A stretch of 64,000 bases of DNA, from NCBI GenBank assembly GCA_048938105.1, contig JBHLMN010000014.1, forward strand, positions 64,001 through 128,000. Reading direction: 5' to 3'. Shown here in pieces: positions 1 through 64,000 of the stretch. Within the stretch, counting starts at the first letter, position 1; every line of letters starts with the position of its first letter. The notes under the pieces are model-generated. The model did not search any database. It was not told the origin of the DNA and saw nothing but the letters and a program-made list of their open reading frames with translations. The stretch comes from Promethearchaeota archaeon (GTDB lineage Archaea; Asgardarchaeota; Heimdallarchaeia; Hodarchaeales; Hodarchaeaceae). The position numbers and the translations under genes are program-made.

Positions 1-497
1 CATCCATGGCTTGGATCCGTCGAATAAGACGCTGTTCCAGCAGGGGTTCCATTTGTAGTTGCCTGATGGACATAATATGAGGAAGATGTTGGGTTTGGGT
101 CAGAGTTATTACCTTCATTAATCATTGTTTGAACTTCAACACTAGCTTCGAACAATAAAATGTAAATCACTTGTTGGACAATAGCTAGCTCTGTTGCAGG
201 GATCGTGAAACGATTTCTTATTCTGATACTGCTTTCAGGGAAATATTGATCTGGTCCATCAACTATTTCGTTTATACTACCTCGTGGAGCTTCTGATGGG
301 GGAATTATGCCAGTACGTGGAATATCTGTTGATGAAGGTATGTTCTTACGTAATGGTTTAACACCCTCTATACTTGTGGAAGAATATTGAGTATTCAGAC
401 TATAAAATTGGATAAAGTAAGCCAATCCATGTACAGAAAAGGCAAATATTAAAACTACTAAAAGAAGGAGTGTTGTACCATTCCGAATTTCTTTCAC
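1..497 (-). CDS. Secreted or membrane-anchored protein, N-terminal part (runs off the window)
   Basis: Hand translation from GTG at 497 gives MKEIRNGTTLLLLVVLIFAFSVHGLAYF..., open to position 1. Basic residues followed by a hydrophobic signal-peptide-like stretch. Confidence 0.7.
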   Translation of the reverse strand, partial: MKEIRNGTTLLLLVVLIFAFSVHGLAYFIQFYSLNTQYSSTSIEGVKPLRKNIPSSTDIPRTGIIPPSEAPRGSINEIVDGPDQYFPESSIRIRNRFTIPATELAIVQQVIYILLFEASVEVQTMINEGNNSDPNPTSSSYYVHQATTNGTPAGTASYSTDPSHG

Positions 498-695
498 TTT
501 AATTCCACCAAAAGGATTGTCCTCTGTTATTTTGAGAACGACAACATTCCCATTCATTTCAAAATTTGAATGGCTTTAAGGGAAAGTATTCCGTAGGTTC
601 ATTAATATTTGACTTTCTTTATTTATGTATCCGTTTAGAATATGTAGAAAAGAATATTTTTTTCAGGAAGAAAATTAATTATTTCTCGTGGGAAA

Positions 696-1887
696 TCAAT
701 CGGACATCTCTCTTGGTTTTTCTATCATAATCAAGGATCCTCGGGCACTAATTCTACCAAGTTGGATAAATTTTGGAAGCGGTTTGAATTGGAGCGTCTG
801 TCCATCAATGTTCATCAGAATTGCATACCCAGTAGACATACGACCCTTAATAAAATATTCGTTACCTTTGTATTTAACCTTATCAAACTTTCGGAAGCCA
901 CAAATCTTACTGGTAGTAAGACATTGTTGACTACGAATCCCTTTGGTCTGTTGGTAATCCCCCGCTGCAACACATTTCTTTAAGAGAACTACTTCAGTTT
1001 TGAATTCAACAGTCTTGCCAAACTGATTTGCAATAGCAACTGCATCATAATAATGTTCTTTTGATAATTTCAAGTACTGTCGATAAGCTTTTGTAATATA
1101 TCCGAAAGTTTCAGTTACATTTACCCGTTTTAACAATTGACTTTGGATGTTATTCATTTGGGTTGCATGATTCAACTGTTTTTTACGTTTTCCATGTAAT
1201 TTATTTCTGACTTTATCTTGGATAACTTTAGGGCTATTATGAAGAGTTTTATGACAGGTTTGGCACATAGTAATTAGATTTTCTGGTTCATTACTGCCAT
1301 CATCCTTTCTATAAATGATGTGGTGACAACAGAGACGTCTATCTTTCGATTTTCCCTTACATTGCCAGCAAGTGTACTTATCACGATGGAGGACATATGC
1401 TTTAATATTTTCAAACTCATAATTAATTCCCTTTTGATAGAGCCATTTATTCTTTAGTACTACAGGATTTTTCAAGGCGTGAGGATCGAAGGTTGCAGTT
1501 TCAACAATAATATTACTAATTGGAACGCGGTTTTCTATAACGGGTTTTTCTAGTTCGGCGGTTTCGGCGGTATTTTGCCCTTCGATTCATTTTTCTCGTG
1601 ATGTCATCTCTCAATTCAACTTGACTCATATAGAAGACATTTCTATGTTCAATATCTACTACTGCTGAACCGAGTTTACGGCTTCCAGGGTCAATTCCTA
1701 GAACTAACGGTTGAATATATTCTGTTCTCGTCTTGTAAAGTAATTTAATTGTAAATGGTGTTTGATGTTTAACCTGTGCTTTCTCTTGTTTTAAGAGCAA
1801 GTGTGCGATAACGGGGCTACATGGCATTAATTGTCTACCATTCACATTAATAACATAAACTACCAATGTTTTTAACCTTTTATTCAA
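696..1887 (-). pseudogene. iscB: IscB RNA-guided endonuclease (IS200/IS605 OMEGA), internally deleted and frameshifted
   Basis: ORF 1516-1887 has the PLMP domain (GRQLMPC), RuvC-I (LGIDPGS) and an Arg-rich bridge helix. The other frame continues PISNIIVETATFD (RuvC-II), HNH (CWQC...HHII...NLITMCQTCH) and RuvC-III (HYYDA). The frames join near 1524. Confidence 0.9.
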
Positions 1888-2195
1888 CCATCTGAAAATT
1901 CAGATAGATCCTCCGTCAATAGTAAATGACGGGTAATGCGTATTCCTAGACTTTGACCATCTAGGAAATCCGACTTCACCTCGACAATGATAACCAGGCT
2001 TTTTACAGCTAAACCACCAGGCCATACCCTTAGACACTTTTTAAGTATAGCCGATAGAGCATCGATCTGGTGCGGCAATCGAAGGTATCCTGACCTGGTT
2101 ATCGGAGTCAGCATTTCTACTCACTAAGTCTGGTGAACTTGAACTTCCTTTTTTTGTGATATAGAAGTTCCATCTAGAAGGATGGGGTAGTTCAC
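1888..2195 (-). ncRNA. omegaRNA (HEARO-like) scaffold of the IscB element
   Basis: The minus strand starts GTGAACTACCCCATCCTTCTAGATGGAACTTC, the typical IscB omegaRNA 5' end and hairpin. It is followed by GTTCACCAG closure, CATTGTCGAGG and several hairpins directly upstream of iscB. Confidence 0.85.
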
Positions 2196-2885
2196 TTATG
2201 TTTGCTTATTATTTCTCTGTTTCTTTATTGCTCGTATGATATCACAAATGATCACATGCTAATTGGGTTAATATTACTTGGTTTCTTACAATTATTTATT
2301 TACTCATGAAATATTAAATATTGATATTTTTCTTTATTTTTCCAATTTATTACTCTCTATTATTGTTATTTATAGTAATGATTCTAATTAAAAGCCTGGG
2401 GCTCTAAATTCTTAACTATCTAATATTTTTCTTATTGCTCCTTAATATAATACAGAGATTCCCCTTATATACTACTAAAATTTTACTGGGAAATCGAATA
2501 ATAGGACGTTGAATTAATTTTTAGTTCATTACTTATTATTAGGATACGTTTGCTTATTTTCTGAGACTCCTGTAAAATTCCCAAAAAGATTATTAAAGAG
2601 AATTTTTCTTAAACATGATATATATTTGTAAAAAATCAAGTAAATGTATAAATATAGATCAGTTTGAACTATTTGGGGTTAAAAAAAATATAATTATATT
2701 CATTTTCTAATGGAAGAGTTCTTCCTAAGAGACTACTTATGAAATGAAGTGACTTTCACCCGATCAGTTTTTATAGAAAGTATTTTTGAGTATAATCAAA
2801 TTCAATATTGTTGTAATACAAATTTATTTAATGAGTCTCTGATGGTCAGAAATCATAGAATTATGCTATTATGGAGTTGGCCTTC

Positions 2886-3635
2886 ATGCCATTATTCAAG
2901 GGAAGTAAAACAAAGAAAGCTCAAGAGGAATTCGATGAAGGAATGGTTTTTTATGAGTCCCAGCGGTATGAAGAGGCCTTGGAGAAGTTTAAAGCTTCAG
3001 CCAAGCTCTTTATAGGGGGAGATCAAAAAAAATTGAGTCAAAGAGCCGAAGCGTACCAATCTTGCGCCTTAGGCTATATAAATGTACTGAATATGAATTT
3101 TCTTGAGGCAATTAGGTGTTTTGGTAAGGCAAATGTGATTTTCTCAACTGAAGGATTTTTAGAGGAAGCAAAACAAGCTAGAACCATTCAAGCCCAAACA
3201 CAAGGTGAATTGGCCAAGACTAAAGCTAGAGACGGGGAGTTTATAGAATCAGCCCGATTATATGAATCTGCAGGTGCTCTTTACCAGACAACGGGGTTAG
3301 AGATGGAAGCAGCACGAGCACGCGCCCGATCGTTTGTACAGAGAGCAGCTGCAATGGAATCGAATTCTGATAAAGCTTATTATTTGGAAAAGGCAGTAGA
3401 AGAGTTCAAGAAAGGGCGGGAAGATCCAACACGATATGAAGCACATGCATTATATCAACGAGCAAGGGCCTTAATCAGTGCACGAGAAAACGTTAAAGAA
3501 GTAATTGACCTTCTAGCCAAAGCTCATGAGAAATACCATAAGGTGGGAAATGATTCACAAACGGAAAAGGTTAAACAATTACTGAAAGATTTAACAGAAC
3601 AGGTGAAAACTCGCCCAGCCGAGTTCGGGATATAA
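2886..3635 (+). CDS. TPR-like alpha-helical protein, alpha-SNAP-like
   Basis: Helical repeats such as EAIRCFGKANVIFSTEG and ESARLYESAGALY. ATG start at 2886 preferred. Confidence 0.65.
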   Translation: MPLFKGSKTKKAQEEFDEGMVFYESQRYEEALEKFKASAKLFIGGDQKKLSQRAEAYQSCALGYINVLNMNFLEAIRCFGKANVIFSTEGFLEEAKQARTIQAQTQGELAKTKARDGEFIESARLYESAGALYQTTGLEMEAARARARSFVQRAAAMESNSDKAYYLEKAVEEFKKGREDPTRYEAHALYQRARALISARENVKEVIDLLAKAHEKYHKVGNDSQTEKVKQLLKDLTEQVKTRPAEFGI

Positions 3636-3670
3636 TTATTAAATAAGCATCCTAAATTTATCTCAAGCCC

Positions 3671-3734
3671 AGCCAATGATGACAGCTTAGGGAACAGACT
3701 TCTTTCAATGATGAACGATGAGCGGTCTGAGGCT
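3671..3734 (+). ncRNA. Box C/D guide sRNA (A)
   Basis: AGCC/GGCT terminal stem; C ATGATGA 3676-3682; 12-nt guide; D' CAGA 3695-3698; C' ATGATGA 3708-3714; 12-nt guide; D CTGA 3727-3730. Confidence 0.85.
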
Positions 3735-3762
3735 TCTAAACTCTTTTTAGGATTTAATTACA

Positions 3763-4506
3763 ATGATGGTTACAGTTTTTCCTCTTCGGGATTTTCCTCT
3801 CATTAATCCAGGAGATGATCTTGAAAAGATTTTGATAACTGAATTACGAAAAATAGACTTGATTGATGACGATATTCTTGTCATTGCTCATACTATTGTA
3901 TCGAAAGCGGAAAATAATGTTTATAATCTTCATGAAGTGACTCCAAGCGCCTTTGCTCAACAAATCGCTGAATTACAAGATAAAGATCCAAGAAAAATTG
4001 AGGTTATCCTTCGTGAAAGCCGTGAAATCATTAGAATGAATGAACGAGTGTTGATAACTGCAACAAAACATGGCTTTGTCTGTGCTAATAGCGGAGTAGA
4101 TAAATCCAACATGCCTGGAGAAGCAGTCATATCCCTTCCTAATGACCCAGACCTATCAGCTCGGAGGATAAAAAAGCGTATTCTTTCAGAGTTGGGAAAG
4201 AATGTTGCTGTGATTATTTCTGACACGTTCGGCCGTCCTCTCCGAGTAGGAACTGTCAATGTTGCTATTGGTATCGCTGGAATTGATCCCATTGATGATT
4301 TAAGGGGACGAAAGGATCTTTTTGGCTATGAAATGCAATCCACATTTGTAGCTAGAGCAGATGAAGTTGCTGCCGCAGCAGGTTTAGTTATGGGCCAAAC
4401 AGATGAGGGAACACCTGCGATTATTGTCCGCGGGGTGGAATATACGCAAGCTGATGCTTATGCAACTAGTTTGAATAGAGATCCACAAACAGATGTGTTC
4501 CGTTAA
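3763..4506 (+). CDS. cofE: Coenzyme F420-0:gamma-glutamyl ligase
   Basis: Motifs IVSKAEN, ANSGVDKSN, IISDTFGRPLR, ADEVAAAA, GQTDEGTP. Confidence 0.93.
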   Translation: MMVTVFPLRDFPLINPGDDLEKILITELRKIDLIDDDILVIAHTIVSKAENNVYNLHEVTPSAFAQQIAELQDKDPRKIEVILRESREIIRMNERVLITATKHGFVCANSGVDKSNMPGEAVISLPNDPDLSARRIKKRILSELGKNVAVIISDTFGRPLRVGTVNVAIGIAGIDPIDDLRGRKDLFGYEMQSTFVARADEVAAAAGLVMGQTDEGTPAIIVRGVEYTQADAYATSLNRDPQTDVFR

Positions 4507-4670
4507 GCGAGTAACCCAGATTTTTCTAATGGCTATTTTTCCTACATTTCCTTGTTATAATAGGAAGTAAGTAGATTGAATATTTATTCTAATCCAGCAC
4601 ATAAGAATAATTTTCTTGAGGAATTTAATTTAAATTAGCAATAAAAATCGATGAATCAAACCAGATCTGT

Positions 4671-4708
4671 GCGCTGATAGTCTAGTCTGGTAGGACTCCA
4701 GCTTCATT
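4671..4708 (+). tRNA. 5' half of a split or giant-intron Gly-type tRNA
   Basis: GCGCTGA acceptor strand, complete D arm, anticodon-stem strand CCAGC, then TTCA-TTA forming one side of a BHB with 7393-7399. Confidence 0.8.
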
Positions 4709-4827
4709 AAAACTTACATAAAAAATTATTGAATGAGTCTCAATAATATGATTTGGACATGATGAGATAAAAAATACTATTAAATTGAAAAATCAAACAA
4801 AATAACACATACTTAATGAGCTTTAAT

Positions 4828-4901
4828 GCGCTGATAATCTAGTTTGGTTAGGATACTTGCCTCCCAAGCAAGCGACCCGGGTTCAAATCCCGGTCGGCGC
4901 A
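4828..4901 (+). tRNA. tRNA-Gly(CCC), intronless, nested between the two halves
   Basis: Full cloverleaf with CTTGC-CT-CCC-AA-GCAAG, followed by a T5 tract. Confidence 0.95.
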
Positions 4902-4968
4902 CTTTTTAAATAGTAGTAACATTTTAAGCTTAGAATTATTTATAACTAACCTTTTTGGAACTATATTT

Positions 4969-7116
4969 CTAGTAATATCCTCTCTTAGAGTGCTTCCATA
5001 GAGTATATAGATAAATATCTCGAAATAACGTTTCTTCGCCTGCATTAAAGTTTAAAATACTTATAAGTTCATTGATTTTCGTTCTTGTATTATTATCCAA
5101 TTCTCTCTTAAAACCAATAGCCTCTTCTCCATATTTATTTAGGATTTCGGTTACATGGGTCACTAAGATGTCAGAATTTTTGATATTTCGTTTGAATAAG
5201 CCATGACGAATCGCAGATGTAACTTCCATTAAACGGCCAAGCTTATAATCACTCTCTCCCCAATAACTGAGAATTAGGATGTTAAAATCCTTTTGTTCAT
5301 TAATAAAACAATTTGAAACACTTCCTTTTGGTATAAATTCAACTTGTAAATTCTTTACTTTACCTGATGTCAAGTCATAATTACCTAATGTTTTTAATTC
5401 ATCAAATAAGAAAGTAGAATCTCGAAGTTTTCCCTTCTTATTCCCTAATTCACGTATAAATTTCGTTTGAACGATTTCACAAGCTTTTTGATTAGCTCTA
5501 GTAATATTGTCAGGGAAAGTAATCAAATTCTTATGTGTTTTTATATATCCCCATTTTATTTCGGAAACTACTTTTAATGGGAGATCTAAGTTCCCTAACT
5601 GATTTCTTTCCTGTGTAAATAGTGTAATTCTAAGACGAATCTTTGGATCTTGAATGACAGCACCCACAAATGCTGGTAATCCTTTCGGATTATTTTCATC
5701 TAAAAATTCCTTGAGATTTCTATTAATTGGGCCAATATTCGGGAATTTCTCTGCCTGGTCAATGCTATAAATTATTCCAGAATAATGCAGATGCTTACTT
5801 TGTTTTCTTATTTTCTGAATTGCTCTTGCTAGATGCATTGGAGTTATTTTTGTTCTAACTTTGTTCCACCATTTATTAAAATCGGTTCTATCACTAGGAA
5901 ATTTATTCTGATTATTTATTTCTTTAGTGATAGCATCAATAAGTTTTGATCTATCCTGTAAATAAATTTTAGTGGAATTACAAATGTTCGGATAATAGAG
6001 TTCATCTGTAATAAAGATCACTCTTCTACCTTTATCTTCAAAAGATTTTACTATTTTTTGAACATTCTTATATCTAGATAGCCAATTTGGTTTTAAATCA
6101 TCAATATATTCCCAAAATTTAATTTCTAAGTAGTCATCAAGGAGTAACTCATCAAATTTAGGTCGATACACTTTTTTGAAGCCATTTCGAGCTTGCCATG
6201 ATTCTTCGGGATATCCAATGTCCATTGCTTTTAATTCAGCAATTATTTCGTCCATTAATGTGATTCTGATACTGCTTAGTTTTGGTTTATATGGATTGAT
6301 CGTTTCCATCAGGTAATCCATTATTTTTCTTCTTGCACCTGTTTTTTTAGCAAATAGAAAAGGCTTAATGCCATTCTTATTCCATGTAGATTTAGCATTA
6401 CGAATGTAATATGTTTCCCTTAACCCTGTAGATGGATTGACGATGTTAAGATCAATTAGACATTTTTTTCCAACAATTTTATTTCTAAGAATAAACCATT
6501 CTTCATAAAAGCCAGGAGTGAAACATGAGGTTCCAAGATCAATTTCAAAATCTTGAAACACTTTAAGACGTTCAAATTCGTCACTATTATAGCGAAATCT
6601 CCTTAGGGGAGCTCCATATATTTGTTGGATCTCGTTGTAAAGATACCACATATGAGATGTCGGAGCTATCTTTTCTTTCACAATCTCATTCCATTTCTGT
6701 GAAAACAGAAGGAAGTCTTTAAAATTCCCATGTTTTCGCCCCTGCTCTCCGTATTTCAGAGTTTCTATTAAATGTTTTTGATGAAACATATATTGAGTAT
6801 ATCTATGCTTGAATATTCTCATATTTACAAAGCTATTATCAATTTTTGAGGAGATCACATCATTATAATCATTAGCTTCCCCTTTTCGAATGAATTCTCT
6901 TATGATAGCGTATGACGAAGTAAATTCAGTACTAACAATTTCTTTGATAAGTGTTGGGTTATTCACCCACTTTCGCCATTTTCCACTTAAGTACATAGTA
7001 TGAGGAAGGATCAAATAGTCCAAAAGTTCAATAGTTTTCGTTTCTTCAGGGAATGGATCGTCAAAATACCCTGGTTGAGTTTTTTTTCTATCGTTAGTCA
7101 GCAATTGATCGTTCAC
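4969..7116 (-). CDS. 715-aa hypothetical protein with repeated PD-(D/E)XK-like nuclease motifs
   Basis: Long, very AT-rich ORF. Motifs YRPKFDELLLDDYLEIKFW, LGNLDLPLKVVSEIKWG and degenerate LGNYDLTSGKVKNLQVEF. Confidence 0.6.
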   Translation of the reverse strand: MNDQLLTNDRKKTQPGYFDDPFPEETKTIELLDYLILPHTMYLSGKWRKWVNNPTLIKEIVSTEFTSSYAIIREFIRKGEANDYNDVISSKIDNSFVNMRIFKHRYTQYMFHQKHLIETLKYGEQGRKHGNFKDFLLFSQKWNEIVKEKIAPTSHMWYLYNEIQQIYGAPLRRFRYNSDEFERLKVFQDFEIDLGTSCFTPGFYEEWFILRNKIVGKKCLIDLNIVNPSTGLRETYYIRNAKSTWNKNGIKPFLFAKKTGARRKIMDYLMETINPYKPKLSSIRITLMDEIIAELKAMDIGYPEESWQARNGFKKVYRPKFDELLLDDYLEIKFWEYIDDLKPNWLSRYKNVQKIVKSFEDKGRRVIFITDELYYPNICNSTKIYLQDRSKLIDAITKEINNQNKFPSDRTDFNKWWNKVRTKITPMHLARAIQKIRKQSKHLHYSGIIYSIDQAEKFPNIGPINRNLKEFLDENNPKGLPAFVGAVIQDPKIRLRITLFTQERNQLGNLDLPLKVVSEIKWGYIKTHKNLITFPDNITRANQKACEIVQTKFIRELGNKKGKLRDSTFLFDELKTLGNYDLTSGKVKNLQVEFIPKGSVSNCFINEQKDFNILILSYWGESDYKLGRLMEVTSAIRHGLFKRNIKNSDILVTHVTEILNKYGEEAIGFKRELDNNTRTKINELISILNFNAGEETLFRDIYLYTLWKHSKRGYY

Positions 7117-7398
7117 AATAAAGAATTCTCTTCCATCTTTTTTAAAACTATTATTCCCCTAATTACAAGTTATAAAATCTTTAATTCCTCTGTATTCGCC
7201 ATAATCTTAATGTTTTTTGATAATATTCCCTAGAGTGATGAGATATGGATTTTTTCAGAGCTTTATCATTTCACTTCATACTTTTGTCTTACTTTTATCT
7301 TCTTTTATTTCACTTAATTCTCTACTCTTAATTCTAGGACAAAAGGAGTTGTTATATTCATATCAAGATATATAAAACGATTCTAAGAACTTTGAAAT

Positions 7399-7462
7399 TG
7401 CTGGTGACCCGGGTTCAAAAACCATCCACTTTAGAGGATTGCTGGAAATCCCGGTCGGCGCA
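7399..7462 (+). tRNA. 3' half of the Gly-type tRNA, carrying a 29-nt BHB intron at 59/60 (7420-7448)
   Basis: GCTGG pairs with CCAGC of the 5' half; TGAC variable loop. Removing 7420-7448 (central helix TTCA/TGGA, bulges AA|A and AA|T) restores CCGGG-TTCAAAT-CCCGG-TCGGCGC-A. Confidence 0.85.
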
Positions 7463-7490
7463 TCCTCCTAGTTAATAAACTGATGCTACA

Positions 7491-7781
7491 ATGATAATCC
7501 GCTTAAAGTTTCTTGGATCATTACAATATGATTTAAAACAGCAGAATTTACCTTACCAGATTTCTTCGGAAAAATCTGTACAAGAAATTGTTTCAGAGCT
7601 TACACAGAATCCCCAATTCAAGGAACTGAAGAGTTTCTTTACTGAGTCTTTGGAGATAAAGCGATCCCTCTTGATTTTTATCAATGAACAAGAAATATCT
7701 GTACTGGATGGTATGAAATCTAAGGTAAAAGCGGAGGATATAATAGCCTTTATACCAGTCATTCATGGAGGAATATTCTGA
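7491..7781 (+). CDS. Urm1/SAMP (MoaD/ThiS-family) ubiquitin-like protein with a C-terminal GG-IF extension
   Basis: Beta-grasp pattern, LIFINEQEI...EDIIAFIPVIHGG followed by IF. Confidence 0.85.
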   Translation: MIIRLKFLGSLQYDLKQQNLPYQISSEKSVQEIVSELTQNPQFKELKSFFTESLEIKRSLLIFINEQEISVLDGMKSKVKAEDIIAFIPVIHGGIF

Positions 7782-7812
7782 TCAAACATTTAATAGATAG
7801 AAGTGATGATTA

Positions 7813-8739
7813 ATGACGATAAATATGAAAGGACGTTCTTTATTAACGCTTAAGGATCTTTCGCCAGAGGAGATTCGCTTTCTGATTGATGAGGCAACGG
7901 AATTCAAAACTCACAGGTCACAATTTATACAGAGTCAACCGTTAAACGGAAAAACTTTAGGTATGATTTTTCAAAAACGCTCAACACGAACTCGTGTCTC
8001 GACAGAAACAGCTATGGTTGAATTAGGGGGACATGCCCTATTCTTAGGAAAGGATGACATTCAATTAGGTGTTAATGAATCTATACAAGATACAGCAAAA
8101 GTTTTGGGCCGAATGGTTTCTGGGATTCTAGCTCGTGTTTTTGATCATGCTGATGTAGAAATTCTTGCAAAATATTCTGGAGTTCCAGTAATTAATGCAC
8201 TTTCAGATCTATTCCATCCGCTTCAGGGATTAGCAGACCTAATGACAATCGAAGAGCATCTAGGGAAACTGAAAGGAGTAAATATTGCGTGGATAGGAGA
8301 TGGGAATAATGTATGCCATTCATTAATGATTGCTTCTATAAAGATGGGGATGAACATATGTATTGCAACACCTGAAGAATATGAACCAGATTCTACAGTC
8401 CTAGAATACTGTATGAATAATACATCGTCATCTGAACAGATAAAGGTGATCCATGATCCTATCATGGCCGCTAAAGACGCAAACGTAGTTGTAACGGATA
8501 CATTCATCTCCATGGGACAAGAATCAGAGAAGGAAGAGAAATTACGTAAATTTGAGGGTTATCAAGTTAATTCGCAGCTAGTTCATCACTCAGCCAAAGA
8601 TTTCATTTTCATGCATTGCCTTCCCCGTCATAAAGAGGAAGTTACTGATGAAATAATATATGGTAAGCACTCAGTTGTTTTCGATGAAGCTGAGAATCGT
8701 TTACATACGGTGGCAGCAGTATTGAAGAACGTCTTATGA
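7813..8739 (+). CDS. argF: Ornithine carbamoyltransferase
   Basis: STRTR, HPLQ, GDGNNV, SMG and HCLP motifs. Confidence 0.96.
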   Translation: MTINMKGRSLLTLKDLSPEEIRFLIDEATEFKTHRSQFIQSQPLNGKTLGMIFQKRSTRTRVSTETAMVELGGHALFLGKDDIQLGVNESIQDTAKVLGRMVSGILARVFDHADVEILAKYSGVPVINALSDLFHPLQGLADLMTIEEHLGKLKGVNIAWIGDGNNVCHSLMIASIKMGMNICIATPEEYEPDSTVLEYCMNNTSSSEQIKVIHDPIMAAKDANVVVTDTFISMGQESEKEEKLRKFEGYQVNSQLVHHSAKDFIFMHCLPRHKEEVTDEIIYGKHSVVFDEAENRLHTVAAVLKNVL

Positions 8740-8853
8740 GCTTCCATAAATGAAATATGTCTATGCAGAGAGAAAATCCATAGAGAAGATTTATATGAGT
8801 GTAATTTGGAAGATGGTTAATAAAAAGATGATAGAAATAAAGAGGCTAAATTC

Positions 8854-9360
8854 TTGGTTATAACCCCTATTTGCAACTTCTGCGCAAAAACTGGAGTTTT
8901 ATGCAAGAAATGTAAACAGAAACTTAGAAAGGGGAAATTCACTCAACTGGATGTCGACGTTTCCAAAGCTTTTGCTAAAGCTGAACAGCGATTTCCTAAA
9001 CAACTTCAAAATGTGACCTTAGACCGCGCACATCGTCTTAACGGATCCATTGTTCTATTAACACGGAATGGTAATAACATTCTGGAAAATGAAGATTTAA
9101 AACATTTTATTGAAGATGAAATTCGAAAACCTATTGAGATTGTAGAAAGAAAATCTGATACACGAAAAACTTTTGCAGATTTCTTCGCTCCTCTCGATAT
9201 TCTTGAAATTGACCAGATTTTTGCCCCTCCTGAGGGTGATATCGAATTAAAGATCACCTTACGAGGTGACCCAAATTTACTTCGATTCCCTTTAGATCAA
9301 TTGAAACAGATTGCTGAGCTAATTTCAAAGAATTCTGTGCGGCTGGAAATCCAAAGCTAG
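8854..9360 (+). CDS. Archaeal NusA-like KH-domain protein with N-terminal Cys cluster
   Basis: N-terminal PICNFCAKTGVLCKKC followed by KH-like segments. Confidence 0.7.
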   Translation: MVITPICNFCAKTGVLCKKCKQKLRKGKFTQLDVDVSKAFAKAEQRFPKQLQNVTLDRAHRLNGSIVLLTRNGNNILENEDLKHFIEDEIRKPIEIVERKSDTRKTFADFFAPLDILEIDQIFAPPEGDIELKITLRGDPNLLRFPLDQLKQIAELISKNSVRLEIQS

Positions 9361-9375
9361 AAATTTCTATATTTA

Positions 9376-10002
9376 TCAAGGTAGAAATATTGATATTATT
9401 CCCCCAATCGACAAACCTAAGATTTGTAATATACCTTGTAGTATACAGAGGATTCCAACGATTATAGATATTAGGGGTGATGATAGAACTTCTGCAACAA
9501 GAAGATAGAGATCCTCAAACATTTTTATTGATAGATAAATGACTAAAAAGAGGACAAAAAATACAACTGATAATAATTGTACTGATTCAGCTCCAAGGAA
9601 GACTAGTAGCCCTGCTCCAAGCAATCCAATTGCTAAAGAGATGAAAGCTCCAAATCTGAATTCTTTTATTGGTCGTAGTATCAATACGAGACCAAGGATA
9701 CACAAAAATACGATAGTAACCAGATCAAACGTTGGATATTCTTCAATGAATGTAGGACCTGGTTCACCCATAATTGACCAAAGGTATAATCCAGCTCCAA
9801 TTGTGATTAAGGCAATAACACCTATAGGGAACCCTATTAATGATAATTTGTCAACGATATTAGATAGATCATCTGAACTTACTCCAGCAAGTCGTACCAA
9901 TAGCCATGAAGCTGCTAATAAGCCACCAAGAATTAGAATAACGAAATTCCAAGAAACAAGAGTTTCGGATGAGAGTTGCACAAGATCAAGAGCCATACAC
10001 AT
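9376..10002 (-). CDS. Multi-pass membrane protein, unknown function
   Basis: About six hydrophobic segments. Confidence 0.75.
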   Translation of the reverse strand: MCMALDLVQLSSETLVSWNFVILILGGLLAASWLLVRLAGVSSDDLSNIVDKLSLIGFPIGVIALITIGAGLYLWSIMGEPGPTFIEEYPTFDLVTIVFLCILGLVLILRPIKEFRFGAFISLAIGLLGAGLLVFLGAESVQLLSVVFFVLFLVIYLSIKMFEDLYLLVAEVLSSPLISIIVGILCILQGILQILGLSIGGIISIFLP

Positions 10003-10191
10003 CCTTTCCTTATATTCTCCTTCTTTAGAAGTAATTATGCTTGATTGGATTAATTAATGCTTCCTATATATTATGTATTTTGTATTGGTACATGAAATAA
10101 GTTTGAATCCTTTTATTACTAAAACCAGCCGTTTTTCTCATACTTTGATAACAAATGAAATTTTATTCATTAAATAAACCCCCCAAAAAGA

Positions 10192-11397
10192 CTAAATTTG
10201 GGGCCAACCCATGAAAAAAAGAGTAAGGAGTAAATTGATTCCCAGTACTCCTAATGTAAAGTATCTAATCCAAGGTAGATATTTTTCAAATTTTGGCCCC
10301 AAAAATGCGGTTAAAAGCTTATCTCCATCTAAAAAAGGAATGGGTAACAGATTCATGATTGCCAACATAAGATTAATCATAAAAACATAGATAAGTGTGT
10401 TGAGTGTCCAATAAGGGATTAAATTTACTAAAGGTGAAGGGCTAAAAAAGTGTGGTTTAAAGTATTCCCACGTACGAATCCCTATGAATCCTTTTGTATG
10501 GTCATCGCTACGTTGTACCGTTTTAAGGGTGATAGGATCTCTTCCACTGGCGAAATGAAAAGTTAAGGTTTGGTTAGGAAAGACGGATGAATTAACAAAT
10601 TCTCGAAAATCACTAGCAGATAATATTTTATTATAACCATTGGATGTACTTATCCCAATAATTGCATAACCTGCTTTCATGCCTGCTTGATAAGCTGGAT
10701 TTTCTGGGATTGTTTCTATTATTAAAGCTCCATTCGACTCAGGTTGATAAAGAGGAGCGATCAACAAGGGAAAACCTATTGGAATAATCAAGATTATTAT
10801 GATAAGTCCTGCCACCACCATATTAGCCAACGCGCCAGCTGCCATAATTCGTGCTTTGGATCGACGGGATTTTTGAGCTAATATTTCGTCATCAGGTTCA
10901 ACAAAAGCTCCAAAAAGCACTAGAAAAATGAAGATTCCAGTACTTTTCAGGTCAACTTCTTCCACACGTGCAGATATTCCATGAGCAAATTCATGAGCAA
11001 TCGCTCCAATCATTATAGCAACGATGAAATATGGAAGTGTTTGAAACGAGACGGTTATCCCTGGAATTACAGGAGTCACACCAATAGCACTAGTCGTTCC
11101 TTCTGCAGTTGGTTGGAAAAATAAAGGAATATTAATAGTAAAAATGGTTAAACCAACAATGAGGATCCCCAATCCAGAAATTACTCCAATATCCCAAATA
11201 AATTTCCATATGATCCGTCCTCTTCTCGCGAGTCTATCAATAAAGTTATTTAGTTTTTTTGTACGATACATAGCATATCCTAAGCCGATTTCGGGATTTT
11301 TCACCTCAAACCAATGGATTCGAGCAATTGCATTCAAAGAAATCCAGCTAAACCCTACAATTATTAAAAAAATAATCGGATCCATTTCATCTTCCAT
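10192..11397 (-). CDS. Site-2 protease (M50) with PDZ-like insert
   Basis: HEFAH, GAFVEP, AAGALAN and NLLPIPFLDG motifs; PDZ-like IETIPENPAYQAGMKAG. Confidence 0.92.
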   Translation of the reverse strand: MEDEMDPIIFLIIVGFSWISLNAIARIHWFEVKNPEIGLGYAMYRTKKLNNFIDRLARRGRIIWKFIWDIGVISGLGILIVGLTIFTINIPLFFQPTAEGTTSAIGVTPVIPGITVSFQTLPYFIVAIMIGAIAHEFAHGISARVEEVDLKSTGIFIFLVLFGAFVEPDDEILAQKSRRSKARIMAAGALANMVVAGLIIIILIIPIGFPLLIAPLYQPESNGALIIETIPENPAYQAGMKAGYAIIGISTSNGYNKILSASDFREFVNSSVFPNQTLTFHFASGRDPITLKTVQRSDDHTKGFIGIRTWEYFKPHFFSPSPLVNLIPYWTLNTLIYVFMINLMLAIMNLLPIPFLDGDKLLTAFLGPKFEKYLPWIRYFTLGVLGINLLLTLFFMGWPQI

Positions 11398-11636
11398 CTT
11401 ATTTGGTAATGGTTAAAACAAAATATTTCAAAACTAGTAATTTCAAGATTTTAACGCACTTAGGCGTCCTATAAAAGACATTTTCATGAATAAGACTGAA
11501 TCCTTTCTGTTTATATTCTACTAAAGGATTTTTTGTTGAATAAATAGAAAAGTATTTTTTGGGGTTTTCATCCTTTTACAATATTACTAGGAATTTTAAC
11601 TTAATTTAATTGTAAATCGAGGAGACTTGAATAGAT

Positions 11637-12449
11637 TTGAAAATCGCTCTCATTCAGCAACATACAACACAGAATAAGAATGAAAATGTAAAACGGGGAA
11701 TAAAAAGCTTAGAAGAAGCAGCCTCTCAAGGAGTAAAATTAGTTGCATTTCATAAACTTGCTTTTGAGTACTTTTGGCCTCAAAAACCAGCAACCAATGC
11801 TTTTCGTGATTTAGCTGAACCTGTACCAGGGCCTACAACAGAAAAATTCATGGAAAAAGCAGAAGAATTTGGTTTAGTAGTTGTTCTTAATCTATTTGAG
11901 CGAGAAAATGAAAAGACTTACGATTGTTCTCCTATTATAGATAGTAATGGGAAATTACTAGGAAAGACTAGAATGATTCATATCTTAGAAGCGCCCTTCT
12001 TTCACGAAAAAGGGTATTATACACCTGGTAATTTAGGGATAGAAGTCTTTAATACTACAATTGGTTGCATTGGGGTTGCTATCTGTTATGATCGGCACTT
12101 TCCTGAATATATGAGAATGTTGGCTCTAAAAGGGGCAGAATTAGTGGTTGTTCCTCAAGCTGGTGCTGTTGATGAATGGCCTCCTGGCATTTTTGAAGCT
12201 GAATTGCAAATCGCTGCGTTTCAAAACGGTTATTTTACTGCTTTAGTCAATCGAGTTGGTAAAGAAGACAGTGTGACTTTTGCTGGTGAATCATTTATGA
12301 CTGATCCAGAAGGCCGAGTCATTGTTCGAGCACCGAAACTAAAAGACTTTATCCTCTATCATGATATAGATCTTAAAGAACTCAAGAATTGTCAAGCTAG
12401 AAAGCATTTTCTTAAGGATCGTCGTCCAGAAATTTATCATTTAGATTAA
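11637..12449 (+). CDS. Carbon-nitrogen hydrolase (nitrilase superfamily) with altered catalytic Glu and Lys positions
   Basis: ICYDRHFPE nucleophile motif, NRVG and FAGES are present. FHKL replaces the usual FxEL, and TRMIHI replaces the usual RKxH. Confidence 0.85.
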   Translation: MKIALIQQHTTQNKNENVKRGIKSLEEAASQGVKLVAFHKLAFEYFWPQKPATNAFRDLAEPVPGPTTEKFMEKAEEFGLVVVLNLFERENEKTYDCSPIIDSNGKLLGKTRMIHILEAPFFHEKGYYTPGNLGIEVFNTTIGCIGVAICYDRHFPEYMRMLALKGAELVVVPQAGAVDEWPPGIFEAELQIAAFQNGYFTALVNRVGKEDSVTFAGESFMTDPEGRVIVRAPKLKDFILYHDIDLKELKNCQARKHFLKDRRPEIYHLD

Positions 12450-12546
12450 AACAAAAAATAAACCTTTTTATTCCTAAGATGAGGCTAGATATATATCGAA
12501 AAATAAGAGAGCGAAAACCTCAAAAAGATTGAGATAACTTCATTAT

Positions 12547-12652
12547 ATTGGAAGGATCCAATGACGGCTCTAGCCCTCCCGATAAGGCATAAAATACATC
12601 TATTTGAGTCTTAGATGATGAAGATCTTGAGTTCAGAGGTGTCCTTCCCAAT
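12547..12652 (+). ncRNA. Box C/D guide sRNA (B) with long terminal stem and internal insert
   Basis: Stem ATTGGAAGGA/TCCTTC-CCAAT; C-like ATGACGG 12561-12567; D' CCGA 12579-12582; insert closed by TAAGGC/GTCTTA; C' ATGATGA 12615-12621; 12-nt guide; D CAGA 12634-12637. Confidence 0.65.
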
Positions 12653-12654
12653 AA

Positions 12655-13131
12655 TCATAAAGTTGAGTTTGTGCTTCTTTCTTTTTCTTCCATTCTCAGT
12701 TTAGTACTACTTTCTACAGTACCATCTGTACGAATAACACGAGGGATTACAATAATGGTGAGTTTTGACTTCCCGTGTTTTATACGGAAACGGTTAATTG
12801 CATTTGCTCCCGAAAATGTCTCTTGAGATACAACCAAAGCAGATAAATCCGCTTCACTTGCTAATTTCTGATCCATTCCAAGGTCGTTTATAGTTGAGAT
12901 AAGAATATGGGTATTACGGCTTAAAAGATGATTTTCAACCTTTTTTTTACGAAATTGGAAACTTTGAATCATTTTAAAGTGTTTTTTCTTGTTCTTTTTC
13001 AAATAACTTGAGTTAATCAAACCAACATGGACACATTGACCGTAATAAGCAGCAATATCGAGGAATAATTTGTGTCCCCTGTGTAGGCGATCAAACGTCC
13101 CACCTAAACCGACGTTTTTATATTGTTTCAC
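12655..13131 (-). CDS. coaD: Phosphopantetheine adenylyltransferase (archaeal/eukaryotic type)
   Basis: GGTFDRLHRGH, LVVSQET and SSTKLR motifs. Confidence 0.9.
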   Translation of the reverse strand: MKQYKNVGLGGTFDRLHRGHKLFLDIAAYYGQCVHVGLINSSYLKKNKKKHFKMIQSFQFRKKKVENHLLSRNTHILISTINDLGMDQKLASEADLSALVVSQETFSGANAINRFRIKHGKSKLTIIVIPRVIRTDGTVESSTKLRMEEKERSTNSTL

Positions 13132-13314
13132 AATCTAAACTCCATGAATGAGTTTGGGAGGTTTAATCTAAAATTTCATTGTGCTGTAAAAATGAAATTG
13201 AAATGTTCAATACCTAGCTGGGTAAAACGTTTTAAAAACATACTAATTATAGAAAGGTTTTTTTATTCATTCCACAAAAATTTAAATGCGATGAAGGAAT
13301 AGATTCTGCTTTTC

Positions 13315-13566
13315 GAGGACCTGAGGATTTTAATGAATCATGGTGCAAATAAGCAGAGAAATCCGGAGCTCTTCAATCCGATAAGATTAGGAGACGGGCT
13401 CTCGCATGAGATTGGGTGAGTCACCCATCAATGAGCGGTAGGGTCAACCCTTCTAACCAACAGGAAACATTAGGATCGTTACTGCCCTTCACCAGAGAAC
13501 TCGACTGAGTTGGGAAAACCCTGTATGTGATGTCGCTAGAGTTAGTGTTAAGGGCTACAGATCCTT
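13315..13566 (+). ncRNA. Unidentified ~250-nt structured RNA
   Basis: GC-enriched intergenic island; TATA TTTAAAT at 13281-13287; terminal stem GAGGACCTG/CAGATCCTT; several long-range helices with G-U pairs on the + strand; T-tract after 13564. Confidence 0.65.
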
Positions 13567-13642
13567 TTAATTAATAAAGATAAAATTTAAGAGAAAGTTT
13601 TTATCAAATAGAAGAAAATAAAAGCACTAAGTTTTCTAATGG

Positions 13643-13680
13643 AAAAAAAGCAGGTGTCCTGCTGATCCTGCTGAAAAAAA
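13643..13680 (-). terminator. Hairpin plus T-tract terminator downstream of dnaG
   Basis: Minus strand T7-CAGCAGGATC-AGCAGG-ACA-CCTGCT-T6. Confidence 0.55.
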
Positions 13681-13689
13681 TGAGGGAAA

Positions 13690-14937
13690 TTATTCGGAGA
13701 ATGTGTAGATATCAATGTCTAAGGGTTTCTTTGTAACATCGTGTTGTTTAGCACCAACGATATTCTTTATTCCACGTTCTAGTGCAATATCAAGAAGCCT
13801 TTGGGTAATAATTCCGTCAAAAATTACAGTCTCTACATTTTTTGTCTCGAGAATGACATCTCGAAGTTCACTGATTGGTATATGTTCTTTTAAGACCTTT
13901 AATTTTTTTCCGAGTAGAATTGCTTCCTGTTCTGAGAGATTTTCGACAAATTGGCCGAAATTACGTGGTATTTTCGATGTTACAGAAGCATTTTTTTGTG
14001 ACTGAACAATAATGGGAATCTCTTTTGGTTCTATTTCTGATTGAGATTTATCTTGACTTTCTTCAGAAGTCTCTATACCTTCAGGAAGAATGTTCATCTC
14101 TTTCATTATTTGCTCAATTGGAATTTTAGTTCGTAGAGCTTTTAGAAGTTCTTTACTAGACAATTCTTCTACTTCACGATTTGGTGGGGCTTTAGCAACG
14201 TAGTCTAAATCAGTAAGGTGAATGAGTTCTCTAAGGATAAGATCCCCACCGTGGTCTCCATCTAAAAAGGCAGTTGTTACTTTTTTTCGAGTGAGTTCTA
14301 TTACATCTAATGGAACATTGGTTCCTTGGACAGCAATTACATTCCGAAAACCATGTTTTAAGAGATTGACAACATCAGCCCGCCCTTCCACAATGATTAA
14401 ATTATCACTCTCTTGAATGCCAGGGCCAGCAGGTAATTCTTCTTTTCCATATTTTTGAATAATACTGATTCGAGCTTCTTTGAGAACCTCCTCTAGAACA
14501 GAGATTGAATCAGGGGCGATCTCGTGATCCCATGTTTTCAGAATTTGAGATGCGCGTGTGATAATTTGCCTTCTTTTACTTTCACGAACGTCCTCAATTT
14601 TAAGCAGAGCAATTTTCCCAACACAGGGTCCAACACGATCTACAGTTTCTAAAGCAGCAGCAAGCAAAGCTGTCTCGACCCTGTCTAAAGAAGAAGGTAC
14701 TATAATAGTTCCAGTAGTTTTTCTTTGCTTCTTTTGGTATTGTAGTTTAACAGCAATTCTTCCTATTCTTGATGTTTTTTGTAATTCTCTTAAATCTAGG
14801 CCCTCACCAATTAATCCCTCAGTTTGGCCGAATAATGCTCCAATAATATCTGATCGTTCAGCCACTCCGCTAATACTAAATTTCTCGTGGATAAGGTACT
14901 TTACAGTTGAAGTATCGATATCCTCTTCGTTAACCAT
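13690..14937 (-). CDS. dnaG: Archaeal DnaG (TOPRIM; exosome-associated)
   Basis: IGALFGQTEGL, LRELQK, VEGRADV and FLDGDHGG motifs. ATG start MVNEED at 14937 preferred. Confidence 0.95.
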   Translation of the reverse strand: MVNEEDIDTSTVKYLIHEKFSISGVAERSDIIGALFGQTEGLIGEGLDLRELQKTSRIGRIAVKLQYQKKQRKTTGTIIVPSSLDRVETALLAAALETVDRVGPCVGKIALLKIEDVRESKRRQIITRASQILKTWDHEIAPDSISVLEEVLKEARISIIQKYGKEELPAGPGIQESDNLIIVEGRADVVNLLKHGFRNVIAVQGTNVPLDVIELTRKKVTTAFLDGDHGGDLILRELIHLTDLDYVAKAPPNREVEELSSKELLKALRTKIPIEQIMKEMNILPEGIETSEESQDKSQSEIEPKEIPIIVQSQKNASVTSKIPRNFGQFVENLSEQEAILLGKKLKVLKEHIPISELRDVILETKNVETVIFDGIITQRLLDIALERGIKNIVGAKQHDVTKKPLDIDIYTFSE

Positions 14938-15372
14938 GGTTGTTTCACCTCCAAAGGTTACTAGGTGAAACCACATATTTCATTATGATTGAAGAGATCC
15001 TCTTTGGTTTTAATGGTTTTGTTTAGTTATTATGAACATGATGAAAATAGTTAATGGAAAGTTAATGAGGTGATAATGATGATATGCAGTTCCACTTGCA
15101 TAATTGTCTTTATTTCTTTTTTTAGTAAGTTTACATTCTAAATTGATTTATTTGCCATTACTCTTTGAATTAATATCAGCTGAAAGTGATATCTTTAATA
15201 CATATATTTTAATATCCAGTCGGATTCATTCTAAATTCGTGATATCTTTTTAGTGCAAATATGTTTGTGAATAAACCTGCAGGACAAAAGTTTATTCATT
15301 TTGCTTGCTATAACAACTCACGAATTGAGAGAATTTTAAATTATGGGTAGATAGATTGATTGATTTAAATTC

Positions 15373-15591
15373 TTATTTAGTAAATTTCTGCTTCCGTAAG
15401 GCTAACATAATATCTTTATCTTCCACTGTTTTTTTACCAGCATAAGATGCTATCTCCCAGGCTAATCTAGCAATTTTAACGCCATATTCCTCCAATTCCT
15501 TTTGTAAAGCCGTTATCGCAGATTTTGAAACCCTCTCTGCCCCTCCTTTTCGAATAATTCGATCTATCGAAGAAACTGGAATCTCTACCAC
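15373..15591 (-). CDS. Archaeal histone (HMf-like fold)
   Basis: IPVSSIDRIIRKGGAERVS...AGKKTVEDKDI. GTG start at 15591 preferred; the longer ORF reaches 15645. Confidence 0.9.
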   Translation of the reverse strand: MVEIPVSSIDRIIRKGGAERVSKSAITALQKELEEYGVKIARLAWEIASYAGKKTVEDKDIMLALRKQKFTK

Positions 15592-15824
15592 CTTAATTTC
15601 CTCTAATGCTTTCTTAACCAAGTATAATTCTTCATAATTTTTCAATATTATTAGATTCTGCCATCAGTCATTATTTTTCTGAACTCCTTTGTTGATAAAA
15701 CAGCTAAATAAATTTAAAATGCTGATTAGGATAAAGCCAGATTCAGAGGTTTTCGGACTCTTTCATCGAATACTTCATTGAATTCTGTTGAAAGACCAGG
15801 AATGGACAATTGAGTTGAAATTAT

Positions 15825-16343
15825 ATGGGAAAAAGGCCTGCATACTGTTATTCTCGTGTAGACAGACCTCCTTACACGCGGAAAAAATTCATTAAAGGTG
15901 GTCCCGAGCCTAAAATTCGTGCTTTTGATTTTGGATCACCAGAAAAAGAATTCCCTTTGGAAATATCGTTGATCACTGATGAAAGATGCCAAATTTCTCA
16001 CAATGCCCTCGAAGCTGCTCGGATTCATGTTAATCGATTTTTAACACGGAAAATTGGGCGAGATAACTACCATTATCGTGTTTGTGTTTATCCCCATCAT
16101 AGAATACGTGAGAATAAAATGATGACTGGCGCTGGAGCGGATCGTTTGCAAGATGGTATGCGTAAAGCCTTTGGGAAAATTATAAGTGTTGCAGCTCGTG
16201 TTTTTGAAGGAGATCGAATTTTATTTATCAGAACTTATCCAGAGAATTTAGCTTTAGCCAAAGATGCACTCCGTCGCGGAAAAGCTAAATTTCCTACCCC
16301 CTGTCGTATTAAGATCACGAAAGGACAAGAATTAGTGATGTAA
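15825..16343 (+). CDS. rpl10e: Ribosomal protein uL16 (L10e)
   Basis: RPAYCY, ALEAARI and GAGADRLQDGMRKAFGK motifs. Confidence 0.97.
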   Translation: MGKRPAYCYSRVDRPPYTRKKFIKGGPEPKIRAFDFGSPEKEFPLEISLITDERCQISHNALEAARIHVNRFLTRKIGRDNYHYRVCVYPHHRIRENKMMTGAGADRLQDGMRKAFGKIISVAARVFEGDRILFIRTYPENLALAKDALRRGKAKFPTPCRIKITKGQELVM

Positions 16344-16612
16344 TTTTTAATCCCTCAATTTTACTTCAAACTTTCATGAACCAGAAGAAGCAGATGAGGT
16401 TCTTTTTGGGCTAAGGGCTTTCACCTCTGAAAATACTATTCAAGAAGGGTAGGAATAAAAACATCTTTCTTAAGTTATGCCAAGAAAGTTAAATTTATTG
16501 ATAATCATACCTTTAAGTATCTAACAATAAAATACTACACTAAAGTTCATCAACGATACTGCATAACAATCGCTAGGTCTGTAGATCAGAAGCTAATCTA
16601 GATTCCTTTAGA

Positions 16613-16703
16613 CAACATGATGAAACTGACCTAAACTGAGACGGGTTCATGCTTGGACACCTATTGAATCCGTTAATGATGTCCATGTACCTCACTGATC
16701 GTT
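16613..16703 (+). ncRNA. Box C/D guide sRNA (C), D guide complementary to SSU rRNA GAGGUGCAUGG
   Basis: C ATGATGA 16617-16623; guide AACTGACCTAAA; D' CTGA 16636-16639; 9-bp insert stem ACGGGTTCA/TGAATCCGT; C' ATGATGT 16676-16682; guide CCATGTACCTCA; D CTGA 16695-16698. Confidence 0.85.
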
Positions 16704-16774
16704 AATTTCCGATGATTAACTTTAATATCAATAATTCTGGATTTCCTTCAATCTCATCAAAGTACAATTCATAA

Positions 16775-17143
16775 ATGTGGGTTCTATTGCTTGAATTGAA
16801 GCAAGTAATAATTCTTCGAAAAGATTTACGGATGTCCAAAGGAAAAGCTGCAGCTCAAGCATCTCATGCTGCTGTTGCAGCGGCCATTAAATCAAAATAT
16901 GATAAACCAAACGAATTCAATTTATGGTGGAACACTGGACAGAAAAAGGTTGTATTAGGAGTAAATTCTGAGGCTGAATTAGTGGAACTTGAAAACAAAC
17001 TTAAGCCTACTGGAGTTGTTGTTGTAAGAATCGATGATGCAGGGAGAACTCAACTCCCTCCAGGCACAACAACAGCGTTAGGGGTAGGACCTCATGCCCA
17101 AAAAGCTGTTGAAGAAATCACCTCAACATTAAAGCTGTTTTAA
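16775..17143 (+). CDS. pth2: Peptidyl-tRNA hydrolase Pth2
   Basis: RKDLRMSKGKAAAQASHA and DAGRTQ motifs. Confidence 0.95.
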   Translation: MWVLLLELKQVIILRKDLRMSKGKAAAQASHAAVAAAIKSKYDKPNEFNLWWNTGQKKVVLGVNSEAELVELENKLKPTGVVVVRIDDAGRTQLPPGTTTALGVGPHAQKAVEEITSTLKLF

Positions 17144-17180
17144 AGCCTAATTGCCCTTTATAGAGTACAAGTGAGACTTA

Positions 17181-18281
17181 ATGCGTATTCTAAAGCTTGA
17201 TTTGAAGAATCAACGTGTTGTTTTACGACCTGAAAACCCTACAGATCTTTATGTCCTCTCAAATATTATTAGTATTGGAGACCATGTTATTTCTAAAACC
17301 ACTCGTAGAGTCAGACGGTCTGGTAGTGAAGGAAGATCGGGTGATGAAAGTCAAAGGATTAGCATGGTAATTGGGGTGGTAGTTGAGGACTTTGCCTTCC
17401 AGGACAGTTCTGTTAGCAATCGTTTACGGGTTAAAGGTACAATTTTCCAAGGCCCTGAGCAACATGTGTCTCTTGGCTCCTACCATACCCTTAACCTAGA
17501 GTTAACAAAAGCAATAACCATTATTAAGCCAGAATGGTCAAAATATTTTCTTGAATTATTGAAAAAAGCTGAAGAAGCAAGTAAAAAACCAAAAATTTGT
17601 CTAATTGCTATTGATAAGGCTGAAGTTTGTTTAGGTATTCTTGATAACTTCAATCTCAATGTAATTGCTCATGAGAAGTCACATATTTCTCGAAAGTTAA
17701 CAAAAGAAAAGGTTCGCTCAAAACAGACGCAATCTTTCTTTGATCGGATTGCAATGATTATTAACAGACAAGTATTGCCTGAAACAAATAATATCGTATT
17801 AGGGGGACCAGGTTTCATTAAAGAACAGTTAGCTTCCTTTTTAAAAAGAAAGTTTGTGAAACAAAACCTCAATGTTATCGTCTCCGGTTCATTAAGCGGT
17901 GGGAATCGTGTTGGGTTATCTGAGCTCCTAAAAATGGATGCGGTGGATAAACTCGCAGCAGATTTCCAAATATTCGAAGAAAATAGTTTAATTGATGAGT
18001 TTTTTAAAAGAATAAACCAAGGAGCTGCAGATGTAACATATGGATTTGCAGAGATAAAAAAAATCGCTAGTACAGGAGCTATAGAGACATTAATTTTATT
18101 GGATTCTCTGTTACGAGGAGTGGATGGATCAAATCAAGATGAAGTACAACACTTACTTCGTGAGATAGAAAAAACCCGTGGAAAAATATTTATCGTCTCA
18201 TCCCAAAGTGAAAACGCAAACCGAATGAAAACTTTTGGGGGTATTATTGCTCTTTTAAGGTATGCTCTTCATTGGGATTAA
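17181..18281 (+). CDS. pelA: Pelota/Dom34 ribosome rescue factor
   Basis: RLRVKG, GSYHT, GPGFIK and GGIIALLRY motifs. Confidence 0.93.
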   Translation: MRILKLDLKNQRVVLRPENPTDLYVLSNIISIGDHVISKTTRRVRRSGSEGRSGDESQRISMVIGVVVEDFAFQDSSVSNRLRVKGTIFQGPEQHVSLGSYHTLNLELTKAITIIKPEWSKYFLELLKKAEEASKKPKICLIAIDKAEVCLGILDNFNLNVIAHEKSHISRKLTKEKVRSKQTQSFFDRIAMIINRQVLPETNNIVLGGPGFIKEQLASFLKRKFVKQNLNVIVSGSLSGGNRVGLSELLKMDAVDKLAADFQIFEENSLIDEFFKRINQGAADVTYGFAEIKKIASTGAIETLILLDSLLRGVDGSNQDEVQHLLREIEKTRGKIFIVSSQSENANRMKTFGGIIALLRYALHWD

Positions 18282-18444
18282 GATTATTCATTCCATTTTT
18301 TTTCAGTCTTTTCATATTTAAAATAGGGATTCTAACAAGAAATAAAGATTCCTTCATTTGTCAGAGTCTACAGTTCAATGAAGTCCGATTTTGAATGACA
18401 AAGTAAATTTTTTGCTATATTCCCTAGAGAAGAGAATATAGAAC

Positions 18445-19500
18445 CTAAAGTTGCCAATAATCACCTAATAAACCCTTGGATCGATTAACTGTAGCAATAG
18501 TCTGATCGCTAGGCTCTAATAAATGAGAAGTTTCTACTCGATCCTGAATAAAAGGGGTAATGTATGATGAAACCAAAGTTGGCAGAGATTGGATATTGTA
18601 CCCTCCTTCTAGGAAATGCGCAAATGGGATTTCTAATTCGGAGGCGATTCGGTTGATGTACTTTCCTATAACAGAAAAACCATCAACTGTAACTCCTAAG
18701 ATTCCAATAGGATCTCTTTCATAAGCATCGAAACCTGCTGAAATAGCTAAGAATTGTGGTTTAAATTGAAAAATAATAGGTTGGATGAGCTCTTCAAAAA
18801 CAAATTGAAGATCAGCTTCAGAGGCACGATAGCCAAGAGGTACAGGAACATTATAACCTCGTCCATCTCCTTTTCCAATTTCTTCTACAAATCCACAACC
18901 AGGATAAGAGATTCTGGGGTCAGCATGAGTGCTAAAATACAAAATATTTGGATTCTTCTCATGAATATAAGCGGTTCCATTGCCAAAATGCTGATCAAAA
19001 TCGATAATCGCTATACGTTGAAACTTTTTTTGTACTATTGCTAATTCTGTTGCAATCGCAATATTATTAAAGATACAAAATCCCCCAGGTGATGTTCGAG
19101 TTGCATGATGGCCTGGAGGTCGCACTAAAGCAAAGATTGAGGTGTTACGGTCACTCTCCCATATAGCTTTTTTGCCAACAGCCACAGCTTGACGTGACGC
19201 TTCAAAAGTATAATTATTTGCAGCTGTATCTCCATCAAAATAAAAATGACCAGTTTGACCTTGACTTCTTTCAATAAGACTATAATGGTCTAATGAATGA
19301 GTCACGAGAATTTCATCTTTGGATGCAGGTTGATCCAGTATATCATAACTTATTTGATCATTTTTCTGGGAATGAAGCCATTCTTCAATGATCTCTATCC
19401 TTTGTGCTGATTCAGGATGAAACATTCCGCAAGAGTGTTTTTTCGATAATAAATTTGAAATAAAATTAATTTTTGCCACTTTATTTCTACCTGACTTCAT
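18445..19500 (-). CDS. Histone deacetylase family protein
   Basis: HPE, RPPGHHA, GFCIFNN, DFDQHFGNGT, SAGFD and LEGGY motifs. Confidence 0.93.
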   Translation of the reverse strand: MKSGRNKVAKINFISNLLSKKHSCGMFHPESAQRIEIIEEWLHSQKNDQISYDILDQPASKDEILVTHSLDHYSLIERSQGQTGHFYFDGDTAANNYTFEASRQAVAVGKKAIWESDRNTSIFALVRPPGHHATRTSPGGFCIFNNIAIATELAIVQKKFQRIAIIDFDQHFGNGTAYIHEKNPNILYFSTHADPRISYPGCGFVEEIGKGDGRGYNVPVPLGYRASEADLQFVFEELIQPIIFQFKPQFLAISAGFDAYERDPIGILGVTVDGFSVIGKYINRIASELEIPFAHFLEGGYNIQSLPTLVSSYITPFIQDRVETSHLLEPSDQTIATVNRSKGLLGDYWQL

Positions 19501-19771
19501 ATAACCTATACTATGTCAAATTTCAAATCTGTGATTGAGTTATTAAAAGGAGATCTTTTTTATTAATATAAGAATAGTTATTAATTACTCTGGAATAAAT
19601 GAATCCTCAGATAAAAATTATAACTTATTGTGAGTTTATCGCAAAAATCTAGATAATTATAGCCAATTCCATAGATAATAGAATAGATATGTTACTTCAG
19701 AAACAGTAAGCTTCTAGAGTGACCGTGATAGATCTTCTTAAACCAAATTCGGATTATTCTAAAATCTATTC

Positions 19772-20287
19772 TTGAATAAAGGTCTTAATGAGGAAAATCC
19801 TGTGTCATCAAAGAGAATCATTGTCCAAAAAATATCTTGTATTAGAAGCACAGGTAAAGCTAATGAAACTCCCGGCTTTCAAGTATCTGGTCTTAAAGAC
19901 TTGGATCGAGATGAAACAACAGCGAAAATTGGATTTATCATTTCAGGGGTAAAAATTGTAGCTTTTCAGCAAACAATTGGCATGGGAATTCGTACAAGAA
20001 TAAAATGGATACCATCTGGGTTTGAGATCCGAGAAGAGATCCATCCTCTCGATGGGGTAGTAGTTGACTTGCAGCGGCGGAATAATGTAATCTTTGTAGA
20101 CGGAGATGACAATTCTGCCGTAGTTATGCAGGGAGAACCAACAATCCAAAATAAAGGGTTTACTGGTCAAATACTTCAAGTAAATTGGTTAGATAAAGAA
20201 ATTTTCATTACTCCTCTGCATAAACAATCAAGTTTTCATTGTGTTTTGAACCCTAGAAATAATCGAATAGACTGTTTAGTTAGGTGA
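19772..20287 (+). CDS. Hypothetical protein
   Basis: 171-aa ORF filling the gap between genes; no recognised motif; start uncertain. Confidence 0.55.
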   Translation: MNKGLNEENPVSSKRIIVQKISCIRSTGKANETPGFQVSGLKDLDRDETTAKIGFIISGVKIVAFQQTIGMGIRTRIKWIPSGFEIREEIHPLDGVVVDLQRRNNVIFVDGDDNSAVVMQGEPTIQNKGFTGQILQVNWLDKEIFITPLHKQSSFHCVLNPRNNRIDCLVR

Positions 20288-20383
20288 ATTCTGAAAGCGT
20301 TAAAGTTTCCTTCTTCGAGAATTAGAATTGCTTTGAAACAAAGAAACTACTAAATTTTATATCATTTAATTAAAAAAAGGGAG

Positions 20384-20752
20384 TTAAACGACAATAGAAT
20401 CGATAACGGTCTCTGTTCCAGAAATAATATTTGTAGAATAACTTTTGCATTTAGGACATTGAAAAATTGGAGCTAGTTCGTTATGCTCTTGAGGAAAGTT
20501 TTTTATCATCCCTTTAAAATCACAATTTTCACACTGAAGTTCTCCAGGGATCCAAATAATCTCTAGTTCGGAATTAGCGGTTAAATCTGACTCAGTTTTA
20601 ATTAAATCAAAACAAAAACGGAATTGATCTTCTTGAACTAGCGCAAATATTCCAAATTTCAGAACTATTTTTTGAATTCTTTTCACATTATGTTCTCGGG
20701 CTACAGTCAACGTATTTTCAATCACTGATTGCACTAACGAGAATTCGTGCAT
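20384..20752 (-). CDS. hypA: Hydrogenase maturation nickel chaperone HypA
   Basis: MHE N-terminus and two CxxC motifs. Confidence 0.95.
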   Translation of the reverse strand: MHEFSLVQSVIENTLTVAREHNVKRIQKIVLKFGIFALVQEDQFRFCFDLIKTESDLTANSELEIIWIPGELQCENCDFKGMIKNFPQEHNELAPIFQCPKCKSYSTNIISGTETVIDSIVV

Positions 20753-20822
20753 TTTAATTCTGAATTAGTCTCTCAGAAGAGATTAAAAAAATCTTTACTG
20801 TGATGTTTGTGAGGATTAAAAT

Positions 20823-21479
20823 TTGCCTGATGTTCGAATAATAAGTATAGATCAAAAGATTCAAGAAGCAAATGACCTTATTGCCAATAGAATTCGAAAA
20901 AAAAGAAAAAAATTCAACATTCCAATGATTGACATCATGGGGAGTGTGGGTTCAGGGAAAACTTCCATTCTCGAGTTTTTTGCTAAAAAATACCGTTCTA
21001 CTCACAATTTATTAGTCATCAATGGAGATTTAGCAACAGATATTGATGCTCAACGAATTGGACGATTTGGAAGTACATGTCTTCAGATTAATACTGGCAG
21101 AGGGTGTCATTTAATGGCTTTTCAGATTGAAAAAGCATTTGAAGAAATTGAGTTCAAAAATTATGATTTTATATTTGTAGAAAATGTAGGAAATTTAATC
21201 TGTCCATCTTCAACAGATGTGGGAGCAGATATGAAAATCACGATCACCAGTGTTACAGAAGGCCCTTATGTTTTTCAAAAACATCCTGTTACCTTTAAGA
21301 TAAGTAAATTAGCAATATTAAATAAAATTGATCTTGCTCCTGCAATGGAAATTGATGTAAAAGCAGTTATTTCTAAAGCTAATGATATATATCCATTGCT
21401 TGAAGTAATTCCAACAAGTGCCAAAACAGGAGTAGGAATGGATTTATTAGCAACCAAAATCGGGTTAGAATCAATATAA
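20823..21479 (+). CDS. hypB: Hydrogenase nickel-incorporation GTPase HypB
   Basis: GSVGSGKT, GCHL, ENVGNLICP and NKID motifs. Confidence 0.95.
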   Translation: MPDVRIISIDQKIQEANDLIANRIRKKRKKFNIPMIDIMGSVGSGKTSILEFFAKKYRSTHNLLVINGDLATDIDAQRIGRFGSTCLQINTGRGCHLMAFQIEKAFEEIEFKNYDFIFVENVGNLICPSSTDVGADMKITITSVTEGPYVFQKHPVTFKISKLAILNKIDLAPAMEIDVKAVISKANDIYPLLEVIPTSAKTGVGMDLLATKIGLESI

Positions 21480-21535
21480 GAAAATACTTGATTTTAATTT
21501 AAAAAGAAAGAAGGAAGGAAGAAACCTTAAAGATA

Positions 21536-22840
21536 TTAAAATAATCCTAAGAATTTCTTTCTATTCTTTTTAGGTTCAATGGAATTAGTTTCATCTTCAA
21601 TTGTAAACCGTGCCGAGGGAAACCCCTTCTTACCTTCCATTTTTTGAGCAGATATAACAGAGAAAGGAGAATCGAGATCCGATAATAATGACTCTAAATC
21701 ACTTTTTGAATAATATAAACCATCACTTTCCGTTAAGGGGGAGTGGACATCGCTTAAAACCACAATAATGCGTATTTTATTTCCCAAGTCAGGATCTATT
21801 GTTGCACCCCAGATTATCTCCGCAGAGGTGTCGATTTCTGTTGCGATTTTCATTACCGCTTCTTCAGCATCCTTCAAAGCTAAACCTTCACCTCCTGAAA
21901 CACAAATTAATCCTTTTTTCGCACTACTAATATCTAAATCATCTAATAACGGATTCTTAAGTGATTCAAAAACAGCTTCATCAACTTTCATATGTTGATG
22001 GTCTGATTCTCCAAGACCAATCATAGCCATTCCTCCCTCTGTTAAAATTTTACGCACATCAGCAAAATCAAGGTTAATTAATTGAGGTTTTGTGATAAGC
22101 TCTGTAATTGCCATAACTGCTCGGAGGAGAACTTCATCAGCAATCCGAAACGCTGCCATCATAGTAATATCATCGGAAATTTGAAGGAGCTTCTCATTAG
22201 GTACAACTATGACAGTATCTGAAGCATCATATAGCTTTTTTAATCCAATTCGTGCATTTTCATATCGTTTCACTCCTTCCATTTGAAAAGGGAGGGTACA
22301 AATCGATACAGTGAGGGCTCCTTTTTCTTTTGCCTGTTTTGCGATAACATGTGCAGCCCCAGTTCCTGTACCACCACCAAGTCCACAGGTGACAAAAACC
22401 ATATTTGCCTGGTCTATCATAGTTTTAATGTCGTCCAGTGATTCTCGAGCAGCAGTCTCACCAATTTCGGGATTATTTCCAGCACCAAATCCACGAGATG
22501 TATCTTTACCTATTAATAATTTTTTATGAGCACGAGTCGATAATAAATGTTGAGCATCTGTGTTTACAGCTATACATTCGGCATCTACACCAGCACTCAT
22601 TAAACGATAAACAGCATTATTACCTGCTCCCCCTACTCCAATAACTTGAACCCGAGGTAATCGTTCTGTCAGTATATCAGCTATTTCACTTTCTACTTTT
22701 TGAGGGGTTGAGTAGAGAGAAACAGGTTCGTTTTTAGGCGCGCCTAGATTTTTGAACGATCCTGATCCGTTCAAAGCATCTTTTAAAATCGATTCCATAA
22801 GATGGGCCTTCCTTCTTAATCTCAATAATTTATCCGACAA
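21536..22840 (-). CDS. ftsZ: Cell division protein FtsZ
   Basis: [17 protein letters not shown] and NLDFADV motifs; start uncertain. Confidence 0.96.
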
Positions 22841-23067
22841 AAAAGATAAAGGAAATTATATCATTCTCATGTTATGGTAGATAACAAAGAGAACATCCAT
22901 TTTTCAGCTAGATACCTGAATTTTCAGTGAGATTAGTAAAAGTAAATTCATTGAAACACTCCTAATCCGCGATTTAGTTGCTTCTTGAAGCTTTGGAATC
23001 ATATAAATACTTGAGACGACAATTACTTTTCCCTCCATACTCATCAGCTAGAAAAGAAAGAGTAAGA

Positions 23068-23141
23068 TGGGTTCGGAGGGATTTGAACCCCCGATCTTGC
23101 GCGCCCCAGGCGCAGATCCTACCAAACTAGACCACGAACCC
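23068..23141 (-). tRNA. tRNA-Pro(GGG)
   Basis: GGGTTCG...TGCGC-CT-GGG-GC-GCGCA...CGAACCCA cloverleaf. Confidence 0.93.
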
Positions 23142-23404
23142 TTCTTAGTGGTTAATTAAATTTCATGTATGATTAAACTTCAAATGTGATAATAAATGGG
23201 ACACTTTTAAGCAAATTTTGCGAAATTAGATTTTTATGTTCGTGTGTAATTTTATATGGGGCAGAAAATTGAAGGAAGTCTAGAAATAAAAAGTTAATCC
23301 CGCAATAAAGAGTTTATTTTGATTGAGTAGGAATTTGAAAAAGGATTTGAAGTGAATAATAGAGCTAAGAATCAAACATTATTAATCGGAGACGATCAAA
23401 ACCA

Positions 23405-24553
23405 TTGGAAAGTGAGTCTAAAATAAAATTGAAACAACGGAAAAATAGCGAACAAAGTTTTTTTTTCCTCCTCTCTGGAGAAAATCCAGAATTAGCAACT
23501 TATGAATTTGAAAGTATTGTTTCAAGCTTGGATATCCCAGTAAAATCAGATATCAGTCCTGATAAAAGAATCATCACATTTCAACTTGAATCAAACAAAC
23601 GAAAGATCTCCTCTTCTGAGGTTATTTCACTTCTTATGAAACGAGTCACTTTGACTCACTTTGGCTGCAAACAACTCTTTCAGGTAGACTTCAAACAGCT
23701 TCCTCCCCAATCATTACAGGAAATGGTTTTAAACTTTGATTCATCTACAGTTCAAAATTTAACACCAAATACTTCCTTTTCTGTATTCACAAAAAGAATC
23801 GGGGAACCAATTGAGGTACACAAACCCCGAACGCTAACCCAAGAACTTTCTAGTTACTTAGGTACTCTAATTATCCAAGAAAATCCTACTAAGCGAGTGA
23901 ATTTAGATAATCCCCAAGAACAATTCATTACGATCATAAGTAAACACGGTATATGGTTTGGCCAACTTATTGCTTATTCTCTTCGGAAAAATGTTCAAAA
24001 AAGAGCTGCTCATAAACGTCCATTTTTTCACCCAAGCTCAATGAATCCTCTGTTACAACGCACAATGGTGAATCTAGCAGCATTAAAAACTGGTGAATGG
24101 TTATTAGACCCGTTTTGCGGGGCAGGGGGAGCCCTAGTAGAGGCTGCTAGATTGGGAATTCAAAGTGTTGGAGTTGAAATCGATCGTAAAATTATCTGGG
24201 GGGCTTATCAGAACATAAAAGCTGATAGAATTGCGAATGATTCAACTCACCTCATTTTTGGAGATGCTACCCAACTTTCATTCAAGAAAGGATCTATTTC
24301 AGCCATAGTTACAGATCCCCCCTATGGTACGGCATCCTCCACTCATGGTTTTGATCTTCAAGACCTATTACTTAATTTTTTTCGTGAACTTCGTCCAATA
24401 TTGAGTCCTAAAGCTCGAGTTGTCATTGCTATTCCATCTAAAATAGAAATTGAAGAACAGATTGCTCAAATCTTGAACTCATCTTACAGAAAATTTCTTC
24501 AGTATGTTCATAGGTCTCTTACACGAAAGATCTTAGTCTTTTTTAATTCCTAA
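23405..24553 (+). CDS. trm11: tRNA (guanine-N2)-methyltransferase, THUMP + MTase (Trm11/TrmG10)
   Basis: LSGENPELA, RPFFHPSSM, DPFCGAG and TDPPYG motifs. Confidence 0.88.
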   Translation: MESESKIKLKQRKNSEQSFFFLLSGENPELATYEFESIVSSLDIPVKSDISPDKRIITFQLESNKRKISSSEVISLLMKRVTLTHFGCKQLFQVDFKQLPPQSLQEMVLNFDSSTVQNLTPNTSFSVFTKRIGEPIEVHKPRTLTQELSSYLGTLIIQENPTKRVNLDNPQEQFITIISKHGIWFGQLIAYSLRKNVQKRAAHKRPFFHPSSMNPLLQRTMVNLAALKTGEWLLDPFCGAGGALVEAARLGIQSVGVEIDRKIIWGAYQNIKADRIANDSTHLIFGDATQLSFKKGSISAIVTDPPYGTASSTHGFDLQDLLLNFFRELRPILSPKARVVIAIPSKIEIEEQIAQILNSSYRKFLQYVHRSLTRKILVFFNS

Positions 24554-24910
24554 CAACCAAACAAGATTTATTAATCCCTTTGTTCAGAAAACAGGAGAAT
24601 GGAATAATTCTGTTCTTCTCCCACCAAAATGAAGGAGACTTCTAGTAAGAAAAGCTCAAATAATAAAGCGAAAAATAAGAATTAAATCCTAACTAAAAAG
24701 ATACCTATCACTAGCCAAAGTTAAATAAGAGAGTTTATTCATAAAACCTAGTCATTTAAAAGTCAGTAATAAGCTAGGTTATTTGGAACTAAACAAAAGA
24801 ATATAGAAAAACAATAACTTTTTTCTAATTTAAACGTATTAAATGCTCGTACAGTAGGCTCACTATGAACTGGTCTTTAGTCCATCTTTCAAAAATGTTG
24901 GAATGATCAA

Positions 24911-26827
24911 ATGGAAAACATAAAGGCAGAATTGATTGAAGTGGATATGGATTTCGAAACAACCCAAGAAATCCCCATTCCTTCAAGATTGGTTGACCAG
25001 GTCATTGGCCAAGATCAACCAGTAGAAATTATCAAGAAAGCTGCTATCCAGCGACGAAACGTACTCTTAATAGGGGATCCAGGCACAGGAAAATCGATGT
25101 TGGGGCAAGCATTAGCTGAATTATTACCGAGAGAGGAATTAGAAGATATTTTATGCCTTCCCAACCAAAATGATTCCCATACTCCTCGTATAATGACTGT
25201 CCCTGCCGCTGAAGGGCGAAAAATTGTTGATCATTATAAACAATTAGCCCGGAAGGCTGATCAACAACGGAGTATGTTACTATTAGGAATTCCAGCAATA
25301 ATCATAATTATAGCAATATTCATGAGTGGGGGTGATGTCAACGCGATACTTATGGGTATTTTCGTTGCTTTAGTAGCATTTTTTGTTATTGGTCAATTTA
25401 GAAGTCGTCGTGAGAATTTGGTTCCCAAGTTATTGGTTGACAACTCGGAAAGTACAAGTGCACCATTTAGTGATGCAACTGGTGCTCATGCAGGAGCCCT
25501 TTTAGGAGACGTTCGTCACGACCCATTCCAATCAGGTGGTTTAGGAACTCCTGCACACGATCGAGTTGAGGCTGGTTTGATTCACAAATCACATAAGGGA
25601 GTTCTTTACATAGATGAAGTAGCTACACTTAATCAAAAGACTCAACAACAGCTTTTAACTGCAATGCAAGACAAACAGCTGGCAATCACAGGACAATCAG
25701 AACTCTCAAGCGGAGCTATGGTACGAACTGAATCAGTCCCTTGTGATTTTGTATTAGTAGCATCGGGAAATATAGATACTGTAAAACGGATGCATCCTGC
25801 TTTAAGGTCCCGTATTCGTGGATATGGTTATGAAATTGCTGTCAATCATTCCATGCCTGATACAATGGAGAATCGTCGAAAATTAGTACGATTTACAGCT
25901 CAAGAAGTGACTAAAGACGGGAAAATTCCTCATTTTTCCCGAAGCGCGGTGTTGGCTGTTATTTTAGAGGCTAAGAAGCGAGCTGATCGGAAAAACAGAT
26001 TATCGCTAAGATTAAGAGATTTAGGTGGATTGATAAGAGCTGCTGGTGATATTGCCCGCGAAGAGGGAGTTGCATTTACAGAGGTTCGTCATGTTTTAAG
26101 CGCTAGAGATCTCGCCCGCTCTCTGGAAAATCAAATAGCTGATAGGCAAATAGAGCATAAAAAAGAATATCAAGTTATTCAAACCACTGGCGGTAGAGTT
26201 GGGCGTGTTAATGGTTTAGCAGTTATTGCTGACCAAACAGGAGGCGCTCGTGGGGGTCATATAACGCCGATAGAAGCACAGGTGGTTCCTGCTCAAGGTG
26301 CGGGTGGAAAAACAATAGCTACAGGGAGTCTTCGCGTAATAGCTAGAGAATCAGTTCAAAATGTATCTGCTCTCATCAAAAAATACACTGGAAAAGATAT
26401 TTCAAAGATGGATGTCCATATCCAATTCCTGGGAGTTCATGGTATTGATGGAGATAGTGCAAGCGTTACTATTGCAACAGCTATTATGAGTGATTTATTA
26501 AATCTTCCAGTTCGCCAGGATTTAGCGATGACAGGTTCTCTCTCAGTACGCGGTGAGGTTCTTCCTGTGGGAGGAACATCTGCAAAAATTGAAGGAGCCG
26601 CTTCAGTTGGGATCAATCAGATAATTATTCCTGCTAAGAACTTTGAAGATGTTGTTCTTGACGAAAAAATCCGTAAATCTGTCCAAGTAACTCCAGTTGA
26701 AAATATCGATGAGGTTTTATCCATTGCACTAATTGGATGGGACAAAAAGAAACATGTCTCAACAATAATTACATCTCAACCTGAAAGGGTTTCTCCAACT
26801 ACAAAAACCGTCGGATACCCAACTTAA
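24911..26827 (+). CDS. lonB: Membrane-anchored ATP-dependent protease LonB
   Basis: GDPGTGKS, two-TM insert, LYIDE and DGDSAS motifs, plus the catalytic Lys region. Confidence 0.96.
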   Translation: MENIKAELIEVDMDFETTQEIPIPSRLVDQVIGQDQPVEIIKKAAIQRRNVLLIGDPGTGKSMLGQALAELLPREELEDILCLPNQNDSHTPRIMTVPAAEGRKIVDHYKQLARKADQQRSMLLLGIPAIIIIIAIFMSGGDVNAILMGIFVALVAFFVIGQFRSRRENLVPKLLVDNSESTSAPFSDATGAHAGALLGDVRHDPFQSGGLGTPAHDRVEAGLIHKSHKGVLYIDEVATLNQKTQQQLLTAMQDKQLAITGQSELSSGAMVRTESVPCDFVLVASGNIDTVKRMHPALRSRIRGYGYEIAVNHSMPDTMENRRKLVRFTAQEVTKDGKIPHFSRSAVLAVILEAKKRADRKNRLSLRLRDLGGLIRAAGDIAREEGVAFTEVRHVLSARDLARSLENQIADRQIEHKKEYQVIQTTGGRVGRVNGLAVIADQTGGARGGHITPIEAQVVPAQGAGGKTIATGSLRVIARESVQNVSALIKKYTGKDISKMDVHIQFLGVHGIDGDSASVTIATAIMSDLLNLPVRQDLAMTGSLSVRGEVLPVGGTSAKIEGAASVGINQIIIPAKNFEDVVLDEKIRKSVQVTPVENIDEVLSIALIGWDKKKHVSTIITSQPERVSPTTKTVGYPT

Positions 26828-27088
26828 TTTCCCTTTTTTATTGTTAGGTAATTATTTTTACATTGGTTCTATGGAGGGAAGCTATATGTCTCCCGTTGTC
26901 TCAAAGCTTACAGTTAATAACCCCTGAATGAAATCAGTGACTTCTTAGTAAGTCATTCTATGAACATTGTCATTTAAATTAATAAATATATTTTATAATA
27001 CTGATCATATTCTCTGGCTATCACTTTTTAAACTTCTAAAGAGAAAAATACACATAAGTATGTAGAAAACACAACCCCAAGAAGTCAT

Positions 27089-27166
27089 GGATCCGTGGCT
27101 TAGCCAGGATAGAGCGGCGGCCTTCTAAGTCGCAGGTCGGGGGTTCAAATCCCCTCGGATCCGCCA
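27089..27166 (+). tRNA. tRNA-Arg(UCU) with encoded CCA
   Basis: GCGGC-CT-TCT-AA-GTCGC in a complete cloverleaf. Confidence 0.95.
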
Positions 27167-27185
27167 TATCTGCTTTATTGGAAAT

Positions 27186-27289
27186 GGACTCGTGGCTTAG
27201 CTTGGATAGAGCATCTGCCTCCTATTTCTAAATCTATATAAGTTGAAAGAGATAGCAGAGGGTCGGGGGTTCAAATCCCCCCGAGTCCG
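27186..27289 (+). tRNA. tRNA-Arg(CCU) with canonical 37/38 intron (27225-27253)
   Basis: TCTGC-CT-CCT-A|29 nt|A-GCAGA; relaxed BHB. Confidence 0.9.
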
Positions 27290-27305
27290 TTTGGAATCGT
27301 TTCAT

Positions 27306-27408
27306 GGGCCCTTGGCTTAGCTTGGATAGAGCGCTTGCCTCCGGAGTAAAAGATTGGTTTCCCAAATATTCTCTACAGAGGTCGTGAGTTCGAATCTCAC
27401 AGGGCCCG
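27306..27408 (+). tRNA. tRNA-Arg(CCG) with non-canonical intron at 41/42 (27349-27376)
   Basis: Central helix GGAG/CTCT, bulges TA|A and AC|A. Removal restores the CTTGC/GTAAG anticodon stem. Confidence 0.85.
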
Positions 27409-27575
27409 TAAATTCGTTAAAAGGGGAAAAATAGCCTTTCTGAAAACAAGTTTTTTTTCCATGTTTCTCTTTCTAGCAAAAGTAGAGAGCGTAGATATGA
27501 AACCATAAATAAAAAGCTAGGATTGTGAACCATAGTATGGACTAAAGCAAATTCAGTTCGCGTATATAGCATATC

Positions 27576-27806
27576 TTATTTCTTAGAACCTAAATACCAA
27601 TCGAGGTATTCTCTATTCCTTTTACGTTTCTTATCTGTGTTTTCACTTTGTTCTACTTGAGCTTCCCATAAAGCTTCTTTTTGTTTGTCAATCATACGTT
27701 CATATTCTTGGCGTCGGAGAGCCAGTCCACAGACACTGCAAACATAGAATGGGGGGTTCCACTTCGATATGCCACCACATTCAGGACATGTTGCCAGTGT
27801 ATTCAC
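27576..27806 (-). CDS. Small zinc-ribbon protein
   Basis: CPECGG...YVCSVCGL followed by a charged helix. Confidence 0.75.
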   Translation of the reverse strand: MNTLATCPECGGISKWNPPFYVCSVCGLALRRQEYERMIDKQKEALWEAQVEQSENTDKKRKRNREYLDWYLGSKK

Positions 27807-28409
27807 CTCAGCGATAACAAACTGGGCATTACTTTCTATTAAAGGTTAATTAATTCATGATTGAAGATTGTTTCCATTCGAGAATAAAGCTCTATTTTTC
27901 CCCTATGTTCTTGGAATTATTAAAAATCCTTTATATTGGTTCATAACAGATCTAGAGGTATATACTTGAAATATATTCCATCAAATGAGGTTAAAATATT
28001 GCATAATGAAAAATTTAGAGAAGAAAAACTTAGTCTTTTAAAATAATTCCACTATTAGTCTAAAAATGAAATCTTAAGGTTGGAAAAATGTTTCTTTTTC
28101 TGCAAATGCCGTTTGAATCAATATAGCAAGATCTTGTACTTTCAGAATGATTAGTACGATATAAAGCGATATTTAAAGGAGAAAAAAATACGAAATATTT
28201 GATCGCAAAAAAAATACCTATGATAGATTAACTTAGGCAGAAAATGATCTAGTTAGCGCGCCAATATGCTGATAAACTTGGTATTGCTTGGAAAAAAGTT
28301 ACTTAGTTCTATCCTCAAAGCGTCCTCTCAGTTATGGAATTTTCTATTATTAACTAAATCGTTTGAATACGAACTCATATAAACCGTAAAAGGTGTTTCT
28401 TCGGAGTTC

Positions 28410-29537
28410 TTAAAGAAATTCCTTATATGTCTGTAGATTATCATAGGTTGGGTATTCTTCCACAATCCCCAAAGTTACATCTGGAAAAATTGCTTTAATT
28501 TCATGTTTTAATTCGTTTAATAAAGCTGCATTTGTTAAAAGACGATTTTTTTCCTGATCAATGTGAATTAAATCTTCTTGAATCTCCAATGTTTCAATCA
28601 ATGTCCAACGAAGGCGTGTTAAATCTATAGATGGCGATTCAATCACACCCCGCAGTAACAATCCTTTATCTGGCCCATTAGGAATGATTACATCCGAGAG
28701 TAGTTTCACATTTTTAGCTATACGGTATATACGGTTCGGTAGCTGGACTGCATCCTTAGTAGATAAGGAACAAAAATGAATAGGGATTGAAATGGATCGT
28801 GAAGCCCATTTGACGACTTTTTTTCCTAATTCAGCACTTCCTTCGACCGCTGATGGATTGTCTTGATCACAATTCAATCCATGAGCCAGGAGATTCCGAT
28901 AATTTGTCTCACTAATTTCAAGCTCATTAAGATTAACAAAGTAGAATTGGTCTTTATCAGGTAAGATAGCTGTAAAATGGTTAATAAGATCACGATAGAA
29001 ATCAAAGCCCTTCGTAGGTATTATAGGTACTTCTATTCCGATATCCAGATCGAATTGCGTGGCTAACTCAACTTGAGCAATATCCTTCTGAATATTAATG
29101 ACATGAAACCTGATTTCATCAATGTAAGGGTTAATTTCGGAGAGGGTTTCTGAGGTGATCTCCTTCCCACGAGTGTATAGATGAATGTGAAAGGACTCTG
29201 AGTATGTTTGTTTCAGAATCTTACAAAATCCCAGAGTTTGTGAGAAAGAATGATGTTCAAGTGGGTCTCCCCCTGTCATACTTGCACCTTTTGCATCCAT
29301 AATAGACGCTTCTAAAGTAAGGTCATCAATGTGCTTGATTGGCCTCTCATTCGCAAATGAATAAGGGGAGATTTTTCGTTCTACGCTTAAAGGACAATAA
29401 AAGCATTTACTAGAACATTCTGTAGTAACTAAAACAACAAGCTTTTCTCCAGTTATACATTGTTGGCACCCTCGCGAGAGTGAACCCGTATAACTGCTTC
29501 CCCAAGGAGTTTTTTTTATCATAATTATCACATTCAT
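28410..29537 (-). CDS. Radical SAM protein
   Basis: CSSKCFYCP (CxxxCxxC), upstream GCQQC, TGGDPL. Confidence 0.9.
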   Translation of the reverse strand: MNVIIMIKKTPWGSSYTGSLSRGCQQCITGEKLVVLVTTECSSKCFYCPLSVERKISPYSFANERPIKHIDDLTLEASIMDAKGASMTGGDPLEHHSFSQTLGFCKILKQTYSESFHIHLYTRGKEITSETLSEINPYIDEIRFHVINIQKDIAQVELATQFDLDIGIEVPIIPTKGFDFYRDLINHFTAILPDKDQFYFVNLNELEISETNYRNLLAHGLNCDQDNPSAVEGSAELGKKVVKWASRSISIPIHFCSLSTKDAVQLPNRIYRIAKNVKLLSDVIIPNGPDKGLLLRGVIESPSIDLTRLRWTLIETLEIQEDLIHIDQEKNRLLTNAALLNELKHEIKAIFPDVTLGIVEEYPTYDNLQTYKEFL

Positions 29538-29592
29538 CCCTTTTCAGGGGGACAAAATCAGAAATCGGAAATTATAGACTGTATCATGGGTT

Positions 29593-29856
29593 TTACTCTG
29601 GAAATTTCCAGAAAAACACTTCAAAATGGTCTCCCTGCGAAATGACTTTGAACTGGCCAGGTAATTCTGCTTGCCCTAATACCTTTTTTGTATAAAATTT
29701 CAGCTTTCGAGATGACAATCCCTTTAGTTCTATTGTTTTACCCTCTTTTTTCGCTTTAATATCCTCTTTTTCTCGAATTAGAGCTATAATATCATCAATC
29801 AACTCTGATTTTGGAATATTTGAGAGATCGACTTTCATTTCGTACACCATTCGCAT
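29593..29856 (-). CDS. rpl22e: Ribosomal protein eL22-like
   Basis: LSSRKLKFYTKKVLGQAEL...FKVIS...FEVFF parallels eL22 FSKRYLKYLTKKYLKK..L...RVV....YELRYF. Confidence 0.7.
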   Translation of the reverse strand: MRMVYEMKVDLSNIPKSELIDDIIALIREKEDIKAKKEGKTIELKGLSSRKLKFYTKKVLGQAELPGQFKVISQGDHFEVFFWKFPE

Positions 29857-29899
29857 TTTACTTAATATTGCAGCAAGGATCTTATGCTATCCAATTTAC

Positions 29900-30445
29900 T
29901 TAATTGATATCAGAGTATGTCGAATCAGTAAGGGTGGAATCGAGGTAAGTGAGAAGGAGTTCTAAGTTATAATTATTTCTTTCTTCAATTAGATTTGATT
30001 CAAAAGCAACAAATTTTGAACATTCTTGGTTTTGTTTTGATGGTGATAATCGCTTATACGAGCATGCGCGGCTGATATCAAGAATGACTGACTCAAGGGG
30101 GCGAGATAATAGATCCTGTCGCACTTGAGACTCTGAGAAAAGTCCATTAGCCAAACCTGATGATATAATGGGTTCTGCCTTCATTATATATCGTAGTAAA
30201 CAGTCAACATGCGCGACATATCCTTCCTCATTTCCAACTACAATTTTCTGTTCAAAAAGTTCATCAACAGTGAACCTTTTCCCACAATGAGAACAGATCA
30301 ACCCACCTCCGTTTATGATGAGGTCGTAAACGACAAATAGGTCAGCTTCGTTTTCATCGATGTCCTTGATGTCCAATTGGATATTTACTCCTATTACAAG
30401 CCTGTTGGAGTTTTTTAAAATCAGGATGAACCGGTTCAAGTTCAT
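29900..30445 (-). CDS. Hypothetical protein with CxxC...HxxC zinc finger
   Basis: ICSHCGK...AHVDC; start uncertain. Confidence 0.6.
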   Translation of the reverse strand: MNLNRFILILKNSNRLVIGVNIQLDIKDIDENEADLFVVYDLIINGGGLICSHCGKRFTVDELFEQKIVVGNEEGYVAHVDCLLRYIMKAEPIISSGLANGLFSESQVRQDLLSRPLESVILDISRACSYKRLSPSKQNQECSKFVAFESNLIEERNNYNLELLLTYLDSTLTDSTYSDIN

Positions 30446-30846
30446 TATTTATAGTATTTTCTATGTTTTAAGGATTTTCTAGTTTCTTGGAATTTTGTAA
30501 GTAGACCCCTTTGGTGTCACCGTATCAATTCCTTCTGCTCACAATTAGATAACAACGACAATCTATCTCGTTATGTCTAATAATCTACCAATCGGTGTTG
30601 TTGGAAATCTTGTACGATTAAATATGAAATAACCAAAAAAATAGTCTCGTAAAGATGCGTGTCCCTGTTTTAATGATTTGTTTAGACCCCTAGTTATATG
30701 CTTTTATAAGTGAAACCATTCAATTTCTATATGTTGGCATAACCCTCCTTTATTTCCTATAGTAGTTGTATAAAGTCTATTTTTGTTGTTGAACTAAAGT
30801 ATGGATGAAAAAAGGGGCCATGAGGGAACAAATAAATTTCCTGTTC

Positions 30847-31311
30847 TTAACCAAAGAAGTTTGGTTTTAAATGGATTATTTTTTGTAAATGTATTTCATA
30901 ACCTTTCTTAGCATTCTGCCTTTGTTCCTCAACCCATTTCTCAAATCCTATTTCCTTAAATCTCTTATATCTATCCATCGTGTCAGGATCGGCAACATTT
31001 TTAATTTTGGAACATGGAAACTCTTCACACTCAAAACAAATACGTAATTCTTTTTTAAGATTGCATTTCTTTACTTCACACCAAGTAGGTCCTCCACCTT
31101 GTTGACATCCAGGACACTTCGCATTCTCGATGAACCACTCTAGTCCCTTTATAAATTGCTTGAAATCAAACAGTCCTCTGGATCGAAACTCGAATCCATA
31201 GAGATCTGTGAATTCCTTCATTTGTACAGCTGTTTCTCTAATTAATCCATTATACTGCCCACAACTACCACAATAATCACTACATGGTGCAACTAATTTA
31301 TAATTTCCCAT
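30847..31311 (-). CDS. DUF3795-like Cys-rich protein
   Basis: APCSDYCGSC, CPGC, CEVKKC and CFECEEFPC motifs. Confidence 0.8.
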   Translation of the reverse strand: MGNYKLVAPCSDYCGSCGQYNGLIRETAVQMKEFTDLYGFEFRSRGLFDFKQFIKGLEWFIENAKCPGCQQGGGPTWCEVKKCNLKKELRICFECEEFPCSKIKNVADPDTMDRYKRFKEIGFEKWVEEQRQNAKKGYEIHLQKIIHLKPNFFG

Positions 31312-31549
31312 TTTTTCAACCCATATTTTTGATCTCTTATTACAATAAATTTACGACTTTTTCTATCAGGAAATCTCCTTTTCTCTCTCTGGTTTCGAAC
31401 TTCTATTTGGAAAGCTTTTCTTGGGTTAATATTCATAATAATTCCACTATTTCTCCCATTTTTTCATCAATAGCTCAGAATTCAGTTGGGATTAGCTCTT
31501 CCGCGGAGAATACTCCTAACATTATTCAGGATGTCTAGTAATGTTCAAG

Positions 31550-32518
31550 TCAACTCCATTGTTGTAAGATCTTTTTAATCAGATTTTCGAAGACCGTGGA
31601 AAGTGTATCCCCCCTGTTGGGCCTAATTTCATTGTATCCCATCTCTAATTCCTCAGCCAGATCTTTTAGCTCCTTTGTTGTATTTTTAGCTTGTATTACC
31701 ACCAAATTTATAGGAACATTGGAATCTGGCACAACAGACCGAAATTCTGTATGCCATGCCTTCACTTGATTACGCCTCGATTTTTCCTCATGATTAATAA
31801 AAATAAGGGCTCCATTTGCACCGTGATAATAGCTTGATCGTAACTTTCTAAAAAATTCCTGTTCTGCAGTGTCCATGATTATGATTTTTATGATTAAGCC
31901 ATAAAGATTCAGAATTTTGGTGGTGATGTCTACACCAATAGTAGAAAGATAATTTGTCGAAAATTTACCCTCAGCATACGCTCGTACCAGTTCTGTTTTT
32001 CTTTCGGAACCTGTACAACAAATTTTTAGCAAAGCAAAAGTGGAATTAGCACACTTATCAATAAGCGAAGATAATGTGTCTGCAAGGGATTCAAAATCAC
32101 CATATGGGATTTCATGATACGCGATACATTGATTGTTTTTCAATCTCATTCGCTCTGCGTTGGTGACACGAACAGGAGTTTTAAGAAGACCTATAACGGT
32201 TTGAGGGTATTTAGCTAGACCAGAACAGTTGGCATTGAGATCAAAGACTCTATCTATTTCTTTATAGCCAAACCGACTATTTAGATTATAGAAATATACT
32301 CGTGCATGTGAAAGTTTCCACTTATTCCTCCAATCAAGGAACTGAACTTGGATATCACGACCCCCACACTTTACCACCTTGCCTGGTTTATCAAAGCCAA
32401 CCATTTTGTAAAACTCCCCAGAGAGTTCCCGATCAGGAAAATTCTTTAAAAAAGTTTTAGCAGTGGGTGGGATCGTCCCTAGAAGATATAGTCTTACCAA
32501 CGAATCGGGTTGGGTCAT
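31550..32518 (-). CDS. Tandem degenerate Rab-like small GTPase
   Basis: C-terminal half has FSTNYLSTIGVDI, IMDTAEQEFF and SSYYHGANG. The N-terminal half is a more eroded G-domain-like region. Confidence 0.75.
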   Translation of the reverse strand: MTQPDSLVRLYLLGTIPPTAKTFLKNFPDRELSGEFYKMVGFDKPGKVVKCGGRDIQVQFLDWRNKWKLSHARVYFYNLNSRFGYKEIDRVFDLNANCSGLAKYPQTVIGLLKTPVRVTNAERMRLKNNQCIAYHEIPYGDFESLADTLSSLIDKCANSTFALLKICCTGSERKTELVRAYAEGKFSTNYLSTIGVDITTKILNLYGLIIKIIIMDTAEQEFFRKLRSSYYHGANGALIFINHEEKSRRNQVKAWHTEFRSVVPDSNVPINLVVIQAKNTTKELKDLAEELEMGYNEIRPNRGDTLSTVFENLIKKILQQWS

Positions 32519-32590
32519 CTTCCGTTCCTTGGTAACTTCAGAAATCTCATCCCTTAAATTAGTATTGAATTTGAATATCTAACCAGAGAT

Positions 32591-32692
32591 ATTTAACCTC
32601 ACTATCACACTGAATCAGTTAATCTAAAGGAGCGTGAATCTTCAACTAGAAGTGAAAAGAGTTTAGGAGATCGGAAATAGTGAGTGTTAAAT
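32591..32692. repeat. attC-like inverted repeat
   Basis: ATTTAAC-CTCACTAT ... ATAGTGAG-T-GTTAAAT, fitting RYYYAAC...GTTRRRY with one extrahelical base. Confidence 0.45.
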
Positions 32693-32839
32693 CATGATCT
32701 GATGTCTGAGTTCTATTTTCGGGAAAAGAAAACTAATTCTTCCTTTTAAGAAGAGATTCGAATTATCAAATTCAGTTGATGTCGTTTATTGTTGGAATGA
32801 ATTCGTTAATTTGATACTAAATAATATAATGTCTATGAA

Positions 32840-32909
32840 CGTTGGATAAGACTAGTTTTTTTGTTTAAAAAGGGATATAATTTTTCACATAACATTGATT
32901 AAGACACTT
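32840..32909. repeat. Dispersed ~70-bp repeat, copy 1
   Basis: CGTTGGATAAGACTAGTTTTT is identical to 35475-35495; similarity continues through GATATAATTTT..ATAAC..GACA. Confidence 0.75.
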
Positions 32910-33073
32910 GCATAGACATTTCATGAGAATACATGGGATAATCAAATTTTTTCTCTCAACAGGTATGTTAGAGGAAATTGACAAGACTCGTGCTTTAGCT
33001 AATCGCAAAAGAAATGATATTATTTTATACTCTCCAGGAGGTCTTAATTTGGATTTTTCTATTGCTTACTTGG

Positions 33074-34051
33074 TTATTCTTTCATAGATATTACGATTTT
33101 TCCAGTGAATTTTCCATCTAGATAATACTGGAGAGCCTCTGCAGTCTTATTTAAAGGGAAAATCTTATCAATTACTGGAACTACTTTACCACTCTCAAGG
33201 AGTTCTTTAATTTGGATAAAATCCTCTTCCTTAGGTATTGGTATTTTTGCAGTTATTTTTTTATTCCCAATAAGTGATATTATTGGACCAATCAATAGTG
33301 CTTCAAAAAATCGTCTTGTTGATCCTCCGATACCGATATATCTCCCTTTAGGATTCAATATTCGTTTAAAATCCCGTATTGATCGATAAGCAGCAAAATC
33401 AATAATTAAATCATAAGTCTGTCCAGTTTTTGTAAAATCTTCTTTTTTATAATCAATAACGTGATCTGCTCCTATTGATTTCACCTTTTCTACTTTGCTC
33501 GTGCTACAGACTCCTGAAACCTCGGTTCCGAGTGTTTTTGCTATTTGTACTGCAAAAGTTCCCGTCCCACCGGAAGCACCGATAATTAATACTTTCTCCC
33601 CTTGTTGAATTTTTCCAAATTTCTGAAGACTTTGTAATGCTGTAATTGCTGTTATTGGAACTGCTGCTGCTTGTTCAAATGAGATATTCTTTGGTTTTTT
33701 TATTATTCTTTTTTCTGGAACACATCGATATTCAGCAAATGCTCCCCAGTTACTAAGTCCAAAAACTTCATCACCTGGCTGAAATTTTGTGGTCTTTTTT
33801 CCAACTGCTTCTATTACTCCAGCTATATCATCCCCAAGTATTTTATGACTCGGTTTTCTAATTCCTAATGTAGTTAACCTAATAAAAAATGATTTTCCTT
33901 CTACTACAACTTTATCAATCGCATTTAATGAGGCAGCATAGACTTTAACTAGTACCTCATCATCCTTTGGCTTTGGTTTTTCAACTTCTTCAAGTTCAAG
34001 AACTTCCTGAGGAGGGCCATATTTTGTGTGGACTATTGCTTTCATCTTCAT
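33074..34051 (-). CDS. NAD(P)-dependent MDR oxidoreductase (quinone reductase-like)
   Basis: KAIVHTKYGPP, GASGGTG, GADHVIDY and GKIVI motifs. Confidence 0.9.
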   Translation of the reverse strand: MKMKAIVHTKYGPPQEVLELEEVEKPKPKDDEVLVKVYAASLNAIDKVVVEGKSFFIRLTTLGIRKPSHKILGDDIAGVIEAVGKKTTKFQPGDEVFGLSNWGAFAEYRCVPEKRIIKKPKNISFEQAAAVPITAITALQSLQKFGKIQQGEKVLIIGASGGTGTFAVQIAKTLGTEVSGVCSTSKVEKVKSIGADHVIDYKKEDFTKTGQTYDLIIDFAAYRSIRDFKRILNPKGRYIGIGGSTRRFFEALLIGPIISLIGNKKITAKIPIPKEEDFIQIKELLESGKVVPVIDKIFPLNKTAEALQYYLDGKFTGKIVISMKE

Positions 34052-34651
34052 TGGTATACTTCCATTAACTAACGCTCATGTACTTCTGATGCATAACTTA
34101 CTGATGATATAAAGCTGCTTAGCTGTACACTAGGATTTTTCATTAAATAAACTCCGATATAAACAATAATTGAGCTATAATTTTGTTCCGCATCAAAATA
34201 TTTAAGGAATATCGACAGTTTTTACTGAAAAACTTACGGAAAGCGTCATATTCCAGCTAAAAAAAGGGGTACAAACGAACCTCCGTATATTCCTAAGATC
34301 TTAGTTTTTGAATATTTTTAACGTTCTATTTAAGGGGAAGAGTAATCATTGTAGACTTGATTCTTTGATTCCGTGATCCAAGATCGGTGGTTTAATAAAC
34401 TAATAGAATAGTAAAGATAGACGCAACAACAAGAGAGAGTATGAACAACCCAAGAAAGATCATCATGTTTCCACTATAACCAAGATAAACAGAAAAAGAA
34501 TCTACCAGCCAATGACTAATATCCGTTTTTGTAGCCAAAATTAAGTTTTAATAGATTTCACAATTTTATGCTTCTTCTACCTCTTTGAGCTGAAGAACCT
34601 CTAGTTGTCCGTATTTTGTCTGTATAATTGCTTTTATTTGAGAATTTTTCC

Positions 34652-35332
34652 CTATTTAATTGTAGATGTATTGAATCCTTTAACTATTAACCATATCGCA
34701 AGAACCATTTCATTCACGAAAATTGGTAGATCCAACAACATCGAAATCGTCTCATCAATACCACCGAACATATCGAACAAACCATTCACAATCCCCAATG
34801 TGATTCCAATAAGACCCCAGACTGATAACCATCGAGGAACGAGTTTTGTTTGATAAAAAATGCAATAATACATCAGAGCACCTATACTAAAAGCAAATAC
34901 CCCTGGTACCACAGCTTGGTCTACAGTATATCCTGTTAATAATAATTCGCCTATAGTTTGAAAATAAGGTTCAGCTGAAGCTCCAGCTTGCACATATTCT
35001 TGACTTAATGGCACTAGTGCTAGTATGCCCATTACACCAACCATAAAGATTGCGCCTTCAATAATCCTGAAACCCACGGCTCCAAGAGCGAGGCCTTCAT
35101 TATACTCTTTTAAGATTGGATACATCGGAATTACAATACCAGCCCCTGCAGCTGCCATAATAAAGTAAAATATCACTCCTAGCGCCATTTGCGTTTCATT
35201 CGCAGAAACCTCGGCTAGATAATCTGAAGCTCCTATAATTGGTAATATAAAAACACCACTTACTATAGCTGCACCTGTGCAGCTTATGAATAAGACTCCT
35301 ACAATTCTTGCGTTCGTTTTGTATGTATTCAT
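34652..35332 (-). CDS. DUF4386-like membrane protein
   Basis: ARIVGVLF, MYPILK, FRIIE, LVPRWLSVWG and EMVLAIWLIVKGF motifs. Confidence 0.8.
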   Translation of the reverse strand: MNTYKTNARIVGVLFISCTGAAIVSGVFILPIIGASDYLAEVSANETQMALGVIFYFIMAAAGAGIVIPMYPILKEYNEGLALGAVGFRIIEGAIFMVGVMGILALVPLSQEYVQAGASAEPYFQTIGELLLTGYTVDQAVVPGVFAFSIGALMYYCIFYQTKLVPRWLSVWGLIGITLGIVNGLFDMFGGIDETISMLLDLPIFVNEMVLAIWLIVKGFNTSTIK

Positions 35333-35474
35333 TTTATTCCCATTTTTTTCTTATTTTTTATAATTAATAGACTGTTAAGCTATTGTTCTGAAACTGCTCT
35401 TTTTTAGAAATAAGCAATTATTGAAAAATATTTGTACTAATTCACATTCATTTTTATATAAGAAATGTAGTTAG

Positions 35475-35545
35475 CGTTGGATAAGACTAGTTTTTAATAT
35501 AAAATGAGATATAATTTTACATATAACTTTAGTTAACAGACATTA
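35475..35545. repeat. Dispersed ~70-bp repeat, copy 2
   Basis: Matches 32840-32909. Confidence 0.75.
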
Positions 35546-35652
35546 TATCGACTAATGTACTACATCTAGGAACCAAGTTACCAAAAAAAGTTGATATAGG
35601 ATCAATTCGATTGGTCATAAATGCTTAAATCGGAGATAGGGAATGATAATCC

Positions 35653-36393
35653 ATGCCTTACGCATCTTCTATTGACAATGAGAAAATCTATTATGAAGTA
35701 TTAGGAGACGGTGATATTTCATTAGTCTTTATAGGAGGATTAGGCGTTCCTACTGGAAGAGATTTTTGGACAAATCAATTAGAATTTGCTTCTAAATATA
35801 AATTAATCTTAATTGATCTTGCAGGCTACGGAAAATTGGATAACGGTAGAAAGATTCACACCATGCAATTATACGGACAGGATGTAAAAGCAGTAGTAGA
35901 GGAGTTAGATTTAAAGGATGTCATTCTTATCGGGATATCAATGGGTGGAGTGGTAATTCTAGAAGCTGAAAAATTAATACCTGAACGAACTATTGGATTA
36001 ATTCCTATAGATTCATTATTATTAGATTCCCCCTCATTCTATACTTCTCACGATGAAGAACAAACTGAGATTTTCTGGAAATCTTATGAGGAGGATCTGA
36101 ATAATTATGAGAATGATATTTTACCTTTTGATAAAAGAGTAGTTAAGAGTGGTTCTAGGGAATTATATAAGTGGGATTTTCGTGATATCTTACCAGAGAT
36201 TGAGAAGCCTATAAAGTGTATAATAGCTGAGAGAACCTTACCAACTAAACAACAACAAGACTGATATGCTAAAATTTTTGATGCGGTTTTCATGGAGGAT
36301 GTCGGACATTTGTTGATCTTCGAAGATCCTCAAAGGTTTAATTTAGTGTTGGATGAACGGATTAGAGAATTACTCAAGATAAGCGACATTTAG
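35653..36393 (+). pseudogene. Alpha/beta hydrolase interrupted by an in-frame TGA (36262-36264)
   Basis: GISMGG nucleophile elbow. The frame continues after TGA as YAKIFDAVFMEDVGHLLIFEDPQRFN...ISDI*, which carries the catalytic His motif. Confidence 0.75.
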
Positions 36394-36507
36394 ACTATAT
36401 AAAGCGAATGTAAAGCTTTTGAGCTAAACGTTGGTTATTGTACATCGATTATAATACAACCCCTTTGTATCCCAAGAATTTAGATTTAATGAATAGCCAA
36501 TTTAAGA

Positions 36508-37527
36508 TCATTTTAATATCAATAGAATACGAGTTGTCCAATCGTGGATACGAGCATTTGGTTTCCTCCAACTAGATGACAATCTTATAATTCTATTAGT
36601 TGATGGAACGTTTCCAAAATCCCAAAGCCCATTCTTAGTTTGGTTGTCCCAAAACCACTCAAGAAGCTCCTCAACATGAGATTTCCAGCTAGGATACGGT
36701 TTTAAAATCTCAAGGGATCTCAACCACCTTGTGAAAGTATTAGTTCCTACTAAATCATTAGGAGAAGATCTTAGATCCACATTTAAGTAACCAATTCCTT
36801 GATTCCATACAAATCTGAAAAATGCTTTTTCTAACTCTGGATTTAACTTATAAATTTGAGAACAGATTAGATTTACAGTGTAAACATCATTTATTGTGAG
36901 TTCTTTCCCTTCCTTTATTCTTTTTTTAAATCGGGCCGAGAATTCGTCATAGTTAATCTGTAGTATTTCTAGAAACGCAGAAATCTGTTTTTGTGTATTA
37001 TATGAATTACTAGGGAAGGATCTTTGTATTATTTTAGACCATAAATCAAAATAATCATTAAGGATTGGATGATTAGGGTTTATTTCAGCTAAAGAAACCG
37101 CAACAATTTTCTTAATAAAACAATCCCAAACATTTTGACCTAGACCTTTTGGAACAATATCTCGTGGTTTTACTGAATTGTTTAGAATTCCAACGATATA
37201 GTCGGTTACTTTTTGAATGATAGGATGAGTATCATCAAGACCTAGATTAATGGATCTACTAACACCCACTTCAGTGGTAGGAACTTTCTGTTTAAGGGCA
37301 GTGTCTTCAGTGTGAAATCTTCCCCAGCTCCCATCCTCCCATTGGTCATTTCTAAGTATTTGTACCCATTTATTTTCTTCTAATCTTGATTCTGCTTCAA
37401 TTAGTTCAGGATCGTTTCTATTCTTTCTTAATATATCGCGTAATAATCTAACTTGAACAGCTGGATCAGGACTATCTTCAAGGATTCTTTCTGCGATATT
37501 TTGAATTTCTCTCTTTCCCTTTGACAT
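36508..37527 (-). CDS. Hypothetical protein with QW/prenyltransferase-like repeats
   Basis: DQWEDGSWG and NQTKNGLWDF. Confidence 0.65.
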   Translation of the reverse strand: MSKGKREIQNIAERILEDSPDPAVQVRLLRDILRKNRNDPELIEAESRLEENKWVQILRNDQWEDGSWGRFHTEDTALKQKVPTTEVGVSRSINLGLDDTHPIIQKVTDYIVGILNNSVKPRDIVPKGLGQNVWDCFIKKIVAVSLAEINPNHPILNDYFDLWSKIIQRSFPSNSYNTQKQISAFLEILQINYDEFSARFKKRIKEGKELTINDVYTVNLICSQIYKLNPELEKAFFRFVWNQGIGYLNVDLRSSPNDLVGTNTFTRWLRSLEILKPYPSWKSHVEELLEWFWDNQTKNGLWDFGNVPSTNRIIRLSSSWRKPNARIHDWTTRILLILK

Positions 37528-37845
37528 AAATCCATCTCCGAATTAGAATACCTGAATAGTAAATATAGTTACAATTCTTTTAGTGAGTAATAAATAGAAA
37601 TAAGATTGTTCCTATATCAACTTATCTTCGGAAGAAGTCGTTGGTTAGGTTATGAAAAGTAAACACCAAGATTTTTATCTATGATTTTCCCAATTGTTTG
37701 ATTACGACATTCTTTTCATTATTATCAGTATCATAAAGTTGATGATATTATGAGAGTTCTACAAATCGCGTTATAGAAATGAGTTTCCTCATTTTTGCCA
37801 TTAAATTAAAGTTTAAAACCTTCAAATCTGACTGATGGCCTCATT

Positions 37846-38790
37846 ATGATTCTTTTAACTCCTGAAACTTTAGATGACGTGTCTAATCTTTTAGATGAGT
37901 ATGGTCAATTTATACAGGAACAGCTTGGTATTCCATCATTTCCTGTCAAAGAAAGGTTTAAGACTTTTCTTAAGGAAAGAAATGACCGAATTTTCGCCTT
38001 TTATGATAATAATCACGTTCCTATTGGCATAGCAAGGACATCAACTGAGAAGGGGAATCCTGATGAAGTCTATATTATGGAATTTTATTGTTCAGAAAAA
38101 GGTAAAGACAAGGGAAGCTTAGAGATAAACCTTTTTGATGCAGTTTTCAATCAATTAAAGGATAACCATACAATTATAAGAGTGGCTGGAATGCCACTTT
38201 CATCCGATTTAAGAAATCATATTACATCACGCAATTTTACAAGATTTGATCGTTGGAAAATGTCAATTGACAAATCAACTGTTCAATCATTATCTAAACT
38301 TAATTTACCATTAAATTACGCTTTTGCTAGATGGAATGATGAGTATACAGAGCCAATAATCGAAGTGATTACCAATTATAACGATCAAAATGTTGATAAT
38401 ATACTATTTCCATATTTCAAGACCGTTGACACTGTTAAGGCATTTATTGAAGATTTAACTAAGAATCGGTGGGGGAAATTTAAAACAAATTTAACCAGTA
38501 TTCTGACACATAACGGGGAATTAATAGGAGTTTGTTTCCTTACGGTATTAGACAATGGTAAAGGGTATCTTCCAGATATTGGAATTCTTAAGACTTATCA
38601 AGGAAAAGGACTGGGAAAAACATTACTCATCCACAGTTTAAAATATTATATGGAAGTACAGGATAGTAATGAGATCGAATTAGATGTTACTCTGAAAAAT
38701 ACAGTTGCACTTAACTTATATAAATCCTTAGGATTCCGATTTAAACGAGAATATACAGTTTTCGTTTGGAACGAGAACGATCCCACTTAA
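37846..38790 (+). CDS. Tandem GNAT acetyltransferase
   Basis: YQGKGLGKTL and NTVALNLYKSLGF motifs. Confidence 0.88.
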   Translation: MILLTPETLDDVSNLLDEYGQFIQEQLGIPSFPVKERFKTFLKERNDRIFAFYDNNHVPIGIARTSTEKGNPDEVYIMEFYCSEKGKDKGSLEINLFDAVFNQLKDNHTIIRVAGMPLSSDLRNHITSRNFTRFDRWKMSIDKSTVQSLSKLNLPLNYAFARWNDEYTEPIIEVITNYNDQNVDNILFPYFKTVDTVKAFIEDLTKNRWGKFKTNLTSILTHNGELIGVCFLTVLDNGKGYLPDIGILKTYQGKGLGKTLLIHSLKYYMEVQDSNEIELDVTLKNTVALNLYKSLGFRFKREYTVFVWNENDPT

Positions 38791-39285
38791 TCCTTAAAGA
38801 ATATTATCTCTATCGTAGAATCCTCTGTGTAAATAACCAGAAGCGATGAAATCGTTTTTTCTGACAAACTTTTTCTTAGCCTTCTTTGTAAATACAGTTC
38901 GCCATTGTTTGATATCATCACTAGTTATTCTTTTCTAATCACAAGATCCTGACACAGGTGTTATCAAAGCGTTACAATGACTTTCTGGCTGATATTTGTA
39001 AATAAATAGGTTCTCATCACCTGAATAATAAAATTGTGGAAAAAGAGGTTATCATTTGGATTCATTTAGGTTTAACTCTTTGAAAAGAACTTTCTAGCAT
39101 TAAATAAACGAAAATAAAGACAATCAATTTTTCAAAAAGAAAAGTTTTTCTAAAATTTATTATTAAATTTCATCTGCCTAATAGGTTGGATATTGATAGC
39201 ATTTTGTCTATTTCCAGCTGAATTTTCAAATTAGAATAATTTTGTTGTGAGTACGAATAAAACTATCAGGTTGGTGTAATCAGTA

Positions 39286-39561
39286 ATGGAGGATAAGATT
39301 GAAAATTCTAAGATGTTGTTACAACAGATCTCTTCGGATCATAGTGTTCCAAAGAACATCCGAAGAGCTGCAAAGGAGGCCTTCATGGCCATTTCTGGTA
39401 CGAATACTCAAGATGATGACCCTCCTGAAGTACGCGCCAATTTGGCAATTTCAATTCTAGATGAAATTAGTCAGGATCCCAACTGTCCCCTTTTTGCGAG
39501 AACCACCATATGGAATGTTCTTTCTCTCCTCGAAACTATTACATCTGAAAATCTAGAATAA
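39286..39561 (+). CDS. UPF0147 family protein
   Basis: [12 protein letters not shown] and [12 protein letters not shown] motifs. Confidence 0.88.
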
Positions 39562-39578
39562 TAATCTCTATCTTTTTA

Positions 39579-39779
39579 TCAGACTTCTTCAACTGGGATA
39601 TTTAGGTTCTGAACAATCTCATTTGCTTCTTTTGGGTTTGTTTTAAATGTATATAAGCGTTTTTTCGTTCTAAGCTTCAATTTAACAATGTCTGAATTCT
39701 TGAGGCGTTTTACATAGCAGATTGAAGCCAAACCCAGCGTGGTCATGAATTCTTCTTTAGATTTTAATTCTTCTGGCAA
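39579..39779 (-). CDS. rpl38e: Ribosomal protein eL38
   Basis: MPEEL...VKLKLRTKKRLYTFK. Confidence 0.85.
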   Translation of the reverse strand: MPEELKSKEEFMTTLGLASICYVKRLKNSDIVKLKLRTKKRLYTFKTNPKEANEIVQNLNIPVEEV

Positions 39780-39839
39780 CTTTGTCTTCCTCGTAATAGG
39801 ATCTCTTTGTAACTTCGATTTTCGTTTGATTTTTTATTG

Positions 39840-40364
39840 TTATTCCATTAATTCTGATTTAGGTTTGGCAGGTTCAATTGGTACACGTTTAAGAAACCCA
39901 CCACAAATTGGACAAATTTGTTGTAAATCTTTTACTATTTTCCCACAGCCAGTACATTTAAGCTGCCATTCTCGGAGGAAAGTGATTTTTTTTCCACTGA
40001 TGACTTTAATAGGAATTTTAAAATGAAGAGCAGCGTTTTGTAAGCTTAAATCGTTGGAAATCAACGTTCCTTTTATTTGAACAGCTAAAGCAAGGACTTC
40101 AATGTCAGTTGAGGAAAGGGTTGTTTGTGGATCAATCGCCTCAATTCGTCTTTTCAGTTTTTTAAGCAAATTACTTTCAGGGATTCCAAACTGTAATCGC
40201 CCAGAATGTTTCAAAATATCCAGATTCATCCGAGAACGGAAATTCTTTAACTCTGAAACAACACTTAAGGTTGTAAAGAAATTACTTTCAGGATTCTTTT
40301 GTAGTTGTGGAAAATCTAATCCAATGAACGCAGTTGCATCCAACACAAATATATCTGGTTTCAA
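39840..40364 (-). CDS. nob1: Nob1 PIN/zinc-ribbon rRNA endonuclease
   Basis: VLDATAFI, LSSTDIEVLALA, SNDLSLQN and CTGC...CPICG motifs. Confidence 0.9.
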   Translation of the reverse strand: MKPDIFVLDATAFIGLDFPQLQKNPESNFFTTLSVVSELKNFRSRMNLDILKHSGRLQFGIPESNLLKKLKRRIEAIDPQTTLSSTDIEVLALAVQIKGTLISNDLSLQNAALHFKIPIKVISGKKITFLREWQLKCTGCGKIVKDLQQICPICGGFLKRVPIEPAKPKSELME

Positions 40365-40381
40365 AGAGTTTCCACTCGTTT

Positions 40382-41236
40382 TTAAATCTCTGGATTAAAG
40401 TGTTGCCGTAACTTGGCAAGAAAAGAGCGTGATCGGTAAAATTTTACCGTCTTTTCTGAAGGACGAATAGCGATCTCAATGGGTGGATCATATTCAAGAC
40501 TAATTTGACCATCAATTACTATTTTAATGGGATTAATTCGAGTTACACACCGTATTTTAATATCTCGAAAAGAACCCAAGATGATGGGTCGAATTGCGAG
40601 ATTAATAGGATTAATCCAGGAAATTTCAAAATTATCAAGGAGGGGATCAACTACACACCCCCCACTGGAAAGACAATGTCCAGTAGAACCTATTGCTGTG
40701 GCAATAATCACTCCATCTGCTAGCGAACTTGAAATCACTATACCATCGACAAAAACACGAAAGTCAATAGGCTTCAATAAATCAACAGAAGTAATAACAA
40801 TCTCGTTGATTGCTGAACCTAGGTTATGGTCACCAATCTGGGCTTCAATGCGTTTATGCTCTTCTAAGTTGAATTTTCCAGATAAAAATTGTTCAAAACT
40901 TGAAGTAACATCTTTTGGTTCGATTTCTGCCATGAATCCCTTTCTACCCTTGTTGATAGATAAAATAGGAATATCAGGTATTGTTCGAGCAATTCTTAGA
41001 ATTGTTCCATCTCCCCCAATAGAAACGATGCAATCTACTGCCATCTGTTCTAAAGATTCTTGTTGAAATACATGAGAGATTTCTGGGTTCGTTTCTTTCA
41101 AAAAATCATATAATTCAGGATTCAGGAAAAAGGAAATGGAAGAAGATCCTTTAACTGAGAGAATATCGTTAATTATGGCTACAGTTTCTTGAAAGAGTAC
41201 CTGGGAGACAATACCAATTCGTGATATTCTCACCAA
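40382..41236 (-). CDS. nadK: NAD kinase
   Basis: GGDGT, INE and DGVIIATAIGSTG motifs. Confidence 0.92.
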   Translation of the reverse strand: MVRISRIGIVSQVLFQETVAIINDILSVKGSSSISFFLNPELYDFLKETNPEISHVFQQESLEQMAVDCIVSIGGDGTILRIARTIPDIPILSINKGRKGFMAEIEPKDVTSSFEQFLSGKFNLEEHKRIEAQIGDHNLGSAINEIVITSVDLLKPIDFRVFVDGIVISSSLADGVIIATAIGSTGHCLSSGGCVVDPLLDNFEISWINPINLAIRPIILGSFRDIKIRCVTRINPIKIVIDGQISLEYDPPIEIAIRPSEKTVKFYRSRSFLAKLRQHFNPEI

Positions 41237-41262
41237 AGGAATTACAACCCATTAAATGTTAG

Positions 41263-41700
41263 CTAAAGAGACATTTCCCGTACTTGCATGATTTTCCTCC
41301 TATCCATAACAATCCAGTATTCAATCTCAATAGTTTTCCCATCTGAGAATAAGCTATTGAGTTTTGCGTTCAATTCTTCATCGGAAGGAGGATCTGCAAC
41401 AAAAGTATCATATGTCTCAGTGTCCATAACATGTACGAAGCCAGTATTTATTTCAACATTTGTAATTTGGCCAACACGTTTTTCTATAGTTGGGACATTC
41501 ACTCTTTTGTCGACTGGCGAAATGAATTGTCTTTTCTGGTTGTCAAATAGGCCTATCATCATCATTCTCGCTTTTGCGGCGCCATGTTTTCCGGGTTTGC
41601 TTTTATCTATAGAAATAACTTTACAGGGTTCATTGGAATCGGGGTCGATAATATAACGACCTACTTTTATACTACCGACTTTCTTAGGTTCGTATGACAT
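41263..41700 (-). CDS. eif5a: Translation factor aIF5A
   Basis: SKPGKHGAAK hypusine motif. Confidence 0.96.
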   Translation of the reverse strand: MSYEPKKVGSIKVGRYIIDPDSNEPCKVISIDKSKPGKHGAAKARMMMIGLFDNQKRQFISPVDKRVNVPTIEKRVGQITNVEINTGFVHVMDTETYDTFVADPPSDEELNAKLNSLFSDGKTIEIEYWIVMDRRKIMQVREMSL

Positions 41701-41949
41701 TGTTAAAGCACCGTTTTTGCTTTTATTTACATGACCACAGTGTTAGGAGGTAGAATAACACACTAAATAAATATGTATCTTGAATTTTTAAATAAATATT
41801 TATCTTATCTTGACAAAATAACTTCTTCTCTCCAAGTATGTAAATGGTAAGAGCTTTTGTTACTCTACTAGAACGTTATATATTACATCTAATTTCGGTA
41901 GAAATGAAAGCGAAAAAGGAATAGAGTTACTTTTTTTGGTGGAAAAACA

Positions 41950-42672
41950 TTGTTTGCGCCGAAGGGTTTAGGTTACGATAGGGGGAGCACAATTTTCAGT
42001 CCTGATGGCAGATTATTTCAAGTCGAGTACGCCATTGAAGCTGTAAAGCGCGGAACAACTGCTATTGGGATTAAAACTTCTGAGGGTTGTTGTTTGGCTG
42101 TTCAAAAACGGTTGCATACATCTCTCGTGGAGAAAGAAATGGTAAAGAAAATCTTTGAGATTGACAATCATATCGCTGCTGCTATTGCAGGACTGACAGC
42201 TGACGCCCATGTACTTGTGAATCAAGCGCGTATTCAAGCACAGATTCATAGAATAACTTACAATGAAGCAATAACTGTAGAAGCTCTAACTCGACGATTA
42301 GCAAATCTTAAACAGATGTATACTCAGCATGCTGGGGTACGGCCATTTGGGGTTTCGCTGTTAATAGCTGGGTGTGATGAGATGTTAGGACCTCAATTGT
42401 ATATGACTGAACCTAGCGGTAGTTATTGGGGGTACCGAGCAACTGCGATTGGTTCGAGTGCGCCAGCAATCATTGAATTTCTAGAGGGTGAATACCAAGA
42501 AATAGCTCCAACTATGGAAGAAGGGAATTTACTTGCTTTAAAAGCCCTCAATCAAGTATCTGAAGAGCCTATTGATGAGGAAATGATTGAAATTGCAGTA
42601 ATCTCTAAAGAAAACCGAACTATAGAATATTTGGAAAAATCAAGTATTGCCGCACTTACCAGTCGATTATAG
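41950..42672 (+). CDS. psmA: Proteasome alpha subunit
   Basis: YDRGSTIFSPDGRLFQVEYA and RPFGVS motifs. Confidence 0.97.
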   Translation: MFAPKGLGYDRGSTIFSPDGRLFQVEYAIEAVKRGTTAIGIKTSEGCCLAVQKRLHTSLVEKEMVKKIFEIDNHIAAAIAGLTADAHVLVNQARIQAQIHRITYNEAITVEALTRRLANLKQMYTQHAGVRPFGVSLLIAGCDEMLGPQLYMTEPSGSYWGYRATAIGSSAPAIIEFLEGEYQEIAPTMEEGNLLALKALNQVSEEPIDEEMIEIAVISKENRTIEYLEKSSIAALTSRL

Positions 42673-42683
42673 GAGATGTATAA

Positions 42684-43418
42684 ATGTTACGAGATGCCCG
42701 TAGGGTTGATTTAACTGGTAAGTCAGTTGTTCGTGCCAAATTTCAAGGAAACAGATTTGAAATCATCGTAAATCCTGAATTGGCTCTTAAATATAAGATG
42801 GGATTACTGGATGATACAACTACTATCAGTGACATCCTTGAGATGGATGAAATTTTTCAAAATGCCAGTAAAGGAGAAAAAGCCCCTGACGAGATTCTCA
42901 TACATTGCTTCGAGACTACTGACATCCTTAAAATTGCAGAAAAAGTCCTCCTTAAAGGAGAGCTTAATTTAACGTCAGAACAACGCCAAGAGTTCTTTGA
43001 AAAGAAACGTAGACAAATTGTCACACTATTAGCGAAAACTTGCATTAATCCTAAGACACGGACACCTCATCCTCCTTTACGTATTGAGAATGCCATAAAA
43101 GAAGCAAAGGTGATAATTGATCCATCCTTACCTGCAGAAAGTCAATTAAAGGATATTATCAAAGAACTGCGGCGAGTTCTACCCATCAGTATGGAAACAG
43201 TCAAACTTGCAGTTAAAATACCACCTGAATTCACAGGGAAAGCGTATGGTGAAATAAAGCGTAATGCTCAAATTGAGAAAGACGAATGGCAGAATGATGG
43301 GCATTGGATTGCAGTAGTGACTGTAGCATCTGGAATACAGGGGGAATTCATGGAAAGAGTACAAAGTATGACAAAAGGTCGTGCTGAAATAAAAATTATG
43401 GAAAGAATTCGATTATAA
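42684..43418 (+). CDS. SBDS/Sdo1 ribosome maturation factor
   Basis: RFEIIV, IFQNASKG and NPKTRTPHPPLRIE motifs; conserved position in the operon. Confidence 0.95.
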   Translation: MLRDARRVDLTGKSVVRAKFQGNRFEIIVNPELALKYKMGLLDDTTTISDILEMDEIFQNASKGEKAPDEILIHCFETTDILKIAEKVLLKGELNLTSEQRQEFFEKKRRQIVTLLAKTCINPKTRTPHPPLRIENAIKEAKVIIDPSLPAESQLKDIIKELRRVLPISMETVKLAVKIPPEFTGKAYGEIKRNAQIEKDEWQNDGHWIAVVTVASGIQGEFMERVQSMTKGRAEIKIMERIRL

Positions 43419-43466
43419 CAATTAATATTCTGTAATGATACTTTGTTTATAGATTTTTTATAAAGA

Positions 43467-44207
43467 GTGAATAAAATGACGATTTTAGTTACAAAAAATC
43501 AGCTCGTTATTCCTGGTGAAATCTTGGCCCGAGGATCTGGGATAAAGGCTGGTGGAGGAGTTTTTCGTAAAAAGGTGAACAACGAAACCGAAATCTACGC
43601 GTCTATGATTGGACTAGCTCAGATAAGAAAAAATAGAGTTGGAGTAGTTCCATTAGAAGGATGTTATATCCCATTGGAAGGAGATATTGTTATTGGTAAA
43701 ATTACTAGGGTTGGAATCACTTCTTGGAACGTAGATATTCGAGGGCCTTATGTTGGGACACTTAGAGTTGGTAATGTCATCGAAAGAGATTTCGATGCCC
43801 TTCATGAGAATCTTGATCGCATTCTACAGGTTGGAGACATTATAAAAGCTCAGATTACTTATTTTGATAGAATGCGTGACCCTGTTCTCACCTTACAAGG
43901 GCGTGGTCTACGTAAAATCAATAACGGTAGATTGATTGAAGTGGATCCCGTAAAAATCCCCAGAATTATTGGAAAAAAAGGGAGTATGATTCAACTATTG
44001 AAAAATATGACCAATTCTCAAATTGTCGTTGGTCAAAATGGTAGAATAATCATTGCAGCTAATAATCTCAAGACTGAAAACTTAGTAGAGCGCGCAATAC
44101 GAAAAATCGAAGCTGAGGCTCACACTAGTGGGCTAACAGACAGAGTTCGGGAATTTTTGGAAAAAGAAAAGAGTATATTATCTGGAAGAAGTGATGAAGA
44201 TGAATGA
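43467..44207 (+). CDS. rrp4: Exosome RNA-binding subunit Rrp4
   Basis: VIPGE, YIPLEGD and IPRIIGKKGSM (KH) motifs. Confidence 0.95.
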   Translation: MNKMTILVTKNQLVIPGEILARGSGIKAGGGVFRKKVNNETEIYASMIGLAQIRKNRVGVVPLEGCYIPLEGDIVIGKITRVGITSWNVDIRGPYVGTLRVGNVIERDFDALHENLDRILQVGDIIKAQITYFDRMRDPVLTLQGRGLRKINNGRLIEVDPVKIPRIIGKKGSMIQLLKNMTNSQIVVGQNGRIIIAANNLKTENLVERAIRKIEAEAHTSGLTDRVREFLEKEKSILSGRSDEDE

Positions 44208-44955
44208 AGAAAAAACCTCTCTTATACGTGAAGATGGACTCCGATTGGATGGCCGTGGACTCCATGAATTAAGGCCTATAAGTATGGAGACTGGGGTTCT
44301 AGATAGAGCTGATGGAAGTTGTTATCTTACCTGGGGTAATAATAAAATTATCTGTGCCGTTTACGGACCGAGAGAATTGCATCCTAAACATCTTGCTCAA
44401 CCAGACAAGGCAATAGTACGAGTTGAATATCGGTTAGCTACTTTCTCTGTTGGTGAACGTAAAAGCCCTGCTCCTCGCCGAAGAGAGTATGAACTAAGTA
44501 AAATTATATCTGAATCGATTGATAATGTTTTATTTTTAGAAAAGTTTCCTAATGGGACAATAGACCTTTTTATCACCGTTTTAGATGCAGATGGAGGAAC
44601 TCGATGCGCTGCATTGACAGCTGCTTCATTAGGACTGGCAGATGCTGGCATTCCAATGAGGGGTATAATTACTGGTTGTGCTGTCGGGAAAATTGATGGA
44701 AAAATTGTGGTTGATCTCGCTGATATTGAAGATAAGGAAGGTGAGGGGGATATGCCAGTTGCAATGTTATTCAACACTGGGGAACTGACACTTCTCCAGT
44801 GTGACGGGACTTTCACTCCCGAAGAGATTGAAGAAGGACTTAAGCTGTCAAAAACAGCCATTGGTGAAATTTATCAGATGCAACGAAAGGCTTTGATAGC
44901 TAAGTATTCTCAAATCGAAGAACATTTGGATGTATTAGAAGAGGAAGAAGAATAG
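44191..44955 (+). CDS. rrp41: Exosome catalytic subunit Rrp41
   Basis: RLDGR, ADGS, YGPRE and ADGGTR motifs. Confidence 0.96.
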   Translation: MMKMNEEKTSLIREDGLRLDGRGLHELRPISMETGVLDRADGSCYLTWGNNKIICAVYGPRELHPKHLAQPDKAIVRVEYRLATFSVGERKSPAPRRREYELSKIISESIDNVLFLEKFPNGTIDLFITVLDADGGTRCAALTAASLGLADAGIPMRGIITGCAVGKIDGKIVVDLADIEDKEGEGDMPVAMLFNTGELTLLQCDGTFTPEEIEEGLKLSKTAIGEIYQMQRKALIAKYSQIEEHLDVLEEEEE

Positions 44956-44966
44956 GAGAGATACAT

Positions 44967-45821
44967 ATGCGGTCAGAAGATATAATTGGTAGCTTAGAAA
45001 GAAAATATTTAACAGACTTGCTTACGAAGGGCGAACGAATGGATAATAGAGGTTTTTGGGAAGGTCGTCCAATTCAAATCATACCTAATGTTATTAAAAA
45101 GGCTGAAGGGTCAGCCATGGTTAAATGGGGAGATACAGTAGTCTTAGCTGGAGTAAAAGCCCAGTTAGGTTCTCCTTTTCCTGACACACCAAATAATGGT
45201 GTTATTACGGTTAACCTTGAATTATCTCCTATTTCATCACCATCTTTTGAAAGTGGTCCACCAGGCCCAGAAGCTATCGAAATGGCTCGAATTGTAGATC
45301 GTGGGATTCGTGAAAGCAAGGTAATTCCAATGGATGATCCAAAATTATGTGTTATTCCTGGTAAGACAGTGTGGATTCTTTTTGTTGATATATACATACT
45401 CGATGATGGAGGTAATTTGATAGATGCCTCAGCTCTCGCTGCAATGGCGGCACTCGCTAATACGCGGATAAACAAAGTTTCAATTGATGAGGAGACCGAG
45501 GAAGTCACTTTATTGGAAGAAACAGAACCATTACCCAAAAAAGGCTGTGTAGCAAGTTTAACCTATGCAAAAATTAATGATATTATCATATATGACCCAA
45601 ACTTAATTGAGGATCGAGGTAAAACAGCACGATTTTCTATAGCTATCACAGATGAAAATTTAATATGTTCAATGCAAAAAGGAGAATCAGGAGTATTCCT
45701 AGAAGAAGAAATTTTAACTATTATAGAGAATGCATCGAGTCGAGTTAAAGAGCTAATCACACTTATTGAAGAAAATTCTCAAGTGACAGAGCTACAGGAA
45801 ATGTTTAAGTTCGATTTTTGA
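44967..45821 (+). CDS. rrp42: Exosome subunit Rrp42
   Basis: AEGSA, PFPDTP, ARIVDRGIRES and DDGGNLIDA motifs. Confidence 0.96.
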   Translation: MRSEDIIGSLERKYLTDLLTKGERMDNRGFWEGRPIQIIPNVIKKAEGSAMVKWGDTVVLAGVKAQLGSPFPDTPNNGVITVNLELSPISSPSFESGPPGPEAIEMARIVDRGIRESKVIPMDDPKLCVIPGKTVWILFVDIYILDDGGNLIDASALAAMAALANTRINKVSIDEETEEVTLLEETEPLPKKGCVASLTYAKINDIIIYDPNLIEDRGKTARFSIAITDENLICSMQKGESGVFLEEEILTIIENASSRVKELITLIEENSQVTELQEMFKFDF

Positions 45822-45874
45822 TTTAAAAATCAAAAAATAAAAAACCCACAATTAAAGACGGAAGTGTGATATTA

Positions 45875-46150
45875 ATGGGACGAACTAAGAAAGTAGGATC
45901 AACTGGTAGATTTGGTACTCGGTATGGTGCCAGTGTACGAAAAAGGATTCGAAAAATTGAAAGTACTTTAAAAATCAAACATACATGTCCTTCCTGTAAC
46001 ACAGTAAAAGTACGTCGAGTTTCAATTGGGATTTGGGAATGCTCATTCTGTGGTTTCCGCTTCACTGGTGGTTCATGGACTCCCGAGACTCCTGGAGGAA
46101 AAATCGCCAATCGAACTGCAAAACGCCTAGCAGGTCAATCAGAAGTATAA
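45875..46150 (+). CDS. rpl37ae: Ribosomal protein eL43 (L37Ae)
   Basis: GRFGTRYG and CPSC...GIWEC motifs. Confidence 0.96.
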   Translation: MGRTKKVGSTGRFGTRYGASVRKRIRKIESTLKIKHTCPSCNTVKVRRVSIGIWECSFCGFRFTGGSWTPETPGGKIANRTAKRLAGQSEV

Positions 46151-46223
46151 TTTGCTTCTCAGCTATTTTCTAAATCTAAAGCATAACTTGAAAAAAAATG
46201 GACAATGAGAGGTCAGGGAAAAC

Positions 46224-46775
46224 ATGTTAATAACTACCTCTCGGGATCCCACCCAATATTTACGTCGTGTAAGTAAAATCATTACTCTCTCGTTTCCCAA
46301 TTCCCAAAGGATGAACCGTGGTTCATTAAGTCTGAATAAACTCTTCACTTATTGTTGGAATAAACAGATTTCTAGGCTTCTCATCCTTCAAGGGACTACA
46401 GAGGAGGGTCTAGTCTCAGTTAAGGCTTATAAAATAGGAAAAATACCCCAATTAGTAGAAGCTACAGTTGAATTGAGTAAGATTATATCTTTACAAAAAC
46501 ACAGGAAGAAACAACGTATCAATATTGAGAAAGTTTGCTTCGACTTTTCCGAGGAGGTAGATAAAATGATCAAAGAAAGAATTACAGACTTTTTTCAACA
46601 TGTGTTTAAGGATTCAAAACATATAAGTACAAAGAACTTGCTAACAATTAGTTTTAGAAAAGAAACTAAAAATTCTCTCATTGGGCAAGCTGTTCTACAA
46701 AACTTATTACAATCACTCCTTCTTTATAAGATTCAAATCACTTCAGAATGCGTTAACAATGAGTACCAAACTTGA
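46224..46775 (+). CDS. Brix-domain (Imp4-like) ribosome biogenesis protein
   Basis: MLITTSRDPT...NRGSLSL; position after eL43. Confidence 0.8.
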   Translation: MLITTSRDPTQYLRRVSKIITLSFPNSQRMNRGSLSLNKLFTYCWNKQISRLLILQGTTEEGLVSVKAYKIGKIPQLVEATVELSKIISLQKHRKKQRINIEKVCFDFSEEVDKMIKERITDFFQHVFKDSKHISTKNLLTISFRKETKNSLIGQAVLQNLLQSLLLYKIQITSECVNNEYQT

Positions 46776-47025
46776 AATTCATTTTTCTATTCAATACGAT
46801 TGTGAGGATCAAGCTCAAATTATCTTTACATCTTTGTCACCAGAGATTCAAGAACAACGTTTTGAACGTTCTAAGGCATCAATCAAATTGAAAGGTCAAA
46901 AAATCGTCATTAATATCACTGCTCAAGATATTAATGCAGCAAAGGCAACCATTAGTTCAGTTTTGCGCTGGATCTCTACAACATCTAAAGCAGTTATGAC
47001 TTTGTCAAAACAAACTTTTAATTAA
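46759..47025 (+). CDS. pcc1: KEOPS subunit Pcc1
   Basis: SLSPE...RS...ITAQDINAAKATISSVLRWI; ATG at 46759. Confidence 0.8.
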   Translation: MSTKLEIHFSIQYDCEDQAQIIFTSLSPEIQEQRFERSKASIKLKGQKIVINITAQDINAAKATISSVLRWISTTSKAVMTLSKQTFN

Positions 47026-47078
47026 TAAGCAGACTTCAACGATTAAACCTGAATTATCTAACAAATGACTTATAAGTT

Positions 47079-47453
47079 GTGATAACAAAAATGGCCTTTC
47101 GTGAACTCTCCCCAGCTAAACAAGAACAACTCCTGAGATTTCGACAGCTGGAACAAACTGTTCAGAACCTACGAATTCAACAAGCCGAAATTTCACGAAC
47201 TCTCTCTGAAATCGAGATGACTAAAAAGGAGCTACAAAAGTTAGATTCAGAAAGTGAAGTTTGGAAAACTGTAGGATCAGTGATGTTCCCTAAAAAGGTT
47301 AGTGATGTCCTTAAAGAATTAACAGAGCGAGCAGAGTTACTAGAGCTTAAACAAAAGAGTTTTTCTTCACAAGAAGCACAGAATATGAAACGTTTAGAGG
47401 AATTACAAGCTCGCTTAAGCGAAGAATTGGGTAATCTACAATCATCGAATTGA
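47079..47453 (+). CDS. pfdB: Prefoldin beta subunit
   Basis: Coiled coils flanking VWKTVGSVMF; conserved position in the operon. Confidence 0.9.
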   Translation: MITKMAFRELSPAKQEQLLRFRQLEQTVQNLRIQQAEISRTLSEIEMTKKELQKLDSESEVWKTVGSVMFPKKVSDVLKELTERAELLELKQKSFSSQEAQNMKRLEELQARLSEELGNLQSSN

Positions 47454-47486
47454 ATGACTGAATTCAGGAATAGTAATGTGGAATAA

Positions 47487-47759
47487 TTGGTAGTCAAAGA
47501 CCTAGATGAGGTACTTGATCAATTATACATCAAAATTCGACAATTTATTATTACAGAAGTTGGTGAGGATTTAGATCAAGACCTGATTGATATTAATCTT
47601 GAAACAACAGAGAATGGAGAATTGATTGTAAGCATTGATCTATATTTGGAATTGTCCCCATTTTCTAGCTATGATGTACAAAGAATTGCAGAAGAAGCTA
47701 TCAAATACGGTATTAAAGAAGCTGATCAAATTCTTCCTTCATACAAAATTAGTATATAA
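47487..47759 (+). CDS. Small acidic protein (DUF3194-like)
   Basis: Acidic 90-aa ORF in the slot after pfdB where DUF3194 usually lies. Confidence 0.6.
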   Translation: MVVKDLDEVLDQLYIKIRQFIITEVGEDLDQDLIDINLETTENGELIVSIDLYLELSPFSSYDVQRIAEEAIKYGIKEADQILPSYKISI

Positions 47760-47778
47760 TATTCTTTGATGTCTCAAT

Positions 47779-48783
47779 ATGTCACAAATAAACTGTTGTA
47801 AAAACATTCCTTTCACACGGGATCTACAATCTAAAAAAACATATTGTAAAAAGCATTTCACAGACTTAATTGAGGATCGAGTAAGAAAGACCATTAATCA
47901 ATATAATATGTTGAATAGAGATGATCACATTGGTTTGGGGTATTCGGGGGGGAAAGACAGCACAGTTCTCCTTAATATACTCTTTAAGTTTAAAAAACGA
48001 TTTTCTCAGTGTAATTTGACCGCATTGACTATTGATGAAGGCATTAAAGGATATCGAGATGAATGTTTAGAACTTACTCGGAAAATTACTGAGAAATATC
48101 ATATTCCTCATGTTATAATATCCTTCAAGGATATTTATGGTGTAACACTAGATCAAATAGTGGAAAAAAGCCTTTCTAAGAAACATGCATTATCTGCTTG
48201 TTCAATTTGTGGTATCCTACGTCGTAGGGCTTTAAATTATGCAGCTCGACGGATTAATGCCACAAAAATTGCCACTGCACATAATTTAGATGACGAAGCA
48301 CAATCAATTCTGCTGAACCTGTTACGAGGAGATTCAAATAAATTCATTCGTTTTTCTCGTTTTCCTATTCAAAAGTTTCAGACCTTAATCCCTCGTATAC
48401 GACCGTTTGTACGAATATCTGAACCAGAAATCGTCCTCTATGCATATGCAAAAGATTTGGAGTATCATTCATACCCTTGTCCTTATGCTTTTTCTGCTAT
48501 GCGAAACAACATCAGGACATTTCTTTCCGAAATGGAGGAAAAACGCCCTAGTACTTTACGAAATATAGTGAATCTTCATGATTCCGTCTCTCAATATTTC
48601 CCTCAAGTACATAAGCTTGAAGCCCCATTTTTATGTCAGAACTGTGGTGAAGTTTCCACACATGAAATTTGTCCGATATGTAAGCTCTTAGATGATCTTG
48701 GGTTTGAAAATAGACTGAAATCTGAGGAATCTCTCAATCCTCACCCACAGTCAGATATTTTTGATCACTCTCGATCCTTTTAA
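47779..48783 (+). CDS. tRNA 2-thiolation protein (NcsA/TtuA/Ctu1 family)
   Basis: SGGKDS, CSICGILRR, TAHNLDD, CPY and C-terminal CxxC motifs. Confidence 0.9.
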   Translation: MSQINCCKNIPFTRDLQSKKTYCKKHFTDLIEDRVRKTINQYNMLNRDDHIGLGYSGGKDSTVLLNILFKFKKRFSQCNLTALTIDEGIKGYRDECLELTRKITEKYHIPHVIISFKDIYGVTLDQIVEKSLSKKHALSACSICGILRRRALNYAARRINATKIATAHNLDDEAQSILLNLLRGDSNKFIRFSRFPIQKFQTLIPRIRPFVRISEPEIVLYAYAKDLEYHSYPCPYAFSAMRNNIRTFLSEMEEKRPSTLRNIVNLHDSVSQYFPQVHKLEAPFLCQNCGEVSTHEICPICKLLDDLGFENRLKSEESLNPHPQSDIFDHSRSF

Positions 48784-49015
48784 TCATCCGTTGATTCTTT
48801 TTAATAGATTGAATGTGGATTAAACCTTTTATTTCTAATTTCATTAAAGCTCGGTTCAATTCTCGTTCAGAGAATTCTCCAACATCGTTTTTAAGCAAAC
48901 GAATCAAATCATCTTCTAATAGTACGCCTTCACGTCGTTCTACAATATTCATGATTGAAAATGTCAATGGGAATGGTCTCCAATAAGGATCTTTATTTAC
49001 CACGATCTTTGTCAC
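48734..49015 (-). CDS. Small winged-helix protein downstream of cdc48
   Basis: FSERELNRALMKLEIKGLIHI wHTH pattern. Confidence 0.75.
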   Translation of the reverse strand: MTKIVVNKDPYWRPFPLTFSIMNIVERREGVLLEDDLIRLLKNDVGEFSERELNRALMKLEIKGLIHIQSIKKNQRMIKRIESDQKYLTVGED

Positions 49016-49265
49016 CTTTTATTTTTTGTCAGAGATAACAATATTGAAATAGGAGCGATATTAGGGGTATATCCATTTGGTAGAGAATTGATTCGATTGA
49101 GGTGAACACCTTGATGAGAAAAATATAATTGAGTTCAAGATTATTCATCTAATGAATTTTTTGGTAGATTCAATTATTCTCTCTTGAAAATATACTTAAG
49201 ATCATCTTCTAAGCAATAGTAATTGGAAGTCCTCGTAACTAGTCATAAAAGCATTAACGAGCATA

Positions 49266-52200
49266 TTATCCAAATAGGGGAACAGTTGGTTGAGAACCAA
49301 GAGCTATTCTTCGTCTGAATTGAGATTCTTGATTTTCATACCATTTCATCATTTCTGGAGTGCAGGAGGAATGAACTCTCGACAGAGAGGACTCAAAATG
49401 CCGCCATTCAACAATATTGGTATCTAAACCTTCACGAAGAGCTATCATACCAGCTTCGCGGCATATAGCTTCAAGATCAGCTCCTACATAATATTCTGTT
49501 TCCTTTGCCAGCCGATCTAGATTTACATCTTCAGCTAGTGGCATATTCTTTGTATGGATGTCTAATATTAACTTGCGACTTTCTTCATCAGGAGGAGGGA
49601 TGTAAACAACACGATCAAATCTTCCAGGTCTGAGAAGAGCGGGGTCAATCATATCTGGACGATTTGTAGCTGCTAGCACCACAACATCTCTTAAAGGTTC
49701 TATTCCAGCTAATTCAGTTAGAAGTTGGCTGATGACTCGTTCATTTACCCCAGAAGAGTCACCAGTTCCTCTTCGGGTAGCAACAGCGTCAATTTCATCG
49801 AAAAATACAAGGGCTGGCGAGGCAGTTCGTGCTTTACGAAAAACTTCTCGAACTGCTTTTTCACTTTCCCCAACCCATTTTGATAAGAGTTCGGGACCTT
49901 TTACACTGATAAAGTTCACTTGGCTTTCTGTTGCTAAGGCTTTAGCTAAAAGAGTTTTTCCAGTTCCAGGTGCTCCAAATAAAAGAACAGCTCGAGGAGG
50001 ATTTATCCCTAATCGTTGGAAACTACTTTTTTGCCTTAGGGGCCATTCGACAATTTCAATGAGTTCCTGTTTGATGGAGTCCATCCCACCAATATTCTCC
50101 CATTTCACGTTAGGAACCTCAATAAATACCTCTCTAATTGCAGAAGGATGGATCTCCTTTAGAGCATCCTCAAAATGGCGATCCTCCACCTTTAGATTAT
50201 CAAGAACAGTCGGTGGGATGGTATCCTCGCTTAGATTGATCTCAGGTAAGATTTCTCGCAGCTTTTTCATTGCAGCTTCACGTCCTAATGCTGCAAGATC
50301 CGCACCAACAAACCCATGTGTTATAACTGCAAGTTTTTCTGTATCCACATCTTCTATTCCTGGCATCCTTCTCGTGTGAATCTGAAGGATTTCTAAGCGT
50401 TCATTTTTGTCGGGAACCCCAATTTCAATTTCACGATCAAAACGTCCAGGTCGACGTAAAGCAGGATCGACTGCATTGGGCCGATTGGTCGCTCCAATAA
50501 CAATTGTTTCTCCACGGCTTTCCAATCCATCCATCAGGGCTAAAATTTGTGCAACAACACGTCGTTCGACTTCACCAGTGACTTCCTCTCGTTTAGGAGC
50601 AATAGCGTCGATTTCATCAATAAATACTATACTTGGCGCGTTATCTTCAGCTTCTTTGAATATCTCGCGTAGTCTGGCTTCGCTATTATGCACTAATAAT
50701 CCGTTTGCAATAAAATTATGGTGTTTTGGTACTTCAAAATCATATACATGCGCTTGACTTCGTTCAATTCGTCGAATTGGTGTCCATATTACTTTCAAAT
50801 CTAGTAAGTAGTTGATTTTGTCAAGTAAGATACTATCTAAGCCTTTTTCTTTGAATATAATATATGCTTTACGCAGTTGTTCAATAGTTAACCCTTTAAC
50901 AGCAGGATTAATCCCATTTCGTAATAATTCTCTATGTCCAATATTCGCTTTTTTAGCATTCTTGTATATCCACTTAGCTATAGGGATTCTATCATAAGTA
51001 GGACGAGAATATTCTCTTTCGATTTTACTCATCATTTTTTCTCGTTTCCTCTGATGGATAAATGAAATATACTTCTTAAAATTCTCTATTGATGAATTAT
51101 TTGATATAAACAATCTCCAAGTTCCATCTCTCTTTCTGTGAGAAATAGTCGAGAGAATATCAAACCTAAGAAGACAGAGCTTGATACCTTGGATTAGCTT
51201 TCTGCTTTTTGAAGTATATGTGATTTGAATACTCCTTTTTTCAGGATTCTTCTCCGAAATAAATTGTACTCCACCATCAGAATCAAATAATCCCCGCAAA
51301 TAGGACTTTAATAATTTTATAGGTGTATTTATTACGTAATGAGGAACAGTTACGGTTTCTGACTTTTTAGAAACAGGCAATCCTAAGTTATGTAGGAGAT
51401 CACCAATAGGTCGTGAATTAAAGTAATACGAATAATCAGCTTTAGAATATTCGTGAGGAGTAATATTGAAAGTATTTTTTATCGCTTTAATATACTGATT
51501 TTTAACAGCTTCATCTTTTGATGTTAAAATTATTTGAGTAACAGTTCCGTATGAATGTGAATATCTAAGATGACCGTCTCCAGTAAGTAAGCCAAGTATA
51601 TACATAAAATCTTCAGTCATATAAAGAGGGACTTTTCTATTATGTTCCAAATATAAATCGTATTGATCATCAACGGGATATAATGAAAAAAGCTTTTTTA
51701 CATATAAAGCAGGAATTTTCCCTTTAGAATACTTTAGGGTTTCAAATTTCCTCTTATTAATCCCTAATTCTTTTGCATACTCTCCACTTTTTCCGTATTC
51801 TGACATATTTGAAAATAGATTTTTAACAAGTTCGCCACAAATGAGAGTATTGTCCTTCAGACTATTGAGAACTAGTGGTGTTTTCGTATCTATAATCCTT
51901 AACGTTCTAGGACTAGCAATTTGATCTCCAACCTTTAATTCATCTGCGTAGATCCAATTTAATTCTCCATCATACAGAGTCAGAAACCTTGAAGAAGGTG
52001 TAACCTCAAGTTGTCCATGTGGAGTTGTTATCTTTAATGTGATTTGGGTTCCTTTGTCAAATAATTCTTTCACAGGTAGAAGGTTTATCTCTCCGGTATC
52101 AAAATTCAATCCTGCAATCGAATGGACTTTCCCATTTTGGATTGTCTTTCCAATGGATTTCAATCCGTTTCCATTTGTAAAAACCAAAGAATCTTTAGCG

Positions 52201-52982
52201 ACACATTCACCGTAGAACTTAGACATGATTTCAGGCCCTTGAATAGGAATGAAATGGGCCTCTGATTCATTAGCAACTGCTTTAGCAATGAGTGTTTTAC
52301 CTGTTCCTGGGGGTCCGTGTAATAAAACTCCTTTAGGTGGATCAATTCCCAATTTTTTAAAGAGTTCAGGATGTTTCAAAGGTAATTCAACCATTTCACG
52401 AATTCGTTGAATTGCATCTGATAAACCACCAATATCCTCATAGCTTACCCCTGGCATTCCAGTTTCAATTTCAGAAACTGGTTTTTCTGAAACATTAAGT
52501 TTTGTTGTATCAGTGATTAATACAATATCTGTTGGAGTTGTTGAATTCACAACAAATGGTATAGATCTACCTAGAATAGGGATGAGAACCGTATCATTCT
52601 TGGAAACAGGATATCCTAACAATTTTCGTTTTACAAAGGCTTCAAAACCATAATCGAGGGAAATTTGGCGAGTTGGTGCAATATTGACCGTTTTGGCTAC
52701 TTTTATCTGGGCTTTTTGGATCCGAACATTCTCTTCTAACGATACCTTGGCATTCCTACGAATTATTCCATCCATTCGTACAATACCAGCTCCCTGATCT
52801 TCAATGTAAGCAGGCCAAGCGATAGCTCCTGTTTTTTGCCTTCCTTTAATCTCGACAACGTCACCAGTTGTGATACCAATTTCTCGCATATTGATATCAT
52901 CCATACGGATTTTTCCCCGTCCCACATCACGTTGTCTCGCCTCGGCAACCTTTAATACAACTTCCTTTGCCAATATCCTCAA
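49266..52982 (-). CDS. cdc48: Cdc48/VCP AAA+ ATPase containing an intein
   Basis: N domain, D1 ([21 protein letters not shown]) and D2 ([14 protein letters not shown]). Confidence 0.97.
50685..52205 (-). mobile_element. 507-aa intein with LAGLIDADG homing endonuclease
   Basis: SKFYGE|CVAKDS...[21 protein letters not shown]|SEARL; LGLLTGDG and LRGLFDSDG motifs. Confidence 0.95.
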
Positions 52983-53145
52983 CTTTATACATTAATTAAC
53001 AAAGTATTGAACTCTTGTCTAGTTGTCCTGATTCTTGTTTAAAATTAGTTTCTATTTAATCCTATTAATATTACCTCTAGATGTCAGGAAAATTCTAATG
53101 CTTCATCACCCAGAAAATTTTTTAATACCTAAAAACATTGTGAAA

Positions 53146-53433
53146 TTAATAATCAATGATTGTTTGAAGTTCAATTTCGCAATTGTCCACTTCTTCCAGA
53201 GCTATAAGACGATCCTCAAATTTTTGAAGTGTTTCAGTTCCTTCATCAGAGTCAGCTGTTTTTACGAAGAGTTTAATGGCATATAAGCCGAAAAAAAGGG
53301 GCTCCTCTTCGTTCTTAAGTATTTCTAAATTTAAGTCACTTATTAAGTTGGTTTGGACGTGAGAAAGCACCTCATTGCGATTTACTTCTGGGGAAGTGGG
53401 AATTATCTTCAATATCGATAGAACATTAGACAT
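53146..53433 (-). CDS. ef1b: Elongation factor 1-beta
   Basis: VLSILKIIP and EEPLFFGLYAI motifs; adjacent to the zinc-ribbon gene as is usual. Confidence 0.85.
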   Translation of the reverse strand: MSNVLSILKIIPTSPEVNRNEVLSHVQTNLISDLNLEILKNEEEPLFFGLYAIKLFVKTADSDEGTETLQKFEDRLIALEEVDNCEIELQTIIDY

Positions 53434-53503
53434 AATTGAGCCTCAATTAGTTACATTTAAGACTAGCAGTTGAATAAACCGCATTATATTAAACAAAATG
53501 ACA

Positions 53504-53686
53504 TTAAGGTCCTGAGAATCCACAATTAGGACAAGTATATCGGTTCCCCAATTTTCGACATCGTTCACAACGAATTATGGGGATCATTCCACAGGAAGGA
53601 CAAGGAAATCGTGTTGTTCCATGTTGACTAGGCATAACAGCAACTTGACAGGGATTACATCTTTGCATTCGGATGATTTCGCTCAT
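53504..53686 (-). CDS. Zinc-ribbon protein (DUF1610/HVO_2753 type)
   Basis: FPCPSCG...IRCERCRKLGNRYTCPNCGFSGP. Confidence 0.9.
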   Translation of the reverse strand: MSEIIRMQRCNPCQVAVMPSQHGTTRFPCPSCGMIPIIRCERCRKLGNRYTCPNCGFSGP

Positions 53687-54026
53687 TACAAGTACCTCAG
53701 TGTCTATTTGCCTCGCCTAAAGAAAGCATAATAAATTCTTCTCTTTGTTTCAATCCTTCCTCTAGTTTTCCTATCATTTTCTAGCTATAGATGAAAAGAG
53801 TATTCTCACAATTAAACCAGATGAATGAATTTAGTAATGATGTAAACAAAAGCAATGGATGAATACGATTTATCAGTTGGATGTTCACGATCTAGCAAGA
53901 TAGATTTATTTTAATAGAAAAAAACAAGAAAATGTTCTTCAAACAACATTCGAATTTAGGGATATTTTGGAGCTTAAAAATGACAGAGAGACATAAATTT
54001 TGTGAAAGTATAGACCTTTAATTTAA

Positions 54027-54455
54027 GTGATTAAATTGGCAACATATGAACATATCACCATTGATAGAGATGAAGAATCTTCATCTACAGAAAAGATTCA
54101 AAAGATATTAGATAGTCTAGGTGCAGTTCAAGGAGTGGAACAAGCACTTTTAGTAAGCGAAGAAGGATTTCCTATAATGTGTGCACGAACTACACCAATT
54201 TCCGAAGAAGTTGAAACATTGGTGTCTGCCATGGTCGCTGGAATTGTCAGTACTTTTGCTGGGGCTTGTGTTCAACTTAATTTGGGAAAGGAAATAAATT
54301 TCATCCATGTTCAGACCCCCCTTGGTTTAGGCTTAATCTCTAGTGTAGGGAGTACCATTCTCGTATTGATAACAAAACCCAAAGTCAAGCTTGGATTAAT
54401 GCATTATCTTATTACTTCAACTAGGACTAAAATGTTAAAAGTGCGGGAATTTTAA
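54027..54455 (+). CDS. Roadblock/LC7-domain protein
   Basis: GVEQALLVSEEGFPI, VSAMVA and LVLITKPKVKLGL motifs. Confidence 0.88.
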   Translation: MIKLATYEHITIDRDEESSSTEKIQKILDSLGAVQGVEQALLVSEEGFPIMCARTTPISEEVETLVSAMVAGIVSTFAGACVQLNLGKEINFIHVQTPLGLGLISSVGSTILVLITKPKVKLGLMHYLITSTRTKMLKVREF

Positions 54456-54604
54456 TTTAATCCCGACAAAACTTTCTCTTTGCCCTATTTTAATTTATTA
54501 GTTACTACAAAGACAAATCTTTTATTTTTCACTAGATGCCATTGATTATAAAGGAGAGAGTAAATGCAATCAATTGCAAAAATTCTGATTAGGATGAATC
54601 TTAT

Positions 54605-55066
54605 TTGCCATTATTAGAATCTAATTTAGTGTTACAATCCGTTAAATGTGATAAAACAGGAGTCGAACCGATATGCGTTCTTTGTCCTGACTGTGAGGGC
54701 TGTGAAACGGCTCTTCGCGAGATTATTAATTTTAAAAATGGTCAGTTAATTAGACAAGGCAATTCAGCTATTGCTTCCCTCAAACTTCGCTTCAATGATC
54801 CTGTTGAACAGTTTATTTTCGAACGAATTCGAAATGAGCTATGGCGAGATGCTGGATCGAGATTAAAAGTTATACGAGAACCAGAAGAAGGATACCAAAT
54901 TTCATTTTTTCTCAATACAGAAATGGTAAAAACTGTAGAACAACGAGAAACTTTAATTGACTATTGGGAGAAATTCAGTATAAATATGCGGCGAATCTTA
55001 ACAGATGGAAAAATGGTTATCAATAAATACGTTCGTAGTCGTGCTGAAGCTTCCCGTTTATCTTAA
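54605..55066 (+). CDS. ARP2/3 complex subunit 4 (ARPC4)-like protein with Cys-rich N-terminus
   Basis: NSAIASLKLRFNDPVE...REPEEGYQISF...LIDYWEKF...KMVINKYVRSRAE aligns by eye with ARPC4 NSVRVSIAVKQADEIE...RKPVEGYDISF...LVDFVIHF...KLSVNARARIVAE. Confidence 0.8.
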   Translation: MPLLESNLVLQSVKCDKTGVEPICVLCPDCEGCETALREIINFKNGQLIRQGNSAIASLKLRFNDPVEQFIFERIRNELWRDAGSRLKVIREPEEGYQISFFLNTEMVKTVEQRETLIDYWEKFSINMRRILTDGKMVINKYVRSRAEASRLS

Positions 55067-55183
55067 TTTATGTAAAAACATCCAATTATGATATTTTTCA
55101 TACTTAAGTATATTTTAACGACAAAATCTAATTTAAAAAGTCAAAATTTGATTTTAAAAAAAGGAAATGAAAAAGGAATTATT

Positions 55184-55624
55184 TTATGGGTTAAATTCTC
55201 TGGTTAAAGTCGAAGGTGTTGCTTTAGCATCATCAGTGGGTCTAAATGAGACTGTGACTCTCCACTTAGTTATTGTACCAGCGATTTCTTCATCAAAAGT
55301 ATATTTTAATATGTCTCCCTGTCCAGCTTCAATTGAAATTTCGGTAAAATCAAATTGTGCTTCTACCCATGTACCGTTATTTGCCTCAAGCTTAATATCT
55401 GTTATTGTCGCACTTTTGGTACCTGTACTCTTAATCTCAATTTTTGCTGTGCCATTAGTAAAAACAGGAGTTCCTTGAAATTCTATCTTCGTGCTTGTGG
55501 AGATCATTGGTATTATTACGAAAAATAACGCTGCACCTGCAGCGACTGCAAGTCCAATTAATAGAATTGCAGCTATAACGGGACTGACTGCACGCTTTTT
55601 ATGATATAATCTTAGGATTTTCAT
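55184..55624 (-). CDS. Archaeal type IV pilin-like protein
   Basis: Class III signal peptide KKRA|VSPVIAAILLI. Confidence 0.9.
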   Translation of the reverse strand: MKILRLYHKKRAVSPVIAAILLIGLAVAAGAALFFVIIPMISTSTKIEFQGTPVFTNGTAKIEIKSTGTKSATITDIKLEANNGTWVEAQFDFTEISIEAGQGDILKYTFDEEIAGTITKWRVTVSFRPTDDAKATPSTLTREFNP

Positions 55625-55831
55625 TATGATTCATTCTCCGCTTTTTTTTTTTGATTTCAAAATGTCAGAAATTGACTTGTTGAAACATGTATTACATATT
55701 ACTTAAACTTTTCATTATACTAATTTCTCAATATAGAAATATATTACTTTAAAATTTGAAAAATTTTCAGGCATATCAGTTCTTACTAATAATAATGTGA
55801 ATATTAAATTTGAATAAAAAAAACAGAATAT

Positions 55832-56341
55832 TTACAATGTTGAGAGTAAAATACCAATATTTTGTCTTAATTTGGCCATTGTCTGTTCAAGGGTTTCAAC
55901 CAAGACTCTTGTTTTTAATATCTCCATAAAGTTTAAATCACCAAAATAGCGAGGTACAATGTGCCAATGTAAATGTTTTACACTTCCTCCTGCTGCATTT
56001 CCAATATTTAATCCAATATTAAAAGCTCTTGGTTGATGAGTGATTTTTAGTAATTTAATTCCTCGCTGTAATAATAAAGCAAGATGAGTGACTAAATCTG
56101 TCGGTACCTCTTCATAATGTTCATAATGTTCCAAAGGTGAAACCAAGAGATGTCCTGGATTATAAGGAAAACGATTGAGTAAAATCATGCTCTGATCATC
56201 ACGAAAAAGTTCCCATGCTTCTATTCCTGCTGTTTTATGGGTGATAGCGCAAAAAAAACACTGATTTGGATCTTTCTTTTGTTTAACATATTCAACTTTC
56301 CACGGGGCTGTAAGATAGGTACGAAACAATGGTTTTGGCAC
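55832..56341 (-). CDS. HIT-family nucleotide hydrolase
   Basis: APW, CFFC, LNRFPYNPGH and HLHWHIVPR motifs. Confidence 0.92.
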   Translation of the reverse strand: MPKPLFRTYLTAPWKVEYVKQKKDPNQCFFCAITHKTAGIEAWELFRDDQSMILLNRFPYNPGHLLVSPLEHYEHYEEVPTDLVTHLALLLQRGIKLLKITHQPRAFNIGLNIGNAAGGSVKHLHWHIVPRYFGDLNFMEILKTRVLVETLEQTMAKLRQNIGILLSTL

Positions 56342-56461
56342 AGAAATTCTCCTCTTTAGTGAGCTTTTGGCAATTAAAATATCTAATCTGTCTTCTCTGA
56401 ACTTCTTTATTTACAGATTGCGGGATATTGGTTCGGAAAGATTTTTTTTATCTGAAGAGGA

Positions 56462-57979
56462 ATGTTGAAATGTCGGTGTAAGCAGAACATGGATTGCCAA
56501 AAACGAAAGTTTCACAGGCGAATAGCGATAAGAATATTTATTATAGTAGGATTTTTATTAATAAGTAATTTTATGCCAATTATGGAAGCAATAGGGAACG
56601 GAGAAACAGAAGAAGGTATAATAGCTGTTTTTTATGGTTCAGCTATGGATAAAAAGTTAAGTCAGGAGATGGTGAGGTTATCAGGGAGAGTAGCTAAGTA
56701 TTACAACCTCTCTGTTGTCCAAGCTGATTCATCATTTGCATTTGACAATGAAAGTGTTACAGCCATATGGTGGGTCAACGAATTAGCTTTACCTATAGAT
56801 TTGACATTTGTGGGCGACATTAGTGAATGGAAACTGAATGGGAGAGGCATGTTTGTATTGAATCGTTATTTTAATGAGACTCCCCTCCAAGATTTATCAC
56901 ATCTAGGTATCGCTGCTTATGCCCCAGTTGTATATCCACTTAATGGTTCATTCGCAAAACAAGAATTAAGCATAGTGGAGAATCAGTTGCCAATGCTTAA
57001 TTTGAGTAAAACCATCTTTGATTTTAATGGTAGTACAGCATGGGTGGAGATGAATAGCCAATCTCAACTGCTAGCAGAGGTTACAACGCCCAAGGTAGAC
57101 CCTATCTTGGAAGATCTAAAGTCAGGAATTTGGAAGGTAGACAATCGTGTGATTGTTTGCAGTTTCTCAATTGAAATGAATTTAGAAGTGGAAGAATCCA
57201 AGTTTAGGTTACTTGGGGTCGGATTAGAGGCACCAGAAAATGTGATTGAACTTTTAGGGCAACTTGCACAATTGACAATAGGAACCTTACCTTCAGGCCA
57301 AGAAGGAATTTATCCACAACTAGGAGGAGTAGACGAGATAGCAGCAATTGGTATCGCTGTGATTGCAACCATTTTATCTGTTATCATATTGATTAAAATA
57401 GGAGTCTTTTCTAAAGTCCGCGAAATCGTGGTAGGAGTTTTTATGAGCCTGGTTTTATTTATAGCTCATATTACATACTCACCACAAAGACGACGAATCA
57501 ATGAAACTGAACTTCTGGAAAATGAGTTGAGAAATCAAATTGTAGAATATCTAGAGCTGAAAGGGGAACAGGGAGCTCATTTACGTGAGATTCAGCGGGA
57601 AGTTAAGTGTGGTATTTCTTCCTTGTTATGGCATTTACAAGCATTAGATGACTTTAATTTAATAACCCATGAGAAAATTGGGAAGTATCATATTTTCTAT
57701 TTAGTTGGTGCAAAATCTGTGCAAATATCAGAAATTGCCTTGGCATTAAAAAGTGATGTAGCGAAAGAACTCTGTCGTGTATTGATAAGGAAAGGAAAAC
57801 CGTTACCACTGTCAAAAATTTCACAAGAAATCGATGTACATCATTCTAGTGTACAACATCATATCAAGAAATTAGTTGAGTTAGGAATCATAATTACACT
57901 AAAAGAAAAAAAGCGATCAAAGTATATCATAGGCCCAAAGCGATTAACATGGTTGAAAAGCCATTTGGAGGCAGCCTAA
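56462..57979 (+). CDS. Membrane-anchored transcriptional regulator (extracellular domain, TMs, tandem wHTH)
   Basis: N-terminal signal/TM, ~250-aa extracellular region, two hydrophobic segments, then GAHLREIQRE..SLLWHL and LSKISQE..SSVQHHIKKL HTHs. Confidence 0.8.
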   Translation: MLKCRCKQNMDCQKRKFHRRIAIRIFIIVGFLLISNFMPIMEAIGNGETEEGIIAVFYGSAMDKKLSQEMVRLSGRVAKYYNLSVVQADSSFAFDNESVTAIWWVNELALPIDLTFVGDISEWKLNGRGMFVLNRYFNETPLQDLSHLGIAAYAPVVYPLNGSFAKQELSIVENQLPMLNLSKTIFDFNGSTAWVEMNSQSQLLAEVTTPKVDPILEDLKSGIWKVDNRVIVCSFSIEMNLEVEESKFRLLGVGLEAPENVIELLGQLAQLTIGTLPSGQEGIYPQLGGVDEIAAIGIAVIATILSVIILIKIGVFSKVREIVVGVFMSLVLFIAHITYSPQRRRINETELLENELRNQIVEYLELKGEQGAHLREIQREVKCGISSLLWHLQALDDFNLITHEKIGKYHIFYLVGAKSVQISEIALALKSDVAKELCRVLIRKGKPLPLSKISQEIDVHHSSVQHHIKKLVELGIIITLKEKKRSKYIIGPKRLTWLKSHLEAA

Positions 57980-59605
57980 ACGAAAGCATACAACTATTCA
58001 TTTAGGAAATCATGGCTCCTAGGTTTGTGTTTAGTATTAGTTACCTCAGGAAATACTGTATCAGGTATTGGGAGAAGTGAATATCATTTTATACAATTAG
58101 ATTCATTTTTTGAAAAAAACCTGTTTGGAGTAAGGTTTGATTATAATCCTAGAGTTTCTAGTGGTCAACCATTACGAATAATCAATGATTTGCTAGATCA
58201 ATCATGGGATCCAAATACTACTGACCCAGACCTCAAAGAAGATAATATTCTATCATTAGTAGGATACGAAGCTCAAGACATCAGTTCAGCATTTCTGGCT
58301 TTAGAACAGGTGAAACGGACACAAGACATTCTAATTGATTCGATAGAATGGCAATCTGCAGCCCCCTTTGTTAAGTATTTACATCATTTCTCTCTTCCAA
58401 CAGGAGAGGATGTCCTATTAGCTCAGGATTTTCTTGGGATGGCATTAACGGTAAATGGAAGCGGATTTAATCCTATTGATTATCAGCTTGGATATGCTAA
58501 TGTACCATTAGAATTTTTAGAGTTTTTAATTCCAAATGATAAGGGATATTCCTTTAATTTGTCAGTAGAAACTTCCATAATGATCCAAGAATCTGTTAAC
58601 GAGCTACAAATCGATTTAACATTTTCTAATCTGACCTTTCTATTCCAAACTAGTGGTGTTGCTTTAGATAATTTTGGATTGGAGATTGCAGAACATTTTA
58701 TGATTGTTCAGTTTGATTACATATCTTTCTCCCTGACTTTGAGAAAATACTCACATTATGGGACTTCTGGAGTAGAGACTCTGTCAGAGATTTCAATAGG
58801 AAATGTAATGAATTTGATCATTAATGAGGAATTACCACGCGAGCAAAATTGGTTAAATGCCCTTAATTACACGATACAAGAGGATTTCAAGGATTTAATC
58901 CCAATTAACGAAACATTCTCCTGGTATCAGGGCCCAGATATATCAGAACGGTTACAAATGTTTTCTAATCTTTCTTTCTCCCTCATCACAGCTCAAAACA
59001 TTGGTGTATTAAACGGAACCCAAGTGGTAAATGATCTTCAGGTAGTTATAGATGATCAGAACAGAACAAAAGCAGAATTATCTCAGTTGGAGTTTACTGT
59101 AAAAGATGGAATTTCAGTTATTCATGATGAACGAATATTATTCTCAACCCAAGTTAAAGGCCGGAATTTTGCAATAATTCAGGAAGATGGTATAAATGAA
59201 ATCTCCCTGGTTCCAATGGAAGCGCGAGTAATTGCTTTGAACCAACAAACTGGGTTTGCAGACAATCTTTTATTCCTACAAGAAACATCATTACTAAAAG
59301 AACTGATTGTTGAATGTATTAAACGCTTCATTGCAAATCCAGAGATTTCTACATTAGGGATCAGTGAAGTATTAAATAAAGTAGGTTTAGATCTGACTTC
59401 AGCACAATATATACAAGATTTTCAACTAGTAGAATGGTCAGGGATGAGTTTCAAAATTAACTTAATACAATATGCAGTTAAAACCGCTCCATCTTCTACC
59501 ATTAAATCAAAAATGAGTCAAGTCACACTCATTCCAACCGTATCAGTATTATTGGGGCTTCTAATTCTGGTAGTCATTGTTAAACGAGGAAATAGGGGAA
59601 AATGA
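57980..59605 (+). CDS. Cell-surface protein, paralog of 59936-61627; probable ACG start
   Basis: A signal peptide appears only when the ORF is extended in frame to ACG at 57980. C-terminal TM with basic tail; many NxS/T sequons. Confidence 0.75.
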   Translation, partial: TKAYNYSFRKSWLLGLCLVLVTSGNTVSGIGRSEYHFIQLDSFFEKNLFGVRFDYNPRVSSGQPLRIINDLLDQSWDPNTTDPDLKEDNILSLVGYEAQDISSAFLALEQVKRTQDILIDSIEWQSAAPFVKYLHHFSLPTGEDVLLAQDFLGMALTVNGSGFNPIDYQLGYANVPLEFLEFLIPNDKGYSFNLSVETSIMIQESVNELQIDLTFSNLTFLFQTSGVALDNFGLEIAEHFMIVQFDYISFSLTLRKYSHYGTSGVETLSEISIGNVMNLIINEELPREQNWLNALNYTIQEDFKDLIPINETFSWYQGPDISERLQMFSNLSFSLITAQNIGVLNGTQVVNDLQVVIDDQNRTKAELSQLEFTVKDGISVIHDERILFSTQVKGRNFAIIQEDGINEISLVPMEARVIALNQQTGFADNLLFLQETSLLKELIVECIKRFIANPEISTLGISEVLNKVGLDLTSAQYIQDFQLVEWSGMSFKINLIQYAVKTAPSSTIKSKMSQVTLIPTVSVLLGLLILVVIVKRGNRGK

Positions 59606-59839
59606 ATACCTAAAAAGCTCTAAGAAAGGAATAATCCACATCCACTAATCAAAAATGAAGCTAAGAAGGTTATTCCAATCCAATAAGATTGGAACCTATA
59701 ATATATTATTGAACATAAAGTAATTCTTTTAAAAGCAAGGTTTTAAGGGATTTAAAAAACATTATAAACTTTTTTTGGCGGATTTTTGTTTCGCACATTT
59801 TTTTAAAGGATGATAAATGCATAGTTCTTAGACCAATTA

Positions 59840-59890
59840 CTCGACTTCAGATGTGACTCAAAACTTTAAATTATGAGTTTCATAGTCGAG
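59840..59890 (+). promoter_or_regulatory. TATA box flanked by nested inverted repeats
   Basis: CTCGACT...ACTCA-AAAC-TTTAAATT-A-TGAGT...AGTCGAG upstream of the ATG at 59936. Confidence 0.5.
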
Positions 59891-59935
59891 AGTTCAATTA
59901 AAGTAATTTAAAAGTTATTTAGGTGAAATCTAATA

Positions 59936-61627
59936 ATGAAAAAACAAAAAGTATTGATTCTACAGCTGGCATTGTCTACAATTGCTATCTTAGCTAGTTC
60001 GATAATTTTTTCAGCTGCTAATACAACGGCTCCTACTGAATTCGTTCTCTCTCATGACTTTAGTGAAGATTACTTCCATGAAACAATCGATGTTCCACTT
60101 AAACCATATTTCCCTGATGATAACGCCTCGGTCTTTCTATCCTATATTAATGCATCAGGTATTGAAGTTGGTTACACTGGCTTAGAAAAAGTTGAGATGG
60201 ATCTTAAACTCAGTGATATTTTTAGATCTTCAGCCATGGCTGTACTAGAGGATCTTGGTTTTCCAGATGAACCGATCGCAACTGTAAATGCAACAACACC
60301 ATTTCAATTCCTGCTCGAACATTGGACAACAACAGAAGATGGTTCCACTTCAGAGATGTTTGCTGCAAATGATTTTGTAGCGCTTCTCGCATACTCTACT
60401 ACTCCATCTGAAAAAACCTTGACTCCTGATGACACAATCTACGTTGGATACACATTAGCTCTAGATCAACTAACTAATGGTATAAACGCACTAATAACCG
60501 ATCCTTCTCATGGTTACGATGCTATTCCGAAATATGACGTTGAAACCTCATTTGAAGTTGTAGACAAAAACGAAATTCATTTTGGTATTAATTACACCAA
60601 TATGGTGACATTTTGGCAAAAAGCAGACGAGAGCGCTTATGACCCAGTTAAAGACATTCCAAAAGCATTATTAAAAGATAAAATAGATAAATTAAAAGCA
60701 ATGATTGCAGGGTTTCAGGCAGCAACAGTATTTGACTATCTAGCTTTTAACTACAACGTAACATGGTCCACGTCAACTGAAGGTGAAGTTACAGAAGTTA
60801 AAACTGACATTGTTACCCATTACAATATTGGGGAAGTCAGCTGGTTATTCACATTAGACTCTGGATCTCCGATTGACTCAAAATATACTGATTCATTCAA
60901 GGACTCAATAACTTATGAAATTGATTTACCTGGTGCTGGTTTGAACATTCTAGGAACACCTATTCCTGACAAACTTTCTCATGAGTTTATAGTTGAAGCT
61001 TATCCATTTGATGATGCACAAGCCCGTATAAATGATGCAAACGGATTTGGTTTCGCTGTAATGACACAGACTAATTCTTATGGATTGAATTTCAAGGATG
61101 CCATCTGGGATGATGGAATGCTGACTATCTCGGCTGAAGATGACTTTGAAACTTCTTTTGTTGATAAAAACACCTACAAATTAAAGGGTGTTGAAGAGCT
61201 TGGCTTCGATGCTGATCTTGACCGCAATGTTACTTTTCTTGCTAAATACCATTCAGATATGACTCATGTAACAACTCCCCTAGTCAAAGGATATTTGGAT
61301 ATTTCTCACGAACTCTATCACGACTTTATCAAGTGGATACTCGAAAATGGATTTGGTTATCACAAAACCTATGGCTACAGAGCTGAGGAGGCAAATTACT
61401 TGACCCTCACTCAGTTTGGTGATTGGGTTGGTGGAGAAATCGTCCACGATCCCGCGTATTCCGCCGTTGCAGCGATGGCTGCTGTTGAGTCAAGTGCTTC
61501 ATCATCATCAAAGACCAGTGGGCCTCCACCAACTAGTACCACTGGTGGTGTTCCTGGATTCGAGATTCTCATTGTGTTATTTACCCTTCCTCCTCTGTAT
61601 ACAATGCACCGTAAGCGACATCATTAA
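59936..61627 (+). CDS. Cell-surface glycoprotein with PGF-CTERM-like sorting signal
   Basis: Signal peptide, acidic body, Ser/Thr linker, VPGF + TM + RKRHH; long T-tract terminator after the stop. Confidence 0.85.
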   Translation: MKKQKVLILQLALSTIAILASSIIFSAANTTAPTEFVLSHDFSEDYFHETIDVPLKPYFPDDNASVFLSYINASGIEVGYTGLEKVEMDLKLSDIFRSSAMAVLEDLGFPDEPIATVNATTPFQFLLEHWTTTEDGSTSEMFAANDFVALLAYSTTPSEKTLTPDDTIYVGYTLALDQLTNGINALITDPSHGYDAIPKYDVETSFEVVDKNEIHFGINYTNMVTFWQKADESAYDPVKDIPKALLKDKIDKLKAMIAGFQAATVFDYLAFNYNVTWSTSTEGEVTEVKTDIVTHYNIGEVSWLFTLDSGSPIDSKYTDSFKDSITYEIDLPGAGLNILGTPIPDKLSHEFIVEAYPFDDAQARINDANGFGFAVMTQTNSYGLNFKDAIWDDGMLTISAEDDFETSFVDKNTYKLKGVEELGFDADLDRNVTFLAKYHSDMTHVTTPLVKGYLDISHELYHDFIKWILENGFGYHKTYGYRAEEANYLTLTQFGDWVGGEIVHDPAYSAVAAMAAVESSASSSSKTSGPPPTSTTGGVPGFEILIVLFTLPPLYTMHRKRHH

Positions 61628-61914
61628 TCTTTTTTTTTCTTTTTTTTCTTTTTTTTCCCTCTTTTCTTTGTATTCTGATTAATTTTATTAAAATTAGCCT
61701 CAATACATTATGAGATTCTTTATTAAGATGAACTTAAAGGCAAATATCTATTACCCAATAAGCTCAAACTTCAAACTTGGTAAATAGTCTAGCTATGACC
61801 ATTATAACAAATTTAGAATAATCTTTTAAATAAAGTTGAAATCTTTTATCTCACAAAGAGCTAAAAAACTAAAGATCTTTTTAATCAGAGTTAATTGCAA
61901 TAGGATGAGAAATA

Positions 61915-64000
61915 ATGGTATCAATTGCCTTATTAATGGATCCAATTAACCTTTTTGCCTCGTTACTTCTCACGTTCTCCCCCATAATAATTTTATTCTT
62001 TCCTTATCTTATTACACGGCGAAAAGATGAAAATATTTTTGCAGTCATCTTTAATCGTGCTTATATTGGCTTTATTGTTTTTTATTTGGCATATTTCATC
62101 TTTCCCAGTATCTTAAACGCTTTTGTGCCACACCCGACTCAATATATGGATCAGGAGTATTATCCTGTTTCAGGTACAGGTGTGTGGGAAGGAGACTATA
62201 CTACTATATGGGATTCAGCTGCGAGTCCTGTACAAGCTACAATTCCAGGAATGCCCATGTTAGTTCGCTATCTGTTTCAGCATTTTGTAAATTCAATTGT
62301 TAATTATTTATATTATCCAATCATTATTCTAGCGTTTGTTTTCGGTATTTCCCCAATTGTTTCAATGATAATACTGTTATACCAGACTTGGAGCGATAAA
62401 CGTAACGAAAAGAAACCTCTCAGACGGCTAATCAAGCAAAATAATGAGGAACTTAAAATTCTTTTGAACAGGCAAAGAGCTGCCAGCGAAGACGAGCTTC
62501 AAGAGATTGGCCGAGAAATTAATGAGTTAGAAAAAGATATTCTTAGTTTAAAGCAGCAAACAGAAGAAGTCCGAAGTGTTACTCAACGATTAAAAGAGAT
62601 TCAGTTTGAAATGGAAGTTTCACCGTTTCAAGAAATCAGAAAACGGGTGAAAGAAAAAGAGTGGGCAAATGAAAGGGAGTTATTAAAAGTACTCATTGCC
62701 ATCCTTCCCATTACACTATTTTTACTTATGACGATCTTACGTCTCCTAGGAGAAACCGAAAATCCCAGCTTACTTCAAGGTACTTCAATGGGTTGGTTTT
62801 TAGAGATATTCTTTGCATACATTGCAACACTTGTATTTAGTGTGTACCTGATTAAAGCAAGTAACTTGTCTCGTAAAGGTAAATTCCTAGGAAATCAACT
62901 ATACATTGCAATGGTTCAGAGCTTATCGACTGTAGGGGCAGTTACATCAGGATTAGCTGTTATTCTCTTCTTATTCGAGTATTTCGATCAGATTTTTGTT
63001 ATTTCCTATTTCGTGGTTTACTTCATTATGGTTTCGATATTCTTTGTACTTTTTCTGGATATTTTTGAACCTTTTTCGATTTATTTGCTAATAAAGCTCA
63101 TCGAATCATTTAAAAATCTTAAATTGACAGTTAAAAGAATTGATCGTACTAATATCCTAAAATCAACCGCTGTGGGAATTGTTATTGGTTTTCTTCTTGC
63201 AATTGGGTTTCTCGTTTACCGTGTTATTCTCACAGGTATAGCCCGTAATATTGAAACTGTTCAATATGATACCTTCTTTTGGATAACTCAAAATTGCATT
63301 AGCTTTCTTATCTGTGCTGCGTTGATCTTATTCTTTAGAAGATGGAATTGGAGTGTATTTGGAACAACACTAGTGATATTTGTGTCAATATCTACTGTTA
63401 GTTTCTTGGTCTTTGGCTGGTTTGATCTAAAATGGTACACGCTATTAGGTTTACCCACCTCGATTTTCCGGATTGGTGGTGTTCCTTTAATTCCTCCATT
63501 TATCACTCTCACTTCCATCTTTGCTGGTTTGACTCAGGGGTGGGAACTAAAGTGGCTAACTTCTGTCTGGAAAGAAGGTGTCTTCAATGAGGTACAATTT
63601 ATAATCCCTGAATTACGTCAGATTCCTGTGATCTGGCAAGGGCAGGGAGGAACCTTCCTCGGAATTCTATCTATTCCCTATAACCTTTTACATCCTTTTG
63701 CAATAATATTAACCTATGGTGCGATTTTATTCTTAGCTCGGCGAAAATTTCATGTAAAAACACAGAAAAGTGACAAAGAAGGGGAAGAAAAAATCCAATT
63801 TAGGTCAATTTTTTCTGAAATGGGAAGATTGCCTAATTTAGGTGAATTACGGAATAAATCGGATATAATTCTGGTTGGAACGACACCTAGTGATGATCCT
63901 GAAGTGAGGCAAAAGGTAGATGAAGCCTGGGTATCAATCGAGAATGGACAACAGCTGCGTGATGCTATCACTGGGACACTTAAACCTTTGAATGAAATAG
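61915..64000 (+). CDS. Large multi-pass membrane protein with a coiled-coil loop (runs off the window)
   Basis: Hand translation from ATG 61915 (MVSIALLMDPINLF...) stays open to the end; many TM segments and a heptad-rich loop (LQEIGREINELEKDILSLKQQ). Confidence 0.8.
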   Translation, partial: MVSIALLMDPINLFASLLLTFSPIIILFFPYLITRRKDENIFAVIFNRAYIGFIVFYLAYFIFPSILNAFVPHPTQYMDQEYYPVSGTGVWEGDYTTIWDSAASPVQATIPGMPMLVRYLFQHFVNSIVNYLYYPIIILAFVFGISPIVSMIILLYQTWSDKRNEKKPLRRLIKQNNEELKILLNRQRAASEDELQEIGREINELEKDILSLKQQTEEVRSVTQRLKEIQFEMEVSPFQEIRKRVKEKEWANERELLKVLIAILPITLFLLMTILRLLGETENPSLLQGTSMGWFLEIFFAYIATLVFSVYLIKASNLSRKGKFLGNQLYIAMVQSLSTVGAVTSGLAVILFLFEYFDQIFVISYFVVYFIMVSIFFVLFLDIFEPFSIYLLIKLIESFKNLKLTVKRIDRTNILKSTAVGIVIGFLLAIGFLVYRVILTGIARNIETVQYDTFFWITQNCISFLICAALILFFRRWNWSVFGTTLVIFVSISTVSFLVFGWFDLKWYTLLGLPTSIFRIGGVPLIPPFITLTSIFAGLTQGWELKWLTSVWKEGVFNEVQFIIPELRQIPVIWQGQGGTFLGILSIPYNLLHPFAIILTYGAILFLARRKFHVKTQKSDKEGEEKIQFRSIFSEMGRLPNLGELRNKSDIILVGTTPSDDPEVRQKVDEAWVSIENGQQLRDAITGTLKPLNEI

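Follow-up and report, generated by a model that had tools for sequence, protein, structure and literature searches.

Archaeal integrases usually target tRNA genes, and a duplicated tRNA segment at the ends of an insert is the classical signature of att-core recombination. I-Ssp6803I is a PD-(D/E)XK homing endonuclease of a group I intron that occupies the anticodon loop of a cyanobacterial tRNA-fMet, and the known split tRNAs have long complementary leaders. At the tRNA-Thr(GGU) locus of Caldiarchaeum subterraneum, a 1.8-kb insert carries a predicted recombinase (Sugahara et al. 2012; PMC3293823). Phage T4 SegB, a GIY-YIG enzyme, is a free-standing homing endonuclease within a tRNA gene cluster (PMC2330249), and the archaeal introns bounded by bulge-helix-bulge (BHB) motifs as well as the split tRNAs of Nanoarchaeum and Caldivirga have been reviewed (PMC4033280; PMC4390854).

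The locus described here lies in a 64,000-nt stretch of a Hodarchaeales genome (hereafter the window; the source genome is denoted G000, with an estimated bin contamination of 7%), and it resembles each of these systems in part. As in archaeal tRNA-gene integrative elements and at the Caldiarchaeum locus, about 2 kb of foreign DNA is lodged in a tRNA gene, flanked by a tRNA fragment and, at the opposite end, by a complete gene, and the state of the locus varies among close relatives (PMC3293823). Unlike in such elements, there is no integrase or known recombinase family here, and what the cassette supplies is an entire tRNA gene and not just the part displaced, with both resident halves left as remnants and no evident att repeat in the source genome. 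With SegB and other free-standing homing endonucleases, the locus shares a single selfish gene situated among or in tRNA genes without the shelter of an intron or intein, a patchy occurrence with empty sites, and a history that is not that of the host. SegB, however, is a phage GIY-YIG enzyme that breaks and replaces no tRNA gene, whereas the protein found here falls outside the known homing-endonuclease families by sequence. The occupation of a tRNA anticodon loop and a putative nuclease of the restriction-enzyme type recall I-Ssp6803I, but the intron encoding that enzyme restores its tRNA by self-splicing, whereas the cassette has no ribozyme and restores function via a second gene, and the structural match reaches only Z 4.6. 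Finally, as in BHB introns and split tRNAs, two same-strand pieces with pairing stems are present and a 3-4-3 bulge-helix-bulge can be drawn at 37/38, in a genus that truly has BHB introns, one of them at 59/60 inside the 3' piece itself. Unlike in those genes, the junction helix is unconserved, the loop letters are foreign, one half is missing from orthologous copies and a replacement gene exists, which is the picture of a broken gene. Taken as a whole, the locus is probably the product of a mobile replacement-tRNA cassette that broke the resident tRNA-Gly(CCC), supplies a nested copy and spreads horizontally with its ORF as the likely mobility enzyme, and not a giant spliced intron.

A glycine tRNA gene broken by a 2.7-kb cassette

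The interrupted gene is flanked on the left by cofE (F420-0:gamma-glutamyl ligase; 3763..4506, plus strand; Pfam PF01996, E 1e-78), syntenic in all relatives, and on the right by an urm1-like gene (7491..7781, plus strand; Pfam PF09138, E 1e-9), likewise syntenic in relatives. Direct reading of the 5' remnant (4671..4702, plus strand) yields the acceptor strand GCGCTGA, the D arm and the anticodon-stem strand CCAGC, and that of the 3' remnant (7400..7462, plus strand) yields GCTGG, the variable region, the T arm, TCGGCGC and A73. The first-pass annotation, which was made from the letters of the DNA, had described the two halves as complementary, and they are: the acceptor stem is paired at 7/7 positions (one G-U) and the anticodon stem at 5/5. 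In place of the resident 7-nt anticodon loop CTCCCAA stands a cassette of 2697 nt (4703..7399, to which no strand is assigned).

The 5' remnant matches, at 32/32 positions, the first 32 nt of the uninterrupted tRNA-Gly(CCC) that occupies this locus in a relative, G007, and the exons of the 3' remnant (7400-7419 and 7449-7462) match this functional gene at 34/34 positions. Together the halves thus match the G007 exons at 66/66 positions; the loop letters, however, read TTCAT..T, and the 80 nt upstream of the 5' remnant show just 77% identity to G007. Between the two exons of the 3' piece lies a 29-nt insert in the T loop (7420..7448, plus strand), which had been overlooked in the first-pass annotation. 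It is an inherited intron of the resident gene at the non-canonical position 59/60, with a BHB of its own in canonical geometry that consists of the T stem, a TTCA/TGGA helix and two 3-nt bulges. The same intron occupies the same position in seven relatives, for which RNAalifold recovered the T stem, the 4-bp helix and a 3-nt bulge, along with an inner hairpin whose sequence varies while its pairing is kept. Because seven relatives carry a contiguous, intron-bearing tRNA-Gly(CCC) here, the halves represent the resident gene; they are the remains of the archaeon's own glycine tRNA gene, broken by the 2.7-kb cassette, although their 66/66 identity could alternatively reflect retained function.

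Both insert junctions, for which misassembly had earlier been named as a possible cause, are bridged by independent metagenome contigs (X2 record 1, corresponding to 4560-4741 of the window, X2 record 7, to 7257-7484, and X3 record 16, from a different study, to 7179-7437), so misassembly is unlikely.

The intact tRNA-Gly(CCC) reported inside the insert was recovered at 4828..4902 (plus strand) by both ARAGORN and Rfam (65.6 bits). It has no intron, and its anticodon stem, CTTGC/GCAAG, is unlike the resident CCAGC/GCTGG. Two further cassettes, that of relative G003 and the G008-type one (G008/L037), carry an identical copy and a copy that differs by 1 nt, respectively. In a genome-wide DNA search and tRNA scans, the nested gene was the only intact tRNA-Gly(CCC) found in the source genome, where the glycine tRNAs found elsewhere are limited to Gly(GCC) and Gly(UCC). 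Loss of the cassette would therefore be costly, as in an addiction-like, 'break-and-replace' design. On contig C52, ARAGORN with long introns allowed additionally called a tRNA-Gly(CCC) whose intron would measure 2136 nt, a false positive with a poor cloverleaf drawn across coding sequence.

The non-coding arms of the cassette contain two conserved A/T-rich stretches. The nested tRNA is preceded, at a distance of ~50-65 nt, by the block GATAAAAAATACTA (4764..4779, plus strand), a candidate promoter that is invariant between the source and G003 cassettes in a surrounding spacer of ~60-70% identity. At the right end, the TATA-like block ATATCAAGATATATAA (7352..7376, plus strand) is kept in all three cassette copies (G000, G003 and G008). 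Its conservation agrees with the TATA boxes annotated there, which had been taken to favour separate transcripts. More simply, this block would serve the displaced urm1-pyrB genes as an outward promoter, with the 3' remnant transcribed ahead of them: in the genomes with an empty site, urm1 begins 28 nt past the tRNA, too close for a separate promoter. No convincing terminal repeats or target duplication of the Gly cassette were detected within the window.

An orphan protein family associated with tRNA genes

The only gene of the cassette encodes a protein of 715 aa (711 aa from an alternative start) in antisense orientation (4969..7116, minus strand), and the open frame was confirmed as annotated. 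It is open in three lineages, with 61-69% amino acid identity and dN/dS of 0.24-0.29, values that indicate purifying selection on the ORF family. Sequence searches yielded no matches in Pfam, NCBIfam, PHROG, PADLOC or PDB (phmmer); the family comprises ~60 representatives among 1.84 billion proteins. The C-terminal alpha/beta domain (residues ~465-622; 5251..5724, minus strand) contains the motif P535-D536 ... E547-x-x-Q550-x-K552, in which, among 24 family members, D536 and K552 never vary and conservation at P535, E547 and Q550 is at least 90%. In the AF2 model of the domain (pLDDT 83), the D starts one strand and QxK lies in the next, in a beta-beta context, so placed that the domain might contain a PD-(D/E)XK-type nuclease core.

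A profile of this domain produced nothing significant against PDB and Pfam, Foldseek found no structure at E <= 0.001 with either the whole model or the model of the domain, the ESM Atlas yielded no usable match, and all VIA-align scores were below Z 8. Weak fold matches within the chance range of the tool included Hjc/Hje (Z 5.0-5.4), the tRNA-splicing endonuclease EndA (Z 4.4-5.0) and I-Ssp6803I (structure 2ost; Z 4.6), and a single family member matches Pfam PDDEXK_10 at E = 0.16 only. The C-terminal helices of the ORF align with a topoisomerase IB fragment at Z 7.9 only, the family alignment shows neither a conserved Tyr nor a conserved His, and the protein matched neither tyrosine nor serine recombinase/integrase families. 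The earlier label 'nuclease-like' agrees with the conserved PD...ExxQxK motif and with the modelled topology but finds no significant sequence or fold match to nucleases; on this evidence, a nuclease-like protein is plausible.

Relatives of the ORF reside in other tRNA genes. In four genomes (G002, G010, G011 and G019), the tRNA-Ser(CGA) gene is interrupted after nt 16 by an insert of 1.8-2.3 kb that has a paralogous ORF as its single gene and a duplication of 14-21 nt from the 5' end of the tRNA, while the Leu-Ser tandem is uninterrupted in twelve genomes, including the source genome. With a 5' fragment ~2 kb upstream of a full gene, these inserts closely match the Caldiarchaeum type. By comparison with G009, G011 and G014, a further paralog of the source genome also lies in an insert, next to a tRNA with several introns, and two more distant family members have a tRNA within 460 nt. 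No tRNA was detected near five of the ~ten family loci examined, nor were tRNA fragments found flanking the distant members L054 and L055. The inserts at the three tRNA targets are each 1.8-2.7 kb long and share only the ORF family. Because the orphan protein is the only item common to the Gly insert and the other tRNA-gene inserts, it is likely to be the mobility enzyme; because the Ser cassettes have a clear duplication and the Gly cassette of the source genome shows no clear one, a single mechanism is not established for both.

It might be argued instead that what remains here is a decayed piece, or else a cargo module, of some larger viral or plasmid integrative element whose integrase is encoded elsewhere or was lost, the 715-aa ORF being passenger cargo (e.g., for defence) rather than a mobility enzyme. 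The duplicated 5' end in the Ser-gene inserts is indeed a signature of att-core recombination, tRNA genes are what archaeal integrases usually target, and the nuclease assignment of the ORF is weak. A hint of a duplicated core also comes from the left junction of G003, which resembles the tRNA from the 3' anticodon strand through the T loop, although 41/2000 shuffles score as well and the comparison was made post hoc; the similarity of the left junction in the window to the T loop plus intron is not significant (762/2000 shuffles). The Caldiarchaeum tRNA-Thr gene, with its 1.8-kb insert and predicted recombinase, offers a precedent (PMC3293823). We nevertheless consider this origin unlikely, if the most serious of the alternatives, because nothing beyond the ORF family is common to the inserts at the three targets, the cassette contains no match to an integrase family, the ORF is held open by purifying selection in every lineage, and a scan of viral contigs revealed no relative of the cassette.

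A mobile cassette whose own ORF drives its movement remains our preferred reading, and a more far-reaching version of it can be put forward tentatively, as somewhat less probable than its negation. The 715-aa protein may found an undescribed class of tRNA-gene-specific DNA endonuclease/recombinase, and a one-gene selfish element would spread in Hodarchaeales by destroying a tRNA gene and supplying the part that was lost, namely, the whole tRNA gene for Gly and the first 16 nt for Ser. If so, the element would be costly to lose, and tRNA introns would be turned over as a by-product because the gene destroyed has an intron and its substitute has none.

Patchy distribution and horizontal spread

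Comparison of the cofE-urm1 locus among relatives, which the first-pass annotation had suggested as a way of finding an empty allele, revealed seven genomes with an empty site (G007, G009, G010, G011, G012, G014 and G020), each with a single contiguous tRNA-Gly(CCC) that has the loop CTCCCAA and the same 59/60 intron. The cassette is present in the source genome, in G003 and in G008/L037; in G008, the left junction is not covered, and the L037 contig ends in adapter-like sequence. The tree of six flanking genes has the topology (G000,(G003,G007)) with G008 outside, so that the sister of the cassette-bearing G003 has an empty site, and the grouping of the insert-bearers as a single clade was rejected by the AU test (p = 3.6e-6). 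The dS values of the ORF (0.63 for G000-G008, 0.79 for G003-G008 and 1.05 for G000-G003) rank in the reverse order of those for the host flanks (0.92, 0.80 and 0.55, respectively). The divergence of the ORF hence contradicts that of the hosts, which argues that the cassette spread horizontally into the same gene. The non-coding right arms of the three copies are 67-74% identical, and their nearest pair (G003-G008, 74%) differs from that of the ORF, so the history of the element is mosaic or star-like. There was no signal of co-conversion of the flanks from a G008-like donor, the urm1 of G000 being closer to those of G003 and G007 than to that of G008. A scan of genome contigs with the ORF gave no cassette copies beyond G003, and a metagenome scan with the nested-tRNA pattern returned just two contigs, both of the G003 type.

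The location of every copy in the same gene and in the same orientation, together with the about equal identities of the right arms, would also fit a single ancient insertion that was inherited vertically and is no longer mobile, with the empty sites of G007 and others arising via homologous recombination with an intact allele; even the junction differences could reflect separate losses from one ancestral structure with a duplicated target segment. This history is improbable. It requires several independent restorations of the intron-bearing gene (in G007 and in the lineages of G009/G011/G014, G012, G010 and G020), and no single rate scaling fits an ORF dS that is twice that of the host for G000-G003 but below it for G000-G008. 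In addition, the perfect identity of the exon remnants versus 77% in the spacer argues for a recent break in the G000 lineage.

A scenario for break and replacement

In this genus of Hodarchaeales, the place between cofE and urm1 belongs to a tRNA-Gly(CCC) with the 29-nt T-loop intron. In the source genome, the 2.7-kb cassette stands between the anticodon-stem strands in place of the loop, so the resident gene is dead. The complete, intron-less tRNA-Gly(CCC) of the cassette, with its different anticodon stem, takes over, and the same gene has been entered horizontally in at least two or three lineages. The orphan protein would act on tRNA genes as a DNA endonuclease/recombinase, cutting them by means of a PD-(D/E)XK-like core, and the tRNA of the cassette may escape cutting via its altered stem, which would amount to target immunity. 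A mobile element in the anticodon loop that carries a replacement tRNA had been the third option of the first-pass annotation, and it is this option that fits the empty sites, the non-clade patchiness, the discordant divergence of the ORF and the paralogous inserts in other tRNA genes.

The locus is a compact, comparatively well-documented case of 'break-and-replace' of a gene by a mobile cassette in Asgard archaea, the archaeal lineage closest to eukaryotes. The orphan family tied to tRNA genes can be directly tested for site-specific DNA cleavage or recombination. The cassette also offers a concrete route for tRNA intron loss and the scattering of tRNA fragments, a process addressed by models of disrupted-tRNA evolution (PMC3293823; PMC4390854).

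BHB-like pairing at the junctions

The anticodon-arm BHB of the first-pass annotation is present in the letters, with TTCA (4703-4706) facing TGAA (7393-7396) between the bulges TTA and ATT; by our estimate, a 4-bp match in a fixed register arises in ~0.6-1.4% of random cases at this base composition. It is not confirmed as exceeding chance. The inner helix consists of just 2+4 A/T-rich pairs, and the drawn BHB is not chosen in the ViennaRNA minimum-free-energy fold of either the joint halves or the mini-substrate. Nor is the helix conserved in the two other copies: the G003 cassette has its 3' half deleted and a 5' junction reading CCAG-ATTTCTGG, and the G008 cassette has TGGA instead of TGAA, 3 changes within 20 nt of the 3' remnant and a spoiled anticodon-stem strand.

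Joining 4671-4708, 7399-7419 and 7449-7462 produces a 73-nt cloverleaf that ARAGORN reads as tRNA-Met(CAT). The would-be spliced loop is TTCATTT, which puts CAU on a glycine body with U37/U38 and does not restore the ancestral CTCCCAA. A giant cis intron is not supported, given this product, the loss of the exon-side loop and the decay of the helix and the outer gene in orthologous copies, and the same foreign loop letters and unconserved helix speak against an element that makes itself spliceable. As for a trans-spliced split tRNA, leader and trailer are much more strongly complementary in the known examples than here, and again the orthologous copies decay. It is thus hardly credible that the outer gene is still used, with halves that are transcribed, either together in a 2.8-kb precursor or separately, paired through the BHB-like junction and then cut and joined by the splicing endonuclease and a ligase into a glycine-bodied tRNA with anticodon CAU: the halves are intact and identical to a functional orthologue, their stems and junction letters suit the canonical 37/38 register, a cloverleaf results once the inserts are removed, TATA-like boxes precede the 3' half and the endonuclease of a genus that splices a non-canonical T-loop BHB must be permissive, but the anticodon obtained is non-cognate, six A/T-rich pairs absent from the predicted fold fall far short of the leaders of known split tRNAs, the replacement tRNA makes the outer gene redundant, and the state of G003 and G008 indicates that selection does not preserve the arrangement from copy to copy.

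The BHB-like junction pairing of the cassette is probably incidental, and splicing across 2.7 kb is not needed. A tempting false positive is thereby removed, one that would have counted as an archaeal intron of record size or as a new split tRNA, in an Asgard archaeon, and split-tRNA finders can be expected to list such remnants as split genes. As a separate observation, the TTCA...TGAA at the ends of the insert resembles the helix of the T-loop BHB, which reads TTCA/TGAA in relatives.

Structure of the interrupted tRNA-Gly(CCC) gene

The window belongs to a contig of 163 kb in an archaeal genome bin of 5.85 Mb (one genome of the genus carries the name Candidatus Hodarchaeota), with a GC content of about 30-35 % in this region, and many tRNA genes of the organism contain introns. 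As the first-pass annotation described, the 5' part of a tRNA gene (4671-4702, comprising GCGCTGA, the D arm and CCAGC, by direct reading) and the matching 3' part (7400-7462, GCTGG ... TCGGCGC-A) enclose an intact, intron-less tRNA-Gly(CCC) gene (4828-4902; ARAGORN; Rfam, 65.6 bits) and an open frame of 715 amino acids on the minus strand (4969-7116); overlooked there was a 29-nt insert in the T loop of the 3' part (7420-7448). Misassembly is unlikely because both insert junctions are bridged by independently assembled contigs from other samples and from another study.

According to a DNA search against 40 relatives, cofE and urm1 adjoin each other throughout the genus. In seven genomes (G007, G009, G010, G011, G012, G014 and G020) the site is empty: the spacer between the two genes contains one contiguous tRNA-Gly(CCC) gene, whose anticodon loop is CTCCCAA and whose T loop has an intron of 28-40 nt at position 59/60. 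Given the contiguous gene at the same locus in the relatives and the match of the window pieces to the G007 exons at 66 of the 66 positions, sequence comparison identifies these pieces as the resident gene of the cofE-urm1 locus. The 80 nt upstream of the 5' piece are 77 % identical to those of G007, and the T-loop introns of the two differ at 6 of 29 positions. The 2697-nt insert (4703-7399) occupies the place of the 7-nt anticodon loop. Both here (7463-7493) and in the relatives with an empty site, urm1 starts only 28 nt past the tRNA 3' end, which suggests ancestral co-transcription of the tRNA with urm1-pyrB.

The non-canonical 59/60 intron of the resident gene is kept across the genus (window 7409-7454; relatives' loci L008-L012, L015 and L017), with a covarying inner hairpin. 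RNAalifold analysis of the seven contiguous genes yielded a bulge-helix-bulge (BHB) motif: the T stem forms the outer helix, T54-A57 supply the TTCA strand of a 4-bp TTCA/TGAA (or TGGA) helix, and a 3-nt bulge is also recovered. Despite its variation in sequence, the inner hairpin keeps its pairing. A contig from a mangrove sample (metagenome run X5) has identical tRNA-Gly(CCC) exon letters (4671-4702, 7400-7419) in different flanks, linked by CTCCCA, a 20-nt canonical 37/38 intron and A, so the intron position of this tRNA varies among related organisms.

Evidence against a spliced intron

The first-pass annotation had proposed a BHB at the anticodon-arm junctions, formed by TTCA (4703-4706) and TGAA (7393-7396), and accordingly considered a giant cis intron with nested genes or a trans-spliced split tRNA. 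An element that depends on splicing would need to keep the exon letters CTCCCA/A of the ancestral loop; these are gone in the window, which argues against a spliced intron. Cutting the proposed BHB by the usual rule would produce the loop TTCATTT, giving a glycine tRNA body a CAU anticodon followed by U37 and U38, and ARAGORN calls this would-be product tRNA-Met. The junction helix has four pairs, adjoined by 2+4 A/T-rich pairs, and is not the structure chosen by ViennaRNA; we estimate that a 4-bp match in a fixed register arises by chance about 1 % of the time. The two other genomes that bear the insert show decay: the G003 copy has lost the 3' half of the tRNA, its 5' junction reading CCAG-ATTTCTGG, and the G008 copy has TGGA aligned with TGAA and an altered counterpart of the anticodon-stem strand GCTGG. 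Such decay would not be expected of a structure needed for function. With the loop lost, the helix not predicted and the structure decayed, we reject both spliced readings, and the BHB is not supported as a structure. Both halves of the outer gene are pristine in this genome, and on that account we keep a very small probability for residual function.

The insert starts with TTCA plus 3 nt (4703-4709) and ends with TGAA plus 3 nt (7393-7399); the 4-bp helix and the bulges of the T-loop BHB in the relatives show these letters in the same arrangement. This likeness may be fortuitous or may reflect an origin within the T-loop intron. Elsewhere in this genome, the long-intron mode of ARAGORN reported a tRNA-Gly(CCC) interrupted by a 2136-nt intron (G000:C52:469407-471633), a false positive with a poor cloverleaf drawn across coding sequence.

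Evidence for mobility of the cassette

The remaining reading of the first-pass annotation, a mobile element that sits in a tRNA anticodon loop and carries a replacement tRNA, is supported by comparison of the insert with its hosts. In a maximum likelihood tree built on 1279 columns from six flanking genes, the grouping (G000,(G003,G007)), where G000 is the genome studied here and G007 has an empty site, is strongly supported, and G008 branches outside a group containing empty-site genomes. A tree constrained to unite the three insert-bearers is worse by 105.5 log-likelihood units (AU test, p = 3.6e-6). Moreover, dS of the ORF runs opposite to that of the host flanks (0.63 vs 0.92 for G000-G008, 0.79 vs 0.80 for G003-G008 and 1.05 vs 0.55 for G000-G003), so that no single rate factor fits both. 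We classify this putative mobile cassette as tRNA-gene-targeting mobile DNA, a known kind, with an undescribed protein family.

In the lineage of G000, the exon remnants are unchanged while the adjoining spacer has diverged by 23 %, which suggests a recent break; gene conversion could also contribute to this identity, with the near-identical tRNA-Gly(UCC) and the nested gene as donors. The junction structures differ among the three cassette copies, which is consistent with separate insertions as well as with a duplicated target that decayed differently from copy to copy. The left junction of G003 weakly resembles the stretch of this tRNA between its 3' anticodon strand and the T loop, with 41 of 2000 shuffles scoring equally. 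The right non-coding arm is 67-74 % identical among the three copies and about equally diverged in all of them, which gives the element no clear branching order of its own. An ENA contig with a G008-type cassette (L037) ends in Illumina-adapter-like sequence (8340-8359; GCTCTTCCGATCT), and its left junction is lost.

Related inserts in other tRNA genes

Paralogs of the ORF occur in other tRNA genes. The tandem of tRNA-Leu and tRNA-Ser(CGA) is intact in 12 genomes of the genus, including G000 (contig C18), and split in four (G002, G010, G011 and G019) by 1.8-2.3 kb with a paralog, inserted after nt 16 of tRNA-Ser(CGA) (L023 1262-3632; L024 1207-3785; G002:C80:63511-65568; G019:C122:9-2299). Each insert is accompanied by a 14-21-nt duplication of the tRNA-Ser start; in G010 and G011 the paralog is antisense and has tRNA-Leu(CAG) and a tRNA-Ser(CGA) with two introns as its neighbours, and the start of tRNA-Ser is repeated over 16-17 nt beyond the far side of the ORF. 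This distribution is patchy too, since G009, a relative of G011, is empty. A second G000 paralog (contig C9, 37050-38633) lies 130 nt from a multi-intron tRNA of about 140 nt on the same strand, within an insert of about 2.3 kb (G000:C9:36769-38846, corresponding to L027 1220-3297) relative to G009, G011 and G014, which have only 335-490 nt, tRNA included, between the flanking genes. Of four distant members retrieved from metagenomes, two have a tRNA no more than 460 nt away. Altogether, tRNA genes adjoin about 5 of 10 distinct family loci, by our estimate far above the few percent expected by chance. As the only feature common to inserts in different tRNA genes, the ORF product is our leading candidate for the mobility function.

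The ORF is open in three lineages, with 61-69 % amino acid identity and dN/dS of 0.24-0.29, and had no match in any sequence library searched; among 60 relatives searched, matches were confined to this genus. A profile search of 1.84 billion representatives yielded about 60 relatives, some fused into proteins of up to 3124 amino acids that likewise carry no Pfam domain. In an alignment of 24 C-terminal domains, D536 and K552 are invariant and P535, E547, Q550, R494, K575 and W619 nearly so. In the AlphaFold2 model of this domain (pLDDT 83; 74 for the whole protein), D536 opens one strand and Q550-x-K552 belongs to the following one; a helix comes before these strands and a helix and a further strand come after them, a predicted layout that is that of PD-(D/E)XK nucleases. 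Structural matches were weak (Hjc/Hje, Z 5.0-5.4; tRNA-splicing endonuclease subunits, Z 4.4-5.0; I-Ssp6803I, Z 4.6), all within the aligner's stated chance range, and Foldseek searches with the ORF models found nothing significant. The earlier label 'nuclease-like' is thus a reasonable hypothesis rather than a finding.

A possible mechanism and known systems

From these comparisons, we infer that the ORF protein would recognize and break a tRNA gene and that the cassette would be copied or joined into the break. The element would carry the sequence needed for cell viability, which in one family lineage is the first 16 nt of tRNA-Ser and in the Gly cassette a whole tRNA-Gly(CCC) gene. Compared with the resident gene, the nested one has two changed base pairs in the anticodon stem and no intron, and these changes could shield it from the enzyme. 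A TATA-like block conserved at the right end of the cassette may now drive urm1-pyrB, as proposed on account of the 28-nt distance in empty-site genomes. Genome-wide scans of G000 found no other tRNA-Gly(CCC), so the host would now depend on that of the cassette.

I-Ssp6803I is a PD-(D/E)XK enzyme whose intron also occupies a tRNA anticodon loop; there self-splicing restores function, whereas here a carried tRNA gene would do so. The closest published archaeal case is tRNA-Thr(GGU) of Caldiarchaeum, where 1.8 kb separate a 5' tRNA fragment from the full gene downstream and the insert encodes a predicted recombinase (PMC3293823). The cassette has its selfish logic, but not its break-and-replace design, in common with free-standing homing endonucleases, for example SegB of phage T4, which lies in a tRNA cluster (PMC2330249).

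Other features of the window

Three tandem tRNA genes are located at 27089-27408 (+), two of which (about 103 nt, with introns) were found by Rfam and missed by ARAGORN. At 696-2195 (-), an Rfam HEARO (IscB omega-RNA) match (1969-2195, 108.8 bits) is followed downstream by a 123-aa RRXRR/RuvC-N ORF (1516-1887) and a 259-aa HNH ORF (696-1475), which together look like an IscB gene split into two frames.

Follow-up and report, generated by a model that had tools for sequence, protein, structure and literature searches.

The + strand of positions 13288-13568 very probably encodes an archaeal three-hairpin box H/ACA guide sRNA with its own BRE/TATA promoter, positions being those of the window, i.e., the whole 64,000-nt stretch of DNA that was analysed. 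The RNA is this phylum's counterpart of Pab40 from Pyrococcus abyssi, Pf7 from P. furiosus and Afu4 from Archaeoglobus fulgidus, which correspond to the Rfam family HgcG; what is novel is a previously unannotated member from this phylum, the kind of RNA being already known and not a new class. It is assigned to the archaeal box H/ACA RNAs on its layout: comparison supports three hairpins that fold locally, in each of which a lower stem leads through an internal-loop pocket to an upper stem of 6 bp and a K-turn or K-loop, and an ANA/ACA box follows 3′ of the lower stem. A sequence-only reading of the same DNA had proposed a structured housekeeping RNA on the + strand with its own promoter; the RNA is indeed real and conserved, while the fold and the class assigned to it were wrong. 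The predicted features, all on the + strand, are as follows:

13250..13267, + strand: promoter, a purine-rich BRE-like AGAAAG followed by a T-rich TATA box (TTTTTTTATT)
13288..13568, + strand: predicted three-hairpin box H/ACA transcript of about 281 nt, with inferred ends
13288..13298, + strand: putative 5′ K-turn, bulged strand, made up of GC (C-stem), GAU (loop), GA and AGGA (NC-stem); box C-like
13304..13358, + strand: hairpin 1, with compensatory changes in the lower and upper stems and invariant guides
13304-11/13351-58, + strand: hairpin 1 lower stem
13312-18, + strand: hairpin 1 5′ guide UUCGAGG
13319-24/13338-44, + strand: hairpin 1 upper stem, 6 bp with one bulge
13325-37, + strand: hairpin 1 K-loop GGA...AAUGAA
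13345-50, + strand: hairpin 1 3′ guide GCAAAU
13359..13361, + strand: hairpin 1 ANA box AAA (AUA or ACA in relatives), 14 nt from the first target-pairing nucleotide of the 3′ guide
13362..13369, + strand: putative 5′ K-turn, non-bulged strand, UCC, then G, GA and GC; box D-like
13376..13379, + strand: closing helix 2, 5′ strand AUCC, pairing with 13463-13466
13387..13456, + strand: hairpin 2, with guide blocks kept between families f1, f3 and f8
13387-93/13450-56, + strand: hairpin 2 lower stem
13394-99, + strand: hairpin 2 5′ guide ACGGGC
13400-05/13435-42, + strand: hairpin 2 upper stem, 6 bp with a 2-nt bulge
13406-09/13430-34, + strand: hairpin 2 K-turn
13410-18/13422-29, + strand: hairpin 2 apical stem
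13443-49, + strand: hairpin 2 3′ guide GUCAACC
13460..13462, + strand: hairpin 2 ACA box, invariant, 14 nt from A13446, the first A of AACCC
13463..13466, + strand: closing helix 2, 3′ strand GGAA
13473..13477, + strand: closing helix 3, 5′ strand GGAUC, pairing with 13560-13564
13484..13555, + strand: hairpin 3, with upper and lower stems supported by the alignment
13484-92/13545-55, + strand: hairpin 3 lower stem, with a UU bulge
13493-99, + strand: hairpin 3 5′ guide CAGAGAA
13500-05/13532-39, + strand: hairpin 3 upper stem, 6 bp with a bulge of 0-2 nt
13506-08/13526-31, + strand: hairpin 3 K-turn
13509-25, + strand: hairpin 3 apical stem-loop
13540-44, + strand: hairpin 3 3′ guide AGUUA
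13557..13559, + strand: hairpin 3 ACA box, invariant
13560..13564, + strand: closing helix 3, 3′ strand GAUCC
13565..13568, + strand: T-run, by its sequence a likely archaeal terminator and 3′ end

The locus forms a non-coding G+C island (0.45-0.51 versus 0.22-0.33 in the flanks) between a cytidylyltransferase-like gene on one side and a Toprim (DnaG-like) gene on the other, in agreement with the coaD-dnaG intergenic location given earlier. It is present as a single copy in 20 of 20 genomes of the genus, with 72-88% identity, and a covariance model yielded full-length matches in 61 of the 150 sampled genomes of the phylum, distributed over 22 of 52 genera. An ORF overlapping the 5′ end of the RNA (13123-13302, 59 aa) had no Pfam match. 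Both the sequence and the position of the BRE/TATA element are kept in 18 of 18 relatives examined, and it lies 21-22 nt upstream of a conserved GC at 13288; this spacing, together with the point at which conservation begins, would place the 5′ end at 13288, about 27 nt further upstream than the start at 13315 proposed from the sequence. The TATA box previously assigned to 13281-13287 (TTTAAAT) is there in letters, but is not conserved in relatives. At the other end, transcription would stop at the T-run, and the corresponding tail is T-rich in many relatives.

Folding of the single sequence was uninformative, since its minimum energy was no better than that of shuffled sequences (z = -0.23), with the same outcome on either strand. 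Under the three-hairpin fold, 92.8% of cells in the genus alignment are paired, versus 30-46% with slid partners, and 12 pairs have changed on both sides, a count reached in 0 of 500 shuffles; phylum-wide, 36 of 58 pairs have changed on both sides, and 92% of cells are paired versus 36-45% with slid partners. The alignments also bear out the earlier view that G-U pairs favour the + strand. In each hairpin, the upper stem measures 6 bp and is combined with a K-loop or K-turn containing tandem GA/GA, as judged by sequence only. The ANA/ACA box lies 14 nt from the target-pairing position in hairpin 1 and likewise in hairpin 2; in hairpin 3 the distance is 16 nt, or 14 when the 2-nt bulge is left out of the count. 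The rules for archaeal H/ACA RNAs put the K-turn or K-loop 5-6 bp above the pocket and the box 14-15 nt from the target (Muller et al. 2008, PMC2377435), and the predicted upper stems and box spacings fit these rules. One pair in the upper stem of hairpin 1 is found as four Watson-Crick types, and its K-loop has GA/GA and a variable 3b.3n pair (G.A or U.U). The K-turn of hairpin 2 has an AAU bulge and GA/GA above the 6 bp, with 2 extra nucleotides on the non-bulged strand. The upper stem of hairpin 3 covaries from CG to UA and from AU to GC, and the G.A/A.G pairs of its K-turn are canonical in the window and in two relatives; 16 of 19 sequences have U in place of A at position 2b.

By analogy with the known family, L7Ae would sit on the K-turn or K-loop of each hairpin, and Cbf5-Nop10-Gar1 would bind its ANA/ACA box and lower stem; the pocket strands would each pair with large-subunit (LSU) rRNA, one on either side of an unpaired U, which Cbf5 would then convert into pseudouridine. 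Genes for Nop10 (42.1 bits) and for Cbf5 with a dyskerin-like domain (54.8 bits, in a 337-aa frame) are present in the genome. In E. coli numbering, the predicted targets are U2496 for hairpin 1, U2586 for hairpin 2, and helix 69 U1915, possibly also U1917, for hairpin 3. Numbering was converted from P. abyssi with an offset of 92, taken from a statement on RluE/RluB/RluC in Muller et al. 2008. No LSU rRNA was found in four near-complete relatives, so LSU was pieced together from other genomes. A genome-wide target scan was flooded by chance matches in this A+T-rich genome, and scans were therefore limited to rRNA; when pocket boundaries were left free and G-U pairs were permitted, shuffled controls scored as high as the best sites, and only scans held to the published geometric rules gave a useful ranking of sites. 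By base-pair count alone, none of the guide-target duplexes stands clearly above the best match in shuffled rRNA, and the target assignments are based on agreement with the published orthologous sites and on conservation.

For hairpin 1, the top-ranked rRNA site is UUGC-U(U/A)-CCUCGA(U), i.e., E. coli U2496 or P. abyssi 2588, both in the genus and in a complete genome of family f3. The duplex has 4 + 6 Watson-Crick pairs (7 in f3), a pair count matched in 29 of 100 shuffled rRNAs for the genus and in 3 of 100 for f3; the unpaired N at the target differs between families (U or A), as would be expected of an unpaired position. U2496 adjoins helix 89 of the peptidyl-transferase centre.

The geometric rules rank GGGUU-UA-GACCGU highest for hairpin 2, which corresponds to U2586 (P. 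abyssi 2678) and is invariant in the rRNA of four families. The duplex comprises 5 + 5/6 pairs with one A.G mismatch in the 3′ arm, and its pair count was equalled in 15 of 100 shuffled rRNAs (genus). U2586 is located beside U2585. The A-loop uridine U2554 is a plausible target in f1 and f3 but pairs poorly in f8, which leaves it as only a secondary candidate; U2554 adjoins the site first proposed for Afu4 motif 2. A 15-bp match between the hairpin 2 pocket and the organism's own LSU near E. coli 733 (GGGUUGAUCU-UC-GCCUG) had a score that 0 of 60 shuffles reached; it was rejected as a conserved target, since the guide stays unchanged where the rRNA site does not (two genomes of the genus differ there, and f3 has an A at the target position), and since it also breaks the spacing rules. 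Another site, GGUUAAGGGCCC, was the top match in one f3 genome and was likewise rejected, its 5′ arm not being kept between species.

In hairpin 3, GUUA pairs with the UAAC of the helix 69 loop in all lineages. In families f1 and f8, the 5′ guide reads AGAG(AA) and the 3′ strand of helix 69 reads CUCUCUU, while f3 combines AGCUC(A) with GAGCUUC (helix 69 of f25 was not recovered); judging by these complementary sequences, guide and target change together between families. Helix 69 is the top match of hairpin 3 in the f3 genome and is not the top match in the genus. The duplex has 4 + 5-6 pairs in f3, its 3′ arm is interrupted (1 + 4 bp) in the genus, and its pair count was equalled in 32 of 100 shuffled rRNAs.

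These modest scores leave some room for the view that true guide function is confined to hairpin 1, the other two hairpins being degenerate or structural, e.g., rRNA-folding chaperones or L7Ae/Cbf5 scaffolds. In hairpins 2 and 3, the K-turns are imperfect, the duplexes with the target are interrupted or mismatched, and the target scores are no higher than in shuffled controls; in Pab40, too, motif 2 is weak and differs from species to species. However, no part of the RNA is better conserved across families than the pocket strands of these two hairpins, the 5′ guide of hairpin 3 changes together with helix 69, and the AACCC-to-ACA spacing, read by eye, is kept at 14 nt in families f1, f3 and f8. 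Moreover, their best sites coincide with those reported or predicted for Afu4, Pf7 and Pab40, and, by numbering inference, with those of Haloferax sR-h45, and we regard a single working guide as improbable.

Outside the three guide hairpins, several features appear to be lineage additions: a C/D-like K-turn, which would form between the 5′ leader and the linker after hairpin 1, and short closing helices, which would place each ACA inside an internal loop. The bulged strand of the 5′ K-turn is invariant in 18 of 19 genus sequences and is also present in distant families, and an NC-stem pair (column 12/95) occurs as GC five times, AU twice and GU once; the two strands may fold into a K-turn capable of binding L7Ae. 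The two most divergent members of the genus, G016 and G001, are without the motif. G016 has a plain 7-bp leader-linker helix in its place, and the near-identical leader of G001, where the copy is cut at the contig end, suggests the same helix there. A UGAAG/CUUCA pairing between leader and linker was discarded, as it is confined to close relatives of the window and shows no covariation. Closing helix 2 has 4 of 4 pairs changed on both sides and 83% of cells paired phylum-wide, with weaker support inside the genus alignment, while closing helix 3 has 5 of 5 pairs changed on both sides and 100% of cells paired phylum-wide, with variants such as GGAUC/GAUCC, GCGUC/GACGC and UCAGG/CCUGA.

There is a likeness to box C (RUGA) in the 5′ motif and to box D (NGA) in the linker, and Pyrococcus Pab21 is known from the literature to exist both with and without a C/D motif, so that a composite guide has to be considered, in which the H/ACA hairpins would be joined to a functional box C/D module for methylation. 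It is nevertheless highly unlikely: a second C′/D′ pair and a guide stretch between the boxes are lacking, the two K-turn strands flank an entire H/ACA hairpin, and the motif is absent from G016 and G001. Returning to a purely H/ACA RNA, a helix is found directly 3′ of each ACA, and we know of no described archaeal H/ACA RNA with a helix straight after its ACA; such a helix might affect Cbf5 binding. Tentatively, and with the balance of probability somewhat against it, the form widespread in the phylum could represent a distinct multi-hairpin H/ACA architecture, in which the 5′ K-turn would provide a fourth L7Ae site clamping hairpin 1 and the ACAs would lie in internal loops.

The fold proposed earlier did not survive comparison. 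Its terminal stem, GAGGACCTG/CAGATCCTT, includes CCTG, which varies (CACG, CCAG, CAGG) without compensating change, and GAGGAC, which belongs to the invariant 5′ guide of hairpin 1, while GATCC pairs instead with GGATC at 13473-13477, all five pairs being compensatory phylum-wide. Of the two sides of the GGATTT/AAATCC domain, only the 5′ one varies freely; GGAUUU belongs to the K-loop, and AAAUCC comprises the ANA box and a K-turn strand. Most of the long rod (AGCTCTT/AAGGGCT, CTAA/TTAG and others) gives way to covarying local stems, and GGGT/ACCC stands as the apical stem of hairpin 2.

As the sequence-only reading had anticipated, the RNA escapes the known Rfam families: no match at the locus reached gathering thresholds in a scan of the window, and the sole family with a non-trivial match was HgcG (RF00064), at 26.1 bits versus the 77 needed (local E = 2.3e-5 over 551 nt). 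The models for archaeal SRP RNA (RF01857) and archaeal RNase P RNA (RF00373) did not match the locus. A suggested look for canonical SRP and RNase P RNAs elsewhere in the genome located both on another contig, namely a full-length SRP RNA candidate (C52:297893-298199, 70.3 bits) and an RNase P RNA above threshold (C52:489555-489917, 137.1 bits). Archaeal SRP and RNase P RNAs resemble the locus in size, in G+C content that is high relative to the genome, and in having their own promoter, but have no conserved motifs or helices in common with it, and the perceived SRP-like and RNase P/MRP-like topologies rested on a fold that fails the comparative tests. Thus, although the missing Rfam match and a single-sequence minimum-energy fold that uses the terminal stem would suit a new Asgard non-coding RNA class or a highly diverged SRP, RNase P or MRP RNA, this has next to no likelihood, given the SRP and RNase P RNAs present elsewhere, a fold energy indistinguishable from shuffles, and a terminal stem, side domain and rod that fail covariation where the three H/ACA hairpins pass. 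Every sequence-level hallmark of archaeal box H/ACA RNAs is present, and the order of motifs and predicted targets matches that of Pab40/Pf7/Afu4.

Recognition of this RNA fills an annotation gap, as Rfam misses it at its thresholds, and the covariance model R1 together with the alignments could seed a broader Rfam family. The full-text literature searches found no paper that brings together Asgard, H/ACA and pseudouridylation. With its additional K-turn and closing helices, the RNA offers a concrete, testable variation on H/ACA particle architecture; if these elements act in assembly or processing, they would represent an undescribed way of building or stabilizing a three-enzyme H/ACA particle in Asgard.

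Pab40, Pf7 and Afu4 likewise unite three H/ACA motifs in a single RNA; the predicted targets come in the same order, every motif includes an ANA box and a K-turn or K-loop, and the motif 1 guides are similar, with CGAGGA and GUGC(A/G)A on the two strands. Motif 1 is assigned to 23S position 2588, motif 3 to position 2016 in helix 69, and motif 2 of Afu4 and Pf7 to a predicted site at P. abyssi 2678, i.e., U2586 (Muller et al. 2008, PMC2377435). The motif 1 target of Pab40 (E. coli U2496) was shown experimentally, while for motif 2 of P. abyssi the position demonstrated was a different one, 1932. In comparison with these RNAs, most lineages of the phylum add the 5′ C/D-like K-turn, inter-hairpin linkers and closing helices, whereas family f3 has a compact form without any of them.

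In Haloferax volcanii, one hairpin of sR-h45 guides U2605, between helices 90 and 93, and the other guides both U1940 and U1942 of helix 69 (PMC7075261). By numbering inference, these are E. coli U2586, predicted here for hairpin 2, and U1915/U1917, predicted for hairpin 3; with sR-h45 there is already an example of a single pocket that acts on both uridines of helix 69 and leaves more than 2 nucleotides unpaired. It differs in having two hairpins, none of them for U2496, and is likened to the present RNA by its targets, not by its sequence. One three-guide RNA for the same three ribosomal sites is apparently common to Thermococcales, Archaeoglobus and this phylum, with the same sites served in part in Haloferax; such a distribution suggests that the guide RNA is very ancient, and that the pseudouridines themselves are old and matter for function.

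Eukaryotes, too, modify at least two of these three sites, namely position 2496 and helix 69. In this phylum, the helix 69 sequence (GGGAGUAACUAUAACUCUCUU) is close to that of eukaryotes, and we take yeast 25S pseudouridines 2865 (snR46) and 2258/2260 (snR191) to be the same rRNA positions as those considered here. Eukaryotic H/ACA snoRNAs are two-hairpin H-box/ACA RNAs without K-turns, with one RNA per site; they share with the RNA described here the rRNA positions and the guide mechanism.

The RNA gene at 13288-13568 (+) is real; it belongs, so far without annotation, to the archaeal box H/ACA guides and not to a new Asgard ncRNA class as suggested in the sequence-only reading. That reading had proposed a comparison with Rfam, and at gathering thresholds a scan of the whole window returned tRNAs and one HEARO RNA, with no family at 13315-13566. 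A permissive scan of 13150-13700 yielded as its sole non-trivial match HgcG/Pab40, an archaeal H/ACA sRNA (26.1 bits, local E-value 2.3e-5, below the gathering score of 77), and the H/ACA proteins Nop10 and dyskerin-like Cbf5 are encoded in the same genome. The RNA is neither SRP RNA nor RNase P RNA, diverged forms of which had been considered: a search of the source genome (5.85 Mb, 65 contigs) located both elsewhere, on contig C52. RNase P RNA exceeds its threshold with 137.1 bits at C52:489555-489917, and the SRP RNA candidate, full-length and archaeal in type, scores 70.3 bits at C52:297893-298199; these separate copies rule out either identity. The latter candidate scores below the Rfam gathering threshold of 96.5 bits, which points to a diverged SRP RNA in this lineage. 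Matches to the archaeal models for rRNA, RNase P RNA and SRP RNA identify the source organism as an archaeon. As for the other matches in the window, the HEARO RNA, an HNH endonuclease-associated RNA of IS605-type elements, occupies 1969-2195 (-) and scores 108.8 bits (threshold 83), and tRNA matches at 27186-27289 and 27306-27408 (+) measure 104 and 103 nt for a 71-position model and probably carry introns or insertions.

The interval 13315-13566 is housed in a 558-nt gap between two minus-strand genes, within which it forms a G+C island (0.45-0.51, vs 0.22-0.33 in the flanks). The TATA at 13281-13287, previously taken for the promoter, is a TTTAAAT that is not conserved among relatives; what is kept, in 18 of the 18 relatives examined, is a T-rich block located 21-22 nt upstream of a conserved GC. 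Conservation in the MAFFT alignment begins at this GC (13288) and not at 13315, where the RNA had been thought to start, and from archaeal TATA-to-start spacing we infer a 5′ end near 13288. The 3′ end is likely the T-run at 13565-68. A G+C-rich hairpin with a T-run after it, at 13649-13663 (-) and directly past the end of the Toprim/DnaG-like gene, looks like the terminator of that gene.

Features of the three-hairpin RNA and its locus (window coordinates)
12655-13131 (-): cytidylyltransferase-like gene, one flank of the gap
13250-13267 (+): predicted promoter block AGAAAG-N-TTTTTTTAWT, from conservation among 18 relatives
13288-98 (+): 5′ K-turn, leader strand GC-GAU-GA-AGGA
13304-11/13351-58 (+): hairpin 1 lower stem; 5′ guide UUCGAGG, 3′ guide GCAAAU; upper stem 6 bp; K-loop GGA...AAUGAA
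13359-61 (+): hairpin 1 ANA box, AAA in the window, AUA or ACA in relatives
13362-69 (+): 5′ K-turn, linker strand UCC-G-GA-GC after the first ANA
13376-79/13463-66 (+): closing helix around hairpin 2
13387-93/13450-56 (+): hairpin 2 lower stem; 5′ guide ACGGGC, 3′ guide GUCAACC; upper stem 6 bp with a 2-nt bulge; apical stem 8 bp; K-turn with AAU bulge and GA/GA, and two extra nucleotides on the non-bulged strand
13460-62 (+): hairpin 2 ACA box
13473-77/13560-64 (+): closing helix around hairpin 3, covariation at 5 of 5 pairs
13484-92/13545-55 (+): hairpin 3 lower stem; 5′ guide CAGAGAA, 3′ guide AGUUA; upper stem 6 bp; K-turn with strands U-GA and GA-U, canonical in the window
13557-59 (+): hairpin 3 ACA box
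13690-14976 (-): Toprim/DnaG-like gene, other flank of the gap

BLAST searches with 13290-13580 revealed a single copy in the source genome; the 20 other genomes of the genus each carry one complete copy (72-88% identity), and no convincing match came from other families. R1, a covariance model built in this analysis, gave full-length matches in all 20 genus genomes and in 61 of 150 genomes sampled across the phylum, many of them at 60-103 bits and 280-315 nt; matches in 14 of the 31 genomes of family f3 are compact, 240-260 nt long, and their hairpins abut. In an alignment including two distant families the entire layout is retained. The relative G008 has, ~700 nt downstream of its full RNA, a second copy of the hairpin 3 domain that stands alone, closing helix included (95.5 bits; contig C251, locus L039, 614-797, minus strand), which was seen in this one relative. 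In G010 (locus L021) hairpins 2 and 3 are separated by a 36-nt insertion whose small hairpin and T7 run might act as a terminator and yield two separate transcripts.

Folded as a single sequence, the region reaches an energy typical of shuffled sequence (plus strand z = -0.23, minus strand z = -1.42), and the minimum-energy fold contains the terminal stem GAGGACCTG/CAGATCCTT of the sequence-only reading with no signal over shuffles. In the alignment, changes in its CCTG are uncompensated, and GATCC is partnered instead by GGATC at 13473-77. The GGATTT/AAATCC closure of the supposed side domain varies on one side only, and local stems take the place of the long irregular rod; the only earlier element to survive is the GGGT/ACCC pairing, which is real and forms the apical stem of hairpin 2. 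Both RNAalifold and the MAFFT genus alignment produce three local domains, with a conserved ANA or ACA after each hairpin in the latter. For the curated structure of 58 pairs, 92.8% of cells in the genus alignment are paired, vs 30-46% after sliding the 3′ partners by 1-3 columns; both partners change in 12 of the pairs, and the observed covariation was not matched in any of 500 column shuffles. With the two distant families included, 36 of the 58 pairs have both-side changes and 92% are paired vs 36-45% when slid, in an alignment that was fitted to R1 and is hence biased toward the structure. The upper stem of hairpin 3, misaligned by MAFFT, was counted by script: it has 6 bp, a bulge of 0-2 nt, and exchanges from CG to UA and from AU to GC.

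Hairpin coordinates were verified in the sequence. Archaeal H/ACA motifs are described as having an upper helix of 5-6 bp and an ANA box 14-15 nt from the target U, with UNN acceptable in place of UN (Muller et al. 2008, PMC2377435). The upper helix is within this range in all three hairpins, and the ANA/ACA distances are 14, 14 and 16 nt for hairpins 1, 2 and 3, respectively, the last being 14 nt without the UU bulge. Among relatives, the closing 3b.3n position of the hairpin 1 K-loop alternates between G.A and U.U, and in the hairpin 3 K-turn position 2b is U in 16 of 19 sequences. The three-hairpin H/ACA guide reading agrees with the tests run here.

Since the LSU rRNA of the source genome is broken up across contig ends, with one part at C9:31-1435 and another at the end of C8 (minus strand), LSU pieces of relatives and a complete f3 LSU were also scanned for targets. 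Two more LSU 3′-terminal fragments are present at C8:27759-28068 and C8:46367-46669, domain V is ~320 nt longer than in relative G005, the extra sequence falling between the A loop and the region around U2586, and the SSU rRNA (C9:1695-3919, minus strand) is 2225 nt long for a 1478-position model, indicating large insertions.

Hairpin 1 finds an all-Watson-Crick site, UUGC-UU-CCUCGA, just 5′ of the conserved CCUCGAUGUCGGCUC, a position that identifies it as E. coli U2496. This site ranks top in the rule-based scan of the genus, and in the complete f3 genome G027 the top match is UUGC-UA-CCUCGAU (4 + 7 bp; 3 of 100 shuffles as high). The top rule-based match of hairpin 2 is GGGUU-UA-GACCGU(C), E. 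coli U2586, which is identical in four families, and its guide AACCC lies 14 nt from the ACA in f1, f3 and f8; the A-loop U2554 pairs well with this hairpin in f1 and f3 and poorly in f8. A 15-bp two-part match of the hairpin 2 pocket (13441-13450 and 13395-13399) to the LSU of the source genome at C9 ~645 (minus strand), near E. coli 733, was reached by none of 60 shuffles; it is absent from two same-genus genomes and from f3, and is therefore species-specific or due to chance.

Hairpin 3 is predicted to target helix 69, as its GUUA pairs with UAAC (1911-1914) of the loop in all lineages; the best evidence is that guide and target change together between lineages. Helix 69 is GGGAG-UAACUAUAA-CUCUC in f1, f8 and f20 (LSU loci L033, L032, L079 and L081), and the 5′ guide is AGAGAAC in f1, f8 and f25; in f3, where the stem differs, helix 69 is GGAGC-UAACUAUGA-GCUUC, the 5′ guide is AGCUC(A/U), and the duplex CUAAC-UAU-GAGCU is the top match in G027. 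We take the f1/f8/f20 form to be close to the eukaryotic sequence and unlike the E. coli GGCCG...CGGUC. In this genus the 3′ arm of the duplex is interrupted, and the candidate uridines are U1915 and U1917. By base-pair count alone, guide-target duplexes are not clearly above the best match in shuffled rRNA, and we assign the targets because they coincide with sites published independently and are conserved.

Pab40 of P. abyssi, like its homologues Pf7 and Afu4, has three H/ACA motifs; motif 1 directs 23S pseudouridine 2588, as confirmed both in vivo and in vitro, motif 3 directs position 2016 in helix 69, and motif 2 is variable, with site 1932 in P. abyssi and a predicted 2678-equivalent for Afu4/Pf7 (PMC2377435). 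Pab35 makes the pseudouridines that RluE, RluB and RluC make in E. coli (PMC2377435), which sets the domain V offset at 92 (2549 = 2457, 2672 = 2580, 2697 = 2605), so that P. abyssi 2588 equals E. coli 2496 and 2678 equals 2586. The target established by experiment for Pab40 motif 1 is thus the one predicted for hairpin 1, and the site predicted by Muller et al. for Afu4/Pf7 motif 2 is that of hairpin 2, as is, by inferred numbering, the U2605 site of Haloferax sR-h45, an RNA in which one pocket modifies both corresponding helix 69 uridines (PMC7075261).

Judged by sequence and layout, the RNA corresponds to Pab40/Pf7/Afu4 and carries additions specific to its lineage. One pair of the NC stem of the 5′ K-turn occurs as GC, AU and GU; G016, among the two most divergent genus members, has a plain 7-bp leader-linker helix (GUGGAGA/UCUCCAC) instead, and G001, with its copy cut at a contig end, has a near-identical leader. 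The closing helices flanking hairpins 2 and 3 would place every ACA in an internal loop. The leader-linker K-turn and these helices are additions relative to the Pyrococcus type.

Follow-up and report, generated by a model that had tools for sequence, protein, structure and literature searches.

In published tables, yeast 18S rRNA has Gm1271 (snR40) and Gm1428 (snR56) in the same decoding-centre helix, helix 34. Gm1271 corresponds to human Gm1328 (U32A), Arabidopsis Gm1272 and Dictyostelium Gm1266, and Gm1428 to human Gm1490 (U25), Arabidopsis Gm1431 and Dictyostelium Gm1506 (published tables). Some yeast snoRNAs have additional conserved elements for extra base-pairing, which are found mainly between D' and C' and boost methylation up to five-fold (van Nues et al. 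2011, PMC3116282). In snR70, the extra element sits in the loop of the intervening stem, and flanking complementarity is also reported for snR40 and snR56, among other snoRNAs (PMC3116282).

In archaea, the closest described systems are the double-guide box C/D sRNAs. Among the seven species compared by Dennis et al. 2015 (PMC4644070), no guide is reported for G1027 (numbering of their alignment), and four guide the neighbouring G1026: S. acidocaldarius (sR6), P. calidifontis (sR49), I. hospitalis (sR310) and M. kandleri (sR120). G1184 is guided only by sR32 of Pyrobaculum calidifontis, and convergent evolution of guides was reported in the same study (PMC4644070). Our literature searches found no description of C/D sRNAs from Asgard archaea, and loop-type extra base-pairing was not found described for archaeal sRNAs.

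We describe here a locus from a Hodarchaeales (Heimdallarchaeia, Asgard) archaeon. We predict, with a probability of about 0.88, that it encodes a functional double-guide box C/D sRNA for helix 34 of the 16S rRNA. This prediction is supported by the canonical boxes, the matches of both guides to the 16S rRNA, the conservation, the covariation of an internal hairpin, the co-variation of guides with their targets and the presence of the protein partners.

The sRNA locus and its predicted targets in the host 16S rRNA

The window is a stretch of 64,000 nt from one contig of the host genome (G000:C9:64001-128000). The sRNA is housed in a gap of 431 nt with the uL16 gene (15825-16343) on one side and the Pth2 gene (16775-17143) on the other. 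An eRF1/Pelota-like gene follows Pth2, and these three genes are all on the plus strand. The initial annotation had recognized a box C/D sRNA with complete C, D', C' and D boxes, and this reading is borne out by the sequence, by the presence of two 12-nt guides and by the conservation in the genus. The features are listed in Table 1.

Table 1. Positions of the features of the predicted sRNA, counted from the first nucleotide of the window.
Feature	Position	Strand	Basis or remark
RNA core, box C to box D	16617-16698	+	82 nt
Terminal stem, 5' half, AAC	16614-16616	+	Weak, 3 bp; partner 16701-16703
Box C, AUGAUGA	16617-16623	+	Sequence; RUGAUGA-type box near the 5' end
D' guide AACUGACCUAAA, 12 nt	16624-16635	+	Predicted pairing with 16S GGUAGGUCAGUA, helix 34 3' strand
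Box D', CUGA	16636-16639	+	Invariant in the genus alignment
D'-C' spacer, 36 nt	16640-16675	+	Sequence
Internal hairpin	16640-16674	+	Stem 16640-16649 with 16665-16674, 10 bp; loop 16650-16664; covariation, RNAalifold
Loop motif GGACAC(C)	16655-16661	+	Conservation; complementary to 16S GGUGUCC
Box C', AUGAUGU	16676-16682	+	UGAUGU invariant in the genus alignment
D guide CCAUGUACCUCA, 12 nt	16683-16694	+	Predicted pairing with 16S GGAGGUGCAUGG, helix 34 5' strand
Box D, CUGA	16695-16698	+	Sequence; near the 3' end
Terminal stem, 3' half, GUU	16701-16703	+	Sequence

A strict regular expression for the full box layout gave one match in the 5.85-Mb genome and none in the reversed control. Since about 0.25 matches per genome are expected by chance, the boxes are not decisive by themselves, and the case for an sRNA rests on the guides and on the conservation. 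The strict full-layout scan of the genome recovered this RNA and only one further fully canonical sRNA (C11:157711, minus strand). A lenient genome-wide scan for half-sRNAs gave little beyond noise, since chance matches accumulate in the AT-rich insertions of the 16S gene. No Rfam family reached its gathering score at the locus, and permissive thresholds detected only snoPyro_CD (15.5 bits) and DdR1 (11.5 bits). Folded as a single sequence, the RNA is no more stable than its shuffles (z = 0.07). The host genome encodes fibrillarin (C38:46963-47619), Nop5 with its Nop domain (C38:46089-46766, adjoining the fibrillarin gene) and a protein of the L7Ae family (C46:76099-76350).

The 16S gene is located on the same contig as the sRNA (G000:C9:1695-3919, minus strand). 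It is 2225 nt long with large insertions, and all 16S positions quoted here are in the numbering of this gene. The 23S gene is represented on this contig up to model position 1422, where the contig end cuts it.

The complement of the D guide, which the initial annotation had described as 11 bp with one G-U, is present in the host 16S at GGAGGUGCAUGG (1733-1744), where positions 1734-1744 form 10 Watson-Crick pairs and one G-U pair with the guide. The N+5 nucleotide is G1737, which is Watson-Crick paired and is indeed the G before UGCAUGG to which the D+5 rule had been applied. This duplex is the sole match of at least 9 bp in the available rRNA. The G-U wobble is found in all members of the genus, at position 7 of the D guide and two nucleotides from the target.

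The best match of the D' guide is composed of nine contiguous Watson-Crick pairs at 16S positions 1890-1898, within GGUAGGUCAGUA (1888-1899), and its N+5 nucleotide is G1892, the first G of AGGUC, again Watson-Crick paired. This duplex is thus just 9 bp in the host genome, and it is extended to 10-11 pairs by the guide variants UACUGACCUAAA and UACUGACCUAUA found in the genus. For this guide, a pairing with a nearby AGGUCAG in helix 33 had been suggested. The pairing with AGGUC stands, whereas the helix has to be corrected, the target being the 3' strand of helix 34.

Comparable guide targets were absent from the 5' half of the host 23S, from the 3' half of a congener's 23S and from the rest of the assembly, and no better target of the D guide was found anywhere in the assembly. 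As the host 23S is incomplete and its positions ~1423-2720 were covered only via the 23S of the congener, an alternative 23S target may exist in that part. A full-length 23S on contig C57 of G001 has no BLAST similarity to the 5' half of the host 23S and was left out as a likely contaminant.

The targets of the D and D' guides are separated by about 155 nt in the 16S and are localized on opposite strands of helix 34. In E. coli numbering, we take the D site to be ~C1051 and the D' site ~A1197. Placed on the alignment of seven species by Dennis et al. 2015 (PMC4644070), they correspond to the alignment positions G1027 (D) and G1184 (D'). Because the D guide pairs with the 5' strand and the D' guide with the 3' strand, a single RNA would grip both strands of helix 34.

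Conservation in the genus and the hairpin between D' and C'

Homologues were detected by BLAST in 19 of the 20 other genomes of the genus, with identities from 94 to 74%. A covariance model built from 19 sequences recovered the element in 20 of the 21 genomes of the genus, host included, and gave no match in 61 genomes from other genera of the class. In a prokaryote scan with one genome per species, the RNA was found in MAGs titled Candidatus Hodarchaeota, Ca. Hodarchaeum mangrovi and Ca. Heimdallarchaeota, including B3_Heim, bin6 and bin76. The alignment of 19 homologues reveals that the D' guide core ACUGACCUA, CAUGUACCUC of the D guide and the loop word GGACAC are invariant. Box C (UGAUGA) and box D (CUGA) are each conserved in 18 of the 19 sequences, the exception being the G016 row in both cases. 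In G016 and G001, a box C GUGACGA is matched by a box D CCGA and accompanied by a terminal stem of 8 bp. The flanks outside the boxes diverge freely across the genus, the terminal stem varies in length and is longer in some members, and the lower part of the hairpin stem is also variable, unlike the boxes and the guides.

Such a pattern bears on the explanation that the locus has no guide function and consists of chance box-like words in an AT-rich spacer, or of a cis-acting k-turn in the uL16/Pth2 mRNA. The chance expectation for the box pattern given above and the location between co-oriented translation genes are compatible with it. We regard it as very improbable, as the conservation across 20 species is restricted to the boxes, the guides and the hairpin, both guides suit one rRNA helix, and changes in the guides go with changes in their targets across families and phyla (see below).

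The RNA had been described as longer than usual owing to a stem between D' and C', and this stem corresponds to a covarying hairpin of 10 bp. Compensatory changes are observed in seven of the 10 stem pairs in the genus alignment. The cells of the stem are paired in 89% of cases, against at most 46% when the 3' partner is slid. The observed covariation score was reached by no shuffle, and RNAalifold independently recovers the same stem. The length of the spacer differs by only ~2 nt among the 19 aligned homologues. On this alignment evidence, the 36-nt spacer appears as a selected hairpin. The stem begins directly after box D', and at its far end three nucleotides separate it from the GA of box C'.

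The short D'-C' spacer which forms the k-loop of archaeal box C/D sRNAs is thus absent from this RNA. The long spacer makes the RNA a variant and is no bar to guide function. Because the geometry of the stem fits the known k-turn layout, the stem-closed C'/D' motif may form a true internal k-turn, where compact archaeal sRNAs have a k-loop. At least three other sRNA candidates of the genome (C11:62650, C18:49195 and C20:25126) likewise have a hairpin between D' and C'. The combination of a long internal hairpin with an invariant loop appears, from the genomes compared, to be peculiar to this genus.

Within the 15-nt loop, GGACAC never varies and the final C is present in 18 of the 19 aligned homologues, which puts the conservation of GGACAC(C) on a par with that of the guides. 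The host 16S contains the complement GGUGUCC at positions 1767-1773 (helices 36/37), 22 nt 3' of the duplex formed by the D guide and on the side that is reachable given the antiparallel order of the RNA. Counting the neighbouring A, the match grows to the 8-nt sequence AGGUGUCC at 16S position 1766, and the available rRNA offers the loop no longer complement. Random 7-mers have a perfect complement at 60 nt or less from either target in 1.4-1.8% of trials (P ~0.015). These data suggest a contact of the loop with the 16S rRNA, comparable to the extra base-pairing of eukaryotes, which we propose tentatively and consider rather doubtful. The 16S site shows no variation within the genus, and a co-variation test of this contact is therefore impossible there.

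We give a little better than an even chance to another reading, in which the sRNA is genuine and the loop does not pair with rRNA. The UCA/UGA top of the stem and GGACAC(C) would then constitute a protein-binding or structural module, such as the site of a lineage-specific RNP protein or a processing or stability element, or would pair with another RNA. The top three stem pairs (UCA/UGA) and the loop are indeed conserved as sequence rather than covarying, and the complementary heptamer is present twice in the host 16S, the second copy being at position 385. In addition, the Thermoproteota homologue described below retains both guides without the loop, and the loops of the other hairpin-bearing sRNA candidates of the genome have no complement near their targets. 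The 16S complement is also not immediately adjacent to the guide duplex, as it is in most yeast cases. Against this reading, the longest rRNA complement of the loop is precisely the one close to the D target, in an antiparallel order that suits simultaneous contact, and the placement mirrors the extra base-pairing of the yeast snR70 type (PMC3116282).

Two further roles of the loop were considered and rejected. In the MFE fold of the host RNA, the loop pairs with UGUCC at the junction of box C' and the D guide; this junction varies in the genus. A third catalytic guide (GGACACC followed by 3 nt and UGA) was rejected since this UGA pairs canonically with the UCA at the top of the stem; it also has no C-like partner, and hence no k-turn.

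Guides for the same nucleotides in other archaea and in eukaryotes

Among the 399 Asgard genomes covered by a pattern search, no genus other than this one yielded the two-guide form. Single guides to the same Gm1271-type G were detected in two other Heimdall families, f3 and f7. In family f3 (G043), the guide CCAUGCACUACG faces the 16S sequence GGUAGUGCAUGG; in family f7 (G068), the guide ACAUGCACCAGU faces GCUGGUGCAUGG, and a second guide pairs with GCCGUGAAC in the 3' strand of helix 34. The guides of Hodarchaeales, f3 and f7 differ and fit their own 16S, yet they select the same G. The RNAs of f3 and f7 are compact and carry this guide at D', whereas it is located at D in Hodarchaeales. Matches of the D' guide pattern in three other members of the class (G048, G074 and G076) were rejected as chance, because they have no further pair of boxes and resemble coding sequence. 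The D-guide matches in Methanoregula, Nitrosopumilus and G201 were likewise rejected as chance.

Outside the Asgard archaea, Ca. Geocrenenecus dongiae possesses a compact sRNA with the D guide ACAUGCACCUCA; this Ca. Geocrenenecus MAG has no 16S gene. The pattern for the same G was found in 13 of 151 genomes sampled from the phylum of Geocrenenecus (Thermoproteota), with no control match. In 12 of these 151 genomes, the RNA belongs to one two-guide family (loci L148-L159) of ~62 nt, with the layout AUGAUGU, (G/A)AACUGACCUGCU, CUGA, GAG-N5-8-CUC-N-A, UGA(A/G)GA, (C/U)CAUGCACCUCU, CUGA. The guides AACUGACCUGCU and CCAUGCACCUCU of this family fit the 16S sequences GGCAGGUCAGUA and GGAGGUGCAUGG of their own genomes. 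Position 3 of the D' guide co-varies with the rRNA, with an A facing U in Hodarchaeales and a G facing C in Thermoproteota. The Hodarchaeales covariance model aligns with the Thermoproteota sRNAs from end to end (34-39 bits), the interior of the hairpin being deleted.

At locus L150, the homologues of one neighbouring gene are labelled Thermoproteota or Nitrososphaerota archaeon, and Bathyarchaeota are at ~50% identity. AmoA had no match in five of the Thermoproteota genomes, which has little meaning since the control likewise matched nowhere. The 121 genomes sampled from the euryarchaeal phylum of the Methanoregula MAG gave no match. All these absences carry little weight, because all patterns require near-canonical boxes.

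The initial annotation had presented the sRNA as a candidate Asgard equivalent of a eukaryotic snoRNA target and had held that use of the site by other archaea would lower its evolutionary interest. The site is used outside the Asgard archaea, by the two-guide sRNA of the 12 Thermoproteota genomes and by the single guide of Ca. Geocrenenecus. In view of these occurrences, the claim of something special to Asgard archaea does not stand, and the interest is lowered on its own terms. As the same double guide exists in Thermoproteota, the link with eukaryotes is not specific to Asgard archaea.

The correspondence of the D site with yeast Gm1271 (snR40) and human Gm1328, also put forward at the outset, is supported by the yeast sequence, by the register and by the cross-species tables. 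Antisense oligos published by Yang et al. 2016 gave the local yeast sequences GGGUGGUGGUGCAUGGCCGUU and CAAUAACAGGUCUGUGAUGCCC, and the context of the D site in yeast is GGUGGUGCAUGGCC. Three U-x-G registers in this context would suit Um1269 and Gm1271. Yeast 18S carries ac4C1280, a modification that needs a C at position 1280, and G1271 is assigned to the G before UGCAUGG because only this register also puts a C at that position. For the second site, the oligos (tiled as 50-mers) place 1428 at the first G of CAGGUC. The yeast 18S sequence likewise gives this position, and by the same count Gm1572 and m7G1575 fall on G residues. The archaeal and yeast sequences are aligned without gap from GGUGCAUGG to AACGAACGAGA, and AGGUC is common to both. 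The D guide is thus predicted to select the site of yeast Gm1271 and human Gm1328, and the D' guide that of yeast Gm1428 and human Gm1490. By these assignments, both guides would aim at nucleotides that are methylated across eukaryotes.

Independently of these assignments, the Rfam model DdR1 (Dictyostelium) aligns with the half of the RNA from box C to box D' in the same register (GACCU, 3 nt, CUGA), and DdR1 is probably the RNA called CD1. No homology to eukaryotic snoRNAs was detected beyond the boxes and the guide, the 11.5 bits of DdR1 being compared with a gathering score of 70.

The distribution is patchy and would fit ancient descent, convergence on a hot spot, or transfer. We put at even odds that the match with the eukaryotic sites and the likeness to the two-guide RNA of Thermoproteota result from convergence on a methylation hot spot or from horizontal transfer, and not from common descent. 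The two-guide form is found in one genus among 399 Asgard genomes, in 12 of 151 Thermoproteota and in none of the 121 genomes of the euryarchaeal phylum, and the guide to the same G is carried at D' in f3 and f7 and at D in Hodarchaeales. Moreover, the guide sequence is dictated by the target, so that likeness of guides is no proof of homology; the targeting of the neighbouring G by four of the seven well-studied archaea and the reported convergent guides (PMC4644070) point in the same direction. Common descent is favoured by the guide order, the registers and the stem right after D', which are alike in Hodarchaeales and Thermoproteota, and by the end-to-end alignment with the covariance model. 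Because the double guide is also found in Thermoproteota, the pair of helix 34 modifications, or at least a strong selection for it, probably predates eukaryotes and is not an innovation of Heimdall archaea.

Proposed function and comparison with known systems

From the known mechanism of the C/D sRNA family, we propose that the RNA would join L7Ae, Nop5 and fibrillarin and pair with the two strands of helix 34 in newly made small-subunit rRNA. The D guide, on the 5' strand, would put the G before UGCAUGG into the fibrillarin site, and the D' guide, on the 3' strand, would place the first G of AGGUC for methylation. With both strands held together, helix 34 would be kept open and its halves near each other during assembly, in a chaperone-like manner. 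The hairpin would convert the internal C'/D' motif into a stem-closed k-turn, and the invariant loop could add a third, non-catalytic contact, with the GGUGUCC that lies just past the D target in the 16S, as extra base-pairing elements do in yeast snoRNAs. On this scheme, the RNA would be expressed, assemble into an RNP, direct methylation and have a chaperone role.

The chaperone role could also be the main one, with one or both guides non-methylating and the pairing conserved for the folding of helix 34. The two targets are the strands of one helix, which implies that binding must come before helix formation, and the G-U wobble near the D site and the short D' duplex could be understood in the same way. 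Double guides to structurally close sites have been proposed to act as chaperones (Dennis et al. 2015, PMC4644070), and some conserved guides are reported to be mismatched at N+5 (Lui et al. 2018, PMC6009581). However, the N+5 pair is a Watson-Crick G-C for both guides in every lineage examined. The exact register, beyond the mere region, is common to Hodarchaeales, the two other Heimdall families and Thermoproteota, and eukaryotes methylate precisely these two nucleotides. We consider a mainly chaperone function unlikely and retain that of a methylation guide.

Gm1271 and Gm1428, which are common to fungi, animals, plants and Amoebozoa, now have predicted archaeal guides on one RNA. The new feature is that, in Hodarchaeales specifically, the D'-C' spacer has expanded into a covarying hairpin whose loop is invariant, an architecture that resembles the eukaryotic one. 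This hairpin makes the RNA a concrete, testable archaeal candidate both for extra base-pairing of the snoRNA type and for a C'/D' k-turn closed by a stem. Annotation of C/D sRNAs in the genomes of mesophilic Asgard archaea can build on the covariance model and the guide patterns.

A further step would be to see the Hodarchaeales sRNA as a transitional form between the compact archaeal sRNAs and the eukaryotic snoRNAs, in which an ancient double guide is combined with a stem-closed k-turn and an extra-pairing loop of eukaryotic style. Eukaryotes would later have split the two helix 34 sites between U32/snR40 and U25/snR56. We judge this scenario improbable. If true, accessory pairing of the snoRNA type would predate eukaryogenesis and would have been present in the archaeal lineage of Hodarchaeales, which is reportedly placed nearest to eukaryotes in recent phylogenomic literature.

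Compared with the extra base-pairing of yeast, for example that of snR70 (PMC3116282), the RNA displays a similar conserved element between D' and C', in the loop of a stem and complementary to a sequence near the methylation site. Here the complement is 22 nt off, and its support is statistical only (P ~0.015). The targets of snR40/SNORD32A (U32A) and of snR56/SNORD25 (U25) and Dictyostelium CD1 are equivalent to the two G residues of helix 34 targeted here; snR40/SNORD32A and snR56/SNORD25 are separate snoRNAs, one per site.

With the archaeal double-guide sRNAs (PMC4644070; Lui et al. 2018, PMC6009581), the RNA has in common the order C, D', C', D, the 12-nt spacers, the N+5 rule, two structurally close rRNA sites and a genome in which fibrillarin, Nop5 and L7Ae are encoded. 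It differs from them by its 36-nt hairpin spacer and its length of ~82 nt, whereas they have a short k-loop spacer and comprise 50-70 nt. Concerning the Thermoproteota family, the spacer is of 12-14 nt with a mini-stem of 3 bp and no GGACACC loop, box C' is UGAAGA or UGAGGA, position 7 of the D guide is a C in place of the U that forms the wobble in Hodarchaeales, and the neighbouring genes differ. The two target nucleotides, the guide order (D' for the 3' strand and D for the 5' strand), the registers and the stem directly after D' are alike in the two RNAs.

Helix 34 guides in other archaea

In two Heimdallarchaeia families other than that of the host, represented by the genomes G043 and G068, compact C/D sRNAs (Table) carry D' guides that select the same 16S G as Hod sRNA, the two-guide sRNA of the host genome G000. 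Where these D' guides differ from the Hod guide, the changes fit the 16S of each family. The D guide of the sRNA from G068 is complementary to GCCGUGAAC, located in the 3' strand of helix 34.

In the phylum Thermoproteota, the loci L148-L159 contain a conserved family of sRNAs, each about 62 nt long and equipped with both helix 34 guides of Hod sRNA. Its members come from the genomes G405, G422, G430, G438, G454, G470, G478, G486, G494, G510, G526 and G542. The D'-C' spacer comprises 12-14 nt and includes a GAG/CUC mini-stem, while the C' box is UGAAGA or UGAGGA. With Hod sRNA as query, no Rfam family reached its gathering score, and no mention of the two-guide family of Thermoproteota was found in the literature searched.

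Coordinates of the RNA features (Gnnn, genome; Cn, contig; Lnnn, locus)
Feature	Location	Strand	Remarks
Compact C/D sRNA (L067)	G043:C114:98-119		
Compact C/D sRNA (L068)	G068:C213:7373-7394 and following 30 nt		
Thermoproteota two-guide sRNA	about position 1460-1565 within each locus L148-L159		
Compact C/D sRNA candidate	window 3671-3734	+	AUGAUGA, CAGA, AUGAUGA ACGAUGAGCGGU CUGA in order
C/D sRNA candidate, D'-C' hairpin	G000:C11:62650	+	spacer ~36 nt
C/D sRNA candidate, D'-C' hairpin	G000:C18:49195	+	spacer ~13 nt
C/D sRNA candidate, D'-C' hairpin	G000:C20:25126	+	spacer ~19 nt
Possible half-sRNA	G000:C35, ~position 3022 of reverse complement	-	UGAUGC GAGAGGACACCU CUGA
16S gene	G000:C9:1695-3919		upstream of window
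Stretch matching LSU rRNA model, two copies	G000:C8:27759-28068; C8:46367-46669		18 kb apart; outside window
Full-length 23S in congener MAG	G001:C57:307-3242		
HEARO RNA (RF02033)	window 1969-2195	-	108.8 bits
Two tRNA genes	window 27186-27289; 27306-27408	+	103-104 nt
tRNA	window 27089-27163		75 nt

Further sRNA candidates of the host

The window contains another compact C/D sRNA candidate. Three more sRNA candidates of the host (on contigs C11, C18 and C20) display a D'-C' hairpin, so that the expanded internal stem is a recurrent trait of the sRNAs of this organism. The guide of a possible half-sRNA on contig C35 contains GGACACC, the same word as the hairpin loop of Hod sRNA. Its target nucleotide in 16S would be the bracketed G of GGU[G]UCC; the boxes found upstream are poor.

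Ribosomal RNA genes and other RNAs

The 16S gene of the host spans 2225 nt against the 1478 positions of the model, which implies about 750 nt of AT-rich insertions, either introns or expansion segments. These insertions draw many chance guide matches. Some stretches that stand alone, each about 300 nt long, cover no more of the archaeal LSU rRNA model than positions 2721-2973. In congeners, two copies are found on G002:C65 and one in each of G003, G010, G012 and G013, all apart from the remaining 23S. These stretches may reflect a 3' domain encoded on its own, a pseudo-fragment or merely the assembly. The full-length 23S on contig C57 of the congener G001 displays no similarity by BLAST with the 5' half of the host 23S, and the expected type is located on contig C38 of the same MAG; the C57 copy is probably a contamination.

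Within the window, the size of two tRNA genes, adjoined by a third of 75 nt, makes an intron probable in both. The window also contains a HEARO RNA, the guide-like RNA that accompanies elements of the IS605 family (IscB/HNH).
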